NCBI GenBank assembly: GCA_029866205.1
Contig: JARWZT010000004.1
Location: forward strand, 31,776 to 95,775
Source of the DNA: Rhodoferax sp.
GTDB taxonomy: Bacteria; Pseudomonadota; Gammaproteobacteria; Burkholderiales; Burkholderiaceae_C
Direction: 5' to 3'
Length of the DNA stretch: 64,000 nt
In this document: piece by piece, positions 1-64,000 of the stretch
Layout of the letters: every line of letters begins with the position of its first letter
Numbering within the stretch: position 1 is the stretch's first letter
Position numbers and translations under genes: made by a program
Notes under the pieces: generated by a model
What the model saw: only the letters and a program-made list of their open reading frames with translations
What the model was told of the DNA's origin: nothing
Databases searched by the model: none

Positions 1-283
1 TGGGCCGGGCAATCAGCATCTGCAGGCCGTACGACGCGCGCCCGAGCTCGCGCTCCATCAGGGTGATACTGAAATTGTCGAGCCCGCCGCCGCCGAGTTC
101 GGCCGGCATATTGGCCGCGTAAAGACCGACCTCAATTGCCTTGGCCTGGATGGATTGCACCAACTCCGGGGGCACCGCGTCCAGACGCTCGACCTCGTCC
201 TCAAACGGGTAGAGCTCTTTTTCGACAAAAGCACGCACCGTGTCGACGATCATGGTCTGTTCGCTGCTGAGTTGGAAATGCAT
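1..283 (-). CDS. acyl-CoA dehydrogenase, N-terminal part (gene continues beyond window start)
   Basis: Minus-strand translation from the ATG at 283 reads MHFQLSSEQTMIVDTVRAFVEKELYPFEDEVERLD...GLYAANMPAELGGGG, a typical ACAD N-terminal helical domain. Truncated by the window edge. Confidence 0.6.
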   Translation of the reverse strand, partial: MHFQLSSEQTMIVDTVRAFVEKELYPFEDEVERLDAVPPELVQSIQAKAIEVGLYAANMPAELGGGGLDNFSITLMERELGRASYGLQMLIARP

Positions 284-338
284 GTCAGGATCTTTCAGAA
301 AGGAAGGGGTTGCGCCGGCGCGTGTTCTGGTGCTGTGG

Positions 339-914
339 TCAGGCCGTTTTTCGGCGGATGCCCATGGGCTTACCCACCTGGGGCGGCGTGGGTAAACTGG
401 CGTGGGCCTGTGCAATGGACCGCACCCGCGCCTGCAAATCTGCGGGCATGGGCGCCGCGCGGCCCTGCGCCATGTCCACGTGCACCAGCATTTGTTCGGC
501 AGTGGCCAGCAGGTCGCCCGATGTGCCGTGGTACATCGAGTGAAAGATGTGCACGCGTTTCTCGTCAAAGTCGAGCAATTGCAAGGTCAATCGCAGGGGT
601 TCGCCCTCGGCCACCTCCTGGATATTGTGGATATGGGTTTCCACCGTGTACAGAGACTGTCCGCCTTGGTCACGGTAGGCCTCATCAATGCCGATGAAGC
701 GAAACACCGCGTCCGAATTGTCACCAAACACCAGCAAATAACACGATTCGCTCATGTGGCCGTTGTAGTCGACCCATGCGGGCAAGACCGTGGGACGGTA
801 CATGCACAGGGGCGCGTCGATGGGCGCTGCCGGGTCCCAGGGGGGCGCGGGCGTTCCTTCGAGCGGCGTACTCAGGCCATGCGGTTTTTTGGGCGGAGTG
901 TCAGAAGCAGTCAT
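339..914 (-). CDS. hotdog-fold (4HBT-type) acyl-CoA thioesterase, paralogue 1
   Basis: 191-aa ORF with WVDYNGHMSESCYLLVF...YTVETHIHNIQEV, the pattern of 4-hydroxybenzoyl-CoA thioesterase-like proteins. Paralogous to 2066..2572. Confidence 0.6.
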   Translation of the reverse strand: MTASDTPPKKPHGLSTPLEGTPAPPWDPAAPIDAPLCMYRPTVLPAWVDYNGHMSESCYLLVFGDNSDAVFRFIGIDEAYRDQGGQSLYTVETHIHNIQEVAEGEPLRLTLQLLDFDEKRVHIFHSMYHGTSGDLLATAEQMLVHVDMAQGRAAPMPADLQARVRSIAQAHASLPTPPQVGKPMGIRRKTA

Positions 915-934
915 GAAGTAAGAAGTTTCAGGTT

Positions 935-2056
935 TCAGCTTGGGGCCAGCAGCACGATTTTTCCCACAAAATTTTTCGCGCTAAAAGTCGCTTGGGCCTG
1001 GGCGATATCGCGCAGCGCAAAAGTGCGGGCTACGACCGGCGCAATCTCGCCGCGCTCGATATAGCCCACCAGATTGTCAAAAATGCGGTCCTCCTGAAAG
1101 GTGCATCCCACCAGCGTCAGGTCTTTGAGGTAGAGGGTGCGCAAGTCAAGGGCGACCATCGGCCCGGCAATCGCACCCGAGGTGGCGTAGCGCCCGCCGC
1201 GCCTGAGCACATCCAGCAACGTGGGCCACTGGGCACCTCCTACCAGGTCGATCACCACGTCCACGCTGTCGGCGCCCACGGCCTGCGACAAATCCGCACC
1301 GCGCGCCACGCATTCGCTGGCGCCCAAAGCGCGTACCGCGGCGTGCTTGTCAGCGCCCGCCACGGCAACCACCTGGGCGCCCCGGCGGTGCGCGAGCTGC
1401 ACCGCCGCACTGCCGACGCCGCCCGAGGCACCCGTCACCAGCACCCGTTCACCGGCTTTCACGCCGGCGCGGTCCACCAGGTTTTCGGCCGTCGAATAGG
1501 CACAGGGAAAAGACGCGAGTTCGGCGTCACTCAACGGGCTGTGCACCGCCACCGCAGCGTCCGCAGGGACCCGGGTGTATTGGGCAAAGCCGCCATCGCA
1601 TTCGGAGCCAAAGTAGCCGCAGGCATACGGGCGGTAGCCGGCATAAGCTCGCAAAATGGGCCGCACCAGCACGCGCTGGCCCACCCGCGCGGCATCAACA
1701 CCCGGGCCCACCGCCGCAATGTGGCCGCAGCAGTCGGCGCCCTGGATACGCGGAAACACCATGGGCGTACCGCCCCAACTGGGGTCTTGGTCTTGTTCGT
1801 CATCAAACGCGGCTCCACCGTCTTCGGTGGCGCTGGCTGTTGTCTTGGAATACCAGCCGACGCGGGTGTTGATGTCGGTGTTGTTGACCGCACTGGCCGC
1901 CACTCGGATCAGCACCTCCCCTTCGCGCGGCAGGGGTAGCGGCAAGTCGTGTCGGTACTGCAGTACCTCGGGCCCGCCAAACGCGGTCAGCACCACCCCC
2001 TGCATGGTGGCCGGCAAGGGGGAGCTCGTAGCGATGGTGACGGGTGCAACGGTCAT
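935..2056 (-). CDS. MDR-family zinc-type alcohol dehydrogenase / quinone oxidoreductase
   Basis: 373-aa ORF with GEVLIRVAASAVNNTD, VLVTGASGGVGSAAVQLA (Rossmann GxGxxG) and C-terminal GKIVLL, typical of the medium-chain dehydrogenase/reductase family. Confidence 0.7.
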   Translation of the reverse strand: MTVAPVTIATSSPLPATMQGVVLTAFGGPEVLQYRHDLPLPLPREGEVLIRVAASAVNNTDINTRVGWYSKTTASATEDGGAAFDDEQDQDPSWGGTPMVFPRIQGADCCGHIAAVGPGVDAARVGQRVLVRPILRAYAGYRPYACGYFGSECDGGFAQYTRVPADAAVAVHSPLSDAELASFPCAYSTAENLVDRAGVKAGERVLVTGASGGVGSAAVQLAHRRGAQVVAVAGADKHAAVRALGASECVARGADLSQAVGADSVDVVIDLVGGAQWPTLLDVLRRGGRYATSGAIAGPMVALDLRTLYLKDLTLVGCTFQEDRIFDNLVGYIERGEIAPVVARTFALRDIAQAQATFSAKNFVGKIVLLAPS

Positions 2057-2065
2057 GAGGTCAGG

Positions 2066-2572
2066 CTATTTGGCCAGCGGCAGGGCCATGACCCGCCCCA
2101 CCTGCGCTGGGCGCGGCAGCGGCGCATGCAAGGCGGCCAGCGGCTGCAGGTAAGCCGCCACCTGGGGCGCAAACACGGTGGCACGCGGACCGGCCATGTC
2201 CACGTTCAGCAGCATCTGCTCGGTCAGCGCCAGCAACTGCGTGCCGCCCACCGGGTACAGGCCCAAGGCGACGTGCAGGCGCTTGGCGTCCAGACCCAGA
2301 ATCTGGAGTCGCACCTCGACGGATGCGCCCTGCTTGACCTCGTGCAGGTAATTGATGTGCGCCTCCAGGGTGAACCACGAATGCCCTGTGGCCTTGCGCC
2401 CGGCCTCGTCCAAGCCCGCCAAATCCATCAGCGCGTCTACTGCGCTGCTGAACAGCACCATGTAATAGCCGTCGCGCAGGTGGCCATTGAAGTCAACCCA
2501 CTCGGCACCGATGGTGCAGCGGTAAACCACGGGCAAGGCCGTGGCCTTGGCCAGCTCAGGCATCGGGCGCAA
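2066..2572 (-). CDS. hotdog-fold thioesterase, paralogue 2 (betainyl-CoA thioesterase-like by context)
   Basis: 168-aa ORF with [17 protein letters not shown]...[13 protein letters not shown]. Its start overlaps the end of the upstream dehydrogenase gene, suggesting an operon. The start could instead be Met4 at 2563. Confidence 0.6.
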
Positions 2573-3521
2573 TTCCGTGCTTGATTTTGGTGTTCCGGAT
2601 GGCCTCTTGCACCGCCATCAGGCAGTCGTCGCGGTAGCGTTCCCAGTCGGCAATGCTGCGGGTGCCGAGCTGTTCGACGCTGCCTTCAGCTACCGCATCG
2701 AGCAGCGAATCGGTGAGCTCGGGCGCCTCCAGCTTGGTCCAGGGCAACTTGAGCGCGGGGCCAAACTGGGCCATGAAATGGCGCATACCCGCGTCGCCGC
2801 CCGCCAGCGTGTAGATCAAAAAACTGCCCATGAAAGACCAGCGCATGCCCGCGCCAAAGCGAATGGCATCGTCAATCTCACCGGTGGTGGCCACGCCGTC
2901 GTTGACCAGATGCAGCGACTCGCGCCACATGGCCTCCAACAACCGATCGGCGATAAAGCCGGGCACCTCTTTGCGCACATGCAGGGGGCGCATACCCAAG
3001 GACCGGTAGACCTGCATGGCGGCCTGCACTGCCTCAGGCGCCGTATTGACGCCACCGACCACTTCCACGAGCGGCAGCAGATACACCGGGTTGAACGGGT
3101 GACCGACCACGCAGCGCTCAGGGTGCTGGGAGTTGGCATAAAAGTCGGTGGGCAAGAGGCCTGACGTGCTCGAACCAATCAGCACATCGGGGCGCGCTGC
3201 CGCGGTGATTTGGGCATGCAGCGCCAGCTTCAGGTCCTGGCGCTCCGGCGCGCTTTCCTGGATGAAGTCGGCGTGCGCCACGCATTCTTCGACGGTGGCA
3301 ACGAACTTCAGGCGGTCTTGGGAGGCGCCCGGTGCCAGCCCCTGTGCGGTGAGCGCGCCCCAGGCTTTGGCGGTGCGTTCGCGCAAGGCCGCCTCAGCGC
3401 CAGGGGCCGGGTCCCAGGCGATCACGTCCAGGCCGTGGGCCAGGGCGCGCGCCACCCAGCCGCTGCCGATGACGCCGGTGCCCAGGGCTGCAAAGGTTTT
3501 GATGTCGGTATTGAAGTTCAT
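2556..3521 (-). CDS. lcdH: L-carnitine dehydrogenase (3-hydroxyacyl-CoA dehydrogenase family)
   Basis: The internal ATG at 3521 gives 321 aa, [27 protein letters not shown]...[18 protein letters not shown]...FIADRL. NAD-binding HCDH fold; sits next to BKACE and thioesterase genes as in carnitine loci. The long upstream extension of the ORF (to 3932) is Arg/Gly/His-rich and overlaps the BKACE gene, so it was discarded. Confidence 0.75.
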
Positions 3522-3562
3522 GGTGTGTTGTACGTTGGTGGTTATTGCGAACAGGCGAGGGA

Positions 3563-4450
3563 TCAGCCGCGCTTTTTGAGGCCCATTTTTTCGCGGCCTT
3601 GGGCCGGGGTCATGGGCGTGCTGCCCAAGCGGGTGATGATTTCCACCACGCGTTCGGTGAGCGAACCATTGGTGGCCAGCACCCCTTTGTCGAGCCACAG
3701 GTTGTCTTCCAGGCCCACACGCACATTGCCACCGAGCAACATGGCCTGCGCGGCCATCGGCATTTGCGTGCGGCCAATGCCAAAGCCCGACCACACTACG
3801 CCCGGCGGCAGGTTGTCGACCATGGCTTTCATGGTGGTGGTGTCGGCCGGTGCGCCCCAGGGAATGCCCAGGCAGAGTTGGAACAGCGGGTTGTCGAGCA
3901 AGCCCTCTTTCATCATCTGCTTGGCAAACCACAGGTGGCCGGTGTCAAAAATCTCCAGTTCGGCTTTCACACCCAGCTCGGTAATACGCTTGGCCCCGGC
4001 GCGCAGCGCCACCGGGGTGGACACGTAAATCGTGTCGCCGTCGCCAAAGTTCAGCGTGCCGCAGTCCAAGGTGCAGATCTCGGGCAGCAGTTGCTCCACA
4101 TGAATGAGCCGCGCCATCGGGCCAATCAGGTCGGTATTGGGACCAAAGCGGGTCGGCGTCTCACCCGGGCCAATTTCCAGGTCGCCGCCCATGCCGGCGG
4201 TCAGGTTGACGATGATGTCCACGCCAGAGTCGCGGATGCGGTCCATCACCTCGGCATACAAAGCCGGGTCGCGGCTGAACTGGCCGGTCTCGGGGTTGCG
4301 CACGTGGCAGTGCACCACCGTGGCACCGGCCTTGGCCGCTTCCACGGCGGCCGCAGCGATTTGCGTGGGGGTGACGGGCACATGCGGGCTCTTGCCAGCG
4401 GTGTCTCCAGCGCCGGTCAGGGCGCAGGTAATGATGACGTTGGGGTTCAT
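3563..4450 (-). CDS. beta-keto acid cleavage enzyme (BKACE / DUF849, 3-keto-5-aminohexanoate cleavage enzyme family); dehydrocarnitine cleavage by context
   Basis: 295 aa, [17 protein letters not shown]...[25 protein letters not shown], the hallmark BKACE N-terminus. ATGA overlap with the upstream aldolase-like gene. Confidence 0.8.
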
Positions 4451-5190
4451 GTTTTGTACTCCGGTTCTTCGTGGTCAAGGATGTCTTTGAGCGCCGCAAA
4501 GTGCAGCGCGCTAAAGGCGGTGGGGTAATCGTTCCACTGGGCGCAGGCCAGCGTGGCCAGCGGCTCAGCAATCAGCGCCAGCGGCCGCCCGGTGGACAGG
4601 GCCAGCACTTGCAACTTGGCGGCTTTTTCCAGGTAATACAGTTCGTCCAGGGCCTGCGCCACAGTGGGGCCGACCACAATCACGCCATGGTTGCCCATGA
4701 ACAGCACGCTTTTGTCAGCCCCCAGCAGGCCGGCGACGCGCTGGCCCTCCGAGGCCTCCAGCGCCATCCCGGCGTAATCGCGGTCGTAGGCGATGCGGCC
4801 GTGGAACCGGCAGGCGTTTTGGTCGAGGGCCAGCCATTCAAAGTCTTGCAGGCAGCACAGGGTGGTGGCGTAGGGCATGTGCGTGTGCAAAATGCAGCGC
4901 GCTTGGGGCAAACGTTGGTGCAGCTCAGCGTGCAGATACCAAGCGGTGGGGTCTGCAGCCGGGTTGACGGGTGCGCCTGCCGACTGCCGGGCGTCCAAGC
5001 GCAGCAAGTCGCTGGCCCGGAGCCGCGAGAAATGGCTGCCCGCCGGGTTCAGCAGAAACTCTGTGCCGTCGTCGCTCAGAGCCAGACTGAAATGGTTGGC
5101 AATGGACTCGTGCAGGTCCCAGCGCGCGGCCCAGCGGAAGGCAGCCGCCAGATCCATGCGGGCTATCGTCTCGTCGAGTCGTGCGGTCAT
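4447..5190 (-). CDS. class II aldolase/adducin-domain protein
   Basis: The ATG at 5190 gives 247 aa with [10 protein letters not shown]...[25 protein letters not shown], typical of the class II aldolase/adducin family. Translationally coupled to the BKACE gene. Confidence 0.7.
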
Positions 5191-5487
5191 GTGTCCAGTC
5201 GTGGAAGGTGTGCCATTCTGATGGCGCACTGTAGCCCGCAAGTGCGCGGATTTATGGCACAAGACCGACGTTTTTTCGGCTTTTTACGACAATATTCCTG
5301 AACCACTGCGCACCACGTCGCAGCTTGCAGGCAACCGCCGACCGCGCTTGATGGCGCCACGCGGGTCTTCGCATGCGCTGATCGTCTTATGCTCTTACCA
5401 AGGTCGCTTTTGGGCCACAGGCCGACGCTGCGTTGTGTCACTATCCGTGCCTTCACTCAAATACCCCGTTTTTTGGCGCGCCGCACT

Positions 5488-6765
5488 ATGAACACCCCTA
5501 GCAATAAATCACTCACCTGGCCGCTGGCTTCGCTGCTGAGCGGCGTGAGCATGCTGGTGGTGGGTATTGCGCTGCTGACGGTAGCCATTGGTGCCCAAGC
5601 CGGTTTGGCAAAGTACTCGGGGCTGGTGACCGGCATGATCATGTCGGCCTACTTCGCCGGCTTTGTCTACGGCACGTACGCCTGCCCCTTGCTGATTCGG
5701 CGGGTTGGCTACATCCGCGCATTTGCGGTGATGGCGTCGGTGGCGTCGGCCGTGCCGGTGTTGCACGCCATTTGGACCAATCCCTGGTTTTGGGGACTGC
5801 TGCGCTTTGTGACCGGCGTGTGCATTGTGGGTTTGTATGTGGTGATCGAGAGCTGGCTCAACGTGGTGGCCGACAAGGAGAGCCGGGGCAAGGTGTTTGC
5901 GGCCTACATGGCGGTCAGCGGCGTGTCCACCGCCTTGGGCCAGTGGCTCATTTTGGCGGGCGACCGCTTCGGTTTTGTGCCTTTCGCGCTGGTCTCCATC
6001 CTTTTTTCGTTTGCCCTGATACCCACCACGCTGACGACCATCCGAGAGCCGCGCCAGACCAAAGCGCCTTCGATGAACCTGATCGCGTTGTTTGCGATTT
6101 CGCCGATCGGCGCCATCGCATCGCTGGGCTCCGGGCTGATCAACGGCACGTTTTACAGCCTGGGCAACGTGTTTGGCCAGGGCGTGGGTTTTAGTGACAA
6201 CCGCACAGCGGCGTTTATGGCCATCACGATTTTGAGTGGCGCCGCTTTTCAATGGCCCGTGGGGCATTTGTCCGACCGCTACGACCGGCGCTGGATTCTG
6301 TTCTGGATTTGCGTGGCGTCGGCCGGACTGGCGGCGGTTGGGTTTTACCTGGCGCGCGAGTACGAAAATTTTCTGATCCTGCTGGGCGTGCTCTACGGCG
6401 CCCTGTCTTTTGCCATTTACGGGCTGAGCGTGGCACACACCAACGACCTGATTGAGCCGTCCAAGGTGCTGGAAGCGACCGGCGGCCTGCTGCTGCTGTA
6501 CGGCATTGGTGCCACCCTGGGCCCCACTTTGGCCGGGGGACTGATGGACGTGCTGGGCCCCGAGAGCCTGATGCTGTATTTTTCTCTGGTGCTGACGGCG
6601 CTGGCCGCCATCGTCTGGCACTTCACCCGCCAACAAAAGCGTTTAGCGCGCATGCCCGCGCACCGTGCCGATTACGTGATGATGGACGCCAGCTCGCAAG
6701 CCGTGCTGCAAATGGACCCGCGTAACGCATCAGATCCCGACGCGAAGGACACTTCAATTACATAA
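5488..6765 (+). CDS. MFS transporter
   Basis: ATG at 5488 (MNTPSNKSLTWPL...). About 12 hydrophobic segments and an MFS loop motif (RRVGYIRAF). Divergent from the catabolic operon. Confidence 0.75.
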   Translation: MNTPSNKSLTWPLASLLSGVSMLVVGIALLTVAIGAQAGLAKYSGLVTGMIMSAYFAGFVYGTYACPLLIRRVGYIRAFAVMASVASAVPVLHAIWTNPWFWGLLRFVTGVCIVGLYVVIESWLNVVADKESRGKVFAAYMAVSGVSTALGQWLILAGDRFGFVPFALVSILFSFALIPTTLTTIREPRQTKAPSMNLIALFAISPIGAIASLGSGLINGTFYSLGNVFGQGVGFSDNRTAAFMAITILSGAAFQWPVGHLSDRYDRRWILFWICVASAGLAAVGFYLAREYENFLILLGVLYGALSFAIYGLSVAHTNDLIEPSKVLEATGGLLLLYGIGATLGPTLAGGLMDVLGPESLMLYFSLVLTALAAIVWHFTRQQKRLARMPAHRADYVMMDASSQAVLQMDPRNASDPDAKDTSIT

Positions 6766-6829
6766 ATTGCCCGACGCCGGATGCGCCGTAGCCAGGGCGC
6801 CTCGCGTTTAGCATCGCAGCCACAGGCTT

Positions 6830-8005
6830 TTGCCCTGGCTATCGTGCACCCCTACCTCCAAGAGAACGTTTGCTTTGCTCGCTATTGAAATCAACCCCAC
6901 CAATTCCCGGCCCCAAATCCTGCTCAAACGTGGCACCAGCCACACCACCACGCTCCCGGCCTTGTGGCTACGTGCCCGCAGCCACCACCCCAGCCAGCGC
7001 GATGCGGTGACCGGCCAGCGTCTGGTCAACCCGCACCAGTTGCCCACCGACCTGCACCTGACCCAAGCCACCTGGAAACCGGCCCAAGACGCCACGAAAG
7101 CGCAGTTGCACCTGGCGTTCAGTGACGGCTTTGCGGGCGACTTTGATCCTCAAGAGCTGATCGCAGGCACCGTGATCTCGGAAGAATGCCCGGACCCCCA
7201 ACCCTGGACCTCTGATCTGTCGCCCCAGCCCGTTTATGCCTGGGACGAGCTGGCGCAGGACGCGGTGCTGCACCGTGCGCTGCGCGACTTCATTACCCGT
7301 GGCTTTGTACTGGTGCACGGCAGCCCCATCGAGACCGATTCGCTGCTGACCGTGGCACGGCGCTTTGGCTATGTACGCGACACCAACTTTGGGGCGTTTT
7401 TTGAGGTCTATTCGCGCCCGGGCTCCAACGACCTGGCCTACCGCCCGGTGTCTCTGGGGCCGCATACCGACAACCCTTACCGCACGCCGGTACCCGGCAT
7501 CCAGGTGCTGCAATGCCTGCAAAACGAAACCTTGGGCGGCCTGTCCACCCTGGTGGACAGTTTGGCCGTGGCCGCCCAGGTGCGTGCCGAAGACCCGGAA
7601 GGCTTCGCGTTGCTGAGCAGCGTGCCCGTGCGCTTTGAATACCGCGACGGCGACAAAGCCCACTTGGTGGCAGTCACCCCTCTGATTGAGCTTGACGGGC
7701 TGGGCAATATGACGGGTGTGCACTACAGCCCGCGCCTGGACGACATTCCGCTCATGTCCGAGGCCGACACCCAGCGTTACCACGCTGCGCGCAAGCGGCT
7801 GGGGGAGCTGTTTGAAGACCCCCGCTACGAACTGCGCTTTCGGCTGGACCCGGGCTGGTTCATGATGTTTGACAACAACCGTGTCTTGCATGGCCGCACG
7901 GCGTTTGACCCGTCCGAGGGTCACCGCCAATTGCAAGGCTGCTACATTGATCGCGATGGCCCGCGCAGCACCTACCGGGTACTGAGCCGCCGCTTTGGGG
8001 CCTGA
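6830..8005 (+). CDS. Fe(II)/2-oxoglutarate dioxygenase of the gamma-butyrobetaine hydroxylase (BBOX)/TmpA family
   Basis: Contains LGPHTDNPY (HxD facial triad), NNRVLHGRTAF (distal His + 2OG-binding Arg) and an N-terminal DUF971-like segment. Start uncertain (TTG/GTG options downstream of 6830). Confidence 0.75.
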   Translation: MPWLSCTPTSKRTFALLAIEINPTNSRPQILLKRGTSHTTTLPALWLRARSHHPSQRDAVTGQRLVNPHQLPTDLHLTQATWKPAQDATKAQLHLAFSDGFAGDFDPQELIAGTVISEECPDPQPWTSDLSPQPVYAWDELAQDAVLHRALRDFITRGFVLVHGSPIETDSLLTVARRFGYVRDTNFGAFFEVYSRPGSNDLAYRPVSLGPHTDNPYRTPVPGIQVLQCLQNETLGGLSTLVDSLAVAAQVRAEDPEGFALLSSVPVRFEYRDGDKAHLVAVTPLIELDGLGNMTGVHYSPRLDDIPLMSEADTQRYHAARKRLGELFEDPRYELRFRLDPGWFMMFDNNRVLHGRTAFDPSEGHRQLQGCYIDRDGPRSTYRVLSRRFGA

Positions 8006-8046
8006 GCCCTGTCCGTTTGAACCCCACTTTTGATTGAGGCTCCACC

Positions 8047-8622
8047 ATGAAGCAGGTTGCATTCACCCAGATGAAAGACGGCACGGCCGAGGAATACCAG
8101 TTCTTGCAGACATTGGAGCACGGCTACATTCGCGCACTGCCGGATCGCCTGCTGAGCGCGCTGGAAGGTCTGGGCGACTCGCTGCAGGGCTACCAGATCA
8201 GCCGACTGGAACACTCCTTGCAAAGCGCCACCCGTGCAGAGGCCGACGGCGCTGATCTGGAGATGGTGGTGGCCGCCCTGGTGCACGACATTGGCGACGC
8301 GCTGGCGCCCGAAAACCACTCCCAAATGGCCGCCGCTATTCTGCGCCCCTATGTGCGCGCCGAGGTGACCTGGGTGATTGAAATGCACGGCCTGTTTCAG
8401 ATGAAGTACTACGCCCACCATTACGGCAACAACCCTGACGGCTACCTGGCCTACGCCGATCACCCTTGGTTTGACAGTTGCACCCGCTTTTGCGAACGCT
8501 ACGACCAAGCGGCCTTTGACCCGGCCTACCCCACCAAACCGCTGTCCTACTTTGCGCCCATGCTGCGCGAGGTGTTTGGGCGCAAGGGGTTTGATCCGGC
8601 GGTGCTTAAAGAGCCTGTTTAA
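8047..8622 (+). CDS. HD-domain diiron oxygenase of the PhnZ/TmpB family
   Basis: 191 aa with ISRLEHSLQSATRAEADGADLEMVVAALVHDIGD, then NHSQMAA, IEMHG and ERYDQAAFD. This is the H...HD...H...H...D ligand order seen in PhnZ-like mixed-valent diiron oxygenases. Lies 41 nt downstream of the BBOX-like gene. Confidence 0.7.
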   Translation: MKQVAFTQMKDGTAEEYQFLQTLEHGYIRALPDRLLSALEGLGDSLQGYQISRLEHSLQSATRAEADGADLEMVVAALVHDIGDALAPENHSQMAAAILRPYVRAEVTWVIEMHGLFQMKYYAHHYGNNPDGYLAYADHPWFDSCTRFCERYDQAAFDPAYPTKPLSYFAPMLREVFGRKGFDPAVLKEPV

Positions 8623-8685
8623 AAACGGTACGAGGCCCAGTCCTCCGAGAAAACGTCCAGCAATACGCATGACATACTCCCGCCT

Positions 8686-8925
8686 ATGCGCTTGGAGTTC
8701 CACCCTGCCAATCCTCCCTACATTGCCCTTTGTGGTGCGATAGTTTTGTTGGGTGCCTGCGCGCAAATGCCACAGGTCTATTCAGAGCTCCCTTGGAAAG
8801 ACCTGCGAGGCAGCAGGGGAGATCAGGTCATGGCTCGCGACTTTGAAATGTGCGAAAAATTGGTTGAGCAACGCAGCCAACTGAAGGGCTGCATGGCTTC
8901 GCAGGGCTGGGAAATTACCCCTTAG
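8686..8925 (+). CDS. small putative lipoprotein
   Basis: 79 aa with a signal peptide and lipobox (IVLLGAC). Sits in a locally AT-richer spacer. No family recognised. Confidence 0.4.
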   Translation: MRLEFHPANPPYIALCGAIVLLGACAQMPQVYSELPWKDLRGSRGDQVMARDFEMCEKLVEQRSQLKGCMASQGWEITP

Positions 8926-8977
8926 AACCAGCGCAAACCTACCCACACCGCCCTCGTGACAATGCCTAGGTATTTTT

Positions 8978-10351
8978 CTAGGCAAAAACCCCATGCAAGT
9001 ACCACTGCACTGCGTCCTGACGGCCCTTGCCCCCCAGCCGGTCGCAATAAATCCACAGCAGCCCGTGGCGCTGGCTGCGGGCGATAAAGTAGTCGCGCAG
9101 CGCCGGGCTTTCGCCTTCTAGCCAACCGGCCTCCAAGCGCTGCGGACCGGCCAGCAAGGCCAGTGGGCCATGAAACTGCGGCTGGGCTTGCTCCACCAAC
9201 AGGCTTTGTGGCGTAGCCAGCAGCCAACTGGGGTAAAGCGCACCTTTTTCTTCTTTGTGCTGCACGGTTGTCTCCCGCGCCGACCAGGGCTGCCAGTGCT
9301 GCATGCGCTCGGGTCGGTGTTCGGCCTGGGTGCTGGCGCACAGCACTTGCGCAGGCCCCAACCGGGCGGCCACGCGCTCCAGCATGTGGTGCAGGCTGTC
9401 GCCGCTGCGCACTTCGTCCACCAGCAGACTGTGGCTTTCGCCTGACAGCGGCTGGGTCAGCACGGTGCGCAAGCGCAAATACAGCACCGGGGCGGGCAAC
9501 ACCACGCGCGCCAGTTGCTCGGCCAGCAGGCGCTCTAGGTGGCGCAGGTCTTGGGTGGCCTGGGCGGTGCGCAGTTCCAGTCGGCCATAACCGCTGGCAT
9601 CGTGGTGGGCATCCAGGTGCAGCGCATTGGAGCGGCGCGCGTCCAGTTCCCAGCGCAACTCCAGCACCAGCACGCCACGCTGGCGCGCGCGCAACCACTC
9701 CAGCAACTGCACCAGCAAGCGGCGCGCACCAAACAGCAGCGCAGGCGCCGACTCCACTTGCGCGGCCAGTTCGAGCGGTGCGTCAAACACCTCGGGCAGG
9801 CGCAGCCAGGGATAAACCTCACTCTGCAGACCATAGGCCCGGTCCAGGGCGCTCAGCAGATCGGCACCAAACCGCCGCGCCAAACCCGCACGCGGCAAGG
9901 CGCGCAGCTGGCCCCAGGTACGGCAACCCAGTCGCTCCAGCGTGGGAACATGGGCGCGGGCGGCGGCCAGGGCCGCCAGCGGCAGGGCGTCGGCAGGAAT
10001 CGTGTCACCCTGCATCTGTAAACCTTCTGCGCCGGCATCCTGCACCCCGGTCGGCGGGGCTGCAGTCCACAGACGCCCCAGCGCCACCAGTGCGCTCGGA
10101 CCCTGGGCGCACGACAGTGGCGCCAGCGCCGGCATGAGCAGCATGCGCAGCAAGGCGCTGCGCCCGCCAAACAGGCGCTCACTGGCCGATATTTCAAGTA
10201 CCAGCGCACCGTCCAACTCTGCCACCCAAGGCGTGAGCTGCAGGGCGCGCCAGGCCAGCGCGCTCAAGGGGTCGGTCAGGCGGATTGAAGCGCCGTCTAC
10301 CTCGGGTGCTTGCACCGGATGCAGACGCAAGGCAAGCCAGTGGGGCAGCAT
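8978..10351 (-). CDS. imuB: ImuB, Y-family polymerase-like SOS mutagenesis protein
   Basis: The ATG at 10351 gives 457 aa, MLPHWLALRL...LEISASERLFGG, with the C-terminal RDYFIARSQRHGLLWIYCD...WYLHGVFA signature of ImuB. Starts 9 nt after the imuA stop. Confidence 0.8.
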   Translation of the reverse strand: MLPHWLALRLHPVQAPEVDGASIRLTDPLSALAWRALQLTPWVAELDGALVLEISASERLFGGRSALLRMLLMPALAPLSCAQGPSALVALGRLWTAAPPTGVQDAGAEGLQMQGDTIPADALPLAALAAARAHVPTLERLGCRTWGQLRALPRAGLARRFGADLLSALDRAYGLQSEVYPWLRLPEVFDAPLELAAQVESAPALLFGARRLLVQLLEWLRARQRGVLVLELRWELDARRSNALHLDAHHDASGYGRLELRTAQATQDLRHLERLLAEQLARVVLPAPVLYLRLRTVLTQPLSGESHSLLVDEVRSGDSLHHMLERVAARLGPAQVLCASTQAEHRPERMQHWQPWSARETTVQHKEEKGALYPSWLLATPQSLLVEQAQPQFHGPLALLAGPQRLEAGWLEGESPALRDYFIARSQRHGLLWIYCDRLGGKGRQDAVQWYLHGVFA

Positions 10352-10359
10352 CTGCGGCC

Positions 10360-11124
10360 TTATCGCGGTGGCCCGACCGACTGCTGCAGCTTGGAGGCCG
10401 CCAGCAACTGGCGCAGTGCCGCCGTAAGGGCGACCAAGTGCAGGCTGTGGGCAAGCGGTGGACCCCGGCGTTTGAGCAGTTCCACGCACAAAGTGGCATC
10501 GGCATCCGCCGACAACTGCAAGCGCAGCACGGCGGGCGAAGCGTCCTGGCGGGCTTGGTCGCTGCGCATGACAAACAGCAGCTTGTGGTGTTCGGCCGCA
10601 GCCAGGTGCAAGCGACGCAGCTGCTCGGTACGCGCCTGTGGCAACCAGGCCAACACCGCGTCCACCGGCGCGCAGCGCAGCGCCTGCTCGGTCGCCCACA
10701 GGGGCGTGGCGCTGGCACTTTGGGAGGCGCCACGGCCTTTGGCGTTCGACGCAGGCCCCGGCGGCAGCTTGAACCAGAGCAAACGCCGCGCCGCCACCCC
10801 TTGGGCAACCAGAGCGGGCACAAAAGGCAGGTGTGGCGGCGCCACCAGCACCACCGGCCCCGTGCCACAACGCGCCAACGCCGGAGCCAGCAAGCGCCAT
10901 TCGTTGTGCACGCCGGGCGCTTGCAGCAGCTCGGTCAGCGCCCCCACCGGCCAGCCGCCGCCGGGCAAATGCAGGTCCAAAAGCGCATCCCCCGTGGCCA
11001 CCGTGCGCTGGGGCGCCAGCGCCAAAGCGTCCGCGCGCCAGACGTCTGCGTGCAAGCCATCGAGGGCATCCACGTCGGGCGCACTGGTGTCAAAAAACGC
11101 GGCAAAGGCTTGTTGGGCGACCAT
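10360..11124 (-). CDS. imuA: ImuA, RecA/SulA-like SOS mutagenesis protein
   Basis: The ATG at 11124 gives 254 aa with TGDALLDLHLPGGGWPVGALTELL...WRLLAPALA, typical of ImuA. A LexA box lies 12 nt upstream. Confidence 0.75.
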   Translation of the reverse strand: MVAQQAFAAFFDTSAPDVDALDGLHADVWRADALALAPQRTVATGDALLDLHLPGGGWPVGALTELLQAPGVHNEWRLLAPALARCGTGPVVLVAPPHLPFVPALVAQGVAARRLLWFKLPPGPASNAKGRGASQSASATPLWATEQALRCAPVDAVLAWLPQARTEQLRRLHLAAAEHHKLLFVMRSDQARQDASPAVLRLQLSADADATLCVELLKRRGPPLAHSLHLVALTAALRQLLAASKLQQSVGPPR

Positions 11125-11135
11125 TTTTTCTCTAA

Positions 11136-11155
11136 TACTGTTTTTATAAACAGTA
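11136..11155. promoter_or_regulatory. LexA (SOS) box
   Basis: TACTGTTTTTATAAACAGTA is a perfect CTGT-N8-ACAG palindrome, directly upstream of imuA. Confidence 0.85.
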
Positions 11156-11182
11156 TATTGCAAGCCGATTTTGGCGTGGCGT

Positions 11183-11410
11183 TTAGTCGGGAATTGCCAC
11201 TTTGGCGTGCCTGCGGTGGTTGCAGGCATCGTGGCTGATCGCCAGGTTGTCCTGGTGGCTACTGCCACCCTCGCTCAAAGGCCGGATGTGCTCCAACGTG
11301 GCCTCCGCCGGCAACACGTGCTGGCCGCACATCCAGCAGGGCACCACGCCATGGAGCTGGCGTGCCACGGTTTTGTAAATCTTGTCGCGGGTCAGGGCGA
11401 GTCGGCTCAT
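11183..11410 (-). CDS. small stand-alone HNH endonuclease
   Basis: 75 aa from the ATG at 11410 with CWMCG...LEHIRPLSEGGSSHQDNLAISHDACNHRRH (Cys pair plus H-N-H core). Confidence 0.65.
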   Translation of the reverse strand: MSRLALTRDKIYKTVARQLHGVVPCWMCGQHVLPAEATLEHIRPLSEGGSSHQDNLAISHDACNHRRHAKVAIPD

Positions 11411-11550
11411 GGTGGAAACGTATCTTTGCAAACGCTGGGGGCTTGCATGTTAGCGGTCGCCAAAACTTTGACGGGCAAACACAAGGGCAAACGCAATTTG
11501 TTTTCAGTACCCCCTCAAAGCCAGCCCCGAGCCCTCACAATTCACCCACC

Positions 11551-14500
11551 TTGACCCAGCCCGTGCCCGCATCCCCACCCCCCCCCAGTCGCGCGGCGCG
11601 CCTGCAGCCGGGGTTTGTCGCGTTTCACAGCAACCGCGCCGAAAATCTGGCCGAGGTGGTGACGTCGTGGCTGCAGCGTTCGCCCTTACCACCCCTGGTG
11701 GAAGAAGTGATCCTGGTGCAAAGCAACGGCATGGCCGAATGGCTGAAGATGGAACTGGCGCGCCGCGGCGGCGTGTGCGCGGCCACCCGGGTGGAACTGC
11801 CCTCGCGCTTTTTGTGGCGTACCTACCGCCAGGTGCTGGGTGCGCACGCGGTCCCCAGCGATTCGCCACTGGACAAGCTGCCGATGAGCTGGCGCCTGAT
11901 GCAGCTGCTTCCAGGCTTGCTGGCCGAGCCGGTATTTGCGCCCGTGGCCGGATTTTTACGCGATGACGATCCTGCACGCATGTTGCAACTGGCCTCGCAA
12001 CTGGCCGATCTGTACGACCAATACCAAAATTACCGCAGTGATTGGTTAGAGGCCTGGGCGGCAGGCCACGACCACGTGCTGCAGGCCAATGGCACAGCCC
12101 AGCCCTTGGCGGCCGACCAGCTTTGGCAGAGTGCGCTGTGGCGCGCGGTGTTGGCTACGCTCAGCCCGGCACAACAAGCGTGCATTCGCCCGCGCCTGCA
12201 CCAGCAGGTTTTGCAGCGCCTGGCCAGTGGCGCGGCACTGGAACAGCCGGTCGCCCAACGTGTGACCGCCTTTGGCATGAGCCAGATGCCTGAAGCCACC
12301 CTGCAGGCGCTGGTCGCGTTGGCACCCCACAGCCAGGTCATTTTGGCCATTCCCAACCCCTGCCGCTATTACTGGGGCGACATCATGGACGGGCGCGAAC
12401 TGCTGCGTTCGCTGCGCCGACGCCAGCCCCTGCGCAAAGGGCAGGAGCTGATGGACATGCCACTGCAAGACATGCACGCCCATGCCCACCCGCTCTTGGC
12501 CGCCTGGGGCCGCCAAAGCCGCGACTTTGTGCGCCAGCTTGACGCTTTTGACAACGCCGAACACAGCAAACAACAATTTTCCCTGGCCAAAATCGACTTC
12601 TTTGACGACAGCGAAGAAAGCGCCCACACGCCGCTCCTGCAGCAGGTGCAAAACCGCATTCGCGACTTGGTGCCCTTGCACGAACACCCGGCCTGCACCC
12701 TGGATGCGCAAGACCGCTCCATCGTCTTTCACAGCGCACACAGCGCCGTGCGCGAACTCGAAGTGCTGCACGACCAGCTGCTGCAGGCGCTGGCCCAGCC
12801 ACCGCGCGCGCCCGAGCAGACGCCTTTAAACCCACGCGACATCATCGTGATGGTGCCCGACATTGAAACGCTGGCCCCCGCCATCCGCGCCGTTTTTGGG
12901 CAATACAAGCGCGGCGACGCGCGCTATATCCCGTTTGACATTGCCGACATGAGCGCCCAAGCCAGCAGCCCACTGATTGGCGCGGTGGCCTGGTTGCTGC
13001 GGCTGCCCGAGCAACGCTGCTGCATGAGTGAGCTGGTCGACCTGCTTGAAGTACCTGCCGTGGCCGCACGCTTTGGCATTGCGCCTGAAGCGCTGCCCCG
13101 GCTGACGCAATGGATGGCGGGCGCAGGCATCCGCTGGGGTCTGAACACCGACCACCGCAACGCACTGGGGTTGGATGCCTGTGGCGAGCAAAACAGCGCC
13201 TGGTTTGGCCTGCGCCGCATGCTGCTGGGCTATGCCAGCGGGGCCCAGACCGTCGACACACCCTTGGCCAGCCTGCAAGCCATAGCGCCCTACCCCGAAG
13301 TGGGTGGCCTGGAGGCCGAGTTGGCGGGTGCGCTGGCACAGATGCTCCAGTCCCTCTTGGAGTGGTGGGCCATCGCCTGTACCAGCGCCACACCGCAGGC
13401 CTGGGTAGAACACTGCCACACCCTGCTGGCCGACCTGGTGCAAGCCGAGACCGAAGCCGACCGCCTGGCCCTGGCCGCACTGCAAGACGGCCTGCTCGCC
13501 TGGCAAAGCGCCTGTGAACAAGCCGGGTTTGACCAGGCCGTACCGCTGGGCGTGGTGCGCTCGGCCTGGCTGCAGGCGCTGGAGTTGCCCAAGCCCCAGC
13601 AACGCTTTCGGGCCGGAGGCGTCACCTTTTGTACCTTGATGCCGATGCGCGCCATTCCGTTTGAAGTGGTCTGCCTGCTGGGGATGAACGATGGTGATTA
13701 CCCCCGGCGCAGCACGCACAGCGACTTCGACCTGATGGCCCTGCCAGGCGCGGGCCGCCCCGGCGACCGCTCGCGGCGCGACGACGACCGCCAGCTCATG
13801 CTCGAATCCCTGCTGTCGGCCCGGCGCCTGCTCTACATCAGCTGGAGCGGCCGCAATGTGCGCGACAACGCCGAGCAACCCGCCTCGGTGCTGGTAGCCC
13901 AATTGCGCGACTACCTGCGCGCAGGCTGGGGGGAAGCCGCGGTCAGCAGCCGCACCACCGAGCATCCGTTGCAGCCCTTCAGCCGCCGTTACTTTGAGGC
14001 AGGCAGTCCCTTGTTTACCTATGCCCGCGAGTGGCGCGCCATGCACCAGACACCGGTTGCTGTCGCGCCACCGGGCCAGTGCCTACCCGCGTTTGTACCG
14101 AATCCGAATTTGCCACTCACGCTGCAGCAGCTCACCCAGTTTTTGCGCAAACCGGCCAAGGCCTTTTTCCGCCAACGTTTGCTGGTGGCCTTTGGCGACG
14201 ACGAGGCTGATGTGTTGGACGACGAGCGCTTTGCCATCGGCGGACTGGACCACTACCAGCTGATACAAGAGCTGCTGCAAAGCGCCACCGCAGCGCCCAG
14301 TGCGGGTGCCGCCGCCGACCAGGTGCAGCGCGCCCTGGACCAGCTGCGCCTGGCTGGCGCCCTGCCACTGCACGGCCTGGGCGACCGGGCACAACAAGAC
14401 TTGAACACCAGCGTCGCCGCCATGTTGCAAGCCTGGCACGAGGTGCAAGCGCGCTTTCCGGATGTTGCGCAGCGCCAGTCGCTGCGCTTGCCCTTGGGCG

Positions 14501-15114
14501 ATGCCGTGCTCGAAGATTGGGTGGACGGGCTGCGCCAGGGACCACCCCAGCCCGACGGCACCCGGCCACTGGCCTGGCTGGAGCTCGACCCCGCGCCCCT
14601 GTGCGAAAAAACCATCCAGCCCAGGGTGCGTCCCGAACAGCTATTGAACGCCTGGGTCCGCAGCCTGGCCAGCGCCGCCTGCGGCGTACAGGCGCTGGGT
14701 TGGGTGGTGGGGCGCGACAGCACCGTCCAGATCACGCCCATGCCCCCAGAGCAGGCACGCCAAACGCTGGAGCGGCTTTTGCAACTCTGGTTCCAGGGCA
14801 TGCAAGCGCCTCTGCCACTGCCGCCCAAAACCGCGTTGGCCTGGCTGACACTTGCCAAGGACCCGGCCAAAGCGCAGCAAGCAGCACGCGCGCGCTATGA
14901 AGGCGCCGAACCCGTGCGCGGTGATGCCGAAGAACCCTGCATGGCACGCCTGTTTCCCGACTTTGAAGCGCTCAGTGCCGACGGCCAGTTTGCGGCCCTG
15001 GCGCAAGAGATTTACCAGCCGCTGCTGGATTGGCAAAAAGTCCATGTGAGCGCCGTCCTGCATCCCAAAGCCAGCAACGATGCCAACGCTGCAAGCGCAG
15101 AGGAGGCGGCATGA
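11551..15114 (+). CDS. recC: exodeoxyribonuclease V gamma subunit RecC
   Basis: FVAFHSNRAENLAEVV N-terminus and large size fit RecC. The stop overlaps the recB start (ATGA). Start uncertain: no in-frame ATG near the conserved N-terminus, so TTG 11551 or GTG 11563 are proposed. Confidence 0.85.
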   Translation: MTQPVPASPPPPSRAARLQPGFVAFHSNRAENLAEVVTSWLQRSPLPPLVEEVILVQSNGMAEWLKMELARRGGVCAATRVELPSRFLWRTYRQVLGAHAVPSDSPLDKLPMSWRLMQLLPGLLAEPVFAPVAGFLRDDDPARMLQLASQLADLYDQYQNYRSDWLEAWAAGHDHVLQANGTAQPLAADQLWQSALWRAVLATLSPAQQACIRPRLHQQVLQRLASGAALEQPVAQRVTAFGMSQMPEATLQALVALAPHSQVILAIPNPCRYYWGDIMDGRELLRSLRRRQPLRKGQELMDMPLQDMHAHAHPLLAAWGRQSRDFVRQLDAFDNAEHSKQQFSLAKIDFFDDSEESAHTPLLQQVQNRIRDLVPLHEHPACTLDAQDRSIVFHSAHSAVRELEVLHDQLLQALAQPPRAPEQTPLNPRDIIVMVPDIETLAPAIRAVFGQYKRGDARYIPFDIADMSAQASSPLIGAVAWLLRLPEQRCCMSELVDLLEVPAVAARFGIAPEALPRLTQWMAGAGIRWGLNTDHRNALGLDACGEQNSAWFGLRRMLLGYASGAQTVDTPLASLQAIAPYPEVGGLEAELAGALAQMLQSLLEWWAIACTSATPQAWVEHCHTLLADLVQAETEADRLALAALQDGLLAWQSACEQAGFDQAVPLGVVRSAWLQALELPKPQQRFRAGGVTFCTLMPMRAIPFEVVCLLGMNDGDYPRRSTHSDFDLMALPGAGRPGDRSRRDDDRQLMLESLLSARRLLYISWSGRNVRDNAEQPASVLVAQLRDYLRAGWGEAAVSSRTTEHPLQPFSRRYFEAGSPLFTYAREWRAMHQTPVAVAPPGQCLPAFVPNPNLPLTLQQLTQFLRKPAKAFFRQRLLVAFGDDEADVLDDERFAIGGLDHYQLIQELLQSATAAPSAGAAADQVQRALDQLRLAGALPLHGLGDRAQQDLNTSVAAMLQAWHEVQARFPDVAQRQSLRLPLGDAVLEDWVDGLRQGPPQPDGTRPLAWLELDPAPLCEKTIQPRVRPEQLLNAWVRSLASAACGVQALGWVVGRDSTVQITPMPPEQARQTLERLLQLWFQGMQAPLPLPPKTALAWLTLAKDPAKAQQAARARYEGAEPVRGDAEEPCMARLFPDFEALSADGQFAALAQEIYQPLLDWQKVHVSAVLHPKASNDANAASAEEAA

Positions 15115-18100
15115 ACGCACACGCTGCCGATGGCAACGGCGCCAGCCTGCCGCTGCGCGCCGAAACCCTGGACCTGTGGGGCAGCCGCCTGATCGAGGCC
15201 AGCGCGGGCACTGGCAAGACTTGGACGATTGCCGCGCTGTACCTGCGCCTGGTGCTGGGCCACGGCAATGCCGGTGGTGCTTCGCACGGCTTTCAGCGGG
15301 CGCTGCGTCCGGCAGAAATACTGGTGATGACCTTTACCCGCGCGGCCACGCGCGAACTCTCCGACCGTATCCGGGCGCGCTTGCTGCAGGCGGCGCAGGT
15401 CTTCCGTGGCGAATCGGTCAACACCCACGACCCATTTTTGAACACCCTGCTGGCCGACTACCCGCCCGGGCCAGCGCGCAACCACGCCGCCTGGACCTTG
15501 GACAGCGCAGCCCAGAGCATGGACGAGGCTGCCGTCTACACGATTGACGCCTGGTGCCAGCGCATGCTGCGCGAACACGCATTTGACAGCGGTAGCCTGT
15601 TTGACGAAACGTTGGTGGCCGACGAAGAAGCCCTGCGCACCGAAGCCGCGCAAGACTACTGGCGCCAAGGCTGCTACCCGCTGGACGCACCCGCATTGGC
15701 ACAGGTGCTGGGCGTCTGGGGCACGGTGGAGGCACTGGTCAGTGACATGCGCGACCTGGCCCCGCAGGCCACTACCGCAATCGACACCGGGCAGTCGCTG
15801 GACCAGGTGCTGGCGCACGCCAATACCGTCCACCAGCAGGCCCTGCACCAGCTGCGCCAGGGCTGGGCCGAGCGCGCGCAAGAAATGCAAGACTGGCTGG
15901 ACGGCCAAACCGCAAATCACAAAAAAGAATGGGATGGCCGCCGCCTCAGCGCCAAAAATTACACCGTGTGGCTCACTGCCCTGAAAGACTGGGCACGCGG
16001 AACGCTGGCCGACGACGCCCCCAAAATGAATACGGGCTGGACCCGCTTAATCCCCGAAGGACTGCAAGAAGCCCGCAAACCCGACGCTCCACCGTTTACG
16101 CCACCGCCCGTGTTTGCCGAATTTGCCACCCTCCAAGCCGCCTGCGCGCAGCTGCCTGAGGTGGGTGTGGCCTTGCGCCTGCACGCCGCAAGTTGGGTGC
16201 GCGAGCGGGTGCTGGCGCGCAAACGCAGCAGCGGCAGCTTTGGCTTTGCCGACTTGCTGGACCGACTGCACGCGGCACTGCATGGTGACAAGGGTGCACG
16301 CCTGCGCGAGCGCATGGTGCAGCAGTACCCGGTGGCGCTGATTGACGAGTTTCAAGACACCTCGCCGCGGCAATACCAAATTTTTGACCAGATTTACCGG
16401 GTGGGCGACAACGCGCCCGACAGCGCCCTTTTGCTGATTGGCGACCCCAAGCAGTCCATCTACAGTTTTCGCGGGGCCGATATTTACAGCTACCTGCAGG
16501 CACGCCGCGCCACCACCGGACGCCACTACGCGTTGCAGACCAATTTCCGCTCCACCCCAGCGCTGGTGAACGTGGTCAACCACTGTTTTGACCAAGCTGA
16601 AGTCCGACCGGGTGACGGCGCTTTTGGCTACCGCCAAGCCCAAGACAACCCGCTGCCATTTACCCAAGTACAGGCACACGGCCTGGCCACCCAGCTGGTG
16701 GATGCCAGCGGACCGTTGCCCGCCCTGACCTTGGTCCACGACCTTGAACTGCACACCAGCCAGGCCATGCGCCAGCAATTTTCTGAGCGCTGCGCCACCC
16801 AGGTCGTGGCTTGGCTGGGCAATGCCGACACCGGTTTTGTCCCGGCAGAGACCGCCGTGGGCACTCCGTTCACGCGACTGCGCCCGGCAGACATTGCCAT
16901 CCTGGTACGTACGGGCAAAGAGGCGACCGCTATACGAGTCGCCCTGGAGCGCCGGGGCGTCGCATCGGTCTACCTGTCGGACCGGGACTCTGTTTTTGAC
17001 AGTCCCGAGGCCCACGATTTGGTGCATTGGCTGCGCGCGGTCGCCAATCCGCAAGATGTGCGACTGGTGCGCGCGGGCCTGGCCACCGCCACCCTGGGTC
17101 TGGATCTGGACACGCTCGGATGGCTGGCACACGACGACGAGGCCTTTGACCAGCGCAGCGAACAACTGCGCCAGTTGCGCACCGTTTGGCAAACCCAGGG
17201 CGTATTGGCCATGCTGCGCCAAACCCTGCACCAACTCGCCTTGGCGGCGCAGTGGCGCACCGCGGCCCATGGCGAGCGCCGCCTGACCAACTTCTTGCAC
17301 CTGGCCGAATTGCTGCAAACCGCCAGCGCCACGCTGGACGGCGAACACGCGCTAGTGCGTTGGCTGCTGACCCAGATTGACGACAGCAGCGCCCAAGGGG
17401 ACGCGAAGATCGTGCGACTGGAAAGCGATGCTGATTTGGTCAAGGTGATCACCATCCACAAAAGCAAAGGTTTGCAATACCCCGTGGTCTGCCTGCCGTT
17501 CGCCTGCGGCTACCGTGAAAAAGACCGAAAAGGCACGCGCTTTGTCGACTTGATGGAAGAAGACGGCACGCGCCAGATCCTGCTGCAGTACAGCGCAGAA
17601 CAACTCGCCTTGGCCGACCAAGACCGGCTGCGAGAAGACCTGCGCCTGTTGTACGTGGCGCTCACGCGGGCCCAGCATTGCCTGTGGCTGGGTTTTTCAG
17701 CGCTCAAGGCGCACCGAAGCGAACAATGTGTCACGCACAAAAGCGCGCTCGGTCGGTTACTGGGCGGCAGCGCGCCACGCGAATCTGCCGAATGGTGGGG
17801 TCCGCTGCAAAGCCTGGCCGATACTTGCCCGGGCGTCGCGCTGCAAGCCGCCCAGGCCGATCACGCACGCGTGCCCCTGGCACGTGAAACCGCCACCCCA
17901 CCGCTGCGCGACACTGCGCCCTACCAGGCACAGTTTGAACGCGACTGGACCATTGGCAGCTTCTCCCGCATGGCTAAAAATCTGGTGGGCAGCGCCACCT
18001 CCGCCTTGTCGCCCATCCAACAGATTCGCCCGGCCGACGACGAAGACCACGCACCCGAAGCGCTTGTAATTCCGGTCTTGGTCCCAGCGGCACCCGCACC

Positions 18101-18857
18101 CAAACCCACACATACAGATGCCCCCACCGCGAGCAACGCACACACCTTCACGCGTGGCGCCAAGACCGGCAACTTTTTGCACGCCCAGCTCGAATGGTTG
18201 GCGGGCGAACAATTTGCCCTCGCGGACAACCCCGCACTGCAAGAACGCCTGCGCAAACGCTGCGAACGTGCCGGCTTCGGTACGCAAGCCCAAGGGGTGG
18301 TGGCTTGGCTGACCGAGGTGGTGCAAAGCCCACTGCCCGGTCCGGACGCCGCCTTGTGCCAGCTGGATGTCACCCTGCCCGAGATGGAGTTCTGGCTGGT
18401 CGCCCAGGGGATGAACTACCGCGCCATTGACACCTTGTGCCGCCAGCACCTGTTGCCCGGCGTGCCACGGGCGGCGCTGGCCCAACAACAACTCCAGGGC
18501 ATGCTGATGGGCTTTGCCGATCTGGTGTTTGAACACCAGGGCCGCTACTGGGTGCTGGACTACAAGTCCAACCACTTGGGAGTCGAGGACGCAGCCTACA
18601 GCCGCACGGCGCTGCAGCACTCCATGGCCGAACACCGTTACGACGTGCAAGCCAGCCTTTACCTGCTGGCCCTGCACCGCCTGCTGCAAGCCCGACTGGG
18701 CAGCGCCTATGACCCGGCGCGCCAGCTCGGCGGCGCGGTCTACCTGTATTTGCGTGGTGTCCGTGGGCCGGAACGCGGCGTCTGCCAGCTCCCGGCCGAC
18801 CTGACACTGCTTGGGGCGCTTGAAAACATGCTGGCACCCGTGCCCTTGCAGCCATGA
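15111..18857 (+). CDS. recB: exodeoxyribonuclease V beta subunit RecB
   Basis: The ATG at 15111 gives LIEASAGTGKTWTIAALYLRL (Walker A), UvrD-type helicase motifs, and a C-terminal nuclease motif (GFADLVFEHQGRYWVLDYKSN). Confidence 0.9.
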   Translation: MNAHAADGNGASLPLRAETLDLWGSRLIEASAGTGKTWTIAALYLRLVLGHGNAGGASHGFQRALRPAEILVMTFTRAATRELSDRIRARLLQAAQVFRGESVNTHDPFLNTLLADYPPGPARNHAAWTLDSAAQSMDEAAVYTIDAWCQRMLREHAFDSGSLFDETLVADEEALRTEAAQDYWRQGCYPLDAPALAQVLGVWGTVEALVSDMRDLAPQATTAIDTGQSLDQVLAHANTVHQQALHQLRQGWAERAQEMQDWLDGQTANHKKEWDGRRLSAKNYTVWLTALKDWARGTLADDAPKMNTGWTRLIPEGLQEARKPDAPPFTPPPVFAEFATLQAACAQLPEVGVALRLHAASWVRERVLARKRSSGSFGFADLLDRLHAALHGDKGARLRERMVQQYPVALIDEFQDTSPRQYQIFDQIYRVGDNAPDSALLLIGDPKQSIYSFRGADIYSYLQARRATTGRHYALQTNFRSTPALVNVVNHCFDQAEVRPGDGAFGYRQAQDNPLPFTQVQAHGLATQLVDASGPLPALTLVHDLELHTSQAMRQQFSERCATQVVAWLGNADTGFVPAETAVGTPFTRLRPADIAILVRTGKEATAIRVALERRGVASVYLSDRDSVFDSPEAHDLVHWLRAVANPQDVRLVRAGLATATLGLDLDTLGWLAHDDEAFDQRSEQLRQLRTVWQTQGVLAMLRQTLHQLALAAQWRTAAHGERRLTNFLHLAELLQTASATLDGEHALVRWLLTQIDDSSAQGDAKIVRLESDADLVKVITIHKSKGLQYPVVCLPFACGYREKDRKGTRFVDLMEEDGTRQILLQYSAEQLALADQDRLREDLRLLYVALTRAQHCLWLGFSALKAHRSEQCVTHKSALGRLLGGSAPRESAEWWGPLQSLADTCPGVALQAAQADHARVPLARETATPPLRDTAPYQAQFERDWTIGSFSRMAKNLVGSATSALSPIQQIRPADDEDHAPEALVIPVLVPAAPAPKPTHTDAPTASNAHTFTRGAKTGNFLHAQLEWLAGEQFALADNPALQERLRKRCERAGFGTQAQGVVAWLTEVVQSPLPGPDAALCQLDVTLPEMEFWLVAQGMNYRAIDTLCRQHLLPGVPRAALAQQQLQGMLMGFADLVFEHQGRYWVLDYKSNHLGVEDAAYSRTALQHSMAEHRYDVQASLYLLALHRLLQARLGSAYDPARQLGGAVYLYLRGVRGPERGVCQLPADLTLLGALENMLAPVPLQP

Positions 18858-20986
18858 ACTCTCCAAGCCAGCCAAGCAACGCGGCGGCGACGGCGCTCCT
18901 GGCGACCCTGCGACTTTGGGCCGATCAGGGCTGGCTGCGCCGGCTGGACACTGCGCTGGCCGGCCTGCTCGCTGAACTCGACCCCCAGGCCCGCCCTGCG
19001 CTGCTGGTCAGCGCCGCGCTCCTGGCCCAGATGGAAGGGCGCGGCCACACCTGCCTGCCCTTGGCCCCAATGGTCAAAGATGCGCAAGCCCTGCTGGACT
19101 GGCCGCCCGCCGCGCTTCCCGAACTCCAGCAAATGTGGAGCCAACTCCCCCCCACTTTGGCGCAATGGCTGGATGCGCTGCGCGCCAGCAGCCTGGTGCG
19201 CTGCGCCGAGAGCGGGCCGGGCGAGCCGCCCCATTCCAACGCGCAAACCGACCAAGGCCAACCCTTGGTGCTGGCCGGCACAGGGGCGGCGCCCTTGTTG
19301 TATCTGCGTCGCTACTGGCTGCAAGAACAGCAATTGGCGCACGCGGTGGGGCAGCGCGCGGGCCAGCAAACCCCTGTGGATGAAGCGGCAGCACGCCGAT
19401 GGCTCGACCGCCTGTTCGACCCGGCATCCCCTGGCGCCGCCCTCACATCTGCCCACCCCATGGATTGGCAAAAAATGGCCTGCGCGGTCGCCCTGCGCGC
19501 CGGACTTACGGTCATCACCGGGGGCCCTGGCACCGGTAAAACCTATACCGCCGCGCGCCTGTTGGCACTGCTTTATGCCATGGCGCCGCAGGCCCAAGGG
19601 TTGCGCGTGGCACTGACCGCACCCACTGGCAAGGCCGCCGCCCGCCTGCGCCAGTCCATTGACAGCGCGCTGCAAGAACTGGCAGGCCGCCTGAGTGGTG
19701 ACCTGGCCCCACAAGCCGCTAAGGAACGCCAGCGCGCACCGGGGCAGACGCTCGACTTGGCGGCGTTTGCCCAGCGCATCGGATCCGCGCGCACCCTGCA
19801 CGCACTCTTGGGTGCGCGACCGGATACGCGCCAGTTCCGGTTCAACGCCAGCCGACCGTTGGACGTGGACATTGTTATCGTCGACGAGGCCTCGATGGTG
19901 CACCTCGAAATGATGGCCGCACTGGTGCAAGCCCTGCCCCCGGGCGCCAAGCTGATCTTGCTCGGCGACAAAGACCAGCTGGCCTCGGTGGAAGCGGGTG
20001 CCGTACTGGGCGACCTGTGCCACGGCGTGGGCGCGGGCCAGTACAACGCCGCCACCGTGCGCTATGCCAAAGCCTTAACCGGCTATGACCTGACAGCCGA
20101 TTTTTGGGCAGCCGATCCCGCTGGCGCCCAGGGTGCAGGAAGCGGCGCCCGCGCACTCGCGCAGCAAACGGTCATGCTGCGCCAAAGTCGGCGTTTTGGG
20201 GGCCAGATTGGCAAGCTGGCCATCGCGGTCAACGCCGGGGACGCAGCTGCCACCCTGGACTTATTGACCAAAGACCCATCAGGCACGCTGCACGCCAGCC
20301 CAGACCACCAGGTGCAAGCGGTCGTCCACCTGGCCGTGCACGGCCGCCCCGACGCCCCCGCCTGCTATGCGGACTACCTTCGCTTGGTACAAGCCGGTCC
20401 CTCCAGTGCAGGGCACCCGGACCGGCAATCAGCGCACGCGACCTGGGTTGTTGCGGTGCTGCGCGCTTTTGATCGCTTTCGCCTGGTGTGCGCGGTCCAT
20501 GACGGCGACTGGGGGACGCGCAACCTGAACTTGGCGGTGCAACAGGCACTGACGGACGCCGGGCTTCTGAAAGCCCGCGGCGAGTGGTTTGTCGGCCGCC
20601 CGGCCATGGTGACGCGCAATGACGCAGAGCTGGGGGTCTTCAATGGCGATGTGGGCATTACCCTGCCCGCGCTCGACCCGGCTGCCGCACTGCGGGTGTA
20701 TTTTCTGGACGGCGACACACTGCGCTCGGTCGCCAGCAGCCGTCTGCCGCAAGTGGAAACCGCGTTTGCCATGACCGTGCACAAATGCCAGGGCTCAGAG
20801 TTCTTGCATACCGCGCTGGTCTTGCCCCACGCCGACGCCCGGGTGCTCACCCGTGAGTTGGTCTACACCGGCATCACCCGTGCCCGAGAGCGCTTTACGT
20901 TGCTGCAAGCCCAACCCGGCGCACTCCTGGCCGCAATCGCCCGACCCTCGCAACGCGCCAGTGGGCTGGCAGTGCAACTGGCCTGA
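18854..20986 (+). CDS. recD: exodeoxyribonuclease V alpha subunit RecD
   Basis: Contains ITGGPGTGKTYTAA (Walker A), IVIVDEASMV (Walker B) and a C-terminal AMTVHKCQGSEF motif. ATGA overlap with recB. Confidence 0.9.
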   Translation: MNSPSQPSNAAATALLATLRLWADQGWLRRLDTALAGLLAELDPQARPALLVSAALLAQMEGRGHTCLPLAPMVKDAQALLDWPPAALPELQQMWSQLPPTLAQWLDALRASSLVRCAESGPGEPPHSNAQTDQGQPLVLAGTGAAPLLYLRRYWLQEQQLAHAVGQRAGQQTPVDEAAARRWLDRLFDPASPGAALTSAHPMDWQKMACAVALRAGLTVITGGPGTGKTYTAARLLALLYAMAPQAQGLRVALTAPTGKAAARLRQSIDSALQELAGRLSGDLAPQAAKERQRAPGQTLDLAAFAQRIGSARTLHALLGARPDTRQFRFNASRPLDVDIVIVDEASMVHLEMMAALVQALPPGAKLILLGDKDQLASVEAGAVLGDLCHGVGAGQYNAATVRYAKALTGYDLTADFWAADPAGAQGAGSGARALAQQTVMLRQSRRFGGQIGKLAIAVNAGDAAATLDLLTKDPSGTLHASPDHQVQAVVHLAVHGRPDAPACYADYLRLVQAGPSSAGHPDRQSAHATWVVAVLRAFDRFRLVCAVHDGDWGTRNLNLAVQQALTDAGLLKARGEWFVGRPAMVTRNDAELGVFNGDVGITLPALDPAAALRVYFLDGDTLRSVASSRLPQVETAFAMTVHKCQGSEFLHTALVLPHADARVLTRELVYTGITRARERFTLLQAQPGALLAAIARPSQRASGLAVQLA

Positions 20987-21160
20987 GCGGAAACTGGAGC
21001 CTAAGTCCTGCCCCAGAGCTCCGTAAGACCCTAGGCGGGGGTATTGAGATGACCCAATAGAGGGCGTCACAACTCTGCACTGCGGACCCCGTGGTCCGCT
21101 TGAATTTCCTCAGGCGGAAAAAAATCTGCAGCTTCAGCGGGCTTTCATGTCCGGCCGGCC

Positions 21161-21189
21161 CTTGAACTGCCTTCAAATGCCCTTATCAT
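21161..21189 (+). promoter_or_regulatory. sigma32 (RpoH)-type heat-shock promoter of groESL
   Basis: CTTGAA-13 nt-CCCTTATCAT resembles the CTTGAAA-N13-14-CCCCATNT consensus and lies immediately 5' of CIRCE. Confidence 0.5.
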
Positions 21190-21215
21190 TAGCACTCGTA
21201 GGAGTTGAGTGCTAA
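21189..21215. promoter_or_regulatory. CIRCE operator (HrcA binding site)
   Basis: TTAGCACTC-GTAGGAGTT-GAGTGCTAA is a perfect match to the TTAGCACTC-N9-GAGTGCTAA consensus, 85 nt upstream of groES. Confidence 0.9.
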
Positions 21216-21299
21216 CAACACCGGTTCCTCAAGCAATGCGCTGTGTCCCCGGTTTGGGGTACATGGTTGTTATCTGTTTCAAACCCAAGGAGATTTCTC

Positions 21300-21593
21300 A
21301 TGAAACTGCGCCCATTGGCAGACCGCGTGATTGTTAAGCGCGTCGAAAGCGAAACCAAAACCGCCTCCGGCATCTACATCCCCGACAACGCTGCTGAAAA
21401 GCCTGACCAAGGTGAAGTCCTGGCCGTAGGCCCTGGCAAGCGCAATGACAAAGGCGAAGTTGCCGCATTGACCGTCAAGGTCGGCGATCGCGTCCTGTTC
21501 GGCAAGTACAGCGGCCAAACCGTCAAAGTCGACGGCGATGAATTGCTCGTCATGAAAGAAGACGATTTGTTTGCAGTGGTGGAATCGAAGTAA
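21300..21593 (+). CDS. groES: co-chaperonin GroES
   Basis: [29 protein letters not shown]..., 97 aa, with an AAGGAG RBS upstream. Confidence 0.95.
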
Positions 21594-21617
21594 TTCCTAC
21601 CGCAACGCATTTATTAA

Positions 21618-23300
<1,683 letters not shown>

Positions 23301-23346
23301 GCCCACGCTGGCCGGGCAAGACCGCAAGGTCTTGCGCGCCGACACC

Positions 23347-23386
23347 AAAACCCCGCAGGGCTTGCGCCTTGCGGGGTTTTTTACTT
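23347..23386 (+). terminator. Rho-independent terminator of groESL
   Basis: An 11-bp GC-rich stem (CCCCGCAGGGC/GCGCCTTGCGGGG) with a TTGC loop, followed by TTTTTTACTTTTT. Confidence 0.8.
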
Positions 23387-23423
23387 TTTCGAGCAAGTCT
23401 TTGAGGCTGTCGCGCTGCGGGAG

Positions 23424-23996
23424 TTACCGTGCCAGCGACTTGAGCGCGAGCTTGATGCCCTCGCTCACGCCGATATCGCCCGGCAGGGCTTTGAGTGCCA
23501 AAGCAGCCTCTTTGTCGTTGTAGCCCAGCGCCACCAGCGCCTGCAAAATGTCAGATTGCGCGCCGTCGGCTGCGCCCAAGGGCGCACCCATATCCGCACC
23601 GAGCTTGCCTTTGAGCTCCAGCAGCAAGCGCTGGGCGGTTTTTGCGCCAATGCCGGGCACCTTGGTCAGGCGACCCGACTCTTGCAGCGTGATGGCCTGC
23701 GCCAGATCGGCCACGCTCATGCCCGAGAGCACCGACAAGGCGGTGCGCGGGCCCACGCCCGAGATCTTGATCAGCTCGCGAAACGCCGCACGCTCTTGCG
23801 CGGAACCAAAGCCATAGAGGATTTGCGCATCTTCGCGCACCACAAAATGCGTCAGTAGCGACACCTTTTCGCCCAATGCGGGCAGGTTGTAAAAAGTGCT
23901 CATGGGCACCTGCACCTCGTAGCCCACTCCGCCGCAGTCCACCATCACTTGTGGCGGGTTTTTGTCGCTCAGGGTTCCTGTGAGTTTGCCAATCAT
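23424..23996 (-). CDS. ruvA: Holliday junction helicase subunit RuvA
   Basis: MIGKLTGTL...[12 protein letters not shown]...[10 protein letters not shown]...[18 protein letters not shown]; 190 aa. Confidence 0.9.
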
Positions 23997-24034
23997 GGGG
24001 TGCCTTTGTTGTAAATGCCTATCATTGGGGTGGC

Positions 24035-25126
24035 ATGGCGCATTTCACCGCCCCGCCCTTTGTCACCCAGCCCGGAATTATCAACTTGATTCTCAGACAC
24101 CTTTTCTCTCCGCTCAACAACACCCGGCTGTCGCACCTTTGTGGCCCCACCGACGAGCATCTGCGAACCATCGAGGCCGCACTGGACGTGCGAATTGCCC
24201 ATCGACACGAGCAATTCAAGGTCGAAGGCACCAAAGTCAAGGCCCAGCGCGCCATGGATGTGCTGCAGGCCCTGTACGAAATGGCCGCGCGCGCCATACC
24301 TGCAGCCACGGTGCAGCTCATGCTCTCAGGCGACGGATCGGCCGAACTGAGTGACGGCCCCACGCTGTCCACCCGGCGCGCCGACCTCAAGCCCCGCAGT
24401 ACCAACCAGGCGCTGTACCTTGACAACATTGCCAGCCACGACATCACCCTCGGCATTGGCCCAGCAGGCACCGGCAAAACTTACCTGGCGGTGGCCGCTG
24501 CCGTGGACGCCCTGCAACGCAGTGCGGTACAGCGCATTGTGCTCACCCGCCCGGCCGTGGAAGCCGGCGAGCGCCTGGGATTTTTGCCCGGCGACCTGAA
24601 CCAAAAGGTCGACCCCTATTTGCGCCCCCTGTATGACGCGCTTTACGACCTGATGGGCTTTGAGCAAGTGCAAAAAGCCTTTGAGCGCCAGGCACTGGAG
24701 ATTGCACCACTGGCTTTCATGCGCGGGCGCACGCTGAACAACGCGTTTGTGATTTTGGACGAGGCGCAAAACACCACGCCCGAGCAGATGAAGATGTTCC
24801 TGACCCGCATCGGCTTTGGCACCAAAACCGTGATCACCGGCGATGTGAGCCAGATCGACCTGCCCAAAACCCAGCTCAGCGGCCTGATTGACGCTGAGCG
24901 CACACTGCGCCGGGTCGAAGGCATTGCCATCACCCGCCTGACCAGCATCGACATCGTGCGCCACCCACTGGTCGCGCGCATTGTGGACGCCTACGACGCC
25001 GCCCGCGCGCAAGAAGAAATCGCACTGGCGCTGGGCAACGCCCCGGCGCTGCCGGAGCCTGAGGTGGTCCCAGCCCGCACCGGCCTGCCCAAAACCCGCG
25101 CGCCGCGCAGCAAGACCACGCGGTAA
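24035..25126 (+). CDS. ybeZ: PhoH-like ATPase (YbeZ)
   Basis: [18 protein letters not shown] (Walker A), [11 protein letters not shown], and a KH-like N-terminal region. Start may lie downstream of 24035. Confidence 0.85.
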
Positions 25127-25144
25127 ACCCACCCCTTTTGACGA

Positions 25145-25606
25145 TTGATTGATTCACCCATGCTGCACGCCCTGACCCTGTCCCTGCAATTCGGCAAACT
25201 GCCTGACGCCGAAGTTCACCGCGCCGCCCTGCCCCGCCACAAAGTGGCGCGCTGGCTGCGCCACGCCCTGGCCAGCGACGCTGAAATCACCGTGCGCATC
25301 GTCGATGCGCCCGAGGGCCAGGAACTGAACCGCGAATACCGCAAAAAAGACTACGCCACCAACGTGCTGACGTTTGACTACACGCTAGAACCGGTTGTTA
25401 CCGCCGACCTGGTGCTGTGCGCGCCGGTGGTAGCCCTGGAGGCCAAAGACCAGGGCAAAACCCTGCAAGCCCACTACGCCCACCTCATCGTTCACGGCGC
25501 CCTGCACGCCCAAGGCTGGGACCACGAACTCGACGAAGACGCGCAGGTGATGGAGCTGCGCGAGAGCGAAGTCATGGCGCGCTTGGGGTTTGAGAATCCG
25601 TATTGA
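25145..25606 (+). CDS. ybeY: rRNA maturation endoribonuclease YbeY
   Basis: HLIVHGALHAQGWDH zinc motif; follows the phoH-like gene as in most bacteria. Confidence 0.85.
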   Translation: MIDSPMLHALTLSLQFGKLPDAEVHRAALPRHKVARWLRHALASDAEITVRIVDAPEGQELNREYRKKDYATNVLTFDYTLEPVVTADLVLCAPVVALEAKDQGKTLQAHYAHLIVHGALHAQGWDHELDEDAQVMELRESEVMARLGFENPY

Positions 25607-25730
25607 GAAAAATGAACGAAGCATCGTCCGCAGATTTTGAAATCCAATTGGCTTCCAGCGAAGGCCCCATTCACACCGCAGGCATGCGCTATATTGATCG
25701 CGGATAGTTCATTTTGTAATTTGGAGGTGC

Positions 25731-26651
25731 TTGGTGGCAGACAGTGAAAACCTAGATTTTTCAAAAGGCTGCGCTTTTGTGCGAGGTCAGTATGTGCCCA
25801 TCGCACAGGCCAGTATCCCGATGACCGACTTGGGTTTTTTGCATTCGGATGCGACGTACGATGTTGTCACCGTCTGGGATGGTGCATTTTTCAGATTAGA
25901 CGCACATTTGGAGCGATTTAAACGGAGCTGTGAACACTGGAGACTAGACCCAGGTGTGACGGACCCAGAGATTACGGCGATCCTCAGCCACTGCGTCCGG
26001 CTTAGCGGCTTGCGCCAGTCTTATGTTGAGATGATTTGCACGCGCGGCCAGACCCCATGGGGGTCGCGCGACCCAAGACAGGCGGTCAACCAGTTTTATG
26101 CCTTTGCTGTTCCATTTGTTTGGCTGGCAAATGAACAGCAACGCGCAAACGGACTCCATCTAAAAATCAGTGGCGTCCAGCGTATTCCGGCATCTTCGGT
26201 CGACCCTACGATCAAAAACTACCACTGGAATGACCTCACCATGGGTCTTTTAGGGGCACTGGACGAAGGCGCCGACAGTGTGCTTCTTGTCAACGCGCAA
26301 GGGCAAATCGTAGAGGGGCCGGGATTCAATGTATTTTGCGTGCGAGACGGATCGGTAATCACGCCAGACCACGGAATGCTCGAAGGTGTTACGCGCAAGA
26401 CGGTGATTGAAATTGCCCATTCTCTTGATCTGCCGGTGGAGGTACGACCTGTATCTGCGGAAGAGTTCAAGTCGGCAAATGAGGTATTTATCTCTTCCTC
26501 GGGTGGGGGTGTTTTGCCAGTAACCCGGTTGGACGGCAATGCCGTTGGCAGGGGCGAAATCGGCGCCGTTACCCGGCAACTGGCCGAGGCCTATTGGGCC
26601 TTACATAAAGAGCCTTCCTTTAACTTGCCAATAAGTTACACGCCACCTTGA
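25731..26651 (+). CDS. PLP fold-type IV aminotransferase, (R)-selective amine transaminase-like
   Basis: TTG start preceded by GGAGG. HSDATYDVVTVWDGAFFRLDAHLERF, YVEMICTRG, DPTIKNYHW (catalytic Lys) and EGPGFNVF...GVTRKTVIE closely resemble my recollection of fungal/actinobacterial R-amine transaminases. The gene is visibly AT-richer than its flanks. Confidence 0.8.
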   Translation: MVADSENLDFSKGCAFVRGQYVPIAQASIPMTDLGFLHSDATYDVVTVWDGAFFRLDAHLERFKRSCEHWRLDPGVTDPEITAILSHCVRLSGLRQSYVEMICTRGQTPWGSRDPRQAVNQFYAFAVPFVWLANEQQRANGLHLKISGVQRIPASSVDPTIKNYHWNDLTMGLLGALDEGADSVLLVNAQGQIVEGPGFNVFCVRDGSVITPDHGMLEGVTRKTVIEIAHSLDLPVEVRPVSAEEFKSANEVFISSSGGGVLPVTRLDGNAVGRGEIGAVTRQLAEAYWALHKEPSFNLPISYTPP

Positions 26652-28066
26652 TGAGCCAGCAGGCCCAAGCTCCCAGCACTTTGCCTGCCGTTGATGCAGC
26701 ACAACGCCGCCTGGTACAGGTGCTGTTTGTGGGTGTCTTCATGGCAGCACTCGATTCAGCTATTGTGGGTCCGGTCTTGCCCGCATTGCGTGCGGCCTTT
26801 GGTGTCGACAACCGTACCGCTGGACTGCTATCCACCGTTTTCGCCCTGAGTTCGATGTGCAGTACAGCGCTCATGGCTTACTTCAGCGACCGCCATGGGC
26901 GCCGTCCGGTGTACCTGTTCAGTGTGGCGCTTTTTGCCATCGGCTCACTGTGCATCGCTGCGGCTCCCAGGTTTGATCTGCTGCTGATCAGCCGGGCGAT
27001 CCAGGGCATCGGCGCAGGGGGTATTGCACCGGTGGCCAGTGCGGTTATTGGCGATGTGTTCACCGCCGAGCGGAGGGGCCGTATTCTGGGACTGCTGGGC
27101 GCTACCCATGGCATGGCCTTTGTGCTCGGGCCGCCGCTGGCGACCCTGCTCACATCCACGCTGGGCTGGAGATGGCTGTTCCTGGTGAATATTCCCGTCG
27201 CTCTGGTCGTGCTGTGGTTGGGTGCGCGCAGCTTGCCAGGTCAGCCAACCGACTTGGCGCCCGGGCCTATTGACACCGGCGGTATTACCGTGACTACTTT
27301 GTTCCTGCTGTGTCTGGTATTGGGGATTTCGCGCCTGCCGGACTCAGCCACCGGGATGCTCTTGTGGCCTTGGTTTTTGGCGGCCAGCGGCATACTGTTA
27401 GCCGCTTTGGTGGTGATTGAGAGGCGACAAACGCACGCCTTGATTCCCCTTGAATTGTTTGCAAACCGGCAATTGGCTTATACCTATTTGCTGACGCTAG
27501 GCGTGGGGTTTTCTATGGGTGGCATCGTATTTTTGACCACCATTGCCACGCTGGCTTATGGGGTCAGTGTCGAGCACGCGGGACTGGCACTGCTGCCTCT
27601 GGTCTTGTGCTCCATGGTGGGTTCAATGGCCGCGGGTCGGCTGCTCAACCGTCTGGGTGCCCGAAACCTGGTCCTCTTTGGATTTGGGGTACTGTCGCTT
27701 GGCTACCTGCAGAGCGCCGTGCCACAGACGGGTCTTGCCGCGTTTGTGGTGGCGTCGGTGCTGGTGGGTATTGGCGTAGGTGTGGTGGTCAGCGGGGCGC
27801 TGCGCTCGGTTGCCATCGATGAGGCGCCGCCCGCGCTGCGCGGCAGAGCGCAGGGGCTGATCAATATTTTCAACGCGGTGGGAACTCTGCTGGCTGTGAC
27901 CTGCATCAGCGCCATTGCTGATTTTGAAGGCGGTGATCTGACCGGTTTTAGCCATGCCTATCTGGCCATGGGGTCGAGCATGCTCGTGATGCTTTTTATT
28001 GCGTTCGGACTTAAAAAGAAGTCAGCCTCATCTGTGACCGGGCCAAGCCCTCGCATCGGCAAATAA
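26651..28066 (+). CDS. MFS transporter (DHA2/EmrB-like, about 14 TMS)
   Basis: The ATG at 26651 overlaps the aminotransferase stop (TGATG). Multiple TM segments and an MFS motif (SDRHGRRPV). Confidence 0.75.
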   Translation: MSQQAQAPSTLPAVDAAQRRLVQVLFVGVFMAALDSAIVGPVLPALRAAFGVDNRTAGLLSTVFALSSMCSTALMAYFSDRHGRRPVYLFSVALFAIGSLCIAAAPRFDLLLISRAIQGIGAGGIAPVASAVIGDVFTAERRGRILGLLGATHGMAFVLGPPLATLLTSTLGWRWLFLVNIPVALVVLWLGARSLPGQPTDLAPGPIDTGGITVTTLFLLCLVLGISRLPDSATGMLLWPWFLAASGILLAALVVIERRQTHALIPLELFANRQLAYTYLLTLGVGFSMGGIVFLTTIATLAYGVSVEHAGLALLPLVLCSMVGSMAAGRLLNRLGARNLVLFGFGVLSLGYLQSAVPQTGLAAFVVASVLVGIGVGVVVSGALRSVAIDEAPPALRGRAQGLINIFNAVGTLLAVTCISAIADFEGGDLTGFSHAYLAMGSSMLVMLFIAFGLKKKSASSVTGPSPRIGK

Positions 28067-28134
28067 TGGCGCACCAAACGCGATACATCAGCTGAGACGC
28101 AGCCAGACCGCAAAACCATGCGAACCACTTTGAA

Positions 28135-28788
28135 TCAATAAACGCCTTTGGGCCGTGCAATGCCCTGCTCTGGGCGGCGCGCCAGCCAGCGGACTCGGCG
28201 GCAGTAGGCGACAAAGCGCCTCGCGCGTCGCTGCAGCCATCGCTTCCATACGGCATCTGCGCTGCGCGACCGCCCCAGCCGAGAGGGCAAGTAATGCATC
28301 AAAGCCAACAGGCTGGCATAGAGGACGAGCTTGCCCGCAAACACCATCAACCCAATAGCAACAGGCGTCACGCCGCTCAAGGCGAGAACCGCAATCGAAG
28401 TGCGCGGGGTGTCCGGGAAAGCCGCCAGCAGCACCAAGGTGGCGGGCCCCCAGGCGCGCACGGTCGTCAGGGCTTGGTCCCATTGCGCGCCCATGAGCTG
28501 CAGGCCCAGCCATTCGGCCGACGCGCTCAGGGTTCCCAGCAGCAAGGCCAAAAGAAAGGCACTCATTGCGGAAGCCACCGCAAACACCAGCACAATGAGC
28601 TTGCCTCGTTGGGGTTGCAGAATGCCCAAGGCCAGCACAAAAACTTCTGCCGGCAACATCGGCACAAATCCATCAAAAACCGACAAAAGTGCAAGGAACA
28701 CCAAGGTGCGTAGCTCGGTACCGTGGCGCAGCAGTGCGGCTTGCGCCCACTTGATCCAACGCTGAAGCAGTGAACGCAGGTAGTGCAT
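28135..28788 (-). CDS. integral membrane protein, possibly DedA/VTT-like
   Basis: 217 aa with 4-5 hydrophobic segments and FDGFVPMLPAEVFVLALG, reminiscent of DedA family proteins. Weak assignment. Confidence 0.4.
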   Translation of the reverse strand: MHYLRSLLQRWIKWAQAALLRHGTELRTLVFLALLSVFDGFVPMLPAEVFVLALGILQPQRGKLIVLVFAVASAMSAFLLALLLGTLSASAEWLGLQLMGAQWDQALTTVRAWGPATLVLLAAFPDTPRTSIAVLALSGVTPVAIGLMVFAGKLVLYASLLALMHYLPSRLGRSRSADAVWKRWLQRRARRFVAYCRRVRWLARRPEQGIARPKGVY

Positions 28789-28794
28789 ACCGTG

Positions 28795-29532
28795 CTAGCG
28801 ATTGATCATGATGGCCTCTGCCAACGCGGGGCTGATACGGCTAATCACACGCAGCAGCGCGGAGGCGCCTACATAAATCTCCGGCTTACCCGCCGCAATG
28901 CCGCGCACGATCTGGCCTGCAGCCGATTGCGCCGAGATCTTGCCCCGCCCGCGGCCCCGGGTCATGTCGGTATCCACTAGCGGGGGCAAAGCCTCGGTCA
29001 CCGCAATGGGCCACTGCGCATGGCGCAGTTGCGCGCGCAGCGATTTGGCAAAGGACCGCAAGCCTGCTTTGTTGGCGCAGTACACCGGGCTGCTTCGTTT
29101 AGGGGCCAGCGCCAGACCCGAGGTGACAAACACAATCCGCGCATCGGCTTGGTGGCGCAGGTGGGGCAGCATGGACTGGGTGAGTTCCACCGGCCCGATG
29201 AAATTGATGGCCGTCTCTTGCTGCGTTGTGAAGTCCAATGCCTCGCCGTGTTGGGTGAAGTCATGCAGCTGCTGCACGCCTGCGTTGTGAATCAGCAAAT
29301 TGACTCCTTTGCCTTGCATGCGCGCCACCAGCTCAGCGCGCTGATTTGCATCGGACTGGTCAAAAACGAGCCAGTTGGCCCGAGGGCAGTCTTGTTGGGC
29401 TTGTTCAACGCTGGCGCTGGTGCGGCCGGTGGCAGTGACTGCAGCGCCCTTTTCCAGCAATAGATCTACCATTGCACGGCCAATACCTCGGGTCCCCCCG
29501 GTGACCACGGCGTGGGTCTGGGTCCAGTTCAT
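28795..29532 (-). CDS. short-chain dehydrogenase/reductase (SDR)
   Basis: VVTGGTRGIGRA (TGxxxGxG), NAG motif and YCANKAG (YxxxK); 245 aa. Confidence 0.8.
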   Translation of the reverse strand: MNWTQTHAVVTGGTRGIGRAMVDLLLEKGAAVTATGRTSASVEQAQQDCPRANWLVFDQSDANQRAELVARMQGKGVNLLIHNAGVQQLHDFTQHGEALDFTTQQETAINFIGPVELTQSMLPHLRHQADARIVFVTSGLALAPKRSSPVYCANKAGLRSFAKSLRAQLRHAQWPIAVTEALPPLVDTDMTRGRGRGKISAQSAAGQIVRGIAAGKPEIYVGASALLRVISRISPALAEAIMINR

Positions 29533-29563
29533 GCTTTTTCTTTCTTGAAGCTTGGGCTGCGCG

Positions 29564-30019
29564 TCATGCCACCCGCATTGGAATCGTCACCGGCCCGTCA
29601 TTGACCAGTTCCACCTGCATATCCGCCGCAAACACGCCGGTGGCCACCTCGCTGTGCAGGGCGCGTGCCTGTTGCACAAAGTAGTCGTACAGGGCCAAGC
29701 CCACGTCAGGGGCGGCAGCGTTTTTAAAGCTGGGGCGGTTGCCGCCCGTAGTATCAGCAGCCAGGGTGAACTGGCTGACGATTAACAGGCCGCCGTGGCT
29801 GCCCGCGCCGTCCAGGTCTTGCACGCAGCGGTTCATCTTGCCTTGCGCGTCGCCGAAAATGCGCAGTTTCAAAATTTTGGCCAGCAGTTTGTCCGCCTGC
29901 ACCGGGGTGTCGCCCTGCTCGGCGCATACCAACACCAGCAGGCCCGCGCCAATCTGCCCGTTCAGCACACCGTCAATGGTGACGCTGGCGCGACACACCC
30001 GCTGGATCAGCGCCTGCAT
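29564..30019 (-). CDS. dtd: D-aminoacyl-tRNA deacylase
   Basis: [17 protein letters not shown]...[11 protein letters not shown]...[16 protein letters not shown]; 151 aa. Confidence 0.9.
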
Positions 30020-30025
30020 GGCCGC

Positions 30026-31270
30026 TTAGGCCAGGGTCACGCGCACAAACTTGCGCTTGCCCACCTGCAACACATAGGTGCCCGCGCCAAGTTTGAGCCC
30101 TTTGTCGCTCACCACCGCGCTGTCCACGCGCACGCCGCCGCCGTCAATCAGGCGGTTACCCGCGCCGCTGGAATCGGCCAAGCCGGCCATTTTCAGCAAG
30201 GCACCAATGCCCAGCGCCGTACCGCCTTCGCCCAAACCAAGCTGCATTTCGTCAATCTGGTCCGGAATGCCGCCCTGGCTGCGGTTGATAAAGTCCTGTT
30301 CGGCTGCGTCCGCCGCGGCCGCCGAGTGAAAGCGCGCCGTGATTTCTTTGGCCAACGCCACCTTGGCGTCCTTGGGGTTGCGTCCGGCGGCCACTTCCGC
30401 CTGCAGCGCGGCGATTTCGGCCTCGCTCTTGAAGCTCAGCAGGGTGTACCACTTCCACATCAGCACATCCGAAATACTCAACACCTTGGCAAACATGGTG
30501 TTGGGCTCTTCAGAGATGCCGATGTAGTTGTTTTTGCTCTTGGACATTTTCTCGACGCCGTCCAGACCTTCGAGCAGGGGCATGGTCAAAATGCACTGCG
30601 GCTCCTGGCCATATTCGGACTGCAGCTGGCGACCCACCAGCAGGTTGAACTTCTGGTCGGTGCCGCCAAGCTCGAGATCGCTCTCGAGCGCCACGCTGTC
30701 GTAGCCTTGCATTAGCGGGTACAAAAACTCGTGGACGCTGATCGACTGGCCCGCCTTGAATCGGTCATGAAAGTCGTTGCGCTCCATCATGCGTGCCACC
30801 GTGTAGCGGCTGGCCAGCTGGATCATGCCGCGCGCGCCCAGTGGGTCGCTCCACTCGCTGTTGTAGCGAATCTCGGTCTTGGCCGGATCCAGCACCAGAC
30901 TGGCTTGCTTGTAATAGGTTTCGGCGTTTTGCTTGATTTGCTCGGCGGTGAGCGGAGGGCGGGTGGTGTTGCGCCCGGACGGGTCACCAATCATGCTGGT
31001 GAAGTCGCCTATCAAAAAGATCACCGTGTGGCCCAGGTCCTGCAACTGGCGCATCTTGTTCAACACCACGGTGTGCCCCAGGTGGATGTCGGGCGCGGTC
31101 GGGTCCAGTCCGAGCTTGATACGCAGCGGCTTGCCCGTGGCCTCCGACCGGGCCAGCTTCTTGACCCACTCCTCCTGGGGGATGAGTTCGTCACAACCGC
31201 GCAGGGAAACGGACAAGGCCTCGCGCACGCGATCGGTCACAGGGTAGATAGAGGGGCTGGCTTGGTTCAT
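30026..31270 (-). CDS. tyrS: tyrosine-tRNA ligase (type 2)
   Basis: The ATG at 31270 gives [17 protein letters not shown] (HIGH), [10 protein letters not shown] (KMSKS) and a C-terminal S4 domain. Confidence 0.9.
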
Positions 31271-31399
31271 AAAGATGGTGTGAGGCTGAGGAAGGCTGTC
31301 GCTTTTTGGCCGGATTTTGAAGCCGATACAATGTGATTTGAATTTCACGCGCGTTTTGGCTCAGGCAGACGATTTTAGTCGCCGCCAAAGTGCACCCTG

Positions 31400-32827
31400 G
31401 TGTGGTGGCCCGTAGGCCCCTGCCCTGCGAGGAGCCCCATTTTGAGTTTGAACCTGACCGACGCGGTCCGAACCGCCGCAGAGCGTTTCGCCTTGGCACT
31501 GCACCAGCATCCAAAGCGTGTGCTTGCGGGCGTTGCCGCCCTTTTGCTGGGTGGCGCGGGCGCTAGTTTTGCGGTGGCCAACTTGGCCCCCGACGCCGCC
31601 AATCTGCCCCAACGCACATTGGTTGAGACCGTAGAACCGCTGCCTCTGGCACCCCAATTCGAAGCCCTGGCCACCCAGGCCATGCGCCTGTACCGCACCG
31701 ACCTGACCCGCAGCACCGATACGGCCGACACGCTCCTCAAGCGCTTGGGAGTGTCTGACGCCGCGGCAGCGGCCTTTTTGCGCAGCGATCGTCTGGTGCA
31801 GCAAACGCTGCTCGGCCGTGGCGGACGCAGCGTCAGCGCGGAAGTGGACGAACGCAGTGGTCTGCTGGCCTTGAGCGCCCGTTGGAGCCCCGAAGACGAC
31901 GGCAATTTCAAACGCCTCACGATCACCAAATCAGACCAAGGCTACACCTCAAAACTCGAAACCGTGCCCCTGAGCGTGAGCTCGCGGATTGCCGGTGGTG
32001 TGATCCGGTCTTCGCTCTTTGCCGCGACGGACGATGCCCGCATTCCGGATTCGATTGCGGTTCAGATGGCCGAAATCTTCTCGGGCGACATCGACTTTCA
32101 CCGCGCCCTGCGCAAGGGTGACCGCTTTTCGGTGGTGTACGAAACCCTTGAGGGCGATGGCGAACCCCTGCGCGCAGGCCGCGTGCTGAGCACTGAATTC
32201 GTCAATGCGGGCAAAACCTTCCAGGCCATGTGGTTCCAGGAACCGGTCGGCGCAGGCGCACCGACCGCGACCCATGCGCTCAGCAAAGGCGGCTACTACA
32301 CGCTGTCTGGCGAAAGCCTGCGTCGCGCGTTTTTGGCCTCCCCGATGGCTTTTTCCCGGGTGACCAGCGGATTTGCCATGCGGTTCCACCCGATTTTGCA
32401 AACCTGGCGCGCCCATCTGGGTGTTGACTACGGCGCTGCGACCGGTACGCCCGTGCGCACCGTGGGTGATGGAGTGGTCGAATTCGCGGGGGTGCAAAAC
32501 GGCTTTGGCAATGTCGTCATGGTCAAGCACGGCGGTGGCAACACCACGGTCTACGCCCACCTCAGCAAAATCAATGTTCGCACCGGACAGCGCGTGCAGC
32601 AAGGTGAAAACGTAGGCTTGGTCGGTGCAACCGGTTGGGCGACAGGACCGCATTTGCACTTCGAATTCCGTGTCAACGGCGTTCACAAAGACCCGCTCAC
32701 TTTGGCACGGGCGCAAACTGCGGTGCCCTTGGCCGCCGCACTCAAACCCCAGTTTGACAAGTCTGCCCAACTGGCGCGGGCCCAACTTAGCGCCGCTGCC
32801 CAGGTGCAGACCAGCAACGTCCAGTAA
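31400..32827 (+). CDS. M23-family murein endopeptidase
   Basis: HLGVDYGAATGTPVRTVGDGVV...GNVVMVKH...TVYAHLS...GATGWATGPHLHFEFRVNG is the LytM/M23 metal site. Start uncertain (GTG 31400 or TTG 31442). Confidence 0.8.
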   Translation: MWWPVGPCPARSPILSLNLTDAVRTAAERFALALHQHPKRVLAGVAALLLGGAGASFAVANLAPDAANLPQRTLVETVEPLPLAPQFEALATQAMRLYRTDLTRSTDTADTLLKRLGVSDAAAAAFLRSDRLVQQTLLGRGGRSVSAEVDERSGLLALSARWSPEDDGNFKRLTITKSDQGYTSKLETVPLSVSSRIAGGVIRSSLFAATDDARIPDSIAVQMAEIFSGDIDFHRALRKGDRFSVVYETLEGDGEPLRAGRVLSTEFVNAGKTFQAMWFQEPVGAGAPTATHALSKGGYYTLSGESLRRAFLASPMAFSRVTSGFAMRFHPILQTWRAHLGVDYGAATGTPVRTVGDGVVEFAGVQNGFGNVVMVKHGGGNTTVYAHLSKINVRTGQRVQQGENVGLVGATGWATGPHLHFEFRVNGVHKDPLTLARAQTAVPLAAALKPQFDKSAQLARAQLSAAAQVQTSNVQ

Positions 32828-32830
32828 GGG

Positions 32831-33976
32831 TTGGCGCCGGTGTCCGCGCCTGCGCTTTTCATCGGCCTGATGTCGGGCACGTCCATGGACGGCGTGGACG
32901 GCGTGCTGGCCGACTTCGGCCATCCTGGCCAGACCGCCCACGTCCTGGCCAGCGCGAGTCGTGCATTGAGCCCCGCACTGCGGCAAGAACTGCTGGCCCT
33001 GAACACCCCCGGAGAAAATGAGCTGCACCGCGCCGCCTTGGCTGCCAATGCCCTGGCCCGTCTGTACGCCGAAGTGGTGGCAGACTTGCTGCAACGCAGT
33101 GGGTTGGCATCCATCCAAATCATCGCCGTGGGCGCCCATGGCCAAACCGTACGGCACCGCCCCCAGGAATTTGACGGCACCGGCTACACCTTGCAGCTCA
33201 ACCAACCGGCCTTGCTGGCCGAGTTGTGCGGCATTGACGTCGTGGCCGACTTTCGCAGTCGCGACGTCGCCGCAGGAGGCCAAGGAGCACCGCTGGTGCC
33301 GCCCTTTCACCAGGCAGTTTTTGGCGACGCCACCCAAAACCGTGCGGTGCTCAATATTGGCGGCATCTCTAACGTCACGCTTTTGCCGGGAGCCGCAAAG
33401 CAGGCGGACACGCCGTTGATCGGCTTTGATTGCGGCCCAGGAAATGCGCTGATGGACGCCTGGTGCCAACTGCACACCGGCGCCCGCTATGACGACCGAG
33501 GGCGCTGGGCCGCACAAGGCGCCGTGCAGACCGCACTGCTCTCCGTCCTGCAAGAGGAAGCGTTCTTTTCCAAGCCGCCCCCAAAAAGCACGGGGCGCGA
33601 CCTGTTCAACCTGCCCTGGCTGCGCCAACGCCTGACCGGCTTTGAAGGCTTGGCCGCGCAAGATGTACAGGCGACGCTGACCGAGCTGACCGCCTGGGCC
33701 TGTGCGCAATCACTCCGATGGGCCACACACAGCCCCGAATTGCTGGTGGTGTGCGGCGGCGGCGCGCTGAACGATGTTTTGATGCAGCGCCTGCAGGCTG
33801 CGCTCGCAAGCACCCGTGTCTGCAGCTCGACGGACCTGGGCGTATCACCCACCGAGGTCGAAGCGCTGGCTTTTGCGTGGCTGGCACAGCAAACCCATTT
33901 GCGGCGAACCGCCAGCGTAGCAAGCGTTACGGGCGCACAAGGCGCCCGTATTTTGGGAGCCGTTTACCCGGCTTGA
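32831..33976 (+). CDS. anmK: anhydro-N-acetylmuramic acid kinase
   Basis: FIGLMSGTSMDGVDGVLADF N-terminus and overall AnmK-like sequence; non-ATG start. Confidence 0.85.
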   Translation: MAPVSAPALFIGLMSGTSMDGVDGVLADFGHPGQTAHVLASASRALSPALRQELLALNTPGENELHRAALAANALARLYAEVVADLLQRSGLASIQIIAVGAHGQTVRHRPQEFDGTGYTLQLNQPALLAELCGIDVVADFRSRDVAAGGQGAPLVPPFHQAVFGDATQNRAVLNIGGISNVTLLPGAAKQADTPLIGFDCGPGNALMDAWCQLHTGARYDDRGRWAAQGAVQTALLSVLQEEAFFSKPPPKSTGRDLFNLPWLRQRLTGFEGLAAQDVQATLTELTAWACAQSLRWATHSPELLVVCGGGALNDVLMQRLQAALASTRVCSSTDLGVSPTEVEALAFAWLAQQTHLRRTASVASVTGAQGARILGAVYPA

Positions 33977-34021
33977 GGATGGTCTGACCCGCAGTACGGT
34001 GGGTCAGACTGGAGACGACGC

Positions 34022-34387
34022 TTAGGCCGAGAAGGACGATCCGCAGCCGCAGGTCGTGGTGGCGTTGGGATTTTTGATTACGAATTGCGCACCTTGCAGG
34101 TCTTCTTTGTAATCAATTTCAGCACCCACCAGGTACTGGTAGCTCATCGCATCGATCAGCAAAGACACGCCATTCTTGGTCATGGTGGTGTCGTCTTCGT
34201 TGGTGATTTCGTCAAAGGTGAAGCCGTATTGGAAGCCTGAACAACCGCCGCCCTGCACAAAAACCCGCAGCTTCAGGTCGGTGTTGCCTTCTTCGGCAAT
34301 CAGATCCGCCACTTTAGCCGCTGCGCTGTCGGTAAACAGAATGGGTGCGGGCATTTCCGTGGGCATGGTTTCAGCAAGGGCGCTCAT
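34022..34387 (-). CDS. erpA: iron-sulfur cluster insertion protein ErpA (HesB/IscA family)
   Basis: [20 protein letters not shown]...CGCGSSFSA; 121 aa. Confidence 0.85.
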
Positions 34388-34451
34388 AGGGGTCGTTCCG
34401 AAAAAATTGAAGAATTAGCGAAATGGTACAGCTTTTTGGTCGGGATTGAAT

Positions 34452-34847
34452 TCAATCCGGAATTGCCTCTGTTGCCAGTGCGGGCATTGGCGCATCGCCG
34501 AGGATGGGGGTCAACCGACCAGAAATCAACGCACCTTGGTGCATTTCAAGGGCGCCATATTCCACATCCCCTTCAATACGCGCGTTCGGCTGCAATTCCA
34601 GCATCAGCCGTGCCGACACGGCACCCTTGACGCTACCGTTGATGATGATGTGGTCCGCACTGACCGCCCCGGTGATCACCGCCGTCTCGGCAATCACCAA
34701 AATACTCGGGTTGTTATCGACCGGGCTCACATTCCCCGTAATGGAGCACTCAACACGCATGCCCTCGGCAAAAAAAATGTCCCCAACGACGCGTGCGCCC
34801 CGTGCGACCAAGCTCTTCAATGGGGGCTGCTTCTTTTTGTTAAACAT
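34452..34847 (-). CDS. bactofilin-family cytoskeletal protein
   Basis: 131 aa with repeated beta-helix-type G/V/I-rich hexad pattern (VVGDIFFAEGMRVECSITGNV...ITGAVSADHIIINGSVKG...IEGDVEYGALEM). Confidence 0.7.
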   Translation of the reverse strand: MFNKKKQPPLKSLVARGARVVGDIFFAEGMRVECSITGNVSPVDNNPSILVIAETAVITGAVSADHIIINGSVKGAVSARLMLELQPNARIEGDVEYGALEMHQGALISGRLTPILGDAPMPALATEAIPD

Positions 34848-34890
34848 ACAAATCCTAGGTTGCGATGGACATTCACCAACTGGTGGCGCA

Positions 34891-35571
34891 TTACATCTTG
34901 ATCGTCTGAGTGGCCCGTGCCACGCTACCTTCGACCACTTTGGCAGTCATACCTTTGATGCTAACTTGGGCCGGCACATCAAACACACCTTCCAGCCGAC
35001 CGTATTGCTGTACCTTGAGCGCGACGCTGGTACCCGATGCCGGACTGCTCCAAGGTTTACCCGCCAGCACGCCAGTAAAACTGATTTCCAGCTTCCCCAC
35101 CAGTTCAGGTGCATTTTTCTTGCTTTGAATGACCAGGACTTGCCAGCGAATTTTTCCATTTTCAAGTGCTTCGGCCTGCATACCGCGAATGGCAACGGCG
35201 TCAGCCGAGCCGGTTGGAATGAGCTTTTCAAAAAACCCAAGGTCATCCCGCAGGCGGCGGTTGTCATCGTCGAGTTGTTTTACCTGTGCGGCGAGGCGCT
35301 CACTGGAGGCCTTTTCTGCGGCCACCAATACGCCCGCGGTGTTGGCGATCGACTGCGCCTGATTGCGCTGTTCGTGGGCGGCATCCATCTCGATTTGCAG
35401 AGATTTGACCTTCTCGCGCAACTGCAGCAACTCGCTTTGGCTGCCGTTTTCCAGGCCGGCAATATCGCGTCCGAACTCAAAAGCCCACAGGCCAATGGCC
35501 GCGCAGAAGCCAAACACCAAGGCCACAATCGCCCATCGAACCGGCCAGGGCATGGCACTGCGCACCGCCAT
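34891..35571 (-). CDS. membrane-anchored coiled-coil protein (DUF-type, conserved partner of the bactofilin gene)
   Basis: The ATG at 35571 gives an N-terminal TM (WAIVALVFGFCAAIGLWAF), then a coiled coil (LQLREKVKSLQIEMDAAHEQRNQ...VKQLDDDNRRLRDDL) and a beta-rich C-terminus. The longer ORF to 35769 overlaps rpsI and was discarded. Confidence 0.5.
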   Translation of the reverse strand: MAVRSAMPWPVRWAIVALVFGFCAAIGLWAFEFGRDIAGLENGSQSELLQLREKVKSLQIEMDAAHEQRNQAQSIANTAGVLVAAEKASSERLAAQVKQLDDDNRRLRDDLGFFEKLIPTGSADAVAIRGMQAEALENGKIRWQVLVIQSKKNAPELVGKLEISFTGVLAGKPWSSPASGTSVALKVQQYGRLEGVFDVPAQVSIKGMTAKVVEGSVARATQTIKM

Positions 35572-35692
35572 GCGCGGGGCGCTGATGGTCAAACGGCGGC
35601 GTAAAAGTCGAAATCGCACGAAATGGGGTTCCCAAAAAGAACAAAAGCCACCCAAGCACTGCCCGGGCGGCTTTTTGCAATCCGGTGGAGGA

Positions 35693-36085
35693 TTAACGCT
35701 TGGAGAACTGCTTGCGACGGCGAGCGCCGTGGAAGCCGACCTTCTTACGTTCCACTTCGCGCGCATCACGCGTCACGAAGCCGGCTTGGCTCAGCATAGG
35801 CTTGAGCGTTGCATCGTAGTCGATCAGGGCGCGGGTGATGCCGTGGCGCGTGGCACCGGCTTGTCCCGACTCGCCACCACCGGCCACGTTGACCATGATG
35901 TCGAAAGTTTCGGCATGGTTGGTCAGCAGCAGAGGTTGCTTGCAGATCATGATCGAAGTTGCGCGACCGAAGAAGTTCTCGATGGCTTTGCCATTGACAA
36001 CGATCTGGCCGGAGCCTTTTTTCAGGAAAACACGGGCGACGCTGGATTTGCGACGGCCGGTTCCGTTGTTCCAATCACCGATCAT
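35693..36085 (-). CDS. rpsI: 30S ribosomal protein S9
   Basis: Contains [12 protein letters not shown] and ends RRRKQFSKR; 130 aa. Confidence 0.95.
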
Positions 36086-36525
36086 TTGCCTGCTCCTGGG
36101 ATTTCCAGCACTTTGGGCTGCTGGGCGGTATGGGGATGCTCAGCACCGCCATAGACCTTGAGTTTCTTGATCATCGCGTAGCCCAAAGGGCCTTTTGGCA
36201 GCATGCCCTTGACGGCTTTTTCCAAAGCGCGGCCGGGGAACTTGGCTTGCATATCGCGAAAGTTGATGGCGGAAATGCCACCGGGGTAGCCGGAGTGGCT
36301 GTAGTACACCTTGTCAATGGACTTGGCGCCCGTGACGCGCAGCTGGGCTGCGTTGATGACGACAATATAGTCGCCGGTATCTACGTGAGGCGTGTAAATG
36401 GCCTTGTGTTTGCCGCGCAAACGGAGAGCAACTTCGCTGGCTACTCGTCCGAGGACCTTATCGGTCGCGTCAACCACAAACCACTCGTGCACGACCTCAG
36501 CGGGTTTTGCGCTGAAAGTTGACAT
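36082..36525 (-). CDS. rplM: 50S ribosomal protein L13
   Basis: [41 protein letters not shown]...; ATGA overlap with rpsI. Confidence 0.95.
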
Positions 36526-36650
36526 GAGTTTTCTCTTCTATGAAGGGGTTTGCAGGGCTCTTTTCCACGGTCGGCGCTCCACTAGCGGGAGCCTCTTAGG
36601 TGGGGTATAAAACTTCGCCGCGGAGCCACTAAAGCGCTGCGAAGCCCGCC

Positions 36651-36679
36651 AGTATAAGGGATTCGCGCTTTTTGACCAA
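36651..36679 (-). promoter_or_regulatory. candidate sigma70 promoter of rplM-rpsI
   Basis: The minus strand reads TTGGTC-17 nt-TATACT about 125 nt upstream of rplM. Pattern match only. Confidence 0.35.
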
Positions 36680-36736
36680 ATTTCCTCACCTTCGAGGGGT
36701 CGCAGAGCCGCGGTCACGAACCAAAGGGCCGGAACT

Positions 36737-38014
36737 TCAGGCCGTTTGCATCAAATACAGCGCCATGGCGTGGTAGGCGGGCAGCGAATGCGGATCAATG
36801 CCCAGATTGCCCGCAATATGGTGCGACCCATAGCGCGCAATCACCATTTCCGCCGCCGGGTCGATGTAAATCGCCTGGCCGTGGATGCCGCGCGCCATGT
36901 AGGCGCCGTGGGGGTTGTGTGAGATCCACCACATGCTTCGATAGCTCCAGCCCGGCAGCGTGTGGTAGCCCGCCGCGACAAACTTGGCTGGGTCAGCCCC
37001 TTTGCAAATGCCGTCCACCACGGCCTGGGGCACGACTTGCTGGCCCATGGCCCGGCCACCGTTGCGCATCATCTCGCCAAAGCGCGCCAGGTCGCGCAGG
37101 GTCGTATTCAGGCCGCCACCGGCAAATTCGGTGCCTGCCGTGTCCACGGTGATGTAGGCGTCATGCTCGGCACCCAGGCGCGACCAGATTCGCTGCGAGA
37201 GGTTTTGCGCCAGCGACAGGCCCGTGACGCGGCGAATGATCCAGCCCAGGGCGTCGGTGTTGACCGTCTTGTAGGCAAAGTTCTCACCATGGCGGCCCTG
37301 CTTTTCGACGGTTTGCAGGAATTCATAAAAACTCTCGGGCCCCTGGTAGCCCGGCGGGCGAGGAATCAAGCCTCCCGCCCGGGCATGGCTCCAGATTTCG
37401 GCTTGGGGGTCGGTATAGACCTCGCTGTACTGCAGACCGGTGGTCATGTCCATCACCTCGCGCACCGTGGCGTCACCAAAGGCGCTATCCGCCAGCTCAG
37501 GCACGTAATGGGCGACGGTGGCGGTATCGTCCAGCGCACCCTCGTGCACCAGGCACGCGGCAAGAGTGCCTATAAAAGACTTGGTGACTGAAAAAGCGAT
37601 GTGCGGCGTGTCCGCGTCCAGCGCGCCGAAGTAACGCTCATAGACGATGCTGCCACGATGCAGAACCACAATGCCGTCGGTGTAGTTGGCCAGCAAGGAC
37701 TCAGCCCAGGTCATGGTTTGATTCAGACCGATGGGACAAAAGCGCACAGCGTCCAAATCCTGGCGTTCGGCCCGGGGCAAGGCATGGACCGCGTTGGGGC
37801 CGCGCGCGACCACCTTGGTCGGCACCAAATCGCGGTAATGGCTGTTGGCCCAGCGATTTTGGGGGAAACGCATCATGCTGCCGTCCGCAAAACGCACGCG
37901 CTTGGCGGGTGGTGGTGGCGCGCCGTCCATCCAGCCCATGGTTCGTGGGTCGCTGTCCAGGGCATTGAGGAATTCGGGGCTAGCGCTGGGCAGGGAGCTG
38001 GGCTGGTTGGGCAT
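36737..38014 (-). CDS. serine hydrolase of the beta-lactamase/class C-related family
   Basis: 425 aa with the SxxK motif (FSVTKSF) in the expected position. Confidence 0.75.
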   Translation of the reverse strand: MPNQPSSLPSASPEFLNALDSDPRTMGWMDGAPPPPAKRVRFADGSMMRFPQNRWANSHYRDLVPTKVVARGPNAVHALPRAERQDLDAVRFCPIGLNQTMTWAESLLANYTDGIVVLHRGSIVYERYFGALDADTPHIAFSVTKSFIGTLAACLVHEGALDDTATVAHYVPELADSAFGDATVREVMDMTTGLQYSEVYTDPQAEIWSHARAGGLIPRPPGYQGPESFYEFLQTVEKQGRHGENFAYKTVNTDALGWIIRRVTGLSLAQNLSQRIWSRLGAEHDAYITVDTAGTEFAGGGLNTTLRDLARFGEMMRNGGRAMGQQVVPQAVVDGICKGADPAKFVAAGYHTLPGWSYRSMWWISHNPHGAYMARGIHGQAIYIDPAAEMVIARYGSHHIAGNLGIDPHSLPAYHAMALYLMQTA

Positions 38015-38114
38015 CAGGGTTCTCGCAAAAAGGGGGCATCCGACGGTCGTTCGCCGCGCACAGCTTAGCGCCTGCGGTGGGGAGCGGGGGTCACGCCGGT
38101 TACCATCGCCAGCT

Positions 38115-39005
38115 ATGTTCAGTTACCGACACGCCTTTCACGCTGGCAACCACGCCGACGTACTCAAACACACCGTCTTGCTTGCCGTGCTCAAGCACAT
38201 GGCGCAAAAAGAGACGCCTTTTACCGTGTTCGACACCCACGCGGGCGCCGGCCTGTACAGGCTCGATGGCGATTACGCCCAAACCAGCGCCGAGGCTGCA
38301 CAAGGCTTTTTGAAACTGGTGGCCGCCAAACCGGCCACCCCGCTGGCCCCGGCGGTGCAGGATTACGTCGACCTGGTGGCTAGCTTCAATTCTGGTGGTC
38401 AGTGGAAGGTCTATCCGGGCTCACCCTTCATCATTCAGCAGCACCTGCGCGGTCGCGACAAGCTCAAGCTGTTTGAATTGCACCCCACCGATGCCAAAAC
38501 GCTTTCGGCCAATATCGCCCAGCTCGAGGCCGGTCGTCAGGTGGCCATCGCGCTGGAAGACGGTTTTGAGGGCGTAAAGAAATTCTTGCCTCCGCCTTCC
38601 CGCCGCGCGCTCTTGTTTTGCGACCCGAGCTACGAAATCAAACACGACTACGCCCGCGTTCAAGCCATGGTGGCTGACGCACTGGTGCGCTTTGCCACCG
38701 GCACCTACGCGGTGTGGTACCCACTGATTCCCCGGCCTGAAGCGCATGACCTGCCGCGCAAACTCAAGACCCTGGCCGTGCGCGCAGGCAAAAGCTGGCT
38801 GGAGGCCACGCTGACCGTCAAATCCAGCAAGCTGCTGCACGATGACGAAGGCGAGACCATTCGCCCCGGCCTGCCTGCGAGCGGCGTGTTTTTGATCAAC
38901 CCGCCTTACACCCTGAAAGCAGCGCTCAAAGACGCGCTGCCGCAGCTCGCCACCATCCTCGGGCAAGACCAGCACGCCACGCACACGCTCGAATCGGGCG
39001 GCTAA
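38115..39005 (+). CDS. rlmJ: 23S rRNA (adenine2030-N6)-methyltransferase RlmJ
   Basis: The ATG at 38115 gives MFSYRHAFHAGNHADVLKH...YPGSP...DPSYE, the RlmJ signature. Confidence 0.85.
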   Translation: MFSYRHAFHAGNHADVLKHTVLLAVLKHMAQKETPFTVFDTHAGAGLYRLDGDYAQTSAEAAQGFLKLVAAKPATPLAPAVQDYVDLVASFNSGGQWKVYPGSPFIIQQHLRGRDKLKLFELHPTDAKTLSANIAQLEAGRQVAIALEDGFEGVKKFLPPPSRRALLFCDPSYEIKHDYARVQAMVADALVRFATGTYAVWYPLIPRPEAHDLPRKLKTLAVRAGKSWLEATLTVKSSKLLHDDEGETIRPGLPASGVFLINPPYTLKAALKDALPQLATILGQDQHATHTLESGG

Positions 39006-39031
39006 AACCGTCCCGACCCGGCGCGGCTGGT

Positions 39032-39904
39032 TCAGGCCACCAGCGTCAGCGGCGCTTGTTGCACAGGCGCCAAGCCCAATTGCTCGCAAATCGCCAGCGT
39101 AGGGCCGCTCTGGTTCAGCGTGTAGAAATGCAGTGACGGCGCACCGCCCGCGCGCAATTGCTCGCACAAACAGGTCACCACATCCAGGCCAAAGGCCTTG
39201 ATGGATTCCAGGTCGTCGCCATAGCTTTGCAGGCGCAGGCGAATCCAACGCGGAATCTCGGCGCCGCACAGATCTGAAAAACGCAGCAGCTGGGCTGCAT
39301 TCGTAATCGGCAAGATCCCCGGCACCACAGACAAGTTCAGGCCCGTGGCATCCATGTCTTCGAGAAGTCGAAAGTAAGCGTCAGAGTTGTAAAAATACTG
39401 CGTGATCGCAACATCGGCCCCAGCACGCGCCTTGGCGACCAATGCGTCAATGTCCGCTTGGGGAGAGTGCGCTTGCGGGTGGGTTTCCGGGTAGCAGGCG
39501 ACTGAAATATGGAAATCGTCGCCGGTCTCGGCCCGAATAAACGCCACCAGGTCCGAGGCGTACAAAAAATCGCCACCAAGGTAGCCCTCGGGCAAATCGC
39601 CGCGCAAGGCCACCAGGCGCTTGACGCCCATGGCTTTGAGTGTGGCGAGCTGCGCACGCACGGTGTCGCGCGTGGCGTTGATACAGGTGAAATGCGAGGC
39701 TGCGGCCAGACCTTCGTCCAGAATCTCTGCCACAGCCTTGAACGTGCCCTCTTGCGTGGAGCCTCCGGCACCAAAGGTGACCGAACAAAAGGACGGCTTG
39801 AGGGGGTAGAGCTGCTGGCGCACTAGGCGCAGCTTGTCGGCCCCTTCCGGTGTCTTAGGGGGGAAGAATTCCAGACTGACTGGAATCCGGGGGGTAGAAA
39901 ACAT
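39032..39904 (-). CDS. metF: methylenetetrahydrofolate reductase
   Basis: The ATG at 39904 gives SLEFFPPKTPEG...FCSVTFGAGGST...LVALRGD... Confidence 0.85.
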   Translation of the reverse strand: MFSTPRIPVSLEFFPPKTPEGADKLRLVRQQLYPLKPSFCSVTFGAGGSTQEGTFKAVAEILDEGLAAASHFTCINATRDTVRAQLATLKAMGVKRLVALRGDLPEGYLGGDFLYASDLVAFIRAETGDDFHISVACYPETHPQAHSPQADIDALVAKARAGADVAITQYFYNSDAYFRLLEDMDATGLNLSVVPGILPITNAAQLLRFSDLCGAEIPRWIRLRLQSYGDDLESIKAFGLDVVTCLCEQLRAGGAPSLHFYTLNQSGPTLAICEQLGLAPVQQAPLTLVA

Positions 39905-39911
39905 GGCGTTC

Positions 39912-40769
39912 TCATTCGGAAATTTCGGTTTCACCCGTTTTACGGGCGCAAATAAAGAACTCGCGGTTGCCGTCTCCACCCGCAATGGGGGAGTCAAACC
40001 ACGCAGTGACCGTGAGGCCCAAGTCAGCGCAGGCGTCTCGCAAGCGCTGTTCCACCAATACGTACATGGACGCGTCCTTGACGATGCCGCCTTTGCCAAC
40101 CTGCCCCGGCTGCAGTTCAAACTGCGGCTTGACCAGGGTCAGCAAGGTGCCGCCCGACTTGAGCAGGGGCACAACGGCCGGCAAGACCAACGTTTGGGAG
40201 ATGAAGGACAAGTCCGCCACCACCAGGTCAAACGCGGGAACAAACCCCTTGGCTTCCGAGTCAAAGGATTCAGCCAGATCGTCATCGTCTTCATCATCAA
40301 ACATGCCGTCCGCACCCACACTGTCCTCGTAGGCCGCGATCAGATCATCAGCCACCAAGGCGCGCGCGTTGACTTTTTCCACACACAGCACGCGCGGGTC
40401 GGAGCGAAGCTGGGGGTGCAATTGGGCGCTCCCCACGTCCACCCCCACTACCGACACGGCACCACGCTGCAACAGGCAGTCAGTAAAACCGCCCGTGGAC
40501 TGGCCCACATCCAGGCATGCAAAACCGGTCACATCCAGACCCAGGTGCATCAGGGCGGCTTCGAGCTTCAACCCGCCGCGTGACACATAGCGTGCCTCGG
40601 CATCGTTAAGCAGCCGCACCGGGGCATCCTCGGGCACATCGTCACCGTTTTTGGCCACCCGTTTCCAGGTGTCGCCTTGCTGCCACTCCACTCCATCGGC
40701 AATCAGGCGCTGGGCCTGGGAACGGGTGCTGGCAAGCTGGATCTGAACCAGCAGTTGGTCAATGCGCAT
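39912..40769 (-). CDS. tlyA: TlyA-family rRNA 2'-O-ribose methyltransferase (with acidic insertion)
   Basis: N-terminal S4 domain (MRIDQLLV...RSQAQRLI), YVSRGGLKLE and LDVGQSTGGFTDCLLQRGA (SAM motif I). An Asp/Glu-rich ~30-aa insert (DSVGADGMFDDEDDDDLAESFDSEAKG) lies before the DLSFIS motif. Confidence 0.75.
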   Translation of the reverse strand: MRIDQLLVQIQLASTRSQAQRLIADGVEWQQGDTWKRVAKNGDDVPEDAPVRLLNDAEARYVSRGGLKLEAALMHLGLDVTGFACLDVGQSTGGFTDCLLQRGAVSVVGVDVGSAQLHPQLRSDPRVLCVEKVNARALVADDLIAAYEDSVGADGMFDDEDDDDLAESFDSEAKGFVPAFDLVVADLSFISQTLVLPAVVPLLKSGGTLLTLVKPQFELQPGQVGKGGIVKDASMYVLVEQRLRDACADLGLTVTAWFDSPIAGGDGNREFFICARKTGETEISE

Positions 40770-40780
40770 TCAGTGGGACA

Positions 40781-42241
40781 TCAATACCGGTAGGTATCCG
40801 CTTTGTAGGGACCGGCCTTGCTCACGCCGATGTAGGAGGCCTGCTCGTCCGTGAGTTCGGTCAGCATGGCGCCGACCTTTTTCAGATGCAGGCGTGCCAC
40901 TTTTTCGTCCAAATGCTTGGGCAACACATAGACGTGGCCTGCCTTGTACTCTTTGGGCTTGGTGAACAGCTCGATTTGCGCAATGGTCTGGTTGGCAAAG
41001 CTCGACGACATGACAAAGCTGGGGTGGCCGGTGCCACAACCCAGGTTTACCAAGCGGCCTTTGGCCAACAGGATGATGCGTTTTTCGGGCTTACCGCCCT
41101 TGCCTTTGGTGGCCGGGAAAATCACGTGGTCCACCTGGGGCTTGATCTCTTCCCATTTGCACTTGGACAGCGATGCAACGTCAATCTCGTTGTCAAAGTG
41201 ACCGATGTTGCAAACGATGGCCTGGTCTTTCATGGCCGCCATGTGCTTGTAAGTGATCACGTTTTTGTTTCCGGTAGCGGACACAAAAATGTCGGCCTTG
41301 TCGGCAGCGTACTCCATGGTCACCACTTTGTAGCCTTCCATGGCCGCTTGCAGGGCGTTGATGGGGTCGACCTCGGTCACCCACACTTGGGCGGACAGCG
41401 CGCGCAGCGCCTGGGCGGAGCCCTTGCCCACGTCGCCGTAGCCGGCAACCAGTGCCACCTTGCCGGCGATCATTACATCGGTCGCGCGCTTGATGGCGTC
41501 CACCAGCGATTCGCGGCAACCGTACAGGTTGTCAAACTTGCTCTTTGTGACCGAGTCGTTGACGTTGATGGCGCGAAACGCCAGGTCGCCGCGGGCCGCC
41601 ATTTCATTCAGGCGCAGCACGCCCGTGGTGGTTTCCTCGGTCACACCGATGATGTGCTTCAGGCGGCGGCTGTACCAAGTGGGGTCGAGCTTGAGCTGGG
41701 CCTTGATGGCGTTGAACAGGCACACCTCTTCTTCGCTGCCGGGCTTGGCGAGCACCTTGATGTCTTTTTCGGCCTTGGCACCCAAGTGCATCAGGAGCGT
41801 GGCGTCACCACCGTCGTCCAGAATCATGTTGGGGCCTTCAGCCGCCGAGCCTTTGCGGCCACCAAATTCAAAAATGCGGTGGGTGTAATCCCAGTAGTCG
41901 TCCAGAGTCTCGCCCTTGTAGGCGAACACTGGGGTGCCTGCGGCCACCAGAGCGGCAGCGGCGTGGTCTTGGGTCGAGAAAATGTTGCACGAAGCCCAGC
42001 GCACTTCAGCCCCCAGCGCTTGCAGGGTTTCAACCAGCACGCCGGTCTGGATCGTCATGTGCAGCGAACCGGTGATGCGCGCGCCCTTGAGCGGCTGCGA
42101 TTTGGCGAATTCTTCGCGGATGGCCATCAAACCGGGCATTTCGGTCTGGGCAATGTTGAGTTCCTTGCGACCCCAGGGTGCGAGCCCTAAGTCGGCAATC
42201 ATGTAGTCCTGGTTCTTGATCGGTTTCAAAACGGCGTTCAT
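40781..42241 (-). CDS. ahcY: adenosylhomocysteinase
   Basis: [24 protein letters not shown]...GYGDVGKG...SFANQ...; 486 aa. Confidence 0.95.
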
Positions 42242-42329
42242 AGTTCACTCCAAAATTAAAAATAAATGTGGAAAACCACCACGCTTTGGGGCCAAAAACT
42301 CAAGGGGATGAGGCTCAGCCCACAGACAC

Positions 42330-42425
42330 GTGGGTGAGCGCAGTTGGTGCGGTAACGGGTGTTGATACCCCGCCACGCGGTCCGAGCCTCGTTCAAACGG
42401 TATGAACTGCAACGCTCCTCGGAAG
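42330..42425 (-). promoter_or_regulatory. SAH riboswitch (S-adenosylhomocysteine-responsive leader of ahcY)
   Basis: The minus strand reads CCGAGGAGCGUUGCA-(GUUCA...UGAAC hairpin)-GAGGCUCGG-(variable hairpin)-AACUGCGCUCAC. The conserved GAGGAGCG / AGGCUCGG / GCGCUCAC blocks and the pseudoknot logic of the SAH element are present, about 90 nt upstream of ahcY. Confidence 0.7.
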
Positions 42426-42480
42426 CCTGAAGTATACGAAATTGTGCAGCGATGCCGCACCGGGGCGAATTTTTGGGGGA

Positions 42481-43491
42481 TTATTTGTGGTGGCTCAGCG
42501 CGTTGCTGACCAGCTTGGACGTGATGTCCACGATCTGGATCATGCGGTCGTAGGCCATGCGTGTGGGTCCGATCACACCCAGGGTACCGACCAGCTTGCC
42601 ATCAACCTCATACGGCGCGCTCACAATGGACAACTCCTCAAACGGCACGACCTGGCTTTCGCCGCCGATAAAGATGCGCACCCCTTCGGCCTGACCGGCA
42701 ATATCGAGCAAGCGCATGATTTGCGCCTTTTGCTCAAACAGTTCAAAGGCACGGCGCAAATTGCCCATGTCGCTGGAAAAGTCGCTGAGTTTGAGCAGGT
42801 TGCGCTCGCCCGAAATCACCACTTCGTCTTGTGCTTCGGCGACCGCCTCAGAGTTCATGGTGACCGCGGCGGCCATCAGGCTGGCGATCTCGGAGCGCAG
42901 GCTCTCGACCTCACCGTGAAGGCGTTCGCGCACCTGTTCTATGTCCAAACCCACATAGTGGCTGTTCAGGAAATTGGCCGCCTCGATCAGTTGTGACTGG
43001 GAGTGATCAACCTCGGTGTAAATCACCCGGTTTTGCACATCGCCGTCAGGCGAAACAATGATGACCAACACCCGGCGCTCCGACAAACGCAAAAACTCCA
43101 TGTGCCGAAACGCGGACGTGCGACGCGGCGCAATAACAACACCCACAAACTGCGACAGGCTGGACAGCAGGTGGGCGGCGTTGGAGATGACTTTTTGCGG
43201 TTGGTCCGGCGCCAGGCTGTGGCTGCCAAACTGCTGCGGTTGAACCGTCAACATGGTGTCGACAAACAGCCGGTACCCGCGGGCTGTGGGCACGCGCCCG
43301 GCCGAGGTGTGGGGGCTGACGATCAGGCCCAACTCTTCGAGGTCCGACATGACGTTGCGGATGGTGGCCGGTGAAAGCTCCAGCCCCGAGGCCTTGGACA
43401 GCGTGCGGCTTCCTACCGGCTGGCCGTCGGCAATGTAGCGTTCCACCAGCGCCTTGAGCAACAACTTGGAGCGATCATCGAGCATTGGCAC
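42481..43491 (-). CDS. hrcA: heat-inducible transcription repressor HrcA
   Basis: [31 protein letters not shown]...[15 protein letters not shown]...; start at 43491 or 43485. Confidence 0.9.
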
Positions 43492-43514
43492 ATTTTAGTG
43501 ATGTAATTTGGCCC

Positions 43515-44423
43515 ATGCCCCCCCGCCCGAAATCCCAGTTCCACCACGTTGCCCTGATTGGCAAGTACCAGACTAGCCACTCGGCGGCGGCGGTGGCAGC
43601 CTCGCGCGCGGCGCTTGATGCCATAGCCCACTTTCTGATGGACCAGGGTTGCGAAGTGGCGCTGGAAGCCGACACGGCCGCTAACTTGGGTCTTTCCAAC
43701 TACGCGGCATTCGACGTTCCCGCCATCGGGCGCCACTGCGACCTGTGCCTGGTGGTTGGCGGTGACGGCACCATGTTGGGCATTGGGCGCCAACTGGCCG
43801 AATTCAAACTGCCCCTGATCGGTATCAACCAGGGGCGTCTGGGCTTCATCACCGACATTCCGCTAGACCAATATGCCGCCACGCTGGCCCCCATGCTTGG
43901 CGGCCAATACGAGGTCGACGACCGCAGCCTGATGCATGCCGAAGTCATGCGCGATGGGCGCTGCGTGTTTTCGGCCTTGGCCATGAACGATGTCGTGGTC
44001 AATCGGGGCGCCACCTCGGGCATGGTGGAGTTGCGCATTGAAGTGGACGGTCATTTTGTTGCCAGTCAGCGCGCCGATGGACTGATTGTTGCCACCCCCA
44101 CCGGGTCCACGGCCTACGCGCTGTCGGCTGGTGGGCCTTTGCTGCACCCGTCCACGCCGGGGTGGGTTTTGGTTCCTATTGCGCCACACACCCTGTCTAA
44201 CCGGCCTTTGGTGCTGTCGCACGCCTCCGAAATTTCCATCGAAATTGTCTCCGGGCGTGACGCAAGCGCCAACTTTGACATGCAGTCGCTGGCCACGCTC
44301 ATGTACGGCGACCGCATTGTGGTGCGCCGCTCCAAGCACCAGGTGCGCTTTTTGCACCCCAAGGGATGGACTTACTTTGACACCCTGCGCCAAAAGCTGC
44401 ACTGGAACGAGGGAGTGGCGTAA
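43515..44423 (+). CDS. nadK: NAD kinase
   Basis: [13 protein letters not shown] (GGDG motif), [12 protein letters not shown] and [14 protein letters not shown]. Start chosen at [18 protein letters not shown]. Confidence 0.85.
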
Positions 44424-44426
44424 ACC

Positions 44427-46079
44427 GTGGGCCTGAAACGCATCGTACTGCGCGACTTTGTCATCGTCGACGCCCTGGACCTGGAACTTGAGAAAGGTTT
44501 TACGGTGCTCACCGGTGAAACCGGGGCGGGTAAATCGATTCTGATTGATGCCTTGCAACTCGTCACTGGTGCGCGCGCCGATGTGGGACTGATCCGCGAG
44601 GGGGCCTCACGCACCGAGGTGAGCGCCGAGTTTGACCCCGCCGAGGGCCTGGCCGGCTATTTGGTGGAGGCTGGTTTTGACGCTGGCGAGAGTTTGCTGC
44701 TGCGCCGCAGCGTGGACTTGGGGGGCAAAAGCCGCGCCTGGGTCAACGGCAGCCCCGCAACTGCCCAGCAACTGCGGCATATTGGTGAGCACCTGCTCGA
44801 CATCCATGGTCAGCATGCCTGGCAAAGCCTGACCCGCAACGAGGCCGTGCGCGGCTTGCTGGATGGCTATGGGCGCGTGCAAACCAGTGCTTTAAGCGGC
44901 CTGTGGCTGCATTGGCGGCAAGCCCAAGCGGCAATGGCGCATGCCCTTGAAGCGCAGAGCGCCCTTCAACAGGAGCGCGAACGCTTGGCCTGGCAGATTG
45001 GCGAGGTCGAAAAACTCAATCCCGGCGCCGAAGAATGGGACACCCTCAACGCCAGTCACAGCCGACTGGCGCATGGACAAACCTTGCTCGACGCGGCGCA
45101 AAGTGCGCTGGAACAACTGGCAGATGCCGACGAGAGCGCCTTGCAAAGGCTGCACAGCGCGCTGCAGCAACTGCAAAACCAACTGCATCTTGACCCTGAA
45201 TTTCAAGAGCCGGCCGATGTGCTGAGCTCAGCCATCGCCCAAATTGAAGACGCGGCGCACACCTTGCGCAGCTATCAACGGCGTACCGAGCCTGACCCCG
45301 AGCGCCTGGCCGAACTCGACGCCCGCTTGGCACTGTGGGTGTCTTTGGCGCGGCGCTACAAACGGGCGCCCGGCGAACTGGCCGAAGCCCTGAGCGGCTG
45401 GCAATCTGAATTGGCGCAATTGGACGCCGCCGCCGACTTGGCAGGATTGCAACGCGCGGCGGACACTGCGCATGCCGCCTTCATGCAAGAAGGCCAACGC
45501 GTCTCCAAGGCCCGCGCGCAGGCCGCACCGCAGCTGGCGCAGGCGATCACCCAGGCCATGCAAGGCCTGGGCATGCAGGGCGGCCAGTTTGTGGTGCAGC
45601 TTGACGCACTGGCCCAGCCGCAGCAAAGCGGGCTTGAAGAAGTGGTTTTTTTGGTGGCGGGCCACGCCGGCAGCACGCCGCGCCCTGTGGCCAAGGTGGC
45701 CTCCGGTGGCGAGCTGTCGCGCATGGCGCTGGCCATCGCGGTCACCACCAGTCAACTCGGCACAGCCCAAACCCTGATTTTTGACGAAGTGGACGCAGGG
45801 GTTGGCGGCACTGTGGCGCACACTGTGGGCCAACTGATGCAACAACTCGGTCGTGACCGGCAGGTATTGGCCGTCACCCACCTGCCCCAAGTGGCGGCTT
45901 GCGCCGACCAGCACTGGGTCGTCGCCAAGCAATTGCACGAGGGCGCGACGGTGAGTCGGGTGGCTGAAGTTCAGGGCGATGCCCGCACCGCTGAAATCGC
46001 CCGGATGCTGGGCGGCGATGGGCGCTCGGCCACCACGTCGGCCCATGCCAGCGAAATGCTTCAAAGGGGCATGGCATGA
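44427..46079 (+). CDS. recN: DNA repair protein RecN
   Basis: GTG start; [16 protein letters not shown] (Walker A), long coiled coil, then [12 protein letters not shown]...[11 protein letters not shown] (signature/Walker B). Confidence 0.9.
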
Positions 46080-46978
46080 GCGCCGCGCAAATGGAACTGG
46101 TGCTGATTACGGGCATGTCGGGTTCGGGCAAATCGGTGGCCTTACACGCACTCGAAGACGCTGGGTTTTACTGCGTGGACAACCTGCCGCCCGAACTGCT
46201 GATGGACTTTGTGGCACTGGAGCAGCAGCACGCCGCGCCACGCGTGGCCATTGCCATGGATGTGCGCAGCGCCAGCTCGCTGCCCCTGGTGCCCGAACAA
46301 CTCGCTCGCCTGCGCGCACTGGGCTTGACCGTCAAAGCCTTGTTTCTGGATGCCAGCACCGACACCCTGGTGCGCCGCTACTCCGAGACCCGCCGCAAGC
46401 ACCCGCTGTCGCAGGTCGACAGCGGCCACGCCCGTACCGACCAGCACCGCGCGCTGGTGGACGCTATTGAGCTGGAACGCAGCGTGCTCGAAGCGATCCG
46501 CGCCGAGTCGCATGTGATTGACTCCAGCATGATCCGCGCGGCACAACTGCAGGGTTACGTGAAGGCCTTTATTGGTTCGGCACCGGCGCAGCTGACACTG
46601 GTATTTGAGTCTTTTGCGTTCAAGCGGGGCGTGCCGGCGGATGCCGACTATGTTTTTGATGTGCGGATGCTGCCCAACCCGCACTACGAAAGTGACCTCC
46701 GGGCGCAGACAGGGCGCGACTCGGCGGTGGCCGCCTTCTTGCACGCACAGCCAGAAGCCGGACGGATGGCGGCCCAAATTACCGATTTTCTGGACTACTG
46801 GCTTCCTGCCATGGCACGCGACCACCGCAGCTACGTGACGGTGGCGATTGGTTGCACGGGCGGTCAGCACCGCTCGGTTTACCTGGTAGAACAACTCGCG
46901 CTGCACTTTGGCCCCAAGTGGGTCACGCTCAAGCGCCACCGCGAACTCGACGGTCTGCCGACTTTGGCCAAGCCTTAA
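46076..46978 (+). CDS. rapZ: RNase adapter protein RapZ (YhbJ)
   Basis: [28 protein letters not shown]...[11 protein letters not shown]; the start overlaps the recN stop. Confidence 0.85.
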
Positions 46979-46997
46979 ATTCGCAAGAAAAACCGCG

Positions 46998-48062
46998 CTA
47001 GGTGCGGGACAACAGTTTGCGGATCGGCGCCGGCAAACCCATCGCGGGCCACTGGTCCGCAGCCACCCACTGGCCACCCAACGCACCCAGATCCGCACGG
47101 CTGTCAAGCGTCAGAACCCAGGGGTGCAAGTGCAAATCCTTGTGCGTCAGCACATGCACAAAGGTGTCTTGCGGCTGCAAGGCCGTTGTCAACGGCTGCT
47201 GCACCGCCGACCACAAGTCGGCTTCGGTGTCGAAGAGCGGAAAACACTGCAATCCAGCCCACACTCCGGGCGTCGGGCGGGCGCTGAGCCAGACCGCGCC
47301 ATCCGGCGATTGCGCCCAGAGCAACCAGATCGACTGGCTTGAGCGCTTGAGCTTGCGGGTACGCACCGGGTAACGCTGTGGGTCCCCGTCGGCCTGGGCG
47401 CGACAGTCTGACTGCAGCGGACACAACAGGCACAAGGGCTTCTTGGGCAGGCAAACCGTGGCACCCAAATCCATCATGCCCTGGGTATAACGCGCCATGG
47501 TCTGCGCCGCGACGTCGGGATGCGGCAACAAATCGGTGGCCGCGTCCCACAGTTGGCGCTCCTGGGCGGCCAGGGCGAGATCACCGTCAAACCCCAGTAC
47601 GCGGGTGACCACGCGTTTGACATTGGCATCCAAAATCGCCACCCGCTCGCCAAAACACAGCGAGGAAATGGCGGCTGCCGTGGATCGACCAATGCCGGGC
47701 AAGGTCTGGAGCATGGTGGCCGAGCGCGGAAAAGCACCGCCATGCAGGCGCACCACGTCTTGGGCGCAGCGGTGCAGGTTGCGCGCACGGCTGTAGTAGC
47801 CCAAACCACTCCACAAGCCCAACACCTCATCCAAAGTGGCATCGGCCAGGTCTTGCACCGTGGGCAGCGCATCCAGGAAACGCGCGAAATAGCCCACGAC
47901 CGTGGCCACCTGGGTCTGCTGCAGCATGATTTCGCTGAGCCAGACGCGGTACGGGTCTTGGGTGTTTTGCCAGGGCAGGCTGTTGCGGCCATGAACAGCC
48001 TGCCAAGCCACCACCTGCGCCGCCAGCACGCCCGACGGCCCCCCATGCGGTCGCTGGTTCAT
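46998..48062 (-). CDS. mutY: A/G-specific adenine DNA glycosylase MutY
   Basis: The ATG at 48062 gives [24 protein letters not shown], the [10 protein letters not shown] HhH-GPD motif, the Cys cluster [17 protein letters not shown], and a C-terminal NUDIX-like domain. Confidence 0.85.
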
Positions 48063-48874
48063 GGCTTTTGGCAGACGGGACAAAAAAATGTGGAGCGTTG
48101 ACCCTGCCGAATGGTACGCACCACGCTGCCACACACCCGGCAAGGCAGGCCAGCGCGGCCGTAAACCGCCGCCTCCAACTGAAAGTGGCCCGACTCCCCT
48201 TGGGCGTTGGAAAAATCACGCAGCGTGCTGCCTCCTTTTTCCACGGCGCGCGCCAGCACCTGGCGCACCGCCGTGTGCAGCCGCGCGGCCCGCGGGCGGC
48301 TCAGGCGCGATGCCCGCGTGGTGGGACGAATGCCCGCCAAAAACAAAGCCTCGGACGCGTAAATATTGCCGACACCGACCACGGTCTCACCGGCAAGCAG
48401 CACTTGTTTGATGGGTGCGTTGCGTTTTTTGAGGGCCTTGCAAAAGTCCTCCAGTACAAAGTCGTCACCCAAGGGCTCCACGCCCAGTTTCCCCAGCAGT
48501 TTTTGGGCTTCGGGGCTGTGCTCATCAGCGGCGAACACCACCGCGCCAAAGCGACGGGGATCGTTCAGGCGCAACACACCCAGCGAGGTGCGCAGTGAAA
48601 AATGGTCGTGCTTGCCCGCAGGACCCGGATCAGCGCCAAATGTGACGCTTCCGGACATGCCCAGGTGCAACAACAAAAGCCCACGCTCCAGGTCCAGCAG
48701 CAGGTATTTCCCCCGTCGTCGAACGCCGAGCACGCGCTGGCCCCGGAGGTCCTGCGGATCGCAGCCCAATGGCCAGCGCAAGGGCTTGCCCATTTCGACG
48801 CCTTCGATGCGGGCCCCGGCAATCCGCTGGGCAAAGCTTAGGCGGGTCACTTCAACTTCAGGTAATTCAGGCAT
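48059..48874 (-). CDS. mutM: formamidopyrimidine-DNA glycosylase
   Basis: [10 protein letters not shown]-terminus and C-terminal zinc finger CRVCGSVV...FFCPVCQ. The stop overlaps the mutY start (ATGA). Confidence 0.9.
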
Positions 48875-48953
48875 GGCGCTCGCGCATTTGTAGGGACGGG
48901 GTCAAACCCGGGGGCAGGCGACTCAAATCAAGGCCTTGGATTATTATGGTCTC

Positions 48954-50708
48954 ATGCCACGCACCACCCACTTTGTCGCCGTCTGCGCTCTGCTATTTGC
49001 TTCTTTGGCCCAGGGCCAGGACGCCGGCCCGACGGCCGCGGCACCTCCCCCCAAGTCGCAGCTCACCGCGGAGCTCTTTTACCAACTGCTGCTCAGTGAA
49101 CTCAGCCTGCAAAACGAGGACATCGGCGCAGCCTTCGGCCTGATGTTGAACGCCGCACGACGCGCGCCAGAACCCCAACTGTTCCAGCGTGCCATCGAAA
49201 TCGCGCTACGGGGGCGTGATGCCAATGCCGCCCTGACCGCCGCCAAGGCCTGGCAGCAGGCCTTGCCGGAATCCCTGGATGCGGATCGTTATTTGCTGCA
49301 GCTGTTGGTGGGACTCAACCGGCTCAGCGAAGCCGTTGCGCCCACACAGCGCATTCTGGCGCGTGCGGACGACGCTGAGCGCGCGGCCACTTTGGTGTTT
49401 GTCAGCCGTTTCTTCACCCGCGCTAGCGACAAAACCGCCGCCGCCGACCTGCTGGAAAAAGCCTTTGCCAAAGACCTTAGCCGCGTGGATACGGGGCCCG
49501 TGGCCTGGGCCATGGTGGGCAACTTGCGCCTGTTGGCGGGCGCGAAACCGGCAGCCCTGGCAGCAGCCCGCAAAGGCGCCCAACTCAACCCCCTGTCGGA
49601 CGATGTGGCTCTGCTTGGCGTCAATTTGCTGGATGCTGATTTCGAAGGTGCGCAAACACTGCTCGCCCCTTATCTGGCAGCGAAACCCGTGCCTGAGATT
49701 CAGATGGGCTACGTCCGCAAGCTCGTTGAGCTGCAGCGCTACCCGAAGGCACTGGCGCAAGTCGAACAAATGAACCGCAACCAACCCGACTACCCTGAAG
49801 CCTGGTTGGTGCGCGGCTCCATCGAGTTTCAAAATACGACGCTGTCCGCTGCCGAAGCCTCACTCAAACGCTACCTGAGTCTGGTTCAGACGCCCGTACC
49901 TGCACAAACCACCCCCGATGCGGATGCCAAACTGACCCCCCGCGGCGCGGTTCAGGCCTATCTCCTGCTGGCCCAAATTGCCCAAAAAAACCGCGATCTG
50001 ACCTTGGCCTTGACCTACCTCGGGCAGATCAACAGCCCGCAAGATGAGGCCAAAATCCAGCTGCGGCGCGCCATGGTGCTCGCACAGCAGGGGCAGCTGG
50101 CGCAGGCCCGTGCGCTTTTGCGCCAGTTACCAGAAAAAGACACAGACGATGCACGCAACAAAATCAGCCTGGAGCTCCAACTGCTGCGTGACAACCAACA
50201 AGAACAAGAGGCCTACGACTGGCTGGTTCTCGCAGTACAGAAATTTCCAGCGGACGCCGAACTGCGTTACGAGCTGGCCATTTCGGCCGAAAAGCTAGGG
50301 CGTCCTGACGAAATGGAGCAGATATTGCGCCGTCTGATGGTCGAAAAGCCCGACTACCATGCGGCCTACAACGCCTTGGGTTATTCGCTGGCAGACCGCA
50401 ACCAGCGTCTGCCAGAGGCGCGTGCGCTGATCAACAAAGCCTTGCAGTTTGCGCCCGACGATCCCTTCATCATTGACAGTCTGGCTTGGGTCGAATTTCG
50501 CAGCGGCAACCTGAACGAGTCGCTCGCGTTGCTGCAAAAAGCATTCACCGCCCGTCCGGACGCCGAAATTGCCGCCCATTTGGGTGAGGTCTTGTGGACC
50601 CTGAACCTGCGAGATCAAGCCAGCACCACGTGGCAAGAGGGGCTGCAACTCAACCGCGATAACGAAACACTCAAATCCACCATCCTGCGTTTGCGCGGCA
50701 ATTTATGA
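48954..50708 (+). CDS. secreted TPR-repeat protein
   Basis: Signal peptide (MPRTTHFVAVCALLFASLAQG) followed by many TPR-like helical repeats. Sits upstream of lolB, as is common. Confidence 0.7.
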   Translation: MPRTTHFVAVCALLFASLAQGQDAGPTAAAPPPKSQLTAELFYQLLLSELSLQNEDIGAAFGLMLNAARRAPEPQLFQRAIEIALRGRDANAALTAAKAWQQALPESLDADRYLLQLLVGLNRLSEAVAPTQRILARADDAERAATLVFVSRFFTRASDKTAAADLLEKAFAKDLSRVDTGPVAWAMVGNLRLLAGAKPAALAAARKGAQLNPLSDDVALLGVNLLDADFEGAQTLLAPYLAAKPVPEIQMGYVRKLVELQRYPKALAQVEQMNRNQPDYPEAWLVRGSIEFQNTTLSAAEASLKRYLSLVQTPVPAQTTPDADAKLTPRGAVQAYLLLAQIAQKNRDLTLALTYLGQINSPQDEAKIQLRRAMVLAQQGQLAQARALLRQLPEKDTDDARNKISLELQLLRDNQQEQEAYDWLVLAVQKFPADAELRYELAISAEKLGRPDEMEQILRRLMVEKPDYHAAYNALGYSLADRNQRLPEARALINKALQFAPDDPFIIDSLAWVEFRSGNLNESLALLQKAFTARPDAEIAAHLGEVLWTLNLRDQASTTWQEGLQLNRDNETLKSTILRLRGNL

Positions 50709-51208
50709 CAAGACCGGCGCGGGCGTGGGCGGGGCTGCTGCTGGCCCTTGGCTGGCTGCTGTTGCTCAGTGGGTGTGCGCCCCTGCAAACCCAACACCCA
50801 GCGCAGGCGCAGACCCGTTGGCAAGGGCGTCTCGCCGTCAAGGTGGCTACCGAGCCTCCCCAGGCCTTTTCAGCGAACTTTGCCCTGCAGGGCTCGGCCG
50901 CGCAAGGCGCACTGAGCTTGACAAGCGTGCTGGGCACCCGTCTGGCAGACATGCGTTGGGGCGCAGATGCGGCCACTCTTCAAACCCCAAAGGAGTCGCT
51001 GCGCTTTGACTCCGTCGACGCAATGATCCTGCACAGCGTGGGGACTCCGCTTCCTCTGAATGCCCTTTTTGGTTGGCTGCAAGGCAGGGCTGGTGCGGCA
51101 GCAGGTTGGGACGTCGACCTGCAAGACCTGCCCTCTGGCCGCATTCGGGCCTGGCGACTGGCGCCGGACGCCGCTGCCGAGATCAAGATCATCCTTGACC
51201 CAGGATAA
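50705..51208 (+). CDS. lolB: outer-membrane lipoprotein LolB
   Basis: Lipobox LLLSGC, ~167 aa, positioned immediately upstream of ispE; ATGA overlap with the TPR gene. Confidence 0.75.
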   Translation: MTRPARAWAGLLLALGWLLLLSGCAPLQTQHPAQAQTRWQGRLAVKVATEPPQAFSANFALQGSAAQGALSLTSVLGTRLADMRWGADAATLQTPKESLRFDSVDAMILHSVGTPLPLNALFGWLQGRAGAAAGWDVDLQDLPSGRIRAWRLAPDAAAEIKIILDPG

Positions 51209-51216
51209 TCACAGCC

Positions 51217-52047
51217 ATGCAGGCGCTCTACGACATCCCGGCCCCGGCCAAGCTCAACCTCTTTCTCCACGTCACGGGCAGGCGCGCCGACGGCTACCAC
51301 TTGCTGCAGTCCGTATTTATGCTGATCGACTGGTGCGACCACCTGCACTTTGAGCTGCGACAGGATGGCGCGCTGAGCCGCGAGGACCTCACCTGGGCTT
51401 TGCCGGACGACGACCTGGTGCTCAGAGCAGCGCGAGCACTCCAAATGGCCACCGGCTGCACCTTGGGCGCCCACATTGCGATCGCCAAGTCAGTGCCTGC
51501 ACAAGCGGGCATGGGCGGGGGCTCTTCCGACGCCGCCTCCACCTTGCTGGCACTCAATCGGCTCTGGAATCTCAAGCTACCGCAGACCGCACTGGCGCGC
51601 ATCGGCCTTGGTTTGGGCGCGGATGTCCCGTTTTTTTTGGGCGGAGAAAATGCCTGGATCGAGGGCGTAGGCGAGCAAATCACGCCGGTTGCGGTGGCGC
51701 CCACACGTTTTCTGATCGCCAAGCCGCAAGCCGGTCTGGACACAAGCCTGATTTTTTCTGACCCGGCCTTAAAACGCGATACGGACCTTGCTATAATTTC
51801 AGGCTTCGCTGCAAACCCATATGGCTTCGGCCACAACGACTTGCAGCCTGTTGCGGAAAAGCTGTGTCCTGGCATAGGCCAAGCCCTTCAGTGGCTGGCT
51901 TCCATGGGATTGCAAGGCCGAATGACAGGCTCAGGGAGTGCGGTGTTTGCCCAGCTTCGGCACGCGGTTGACTTGCAAGATGCGCCTCACGGCCTGCTTG
52001 TCAAAGAGTGCGGTAGTTTGGAATGCCACCCCCTCAAGGGATGGTGA
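51217..52047 (+). CDS. ispE: 4-diphosphocytidyl-2-C-methyl-D-erythritol kinase
   Basis: PAPAKLNLFLHVTGRRADGYH and AGMGGGSSDAA (GHMP kinase motif). Confidence 0.9.
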   Translation: MQALYDIPAPAKLNLFLHVTGRRADGYHLLQSVFMLIDWCDHLHFELRQDGALSREDLTWALPDDDLVLRAARALQMATGCTLGAHIAIAKSVPAQAGMGGGSSDAASTLLALNRLWNLKLPQTALARIGLGLGADVPFFLGGENAWIEGVGEQITPVAVAPTRFLIAKPQAGLDTSLIFSDPALKRDTDLAIISGFAANPYGFGHNDLQPVAEKLCPGIGQALQWLASMGLQGRMTGSGSAVFAQLRHAVDLQDAPHGLLVKECGSLECHPLKGW

Positions 52048-52118
52048 CAGGAGACCAATACCCGATAAGGGTAGTGACAAGGTTTATCGGTGGGTAGCAC
52101 TTAGCTGCCAACCTGTGT

Positions 52119-52195
52119 AGGGGAATCGCCAAGTTGGTTAAGGCACTGGATTTTGATTCCAGCATGCGAAGGTTCGAATCCTTCTTCCCCTGCCA
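52119..52195 (+). tRNA. tRNA-Gln (anticodon UUG)
   Basis: Hand-folded cloverleaf: acceptor AGGGGAA/UUCCCCU, D arm GCCA/GGCA, anticodon stem CUGGA/UCCAG with loop UUUUGAU, T arm GAAGG-UUCGAAU-CCUUC, discriminator G, encoded CCA; 77 nt. Confidence 0.95.
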
Positions 52196-52278
52196 AATAT
52201 TGTGAAAGGCTCGGTCAGTACGGCATATGCCGCCAACCGGGTGCAAGCGAAAACCATAAACCCTCTCTGGACCAGCCC

Positions 52279-53256
52279 ATGCAGGAACCCTACCACCCCG
52301 ATTTCATGGTTTTCACGGGCAATGCCAACCCCGGCATGGCGGCGGACATTGCACGAGATCTGGGAATCAGCTTGGGTGCGGCTACCGTGGGACGATTTTC
52401 GGACGGTGAGGTGACCGTTGAAATCAACCAAAACGTGCGCGCACGCGACGTCTTTGTGGTGCAAAGCACCTGCGCCCCGACCAACGAAAATTTGATGGAA
52501 CTGCTGATCATGGTCGACGCCCTCAAGCGGGCCTCGGCAGAACGTATCAGCGCGGTGATTCCGTACTTTGGCTATGCCCGCCAAGATCGCCGTCCCCGGT
52601 CGACCCGTGTGCCCATCACCGCCAAGGTGGTTGCCAACATGCTGCAGGCCGCTGGCGTGTCGCGCGTTTTGACAATGGACTTGCACGCCGATCAGATCCA
52701 GGGGTTTTTTGATATCCCGGTGGACAACATCTATGCCTCGCCCGTGCTGTTGGGCGACCTGCGCCAAAAAAATTACGACGACCTGATCGTGGTCTCACCC
52801 GATGTGGGCGGCGTGGTTCGCGCCCGCGCGCTGGCCAAGCAACTCAACTGCGATCTCGCCATCATCGACAAACGCCGGCCCAAGGCCAATGTGAGCGAAG
52901 TGATGCACGTGATTGGCGAGATCGAAGGTCGCAACTGCGTCGTGATGGACGACATGATTGACACGGCGGGCACGCTGGTCAAGGCCGCCGAGGTTCTGAA
53001 GATGCGCGGTGCAAAAAAGGTTTACGCCTATTGCACCCACCCGATCTTCTCGGGTCCGGCCATTGAGCGTATTTCGCAGGGCGATGCGCTCGACGAAGTC
53101 GTGGTGACCAACACCATTCCGCTGAGCGCTGCCGCCGCGCAGTGCAAAAAAATCCGCCAACTCACCGTGGCACCGCTGATTGCCGAGACGATTCAGCGGA
53201 TCGCCAAAGGGGAGTCGGTCATGAGTTTGTTCTCGGATCAGGACAATTTGTTCTGA
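52279..53256 (+). CDS. prs: ribose-phosphate pyrophosphokinase
   Basis: The ATG at 52279 gives FTGNANP...GRFSDGE..V......RDVFVVQS...[11 protein letters not shown]...DDMIDTAGT. The upstream part of the ORF overlaps the tRNA and was discarded. Confidence 0.95.
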
Positions 53257-53355
53257 TCTGGGCAAAAAGTGGGGGCTGACTGCCATTTTTGGCATCCAGC
53301 GCCTTTGTTAAACCGGAGTCACACTGGTCGCGGTGGACTCTTTTTGGAGTAAGTT

Positions 53356-53970
53356 ATGAAATTTGTCGCTTTTGAGCGCGCTAAGCAGGGCACGGGTGCG
53401 AGCCGCCGTCTCCGCATCACCGGTCGCACACCTGGCATCGTCTATGGTGGCTCCGCAGAACCTTTGGCCATTGAGCTGGACCACAACGCTTTGTGGCACG
53501 CCATCAAGAAAGAAGCCTTTCACGCTTCGATCCTGGACATGGAACTCAATGGCGTGGAAAGCAAAGTCTTGCTGCGCAACGTGCAAATGCACCCCTTCAA
53601 GCAGCTGATTCTGCACATCGACTTCCAACGCGTCGACGCCAACACCACACTGCATATGAAGGTGCCATTGCACTTCAACGGTGAAGAGAATTCGCCGGCG
53701 TTCAAGATTGACGCTTGCCTGATCACCCACGTCGTCACCGACCTGGAAGTGGCTTGCTTGCCCGCCGATCTGCCCGAGTTCATTGCGGTGGACCTGAGCG
53801 GCCTGAAAAAAGGCACTTCCTTGCACGCCAAGGATTTGACTTTGCCCCAAGGTGTCAAGGCTGTGATCCGTGGCCGCGAAAACCCGGTCATTGTCTCGGT
53901 CGTAGCACCGGTGGCCGAAGTGGTCGAGGCACCCGTGGCCGCGCCCGTCAAAGGCAAAGGCAAGAAGTAA
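53356..53970 (+). CDS. rplY: 50S ribosomal protein L25/general stress protein Ctc
   Basis: [29 protein letters not shown]... and a long Ctc-type C-terminal domain; 204 aa. Confidence 0.9.
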
Positions 53971-53990
53971 GCCCTGCGCTGCGTCTTGCA

Positions 53991-54022
53991 AACGGCCCAC
54001 TTCGGTGGGCCGTTTTGCTTTG
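53991..54022 (+). terminator. Rho-independent terminator after rplY
   Basis: AACGGCCCAC-TTCG-GTGGGCCGTT stem-loop followed by TTGCTTTG. Confidence 0.7.
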
Positions 54023-54112
54023 CGGCGCGCACTTTGCCCCTACCATGTGCGCTTGGGCGCTGCCTTAAGCGCCGTCTCCTGAGCCATTTCCACCCCCTAT
54101 TTTGCGCACACC

Positions 54113-54763
54113 ATGATCAAACTCCTGGTCGGCCTGGGCAACCCCGGCCCTGAATACGAAGCCACGCGGCATAACGCGGGCTTTTGGTTTGTTGACGCTG
54201 CCGCGCGCACGCTCAAAACCGCGCTGGTCATGGACCGCAGCTACCACGGACTGATGGCACGCACCAGTTTTCAGGGCCAGACGCTGTGGCTGTTGGAGCC
54301 GCAAACCTTCATGAACCTGTCGGGAAAATCGGTGGCTGCACTCGCACGATTTTTCAAGATCAACCCCGATGAAGTGCTGGTTGTCCATGACGAACTCGAT
54401 CTGCCACCGGGCGAAGCAAAGCTCAAATTTGGTGGCAGCCATGCCGGCCACAATGGACTGCGCGACATCCACGCCCAACTGGGCACTGGTGACTATTGGC
54501 GCCTGCGCCTGGGCGTAGGTCACCCGGGCGTTAAGTCTGAGGTGGTGCATTGGGTACTGAAAAAACCCTCGTTGGACCACCGCATCGCCATCGACCAGTG
54601 CATTGACCGGGCCATTACTGCCCTGCCCGCCCTGCTGACGGGCGAAATGAACAAGGCCATGCTGCAAATCCACACCAGCAAGCCGCCACGGCCTAAACTA
54701 CCCAAGCCAGAGGCACACCCGGAACCCGCCAAGGAACCGGTCGACCCGCCCCTGGCACCGTAG
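54113..54763 (+). CDS. pth: peptidyl-tRNA hydrolase (with Pro/Lys-rich C-terminal tail)
   Basis: [26 protein letters not shown]...HDELDLPPG...GGHNGLRDI; about 25 extra Pro-rich residues at the C-terminus. Confidence 0.9.
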
Positions 54764-54813
54764 TTGCCAGCAGCCAAAGAGCTGCAGCAACCGTGTCAAT
54801 CAGGGGGGAAACC

Positions 54814-55266
54814 ATGAAAACTTTGCATTTCAGGCAGTGGGCCTGCGCGCTGGGTGCCGGCAGTGCCTGTGCGATCGCTGCCGCGCAGTCTCCGACCATT
54901 TACCGCTGTGGCACCAGCTACAGCGACACACCCTGTGCCCAGGCGGTTGCCGTACCCACCGCAGACCCGCGCAGCCCGGCCCAAAAAGCCCAAACTGAGG
55001 CCGCCACAGCCCGCGCCGCCCTGCTGGCCGGGCAACTTGAGAAAACACGCCACGCTGACGAAGCTGCAGCGCGGCAAGCCGTGCACCCCCAAGCGGTCAA
55101 AGAAGCACCCAAGCCTGCGTCAGACGCGGTGCAAGAAAAACCCCATCCGAAGAAAAAGCACAAGAAAGCGGCTGTGGCTGTCGCTGAGAAACTGAAAAAA
55201 CCAGAACTCACAAAGCCCCAAAAGCCCCCCGGGTTCACCGTCAAGGTTCCCGCCCCAACCAAATGA
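54814..55266 (+). CDS. secreted DUF4124-like protein with Lys/Pro-rich tail
   Basis: Signal peptide (MKTLHFRQWACALGAGSACAIAAAQ), then IYRCGTSYSDTPC, typical of DUF4124, and a low-complexity basic C-terminus. Confidence 0.55.
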   Translation: MKTLHFRQWACALGAGSACAIAAAQSPTIYRCGTSYSDTPCAQAVAVPTADPRSPAQKAQTEAATARAALLAGQLEKTRHADEAAARQAVHPQAVKEAPKPASDAVQEKPHPKKKHKKAAVAVAEKLKKPELTKPQKPPGFTVKVPAPTK

Positions 55267-55293
55267 AGCGCTGAAATGAGGCGCTGGCTTGGC

Positions 55294-56115
<822 letters not shown>

Positions 56116-56119
<4 letters not shown>

Positions 56120-56832
56120 GCTCCGGAAGAGGTTTCAGGGGAAGCGGCTGCATCTGAGGCTGCGGCGGCACTGCGTGCGGCTGCCTGTTCGTCGGGCGTG
56201 GCGGCGCGCAGCAAATGGGCGTGCACCGCGCCCGCCTTCAGGTGGCGGTGCAGCACCAGGCCCAGCGGCGCAAGCTGCACATCGGTCCAAGCCACTGGCG
56301 CTTCAAGGTAAATCCAGCCTTGGGGCGCAATGGCGCGGCTGGCCGCCGTCAGGGCGGGCAACCACAGCGCCGAGTCAAACGGGGGATCAATAAAAACCAC
56401 ATGCAGACTGCCCGGCGCCGCCTGGCGCAGGTTGGACACGCCGTCACCGCGTTGCACCTGCACCTGGTGGGCCGACAACTGGAGCTGGGTGCGCTTGAGC
56501 TGTTCTATCAAGGCGCTGTCTTGCTCGACCAGCACCACCTCTTGCGCACCGCGCGAGGCGGCCTCGAAACCCAAGGCTCCGGTGCCGGCAAATACGTCAA
56601 TGCAGCGCATGCCGCGCAAATCCTGGCCAAGCCAGTTGAAGAGCGTTTCACGCACCCGGTCTGGCGTGGGACGCAGACCCGGTTTGTCGGAGACTTTGAG
56701 TTTGGTGCGCTTCCACAGTCCGCCAATAATGCGGATTTCGTGGCTGCGCTGCACTTGGGGGCCGTGCTTGTGCACGGGAACGCGGGGCTTTTTCGGTTTC
56801 ATGGGGCCTATTGTCGGGCTTGTTGGTGCCAA
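56116..56832 (-). CDS. rsmD: 16S rRNA (guanine966-N2)-methyltransferase RsmD
   Basis: RIIGGLWKRTKL...RPTPDRVRETLFNWL...DVFAGTGALGFEAASRGA...IDPPF; Ala-rich C-terminal tail; ATGA overlap with coaD. Confidence 0.8.
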
Positions 56833-56866
56833 ACGGCGGGCGGACCTCTGTGCTTACGGCACTTCG

Positions 56867-57562
56867 CTAAACCACCGCGTGCGCGGGATAGCCGGGGCCC
56901 AGGAACAGCGGGGGCGCAATACCCTCCGCGGCAAAAGCCCGGCGCACCGCCTCGCGCTGCTCGAGGCGCTCCATCAGCCCCGCCACCCGGGGCAAGGCGC
57001 TGACGGCCTGCGCACCCAAGGCATTGCCACGCGGATAAAGCTGCGACCAACGCACACAGGCGCCCAAATACAAGTCGCACACACTGAGCGCATCCCCCAA
57101 CAGCCACGGGCCACCATGGCGAGCCAGCTCGGCCTCCAGCAAGCCCAGGTGCCCCAGCACTCTGGCGTGCAAGCGCGTTTGCAGCGCCGCAATGGCCGCA
57201 GGGCCAGACGCATAACGCTCGGTGTAAAACAACATGCGCAGATCGGCGTGCAAGGTGTTGGACAGGTAAAACAACCACTTCAGAAACCGGCCGCGCGCAG
57301 CGGCACCCAAGGGTTTCAACACCCCGTGCTGGTCCGCCAAGTGCAACACAATGGCGGCCGTCTCAAACAGCGGTTCGTCTTGCGCCGGGTCCACAAGCAC
57401 GGGCAACAGGCCCTGCGGGTTGAACTTCAAAAAAGCCGGACTGCTTTGGGCCTGCTGGCGCCGGTCCACTTCGAGCGCCTCGTAGGAGGCACCGATTTCT
57501 TCGAGCGCCATGCGCACCACCACATTGGCGCTGTCGGGCGAATAAAACAGCGTGTAAGTCAT
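56867..57562 (-). CDS. glutathione S-transferase family protein
   Basis: 231 aa with an N-terminal thioredoxin-like GST fold (LFYSPDSANVVVRMALEE...PQGLLPVL) and a helical C-domain. Confidence 0.75.
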   Translation of the reverse strand: MTYTLFYSPDSANVVVRMALEEIGASYEALEVDRRQQAQSSPAFLKFNPQGLLPVLVDPAQDEPLFETAAIVLHLADQHGVLKPLGAAARGRFLKWLFYLSNTLHADLRMLFYTERYASGPAAIAALQTRLHARVLGHLGLLEAELARHGGPWLLGDALSVCDLYLGACVRWSQLYPRGNALGAQAVSALPRVAGLMERLEQREAVRRAFAAEGIAPPLFLGPGYPAHAVV

Positions 57563-57572
57563 GGCCAGGCGC

Positions 57573-58757
57573 TCAGGGCTTGCGCATCACCACCAAGCCC
57601 TTGAGGTACTCGCCCTCAGGAAAACTGATGGTCATGGGGTGGTCTGGCGCACCGCCCATGCGCTCGGTGATAAAGCCGTCCACTCCGGCGTCGGCCCCGG
57701 CAGAGGCCACAATTTTGTGAAACAGGTCGGCGCTGATACCACCCGAGCAAGAGTAGGTAAACAGCACGCCGCCGGGCTCCAAAATCTTGAACGCCAAGCG
57801 GTTGATGTCTTTGTAGGCCCGCGCAGCCCGCTCCGCATGCGCCACGGTGGGCGCATATTTGGGCGGGTCAAGCACGATGGCGTCAAAGGTCTTGCCCGCC
57901 TGCGCAAACTGGCGCAGCGACGCATTGACATCGGCGTCCATAAAGTGCGCGCGCTCGGGGGCAAAGCCGTTGAGCGCCACGTTGGCCGCAGCCTGGGCAA
58001 TGGCCGGGCCCGAGGAGTCAATCGACGTGACGTGCGCCGCGCCGCCGGAGAGCGCAGCCACGGTAAAGCCGCCGGTGTAGCAAAAGCAGTTCAGCACGCG
58101 CTGAAACTGCAGGCGCTTGGCATGGTCGGCAAACCGCTTGCGGCTGTCGCGTTGGTCCAAATAAAAGCCGGTCTTGTGGCCGTGGGCAATGTCCAGCGCC
58201 AGCTGCCAGCCGTGTTCGCGCAGCACCAGGTCGGTCGCGCCGCTGCCACGCAGCCAGCCTGTCGCCTCGGGCAGGCCCTCCAGGGCGCGGCTGCTGGCAT
58301 CGGAGCGCTCGTAGAGCTGGCTCAGGCCGGTGTGGGCCAGCAGTGCGTCGGCAATGACGGCCTTCCAGCGTTCGACCCCGGCCGACGTGAACTGCGCCAC
58401 CAGCGTGTCGCCGTAGCGGTCAACGATCAGCCCCGGCAGCCCGTCAGACTCGCCATGCACCAGGCGCATGCCGTCGCTCTGAATGTCAAAGCGGCTGCGC
58501 GCCTGCAGGGCCAAGGCAATGGTGCGGCTGAAAAAGGCCGCGTCAATGCGCTGCGCCTCGTCAAAACTCCAGACCCGTGCCCGGATTTTGGAACTGGGGC
58601 TAAACGCCGCCCAGCCCAAAAACTGGCCGTCATGGCCCTCGACCCGCACCGTCTCGCCGCTGTCGCCGCCCCCGCGCTCGATGGCAGACTCAAAGATCCA
58701 GGGATGGCGGCGCAGCAAAGAGCGCTCTTTGCCGGCGCGAAGGCGTAAGGTTTTCAT
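57573..58757 (-). CDS. rlmI: class I SAM-dependent rRNA (cytosine-C5) methyltransferase, RlmI-like
   Basis: The ATG at 58757 gives MKTLRLRAGKERSLLRRHPWIFESAIE (PUA-like N-terminus), VLNCFCYTGGF (SAM motif) and IVLDPPKY. Confidence 0.8.
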   Translation of the reverse strand: MKTLRLRAGKERSLLRRHPWIFESAIERGGGDSGETVRVEGHDGQFLGWAAFSPSSKIRARVWSFDEAQRIDAAFFSRTIALALQARSRFDIQSDGMRLVHGESDGLPGLIVDRYGDTLVAQFTSAGVERWKAVIADALLAHTGLSQLYERSDASSRALEGLPEATGWLRGSGATDLVLREHGWQLALDIAHGHKTGFYLDQRDSRKRFADHAKRLQFQRVLNCFCYTGGFTVAALSGGAAHVTSIDSSGPAIAQAAANVALNGFAPERAHFMDADVNASLRQFAQAGKTFDAIVLDPPKYAPTVAHAERAARAYKDINRLAFKILEPGGVLFTYSCSGGISADLFHKIVASAGADAGVDGFITERMGGAPDHPMTISFPEGEYLKGLVVMRKP

Positions 58758-58877
58758 GCCGGTATTGTCGCTTGGGGTGTTGCCAGGGTTTGGCGCAAGG
58801 CACGCCCAGGCCCCCTCGGACACGCAAGGCACCCCGCCCGCCTCTTGCAACGATTTTCATTTTGCTAAGATTGCGTT

Positions 58878-59040
58878 GCCGGTTTCCACCCCAACCGGCG
58901 GACAAGAAAATTGAAGGGCAAACCCGGCCAAAGCCGGCGACGCAAAGCCACCGGACTAAAGCGCTGCACGCAGCGCAAGGTCAGCGGGGCCGCCAGATTC
59001 GACAGACAAGATCCCCTTGTCTGCTCTTTCCTGTTGTTGC
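58878..59040 (+). ncRNA. candidate structured small RNA upstream of the RT (hypothetical)
   Basis: A possible promoter (TTGCAA 58845-58850, 15-nt spacer, TAAGAT 58866-58871) is followed by four hairpins: GCCGGTT/AACCGGC at 58878-58899, CCGGC/GCCGG at 58924-58937, GCGCTGC/GCAGCGC at 58961-76, and CAGACAAG/CTTGTCTG at 59003-59023. A T-rich run follows (CTCTTTCCTGTTGTTG). No experimental or comparative support. Confidence 0.25.
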
Positions 59041-59294
59041 ACACCGCAATGAGGCAGTCGATATGCGTCAGATGTTTGTAGACGGCTGCGCTGGGCGGGC
59101 CTGCGATTGGCATCGCTTAGCCAGCACTGTAAGCACTATTTCTTTGCGACCAATCGGTAGCGAACGAGGTCGGCGTCTTGGTAAGGCCGCGATGGGCGGG
59201 GAGTCGGAATTGCGCTCGGCATGTGTCGTATTTGATGCGCAAGTAGGTTCCATACCCTGCGCCAAGTTGTCGTTAAATTCGTAACCGACTATCG

Positions 59295-60809
59295 ATGTCT
59301 ACCCCTGAGCTTGTCCATCGAAATCTAACCGCTGAGCTCGCTCGTTCATTGGACAGAGCAGAAGTCTATGCTTGGCTTGTGACCAGCGGCTTTTTTCCAG
59401 AAGCCTACGTGCTCCCACCGTGCTTCACGGTTACGAAGCACCCACCATATGGGAAGGTCTACTTCCCGCATACACCGACGGAGTTCAAGCCGCGGCTTAC
59501 AGAGTATCAACAGGTACATTTTCCTAAGACCGACTACACAGACCGTACGTTCGGAGTTATTGATCCTGAGCTCCACTCTGATCTTGCATACGAGTTCTCC
59601 AGCAACTGGGACATAGTTCTTGATCAAATTTTTGATCCAAAGAACAAAGTGTGTTCCTACAGTTTTCCAGTGCCGCTGGACTCGAAGAATCCAGGATCAG
59701 TAGGGCAACTTCGTAGCGGTAGGATGATCTACGAATTCATCGAAATGGCCGAAAATGACATCGCGGCAATCGCTCACCGGTTCAAGTTTTTGATCAAGTC
59801 TGACGTCAAAAATTTCTATCCTTCTATCTACACCCACAGCATCTCGTGGGCGCTTCACGGCAAGGCATACATTCGCAAGGCTGGAAACCGGCAAAACTAC
59901 TCAATATTTGGCAATCGTGTGGACAAACTTTTCCAGTACTCAAACGATGGGTGTACGAACGGCCTGCCGATTGGACCAGCAATCTCCGACATTGCCGCTG
60001 AGATTGTCATGTCCGCCGTCGACCGGCAACTCTCAGACTCGCTCCCTGAAGGTGCAGTTGTTATGCGGTTTAAGGACGACTATCGCATTCTCGTGCGCAC
60101 CGAAGCCGACGGTAGATCGATTGTTAAGGACCTTCAGGCTGCCCTGAAAGACTATCGACTCGAATTAAATGACGAAAAAACTCAATTCCACAGCCTACCT
60201 AATGGAATATTTAGAGACTGGGTCTCCCAGTATCATGCGGTCAATCGTGTCCCGAAGGCCTACTATCCATTCAGGCGATTCAAAGAAACCTACTTGGCCG
60301 TTGTAGCTATCGACCGAGCCAACAGTGGGTGTGGTGTTATCGACAGATTCCTCGCCGACATCATCACCAAAAAATATCGGCTTCGAGTGAAACTTGACAA
60401 TCGAACGTTGCCAAAGGTGTTGAGTTTGTTGCTAATGCTTGGATCACTGCGCACTAAAGCATATCCAAAAGTGCTAGCGACAATTGAGGCGATTCTCCAA
60501 TCGACTTTTGGAAAGCAACACTCGGTAGAGATTGCCAAGCACTTGGCAGATCACCTATCGCAACTCTCTGAACGCGAAGCGGAGAACCGATACCTGATTG
60601 CTTGGATCTGTTACTTCCTTCGGGCCAATAACCTTGATAGCCACATCACCGCAAAGTACAAGTACAAGGATCCAATTGTCAACGCGACCTACACAAGCAG
60701 CTTTGCCCTGTTTAAACATTGCAAGGACTTCAAAGTCTTCTTAGGCGTTAAAAAAGCCGCCAAGAGGACGTCATTGTTGAAACATCTTGATGTTTTCAAG
60801 CCGCAATGA
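59295..60809 (+). CDS. reverse transcriptase of the Abi/UG (defence-associated, DRT-like) class
   Basis: 504 aa. Finger motif HFPKTDYTDRTFGVIDP; motif A LIKSDVKNFYPSIYTHSISW (D170); motif B NGLPIGPAISDIAAEIV; motif C MRFKDDYRILV (D261 D262); motif D/E LELNDEKTQF; then ~190 aa of helical-looking sequence. No maturase X/En domain and no retron-type motifs recognised. Confidence 0.85.
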   Translation: MSTPELVHRNLTAELARSLDRAEVYAWLVTSGFFPEAYVLPPCFTVTKHPPYGKVYFPHTPTEFKPRLTEYQQVHFPKTDYTDRTFGVIDPELHSDLAYEFSSNWDIVLDQIFDPKNKVCSYSFPVPLDSKNPGSVGQLRSGRMIYEFIEMAENDIAAIAHRFKFLIKSDVKNFYPSIYTHSISWALHGKAYIRKAGNRQNYSIFGNRVDKLFQYSNDGCTNGLPIGPAISDIAAEIVMSAVDRQLSDSLPEGAVVMRFKDDYRILVRTEADGRSIVKDLQAALKDYRLELNDEKTQFHSLPNGIFRDWVSQYHAVNRVPKAYYPFRRFKETYLAVVAIDRANSGCGVIDRFLADIITKKYRLRVKLDNRTLPKVLSLLLMLGSLRTKAYPKVLATIEAILQSTFGKQHSVEIAKHLADHLSQLSEREAENRYLIAWICYFLRANNLDSHITAKYKYKDPIVNATYTSSFALFKHCKDFKVFLGVKKAAKRTSLLKHLDVFKPQ

Positions 60810-60919
60810 AATGACCAAGCGACTCACCTAACCTAACGCGTGAAGGCAAACCAGATAGCTAAGAGCTCAGACATCTCCATCAAACGCCTGCGGCGTGTCG
60901 GCAACAAAAAAGACATCCT

Positions 60920-61330
60920 ATGACATCCTTTTCAAGTCGGACGAAAGACACCTCCTGGAACCTGAAGACCCCGCCAGGCCCTTCAGAGTGCGCGATGCAC
61001 GTCGATGAAAAAAACGGGATTACGATTCTTGTCTGCACGGTGGGCAGCACTGTGCTGCACTACGACGCGCGGTGCATTGATGACCTGCAAGCGATGCTCA
61101 AGCAGGCTGGCGATTGGGTTGAATTGGGGGGTGCGGACGAACAGAAGCCCGCGAAAGAAGGCACGGTGGAAGCCTGGGGTCGGTCGCCAAGCAACCCGGT
61201 GGGGGGCTGGTACGGGCTCAAAAAGGGGCTACGCGGACGGTTTGGCGTCTACGTGCCGCCGCTGATGGAAGAACTCGGGCTGTATGAACTGGAGCACAAC
61301 GCCAAGAACAATCGCATGCGGGCCAAGTAG
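60920..61330 (+). CDS. conserved-looking hypothetical protein (unknown function)
   Basis: 136-aa ORF on the same strand as the RT, 110 nt downstream. The C-terminal block GGWYGLKKGLRGRFGVYVPPLMEELGLYELEHNAKNNRMRA looks like a family I recall seeing in accessory regions, but I cannot name it. No obvious RBS. Confidence 0.45.
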   Translation: MTSFSSRTKDTSWNLKTPPGPSECAMHVDEKNGITILVCTVGSTVLHYDARCIDDLQAMLKQAGDWVELGGADEQKPAKEGTVEAWGRSPSNPVGGWYGLKKGLRGRFGVYVPPLMEELGLYELEHNAKNNRMRAK

Positions 61331-61392
61331 CGCAGCTAAGCCCCAGTGAGACGATCCGGGTGGGCAAGACAATTTCGCGGCCAGATCGGGTT

Positions 61393-62124
61393 TTAACCAT
61401 TCAACACCGTCCTCAGCACCATATCCACAATCAGCGCCTCGGCCGCCGCAAAGTCGGATTCTTCGAGCGCGGGTTTGCCCAGCACCAGGCTGATTTGGCT
61501 GGCCCAGTCGGCGTAGACCTGGGTGGACGCCCAGAGCAAGACCATCAGATGGCGGCCGTCCACGGCGCGGCACAGGCCGCGTTCGGCCCAGCGGTTTAAG
61601 ACCGCCACATCGGCTTGCACCGCGGGGATCACCCGCGCAGCAATTTCGGCCGAAAAAATGGGGGCGCCCGACACCACTTCGTTGGCGTAGACGCGCGAGT
61701 CGTCAGGGTGCTCGCGCGAAAAGCGCAGTTTGCCGGCAATGTATTCGCGCAGCGCTTGCTCGGGGTCGTCGGGGTGCTGGCCCAAGGCGTCCATGTACGA
61801 CAACCACACGTCGAGCACGCCGTGCAGTACGCGGCGGTAAAGCTCTTCTTTGCTGGGAAAGTAATACAGCAGGTTTTGCTTGGACGCGCCCACCTCGCGG
61901 GCAATGTGGTCCAAGGACACTCCACCAAAGCCGCGCTGCGCAAACAGGCGCTTGGCGGCCGCCAGGATGTCTGCCTCGAGCAGCTTGCGGGCCTGGCTGA
62001 GTTTGACGACCTTGGTCTTGTCCCCCTTTGGCACTGCCGTTTTGGGCGCAGTCACCGCCGGTTTGGCCGCCCGGGCTTTGGCGGTATGGGGCGGGGCAAT
62101 GAGAGGTAGCGCCGGATTTTTCAT
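61393..62124 (-). CDS. TetR-family regulator, RutR-like (pyrimidine catabolism)
   Basis: The ATG at 62124 gives the HTH ILAAAKRLFAQRGFGGVSLDHIAREVGASKQNLLYYFPSKEELY. Divergent from preT/preA. Confidence 0.8.
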   Translation of the reverse strand: MKNPALPLIAPPHTAKARAAKPAVTAPKTAVPKGDKTKVVKLSQARKLLEADILAAAKRLFAQRGFGGVSLDHIAREVGASKQNLLYYFPSKEELYRRVLHGVLDVWLSYMDALGQHPDDPEQALREYIAGKLRFSREHPDDSRVYANEVVSGAPIFSAEIAARVIPAVQADVAVLNRWAERGLCRAVDGRHLMVLLWASTQVYADWASQISLVLGKPALEESDFAAAEALIVDMVLRTVLNG

Positions 62125-62296
62125 TTTTCTGGTACGCGTATTGCTAGTAAAAAGTCTAGGGTTTTTACCAATTGGTAAAACAATTATTACTGGATTAAAT
62201 AAACCTTGCAAATCATCCTGGCGACTGGGGCAACGCCTTTGGGCCGCCGGGTTGGTAAGCCATTTTGATGCCACTCATGCGATTGGAAACCACACC

Positions 62297-63643
62297 ATGC
62301 AAGCAGACGCTCTGACGCCCGGAGTCCACGCCGGTCGGCTGCCCGCGGCGCAATACGCCCAGAACTTTTGCGACGCGCACCCGCCGCTCAATCTGGCGCA
62401 GGCCAAGATTGAGGCGGACCGCTGTTATTACTGCTTTGACGCGCCCTGCCAGACGGCCTGTCCCACGGGAATCGACGTGCCCAGCTTTATTCGCCGCATT
62501 GCCGACGACAACCCGCGCGGCGCGGCGCGCACGATTTTGGAGTCCAACCCGCTGGGAGGCATGTGCGCCCGGGTCTGCCCCACCGAAGTGCTGTGCGAGC
62601 AGGCCTGCGTGCGCAACACCCACGAAGACAAACCGGTCGAAATCGGCCTTTTGCAGCGCTACGCCACAGACCATCTGATGGCGCACCCCGGCGCGCCCTT
62701 GTTTACCCGCGCAGCTGCCACGGGGCGCCGGGTGGCGGTGGTGGGCGCCGGGCCCGCAGGTTTGGCCTGCGCCCACGGTTTGGCACGCCAGGGCCACAGC
62801 GTGGTGCTGATGGACGCCCAGCCCAAGCTCGGTGGCCTGAACGAATACGGACTGGCCACCTACAAAACCACCGACGGCTTTGCGCAAAAAGAAGTGGCGT
62901 GGCTGCTGTCGATTGGCGGTATTGAGGTGCGCCACGGTGTCGCGCTGGGGCGCGAACTGCACCTCGACGCCCTGACCCAAGAGTTTTACGCCGTGTTTTT
63001 AGGCTTAGGCCTGGCCGGGGTCAACAGCATCGGCATTGCGGAACCCCAGGCCAGTGGCTTGCGCAACGCGGTGGACTTTATTGCCGAGTTGCGCCAGGCC
63101 AGCAACCCGGCCAGCGTGCCGGTCGGTCGGCGTGTGGTGGTGATTGGCGGGGGCATGACGGCCGTGGACGCGGCAGTGCAGTCCAAAAAGCTGGGCGCAC
63201 AGTCGGTGACCATCGTGTACCGCCGTGGTGCGCAAGACATGGGCGCCTCGCACCACGAGCAGGCATGGGCGCTCGAGAACGGGGTACACATTCACCATTG
63301 GGCCAGTCCAACCCGGCTGCTCGCGGACGGTGGCCAGATCAGCGGTGTGGAATTTGGTGCCATGCACATGGCGGACGGCAAGTTGCAGGCCACCGGCGAG
63401 CACTTTGTGCTGGAGGCCGACCTGGTGCTCAAGGCCATTGGCCAAAGTCTGGTGGCGCAGCCCCTGGGCAGCGCACTCGAACTCAAGGGCGGGCGCATCG
63501 TGACCGATGCCGAAGGCCAGACCTCACACCCCAAAGTCTGGGCCGGTGGCGACTGCCGATTTGGCGGGCGCGACCTGACGGTCGAAGCCGTGGAGCACGG
63601 CAAAGTGGCCGCCCATTCCATTCACTCCGCAATCAGTGCCTAG
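62297..63643 (+). CDS. preT: NAD-dependent dihydropyrimidine dehydrogenase subunit PreT
   Basis: The ATG at 62297 gives Cys clusters CYYCFDAPCQTACP and CARVCPTEVLCEQAC, then VAVVGAGPAGLACA (FAD/NAD Rossmann), like the glutamate synthase small subunit. The upstream ORF extension overlaps the TetR gene and was discarded. Confidence 0.85.
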   Translation: MQADALTPGVHAGRLPAAQYAQNFCDAHPPLNLAQAKIEADRCYYCFDAPCQTACPTGIDVPSFIRRIADDNPRGAARTILESNPLGGMCARVCPTEVLCEQACVRNTHEDKPVEIGLLQRYATDHLMAHPGAPLFTRAAATGRRVAVVGAGPAGLACAHGLARQGHSVVLMDAQPKLGGLNEYGLATYKTTDGFAQKEVAWLLSIGGIEVRHGVALGRELHLDALTQEFYAVFLGLGLAGVNSIGIAEPQASGLRNAVDFIAELRQASNPASVPVGRRVVVIGGGMTAVDAAVQSKKLGAQSVTIVYRRGAQDMGASHHEQAWALENGVHIHHWASPTRLLADGGQISGVEFGAMHMADGKLQATGEHFVLEADLVLKAIGQSLVAQPLGSALELKGGRIVTDAEGQTSHPKVWAGGDCRFGGRDLTVEAVEHGKVAAHSIHSAISA

Positions 63644-63662
63644 CACGGCGCGAAAGAACACC

Positions 63663-64000
63663 ATGGCCAATCTGCACTCCACCTTTGCCGGCATTCACAG
63701 CCCCAACCCCTTTTGGCTAGCCTCTGCGCCGCCCACCGACAAGGCCTACAACGTCAACCGCGCCTTTGAGGCCGGCTGGGGCGGCGTGGTCTGGAAAACC
63801 CTGGGCGAAGCAGGTCCGCCCATCGTGAACGTGAGCGGCCCGCGCTACGGCGCGCTGCACACGCCCGACCGCAAGCTGATCGGCTTTAACAATATTGAGC
63901 TGATTACCGACCGCGACCTGGAGCTCAACCTGCGCGAAATCGCCGAAGTCAAGCGCCTGTGGCCAGACCGGGCGATGGTGGTGTCGCTGATGGTGCCCTG
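63663..64000 (+). CDS. preA: dihydropyrimidine dehydrogenase subunit PreA (N-terminal part; continues beyond window)
   Basis: MANLHSTFAGIHSPNPFWLASAPPTDKAYNVNRAFEAGWGGVVWKTLG... is a DHOD-like TIM barrel N-terminus, directly after preT. Confidence 0.85.
   Translation, partial: MANLHSTFAGIHSPNPFWLASAPPTDKAYNVNRAFEAGWGGVVWKTLGEAGPPIVNVSGPRYGALHTPDRKLIGFNNIELITDRDLELNLREIAEVKRLWPDRAMVVSLMVP

Follow-up and report, generated by a model that had tools for sequence, protein, structure and literature searches.

An intact UG14 reverse transcriptase gene in a strain-variable slot behind a predicted c-di-GMP-I riboswitch in Rhodoferax sp.

A reverse transcriptase (RT) gene lies on the forward strand of a 64,000-nucleotide stretch of a Rhodoferax sp. 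genome (contig JARWZT010000004.1; the whole stretch is referred to below as the window), and the question it raises is to which kind of RT it belongs, whether it acts alone, and what, if anything, governs its expression. A first-pass annotation, made from the letters alone, had described a stand-alone enzyme of the Abi/UG class, either a divergent member of a known single-gene type or an uncharacterised one. Three points were missing from it, namely the riboswitch upstream, the assignment to the group UG14 and the late start of the public gene call. The features of the locus are collected in Table 1.

Table 1. Features of the RT locus, in window coordinates.
Feature	Position	Strand	Evidence or remark
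c-di-GMP-I riboswitch aptamer, host backbone	58907..58997	+	Rfam RF01051, 68.3 bits (gathering 35), model 1-87 of 87
Terminator-like hairpin (stem 59003-59023) and T-rich tail, putative expression platform	59003..59040	+	terminator scan
Strain-variable cargo segment with RT and DUF6855 genes	59093..61361	.	2,269 bp compared with L173; blastn breakpoints
Leader between riboswitch platform and RT start	59097..59294	+	homologous in sister strains, only 56-64 % identical
UG14 (Class 1 UG/Abi) RT gene	59295..60809	+	ATG start, 504 aa, coordinates include stop codon; ORF, PADLOC, homologues
RT fingers/palm core, residues 138-300	59706..60194	+	Pfam RVT_1, E 1e-13
Tyr146 codon (GRMIYEF), candidate protein-priming residue	59730..59732	+	profile alignment to PDB 21ou/9vdo; invariant in the 30-sequence alignment
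Catalytic Asp codons	D170 59802-59804; D261/D262 60075-60080	+	invariant in the 30-sequence alignment
C-terminal all-helical domain, residues ~308-504, predicted alpha-Rep replacing the thumb	60216..60806	+	AlphaFold2, Foldseek
DUF6855 gene, 136 aa, co-passenger	60920..61330	+	Pfam PF21619, E 8e-66
~40-nt remnant of brnA antitoxin 5' end	61361..61401	-	85 % identical to the intact L180 brnA start

The RT gene and its family

The open reading frame was recovered exactly as first annotated, and it is real and intact, since its length is the mode of its family and all catalytic residues are invariant. A total of 1,095 public clusters are homologous to the RT (E <= 1e-20); the 120 best of these share 55-84 % identity with it, and most are likewise 504 aa long. 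In an alignment of 30 family sequences spanning this identity range, every residue that had been named for the RT palm was present and invariant: D170 of motif A, followed by the FYPSIYTHS stretch with Y175, S177 and Y179-I183; G223, G227, P228 and S231 of motif B; K260-D261-D262-Y263 of motif C; and L291, K295 and T296 of the LNDEKT motif. The active site, consisting of the motif A Asp and the motif C Asp-Asp, is complete. The public annotation begins 18 codons downstream and gives a product of 486 aa; we favour the 504-aa start because H8, T12 and L19 are invariant. A Shine-Dalgarno-like sequence is not obvious upstream of this ATG. The identical arrangement was found in a second, independent sample (L091).

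In a PADLOC profile search, the RT_UG14 model (PDLC03751) matched RT residues 8-504 over profile positions 7-493 of 493 (E 2.3e-195, 648 bits), and the runner-up, Drt6, followed at 219 bits, ~430 bits lower, ahead of Drt4 and AbiP2 (169 bits); the RTs of three other family loci score 690-706 bits with RT_UG14. Because this full-length match stands ~430 bits above the next, the RT is best regarded as an unexceptional representative of a Class 1 UG/Abi group that already has a name, and its membership of UG14 is almost certain. The NCBIfam Drt4 model (NF041749) gave 174.7 bits, far below its equivalog cut-off of 450, so that the RT is related to DRT4 yet no member of that family. The earlier placement in the Abi/UG (DRT) clade was thus borne out, and the group that could not be named by eye was assigned confidently by the profile search; as to the two options left open there, the RT does belong to a known, named group, but it is a typical member of UG14 and not a divergent one.

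An alpha-Rep domain in the place of the thumb is the defining feature of Class 1. In the AlphaFold2 prediction, residues 308 to 498 form 13 helices (mean pLDDT 81), in agreement with the ~190 aa of helical-looking C-terminal sequence described before, and Foldseek aligned this all-helical part to alpha-Rep enzymes, the kind of domain for which the first-pass annotation had proposed to look by structure prediction; on the model, then, the RT would carry the C-terminal alpha-Rep domain in the thumb's position. The RT shares with other UG14 members the 504-aa mode length and the succession of RT core and C-terminal helical, alpha-Rep-like domain, and nothing sets the protein apart from them. What distinguishes the window copy is its surroundings: its strain-variable slot follows a c-di-GMP-I riboswitch, an arrangement that 38 other UG14 loci did not show, and it does not have the UvrD-type helicase present at 7 of 51 loci. 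The group is abundant (1,095 clusters in many phyla), and only 1 confirmed locus was found in viral contigs (IMG/VR). A defence role was predicted for UG14 on the basis of its enrichment in islands (Mestre et al. 2022, PMC9226505); we found no experimental characterisation of UG14 in the literature. The RT protein therefore adds no new RT type, as UG14 is named, abundant and already predicted to be defensive.

Solved relatives and a predicted mechanism

A profile search of the PDB returned DRT4/UG15 (E ~1e-37), the MBP-tagged entry 9wy8 (hexameric DRT6 according to the Foldseek listing; E 6e-32), Abi-P2 (1.5e-30) and AbiK (4e-17), while the top Foldseek ranks were taken by DRT4, UG15, DRT6, Abi-P2, AbiK and AbiA, with alignments of ~500 columns that included the alpha-Rep of DRT4, DRT6, Abi-P2 and AbiK. 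Identity between the RT and these mechanistic relatives is only ~20 %, and the Foldseek TM-scores are about 0.47.

By both sequence profile and fold, DRT4 (UG15; PDB 9vdo, 21ou, 9l9s) is the best solved relative. It has the same domain order, with fingers and palm followed by an alpha-Rep for the thumb, and like the RT, as we read it, it is a single-gene system; its motif C, however, is YIDD and not FKDDY. DRT4 is characterised by a hexamer built as a dimer of trimers and by a covalently attached, template-independent ssDNA product of random sequence. In DRT4, priming was shown to take place on Tyr125 (PMC12783706), and in the profile-to-PDB alignment the DRT4 segment IMNY125ED is paired with GRMIY146EF of the RT, which makes Tyr146 a candidate priming residue. 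DRT6 (UG12), Abi-P2 and AbiK (PDB 9wy8, 7r08 and 7r06) align over nearly their full length (Foldseek E 1e-13 to 1e-12) and have the same architecture; all three are abortive-infection single proteins, but they belong to named groups other than UG14. In AbiK the primer is an N-terminal tyrosine (PDB 7z0z is a Y44F variant), unlike the DRT4-type position. Abi-P2 has been described as prophage-borne, whereas UG14 is nearly missing from viral contigs.

DRT4/UG15, DRT6, Abi-P2 and AbiK are protein-primed, template-independent DNA polymerases. The mechanism of DRT4 has been described, DRT6 is activated by the phage protein that also activates DRT4, and both function as single genes (PMC12783706). 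According to PMC13174585 and its later version, Class 1 enzymes generally make untemplated DNA. Their products vary: that of Drt3b is an alternating repeat for which protein serves as the template, and that of DRT7 is rich in poly(A)/poly(T). Since Class 1 enzymes are not uniform in this respect, the nature of a UG14 product is not predictable from the class.

By analogy with these enzymes, we lean slightly towards protein-primed, untemplated synthesis by the RT. The enzyme would most likely copy no RNA; it would assemble as a trimer or hexamer via its C-terminal alpha-Rep domain, prime DNA synthesis on its own Tyr146 and polymerise single-stranded DNA in untemplated fashion. Host exonucleases would hold this product short as long as the cell is uninfected, while upon infection a phage DNA-binding protein or similar trigger would stabilise it, and the resulting build-up of DNA would kill or arrest the infected cell (abortive infection). 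An antiphage function is probable. Our preferred reading as a whole, namely that the RT is an intact, horizontally acquired UG14 single-gene system, strikes us as fairly likely; the family comes directly from the profile match, and the rest by analogy from DRT4/UG15, DRT6/UG12, Abi-P2 and AbiK. With a putative DRT4-type priming tyrosine but a motif C and an alpha-Rep that are peculiar to it, UG14 is a reasonable target for the question of which DNA products Class 1 enzymes make.

The cargo slot, the riboswitch and the leader

The unusual feature of the locus is the position of the RT in a strain-variable slot directly behind a c-di-GMP riboswitch. The RT is missing in the sister strains L173 and L180 although their flanks are 97-99 % identical, and its gene has a GC content of 48.2 %, compared with 61.9 % in the window and 63-66 % in the flanking genes, as AT-rich against its surroundings as the first-pass annotation had stated. 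Because of this difference in composition (48 % vs 62 %) and the absence from sister strains with such flanks, the RT is of foreign origin and horizontally acquired. The slot holds a 129-aa ORF and a TIR_2 protein gene in L173, and brnT/brnA with a decayed DUF6855 remnant in L180, so that its context is one of defence: a TIR-domain gene or a toxin-antitoxin pair takes the RT's place. Against L180, the blastn breakpoints of the segment fall at 59082-61401. The brnA remnant at its downstream border is a scar of earlier cargo; a 76-aa ORF of L173 begins likewise, with MVKTRSGREI. The borders of the cargo were searched for target-site duplications and att-like repeats, with short two-copy matches as the only result; a 16-nt match (13/16) that pairs 59037-59052 with the RT stop region is probably due to chance. 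A phage or prophage origin was considered and rejected, given the single confirmed IMG/VR locus and a slot without phage genes. In host relatives with RlmI of <=93 % identity the region is rearranged: rlmI is preceded by xerC or other genes, and a riboswitch was not found.

The DUF6855 gene is the sole other gene in the inserted segment and has no PADLOC match, in keeping with the earlier statement that no recognisable effector neighbours the RT. As a partner of the RT it was rejected: it isn't found near the closest RT relatives, it does not recur at 51 UG14 loci, and 0 of 80 DUF6855 loci carry an RT. Since L180 retains a decayed fragment of it, the ancestor shared by L180 and the window strain already had DUF6855 in the slot.

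The aptamer ends 298 nt upstream of the RT start on the same strand, and its full-length score, sense orientation and putative expression platform mark it, on sequence grounds, as a c-di-GMP-I riboswitch. What we take to be the equivalents of the ligand contacts G20, A47 and C92 in Vc2 numbering (AGGGCAAAC, GCAAAG and AGCGGGG) can be read in the aptamer. The riboswitch scores 64.7 bits in L173 and is 95.6-96.7 % identical in L173 and L180. The terminator-like hairpin starts 6 nt past the aptamer, appears in both the MFE and the centroid folds, and is kept in L173 and L180, where a single A-to-G change preserves a G-U pair; the folds pointed neither to an ON nor to an OFF switch.

At 298 nt, the leader is unusually long. 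Its part downstream of the platform (59097-59294) showed no coding signal, with substitutions even across codon positions, and no structure either: the RNAalifold covariation term was unfavourable (+4.9), many pairs were broken, and the fold of the single sequence had a z-score of -0.7. ORF 59063-59284 (MRQMF...) was considered as a small protein gene and rejected, given the same even pattern of substitutions and 0 homologues among 1.84 billion representatives. Its frame is open in three strains and its stop lies 8-10 nt ahead of the next start codon; a need for its translation that is independent of sequence is possible.

A simple sigma-70 scan found no promoter-like site between riboswitch and RT, which is weak evidence because the scan missed the riboswitch's own promoter as well, and no terminator-like site was found on the + strand from the riboswitch's own hairpin to the end of DUF6855. 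With neither kind of site in between, transcription of RT and DUF6855 plausibly reads through from the riboswitch promoter. That the riboswitch controls the RT is a possibility to be taken seriously, if one that we rate somewhat below probable; if it does gate the cargo, second-messenger physiology would be linked to the control of an abortive-infection gene. As a feature of the UG14 family the riboswitch was rejected, because Rfam found no c-di-GMP aptamer at 38 other UG14 loci, closest relatives included; as the sister strains keep the riboswitch with other cargo, its link with the RT is local to this lineage. A riboswitch natively serving DUF6855, with the RT inserted between the two, found no support: 20 DUF6855 loci (closest 83 % identity) have no aptamer, and L173 has no DUF6855.

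A leader-controlled Abi toxin has a precedent in C. difficile, where the RCd22/abiF-motif RNA lies upstream of AbiF (bioRxiv 10.1101/2025.04.15.648962). There, and by prediction here, the gene for abortive infection follows a structured 5' leader in which a premature terminator ends most transcription ahead of the toxic ORF; that RNA, however, is dedicated, ligand-free and conserved with its gene family, whereas here a c-di-GMP-I aptamer belongs to the host locus and the cargo varies by strain. One could speculate that riboswitch, terminator and length-conserved leader form a fixed regulatory socket behind which swappable toxic or defensive cargo, a UG14 RT or a TIR-domain operon among others, is inserted by recombination, such that in this Rhodoferax-like lineage Abi expression is gated by the c-di-GMP state (sessile/biofilm or motile). 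We consider this doubtful; were it true, the RT would be the first example of a defence RT under the control of a ligand riboswitch, and the slot one of a defence hotspot gated by a second messenger.

Other readings of the locus

An RT of the retron, group II intron or diversity-generating retroelement type would have only the generic RT palm in common with ours, and the first-pass annotation had already set the retron and group II intron types aside. The NCBIfam retron St85 model, with a cut-off of 235 bits, reached 33.6, and TIGR04416, the model for group II RT/maturases, reached 41.8 of the 300 bits required, over the palm only; a maturase X/endonuclease domain is absent, the C-terminus instead matching alpha-Rep enzymes, and Rfam returned no msr/msd or intron RNA (window at gathering threshold; 57500-62500 at E <= 1). 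With Foldseek E-values of these types 7-10 orders of magnitude behind those of Abi/DRT Class 1, such an origin is vanishingly improbable. An RNA template, as used by Class 2 enzymes (DRT2, DRT9, DRT10), with the 298-nt leader or another transcript as the non-coding partner, could be suspected from the sizeable non-coding stretch 5' of the RT, as at UG2 and UG28 loci (PMC9226505), and from the constant length of the leader in three strains despite ~40 % divergence. But the leader belongs to the host slot, with homologues that precede the TIR operon or the DUF6855 remnant in strains without the RT, and neither its covariation nor its fold, as given above, supports a conserved RNA. Flanks are not shared with the nearest RT relatives either: DNA similarity to them (79 % and 72 % identity) begins at 59311-59315 and stops exactly at the stop codon, so that no conserved flanking RNA accompanies the ORF, and Rfam found nothing near the RT besides the riboswitch. 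Together with the predicted Class 1 alpha-Rep architecture and the DRT4-type tyrosine, these findings make an RNA-templated enzyme very unlikely. Marginally less so is a neutral hitch-hiker or decaying transfer remnant without function in its host, a reading with which the foreign GC, the presence in some strains only, the scarred slot (brnA here, DUF6855 in L180) and the lack of an obvious Shine-Dalgarno-like sequence would agree; against it stand the full-length ORF with every invariant family residue and the identical arrangement in the second sample.

That the RT is half a system, UG14 normally pairing with a UvrD-type helicase that may or may not have an exonuclease domain, so that the window copy is inactive or uses a host helicase in trans, is also unlikely, though less so than the readings above. 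A same-strand UvrD-type helicase is present at 7 of 51 UG14 loci, and at five of these only 15-46 nt separate it from the RT. Two of the seven helicases score >1,000 bits with the PADLOC model RTasHel and contain an inserted DEDDh exonuclease domain, and at one of the two loci (L001) the RT is the most similar to the window's (62 % identity) among the 80 genome-collection loci kept. In the 2022 classification text (PMC9226505), UvrD helicases are tied to UG35 and not to UG14. The helicase is missing at the other 44 loci, including all closest relatives (72-84 % identity), and the linked helicases, with at least two unrelated architectures and positions on either side of the RT, look more like facultative accessory genes than like an obligate partner; single genes, moreover, are sufficient for the activity of DRT4 and DRT6. 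No neighbour family recurred at more than 4 of the 51 loci in BLAST clustering, and none is a conserved partner across them, in line with the stand-alone RT first described; the closest RT relative has a Type III restriction enzyme next to it, as well as a candidate defence gene, PDC-S14. We thus retain the single-gene reading for the window copy, while the tight linkage at 7 of 51 loci means that some UG14 members may need a partner that is missing here. The helicase-linked loci make up about one in seven, some of their helicases have an exonuclease insert, and a two-gene variant of UG14 may be represented by them.

Assignment of the reverse transcriptase to UG14

The reverse transcriptase (RT) gene was found exactly as the first-pass annotation had described it. 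In an alignment of 30 homologues (55-84 % identity), every residue which that annotation had named was invariant, namely motif A D170 with its FYPSIYTHS extension, motif B G223/G227/P228/S231, motif C K260-D261-D262-Y263 and L291/K295/T296 of LNDEKT, confirming a complete RT palm; the Pfam match was confined to this RT core (residues 138-300). The public annotation of the contig (in GCA_029981475.1) begins the protein at codon 19 (486 aa), the additional 5' part being 59295-59348, and since H8, T12 and L19 are invariant in the family, conservation supports the 504-aa start over the 486-aa call. The gene was also, as had been noted, AT-richer than its surroundings: its GC content is 48.2 %, that of the window 61.9 %, and that of rlmI and tetR, the genes on either side, 63-66 %.

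Among the PADLOC models, the RT matched RT_UG14 over profile positions 7-493 of 493 (E 2.3e-195, 648 bits), followed by Drt6 (219 bits), Drt4 (200) and AbiP2 (169), and its scores against the NCBIfam Drt4, Drt3b, retron and group II intron models fell far under the cut-offs. Given this full-length match and these low NCBIfam scores, the RT is, judged by its sequence, an ordinary, intact and typical member of UG14, a named Class 1 UG/Abi group. The proposed Abi/UG-class placement was thereby supported, and of the two options offered, a divergent form of a known type or an uncharacterised one, the known type held and the divergence and novelty did not.

The UG14 family is large and widespread. 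A search for RT homologues at E <= 1e-20 gave 1,095 clusters, the majority of the top matches having a length of 504 aa, and the species-representative genome collection held at least 570 confirmed UG14 loci, in Cyanobacteria, Nitrospirota, Bacteroidota, Planctomycetota, Proteobacteria and others; the family was almost absent from viral contigs (one locus in IMG/VR). Mestre et al. 2022 listed UG14 among groups "predicted as novel defense genes", a prediction based on defence-island enrichment (PMC9226505). In the literature, "UG14" occurred in an RT context in that paper only, and no later experimental study of the group was found. Of other UG groups, UG17 corresponds to DRT10 and UG5 apparently to DRT11.

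Neighbours of UG14 genes

Clustering of the ORFs called up to 3 kb from the RT in each of 51 full-length UG14 loci gave no neighbour family shared by more than four of them, in keeping with the stand-alone RT proposed earlier; the window RT most likely has no obligate partner. When 117 neighbours were scanned against PADLOC and Pfam, scattered genes of defence type (Type III restriction enzymes, Uma2, PIN, STAND-like ATPases) were obtained, with UvrD-type helicases as the one recurring theme. A local HMM located such a helicase on the strand of the RT in 7/51 loci, separated from it by 15-46 nt in five, and at least two architectures were represented: in two cyanobacteria, an 820-833-aa UvrD with a DEDDh exonuclease insert lay upstream of the RT and matched RTasHel (PADLOC) at >1,000 bits, and in four other loci a protein of ~700 aa carried an unknown N-terminal domain and had no PADLOC match at 1e-30. 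In the text of Mestre et al. 2022, a UvrD helicase is connected with UG35 rather than with UG14 (PMC9226505). No helicase was found in the window's 2.3-kb cargo or beside the closest RT relatives.

Similarity between the window and its closest relatives (79 % and 72 % DNA identity) extended from 59311-59315 to exactly the stop codon, and nothing beyond the ORF travels with the RT; the lack of shared DNA outside the ORF speaks against a non-coding RNA dedicated to it. The closest relative with usable context (L089 1-4541, +; 83 % identity) lies in a clear defence island, its RT being directly 3' of genes encoding an N6/N4 methylase, a Type III restriction enzyme, the PDC-S14 candidate defence protein and a DUF4160 protein. 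A Flavo-1 sRNA match (53 bits; L031 3610-3753, -) was seen ~250 nt upstream of a Flavobacterium UG14 RT, on the opposite strand.

Structural relatives and proposed mechanism

An AlphaFold2 model built on the 30-sequence alignment (mean pLDDT 81, pTM 0.64) consisted of the RT core followed by 13 helices within residues 308-498, bearing out the helical C-terminal part that had been anticipated. In Foldseek searches of the PDB, the top matches were DRT4 (9vdo), UG15 (9l9s), DRT6 (9wy8), Abi-P2 (7r08), AbiK (7r06) and AbiA (8oz7), with alignments of ~500 columns and TM-scores of ~0.47, the latter probably due to differences in domain orientation. Group II intron, retron, DRT2, DRT9 and DGR RTs had E-values 7-10 orders of magnitude worse, agreeing, together with the NCBIfam scores, with the earlier exclusion of retron and group II intron RTs. 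A sequence-profile search of the PDB gave a similar ranking.

DRT4 is a single-gene system, a dimer of trimers that primes on Tyr125 and makes template-free random ssDNA (PMC12783706). In the profile-to-PDB alignment (~20 % identity), this tyrosine (IMNYED) fell on Tyr146 (GRMIYEF) of the window RT, which is invariant among the 30 homologues. Mainly on the basis of this correspondence, the window RT most likely works like DRT4 and DRT6: DNA synthesis would be primed on the protein itself, would proceed without a template and would lead to abortive infection. The type of product varies within Class 1: DRT4 makes random ssDNA, Drt3b and DRT7 patterned DNA.

A variable slot behind a c-di-GMP-I riboswitch

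What is genuinely unusual about the RT is its local setting: it occupies a slot whose cargo varies between strains and which follows a conserved c-di-GMP-I riboswitch (table).

Coordinates of the RT, its slot in three strains and the helicases beside UG14 RTs
Feature	Locus	Position	Strand	Remarks
c-di-GMP-I riboswitch aptamer	window	58907-58997	+	Rfam, full length, 68.3 bits (gathering score 35)
Terminator-like hairpin, T-rich tail	window	59003-59023	+	begins 6 nt after aptamer
Leader, ~200 nt	window	59097-59294		homologous in three strains
Leader	L173	5740-5470	-
Leader	L180	2564-2350	-
UG14 RT gene	window	59295-60809	+	ATG start, 504 aa
DUF6855 gene	window	60920-61330	+	136 aa
brnA scar, ~40 nt	window	61361-61401	-
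Cargo	L173	4189-5461	-	129-aa ORF, directly then 289-aa TIR_2 protein
Cargo	L180	1558-2104 (+), 2246-2348 (-)		intact BrnT/BrnA toxin-antitoxin pair; decayed DUF6855 fragment
UvrD-type helicase	L001	1497-3956		same strand as RT
UvrD-type helicase	L027	1454-3952		same strand as RT
UvrD-type helicase	L016	3436-5538		same strand as RT
UvrD-type helicase	L019	5539-7626		same strand as RT
UvrD-type helicase	L045	1907-3967		same strand as RT
UvrD-type helicase	L015	3237-5315		same strand as RT
UvrD-type helicase	L036	2141-3979		same strand as RT

With the flanking rlmI as query, two sister strains of a Rhodoferax-like bacterium, L173 and L180, were recovered, both of which retain rlmI, the aptamer (64.7 bits in L173; 96.7 % identical to the window's in L180) and the terminator hairpin, with tetR-preT-preA on the far side. 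The segment in between differs in all three strains: high identity ends at 59081-59096 and returns at 61362-61402, and in the window it holds the RT, DUF6855 as an intact gene and a brnA scar. The L180 DUF6855 fragment comprises residues 49-102. In L173, whose RlmI is 99 % identical to the window's, the TIR_2 protein has weak ThsB-like PADLOC matches and may make up, with the 129-aa ORF, an alternative defence cargo downstream of that riboswitch; a truncated brnA-like ORF is also present. Because both sisters keep the riboswitch and differ in cargo, the riboswitch and platform belong to the host backbone, whose slot takes different cargos, the RT among them. Relatives with RlmI at <=93 % identity are rearranged and lack the riboswitch. 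DUF6855, a highly conserved protein without an assigned role, had at least 8,000 homologues at E <= 1e-10, the 120 best being 78-85 % identical.

The aptamer lies 298 nt upstream of the RT start on the same strand. A simple scan found no sigma-70-like promoter on the + strand in 58600-61500 and no + strand terminator-like site from the riboswitch hairpin to the end of DUF6855, which makes it plausible that transcripts from the riboswitch promoter read through into RT-DUF6855. A family-level association of the riboswitch with UG14 was ruled out, the aptamer being found in 0/38 other UG14 loci; it was likewise found in 0/20 DUF6855 loci. That the riboswitch gates the RT is a possibility we put forward tentatively, and the broader idea, a socket fronted by a riboswitch that receives defence or toxin cargo, seems to us rather unlikely.

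The leader is only 56-64 % identical among the three strains, as against 91-94 % for rlmI third codon positions and 93-99 % for the adjoining DNA, and aligns with almost no indels. A frame from ATG 59063 is open in 3/3 strains, with its stop 8-10 nt ahead of the next gene's start codon; across these strains substitutions are spread evenly over codon positions, with no coding signature, the ORF had no homologue in 1.84 billion representative proteins, and RNAalifold found no conserved RNA structure. On the simplest reading, leader and cargo would have been exchanged together by recombination among remoter lineages with the same riboswitch-leader socket.

A 16-nt direct repeat (59037-59052 and 60794-60809, 13/16 identical) joins the backbone just past the terminator tail to the final codons of the RT, stop included, and is probably due to chance, given the family-wide conservation of the RT's C-terminus. 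Elsewhere, the window contains an SAH riboswitch aptamer (42329-42426, -; 48 bits, gathering score 37) and its only tRNA, a tRNA-Gln with anticodon TTG (52119-52195, +).
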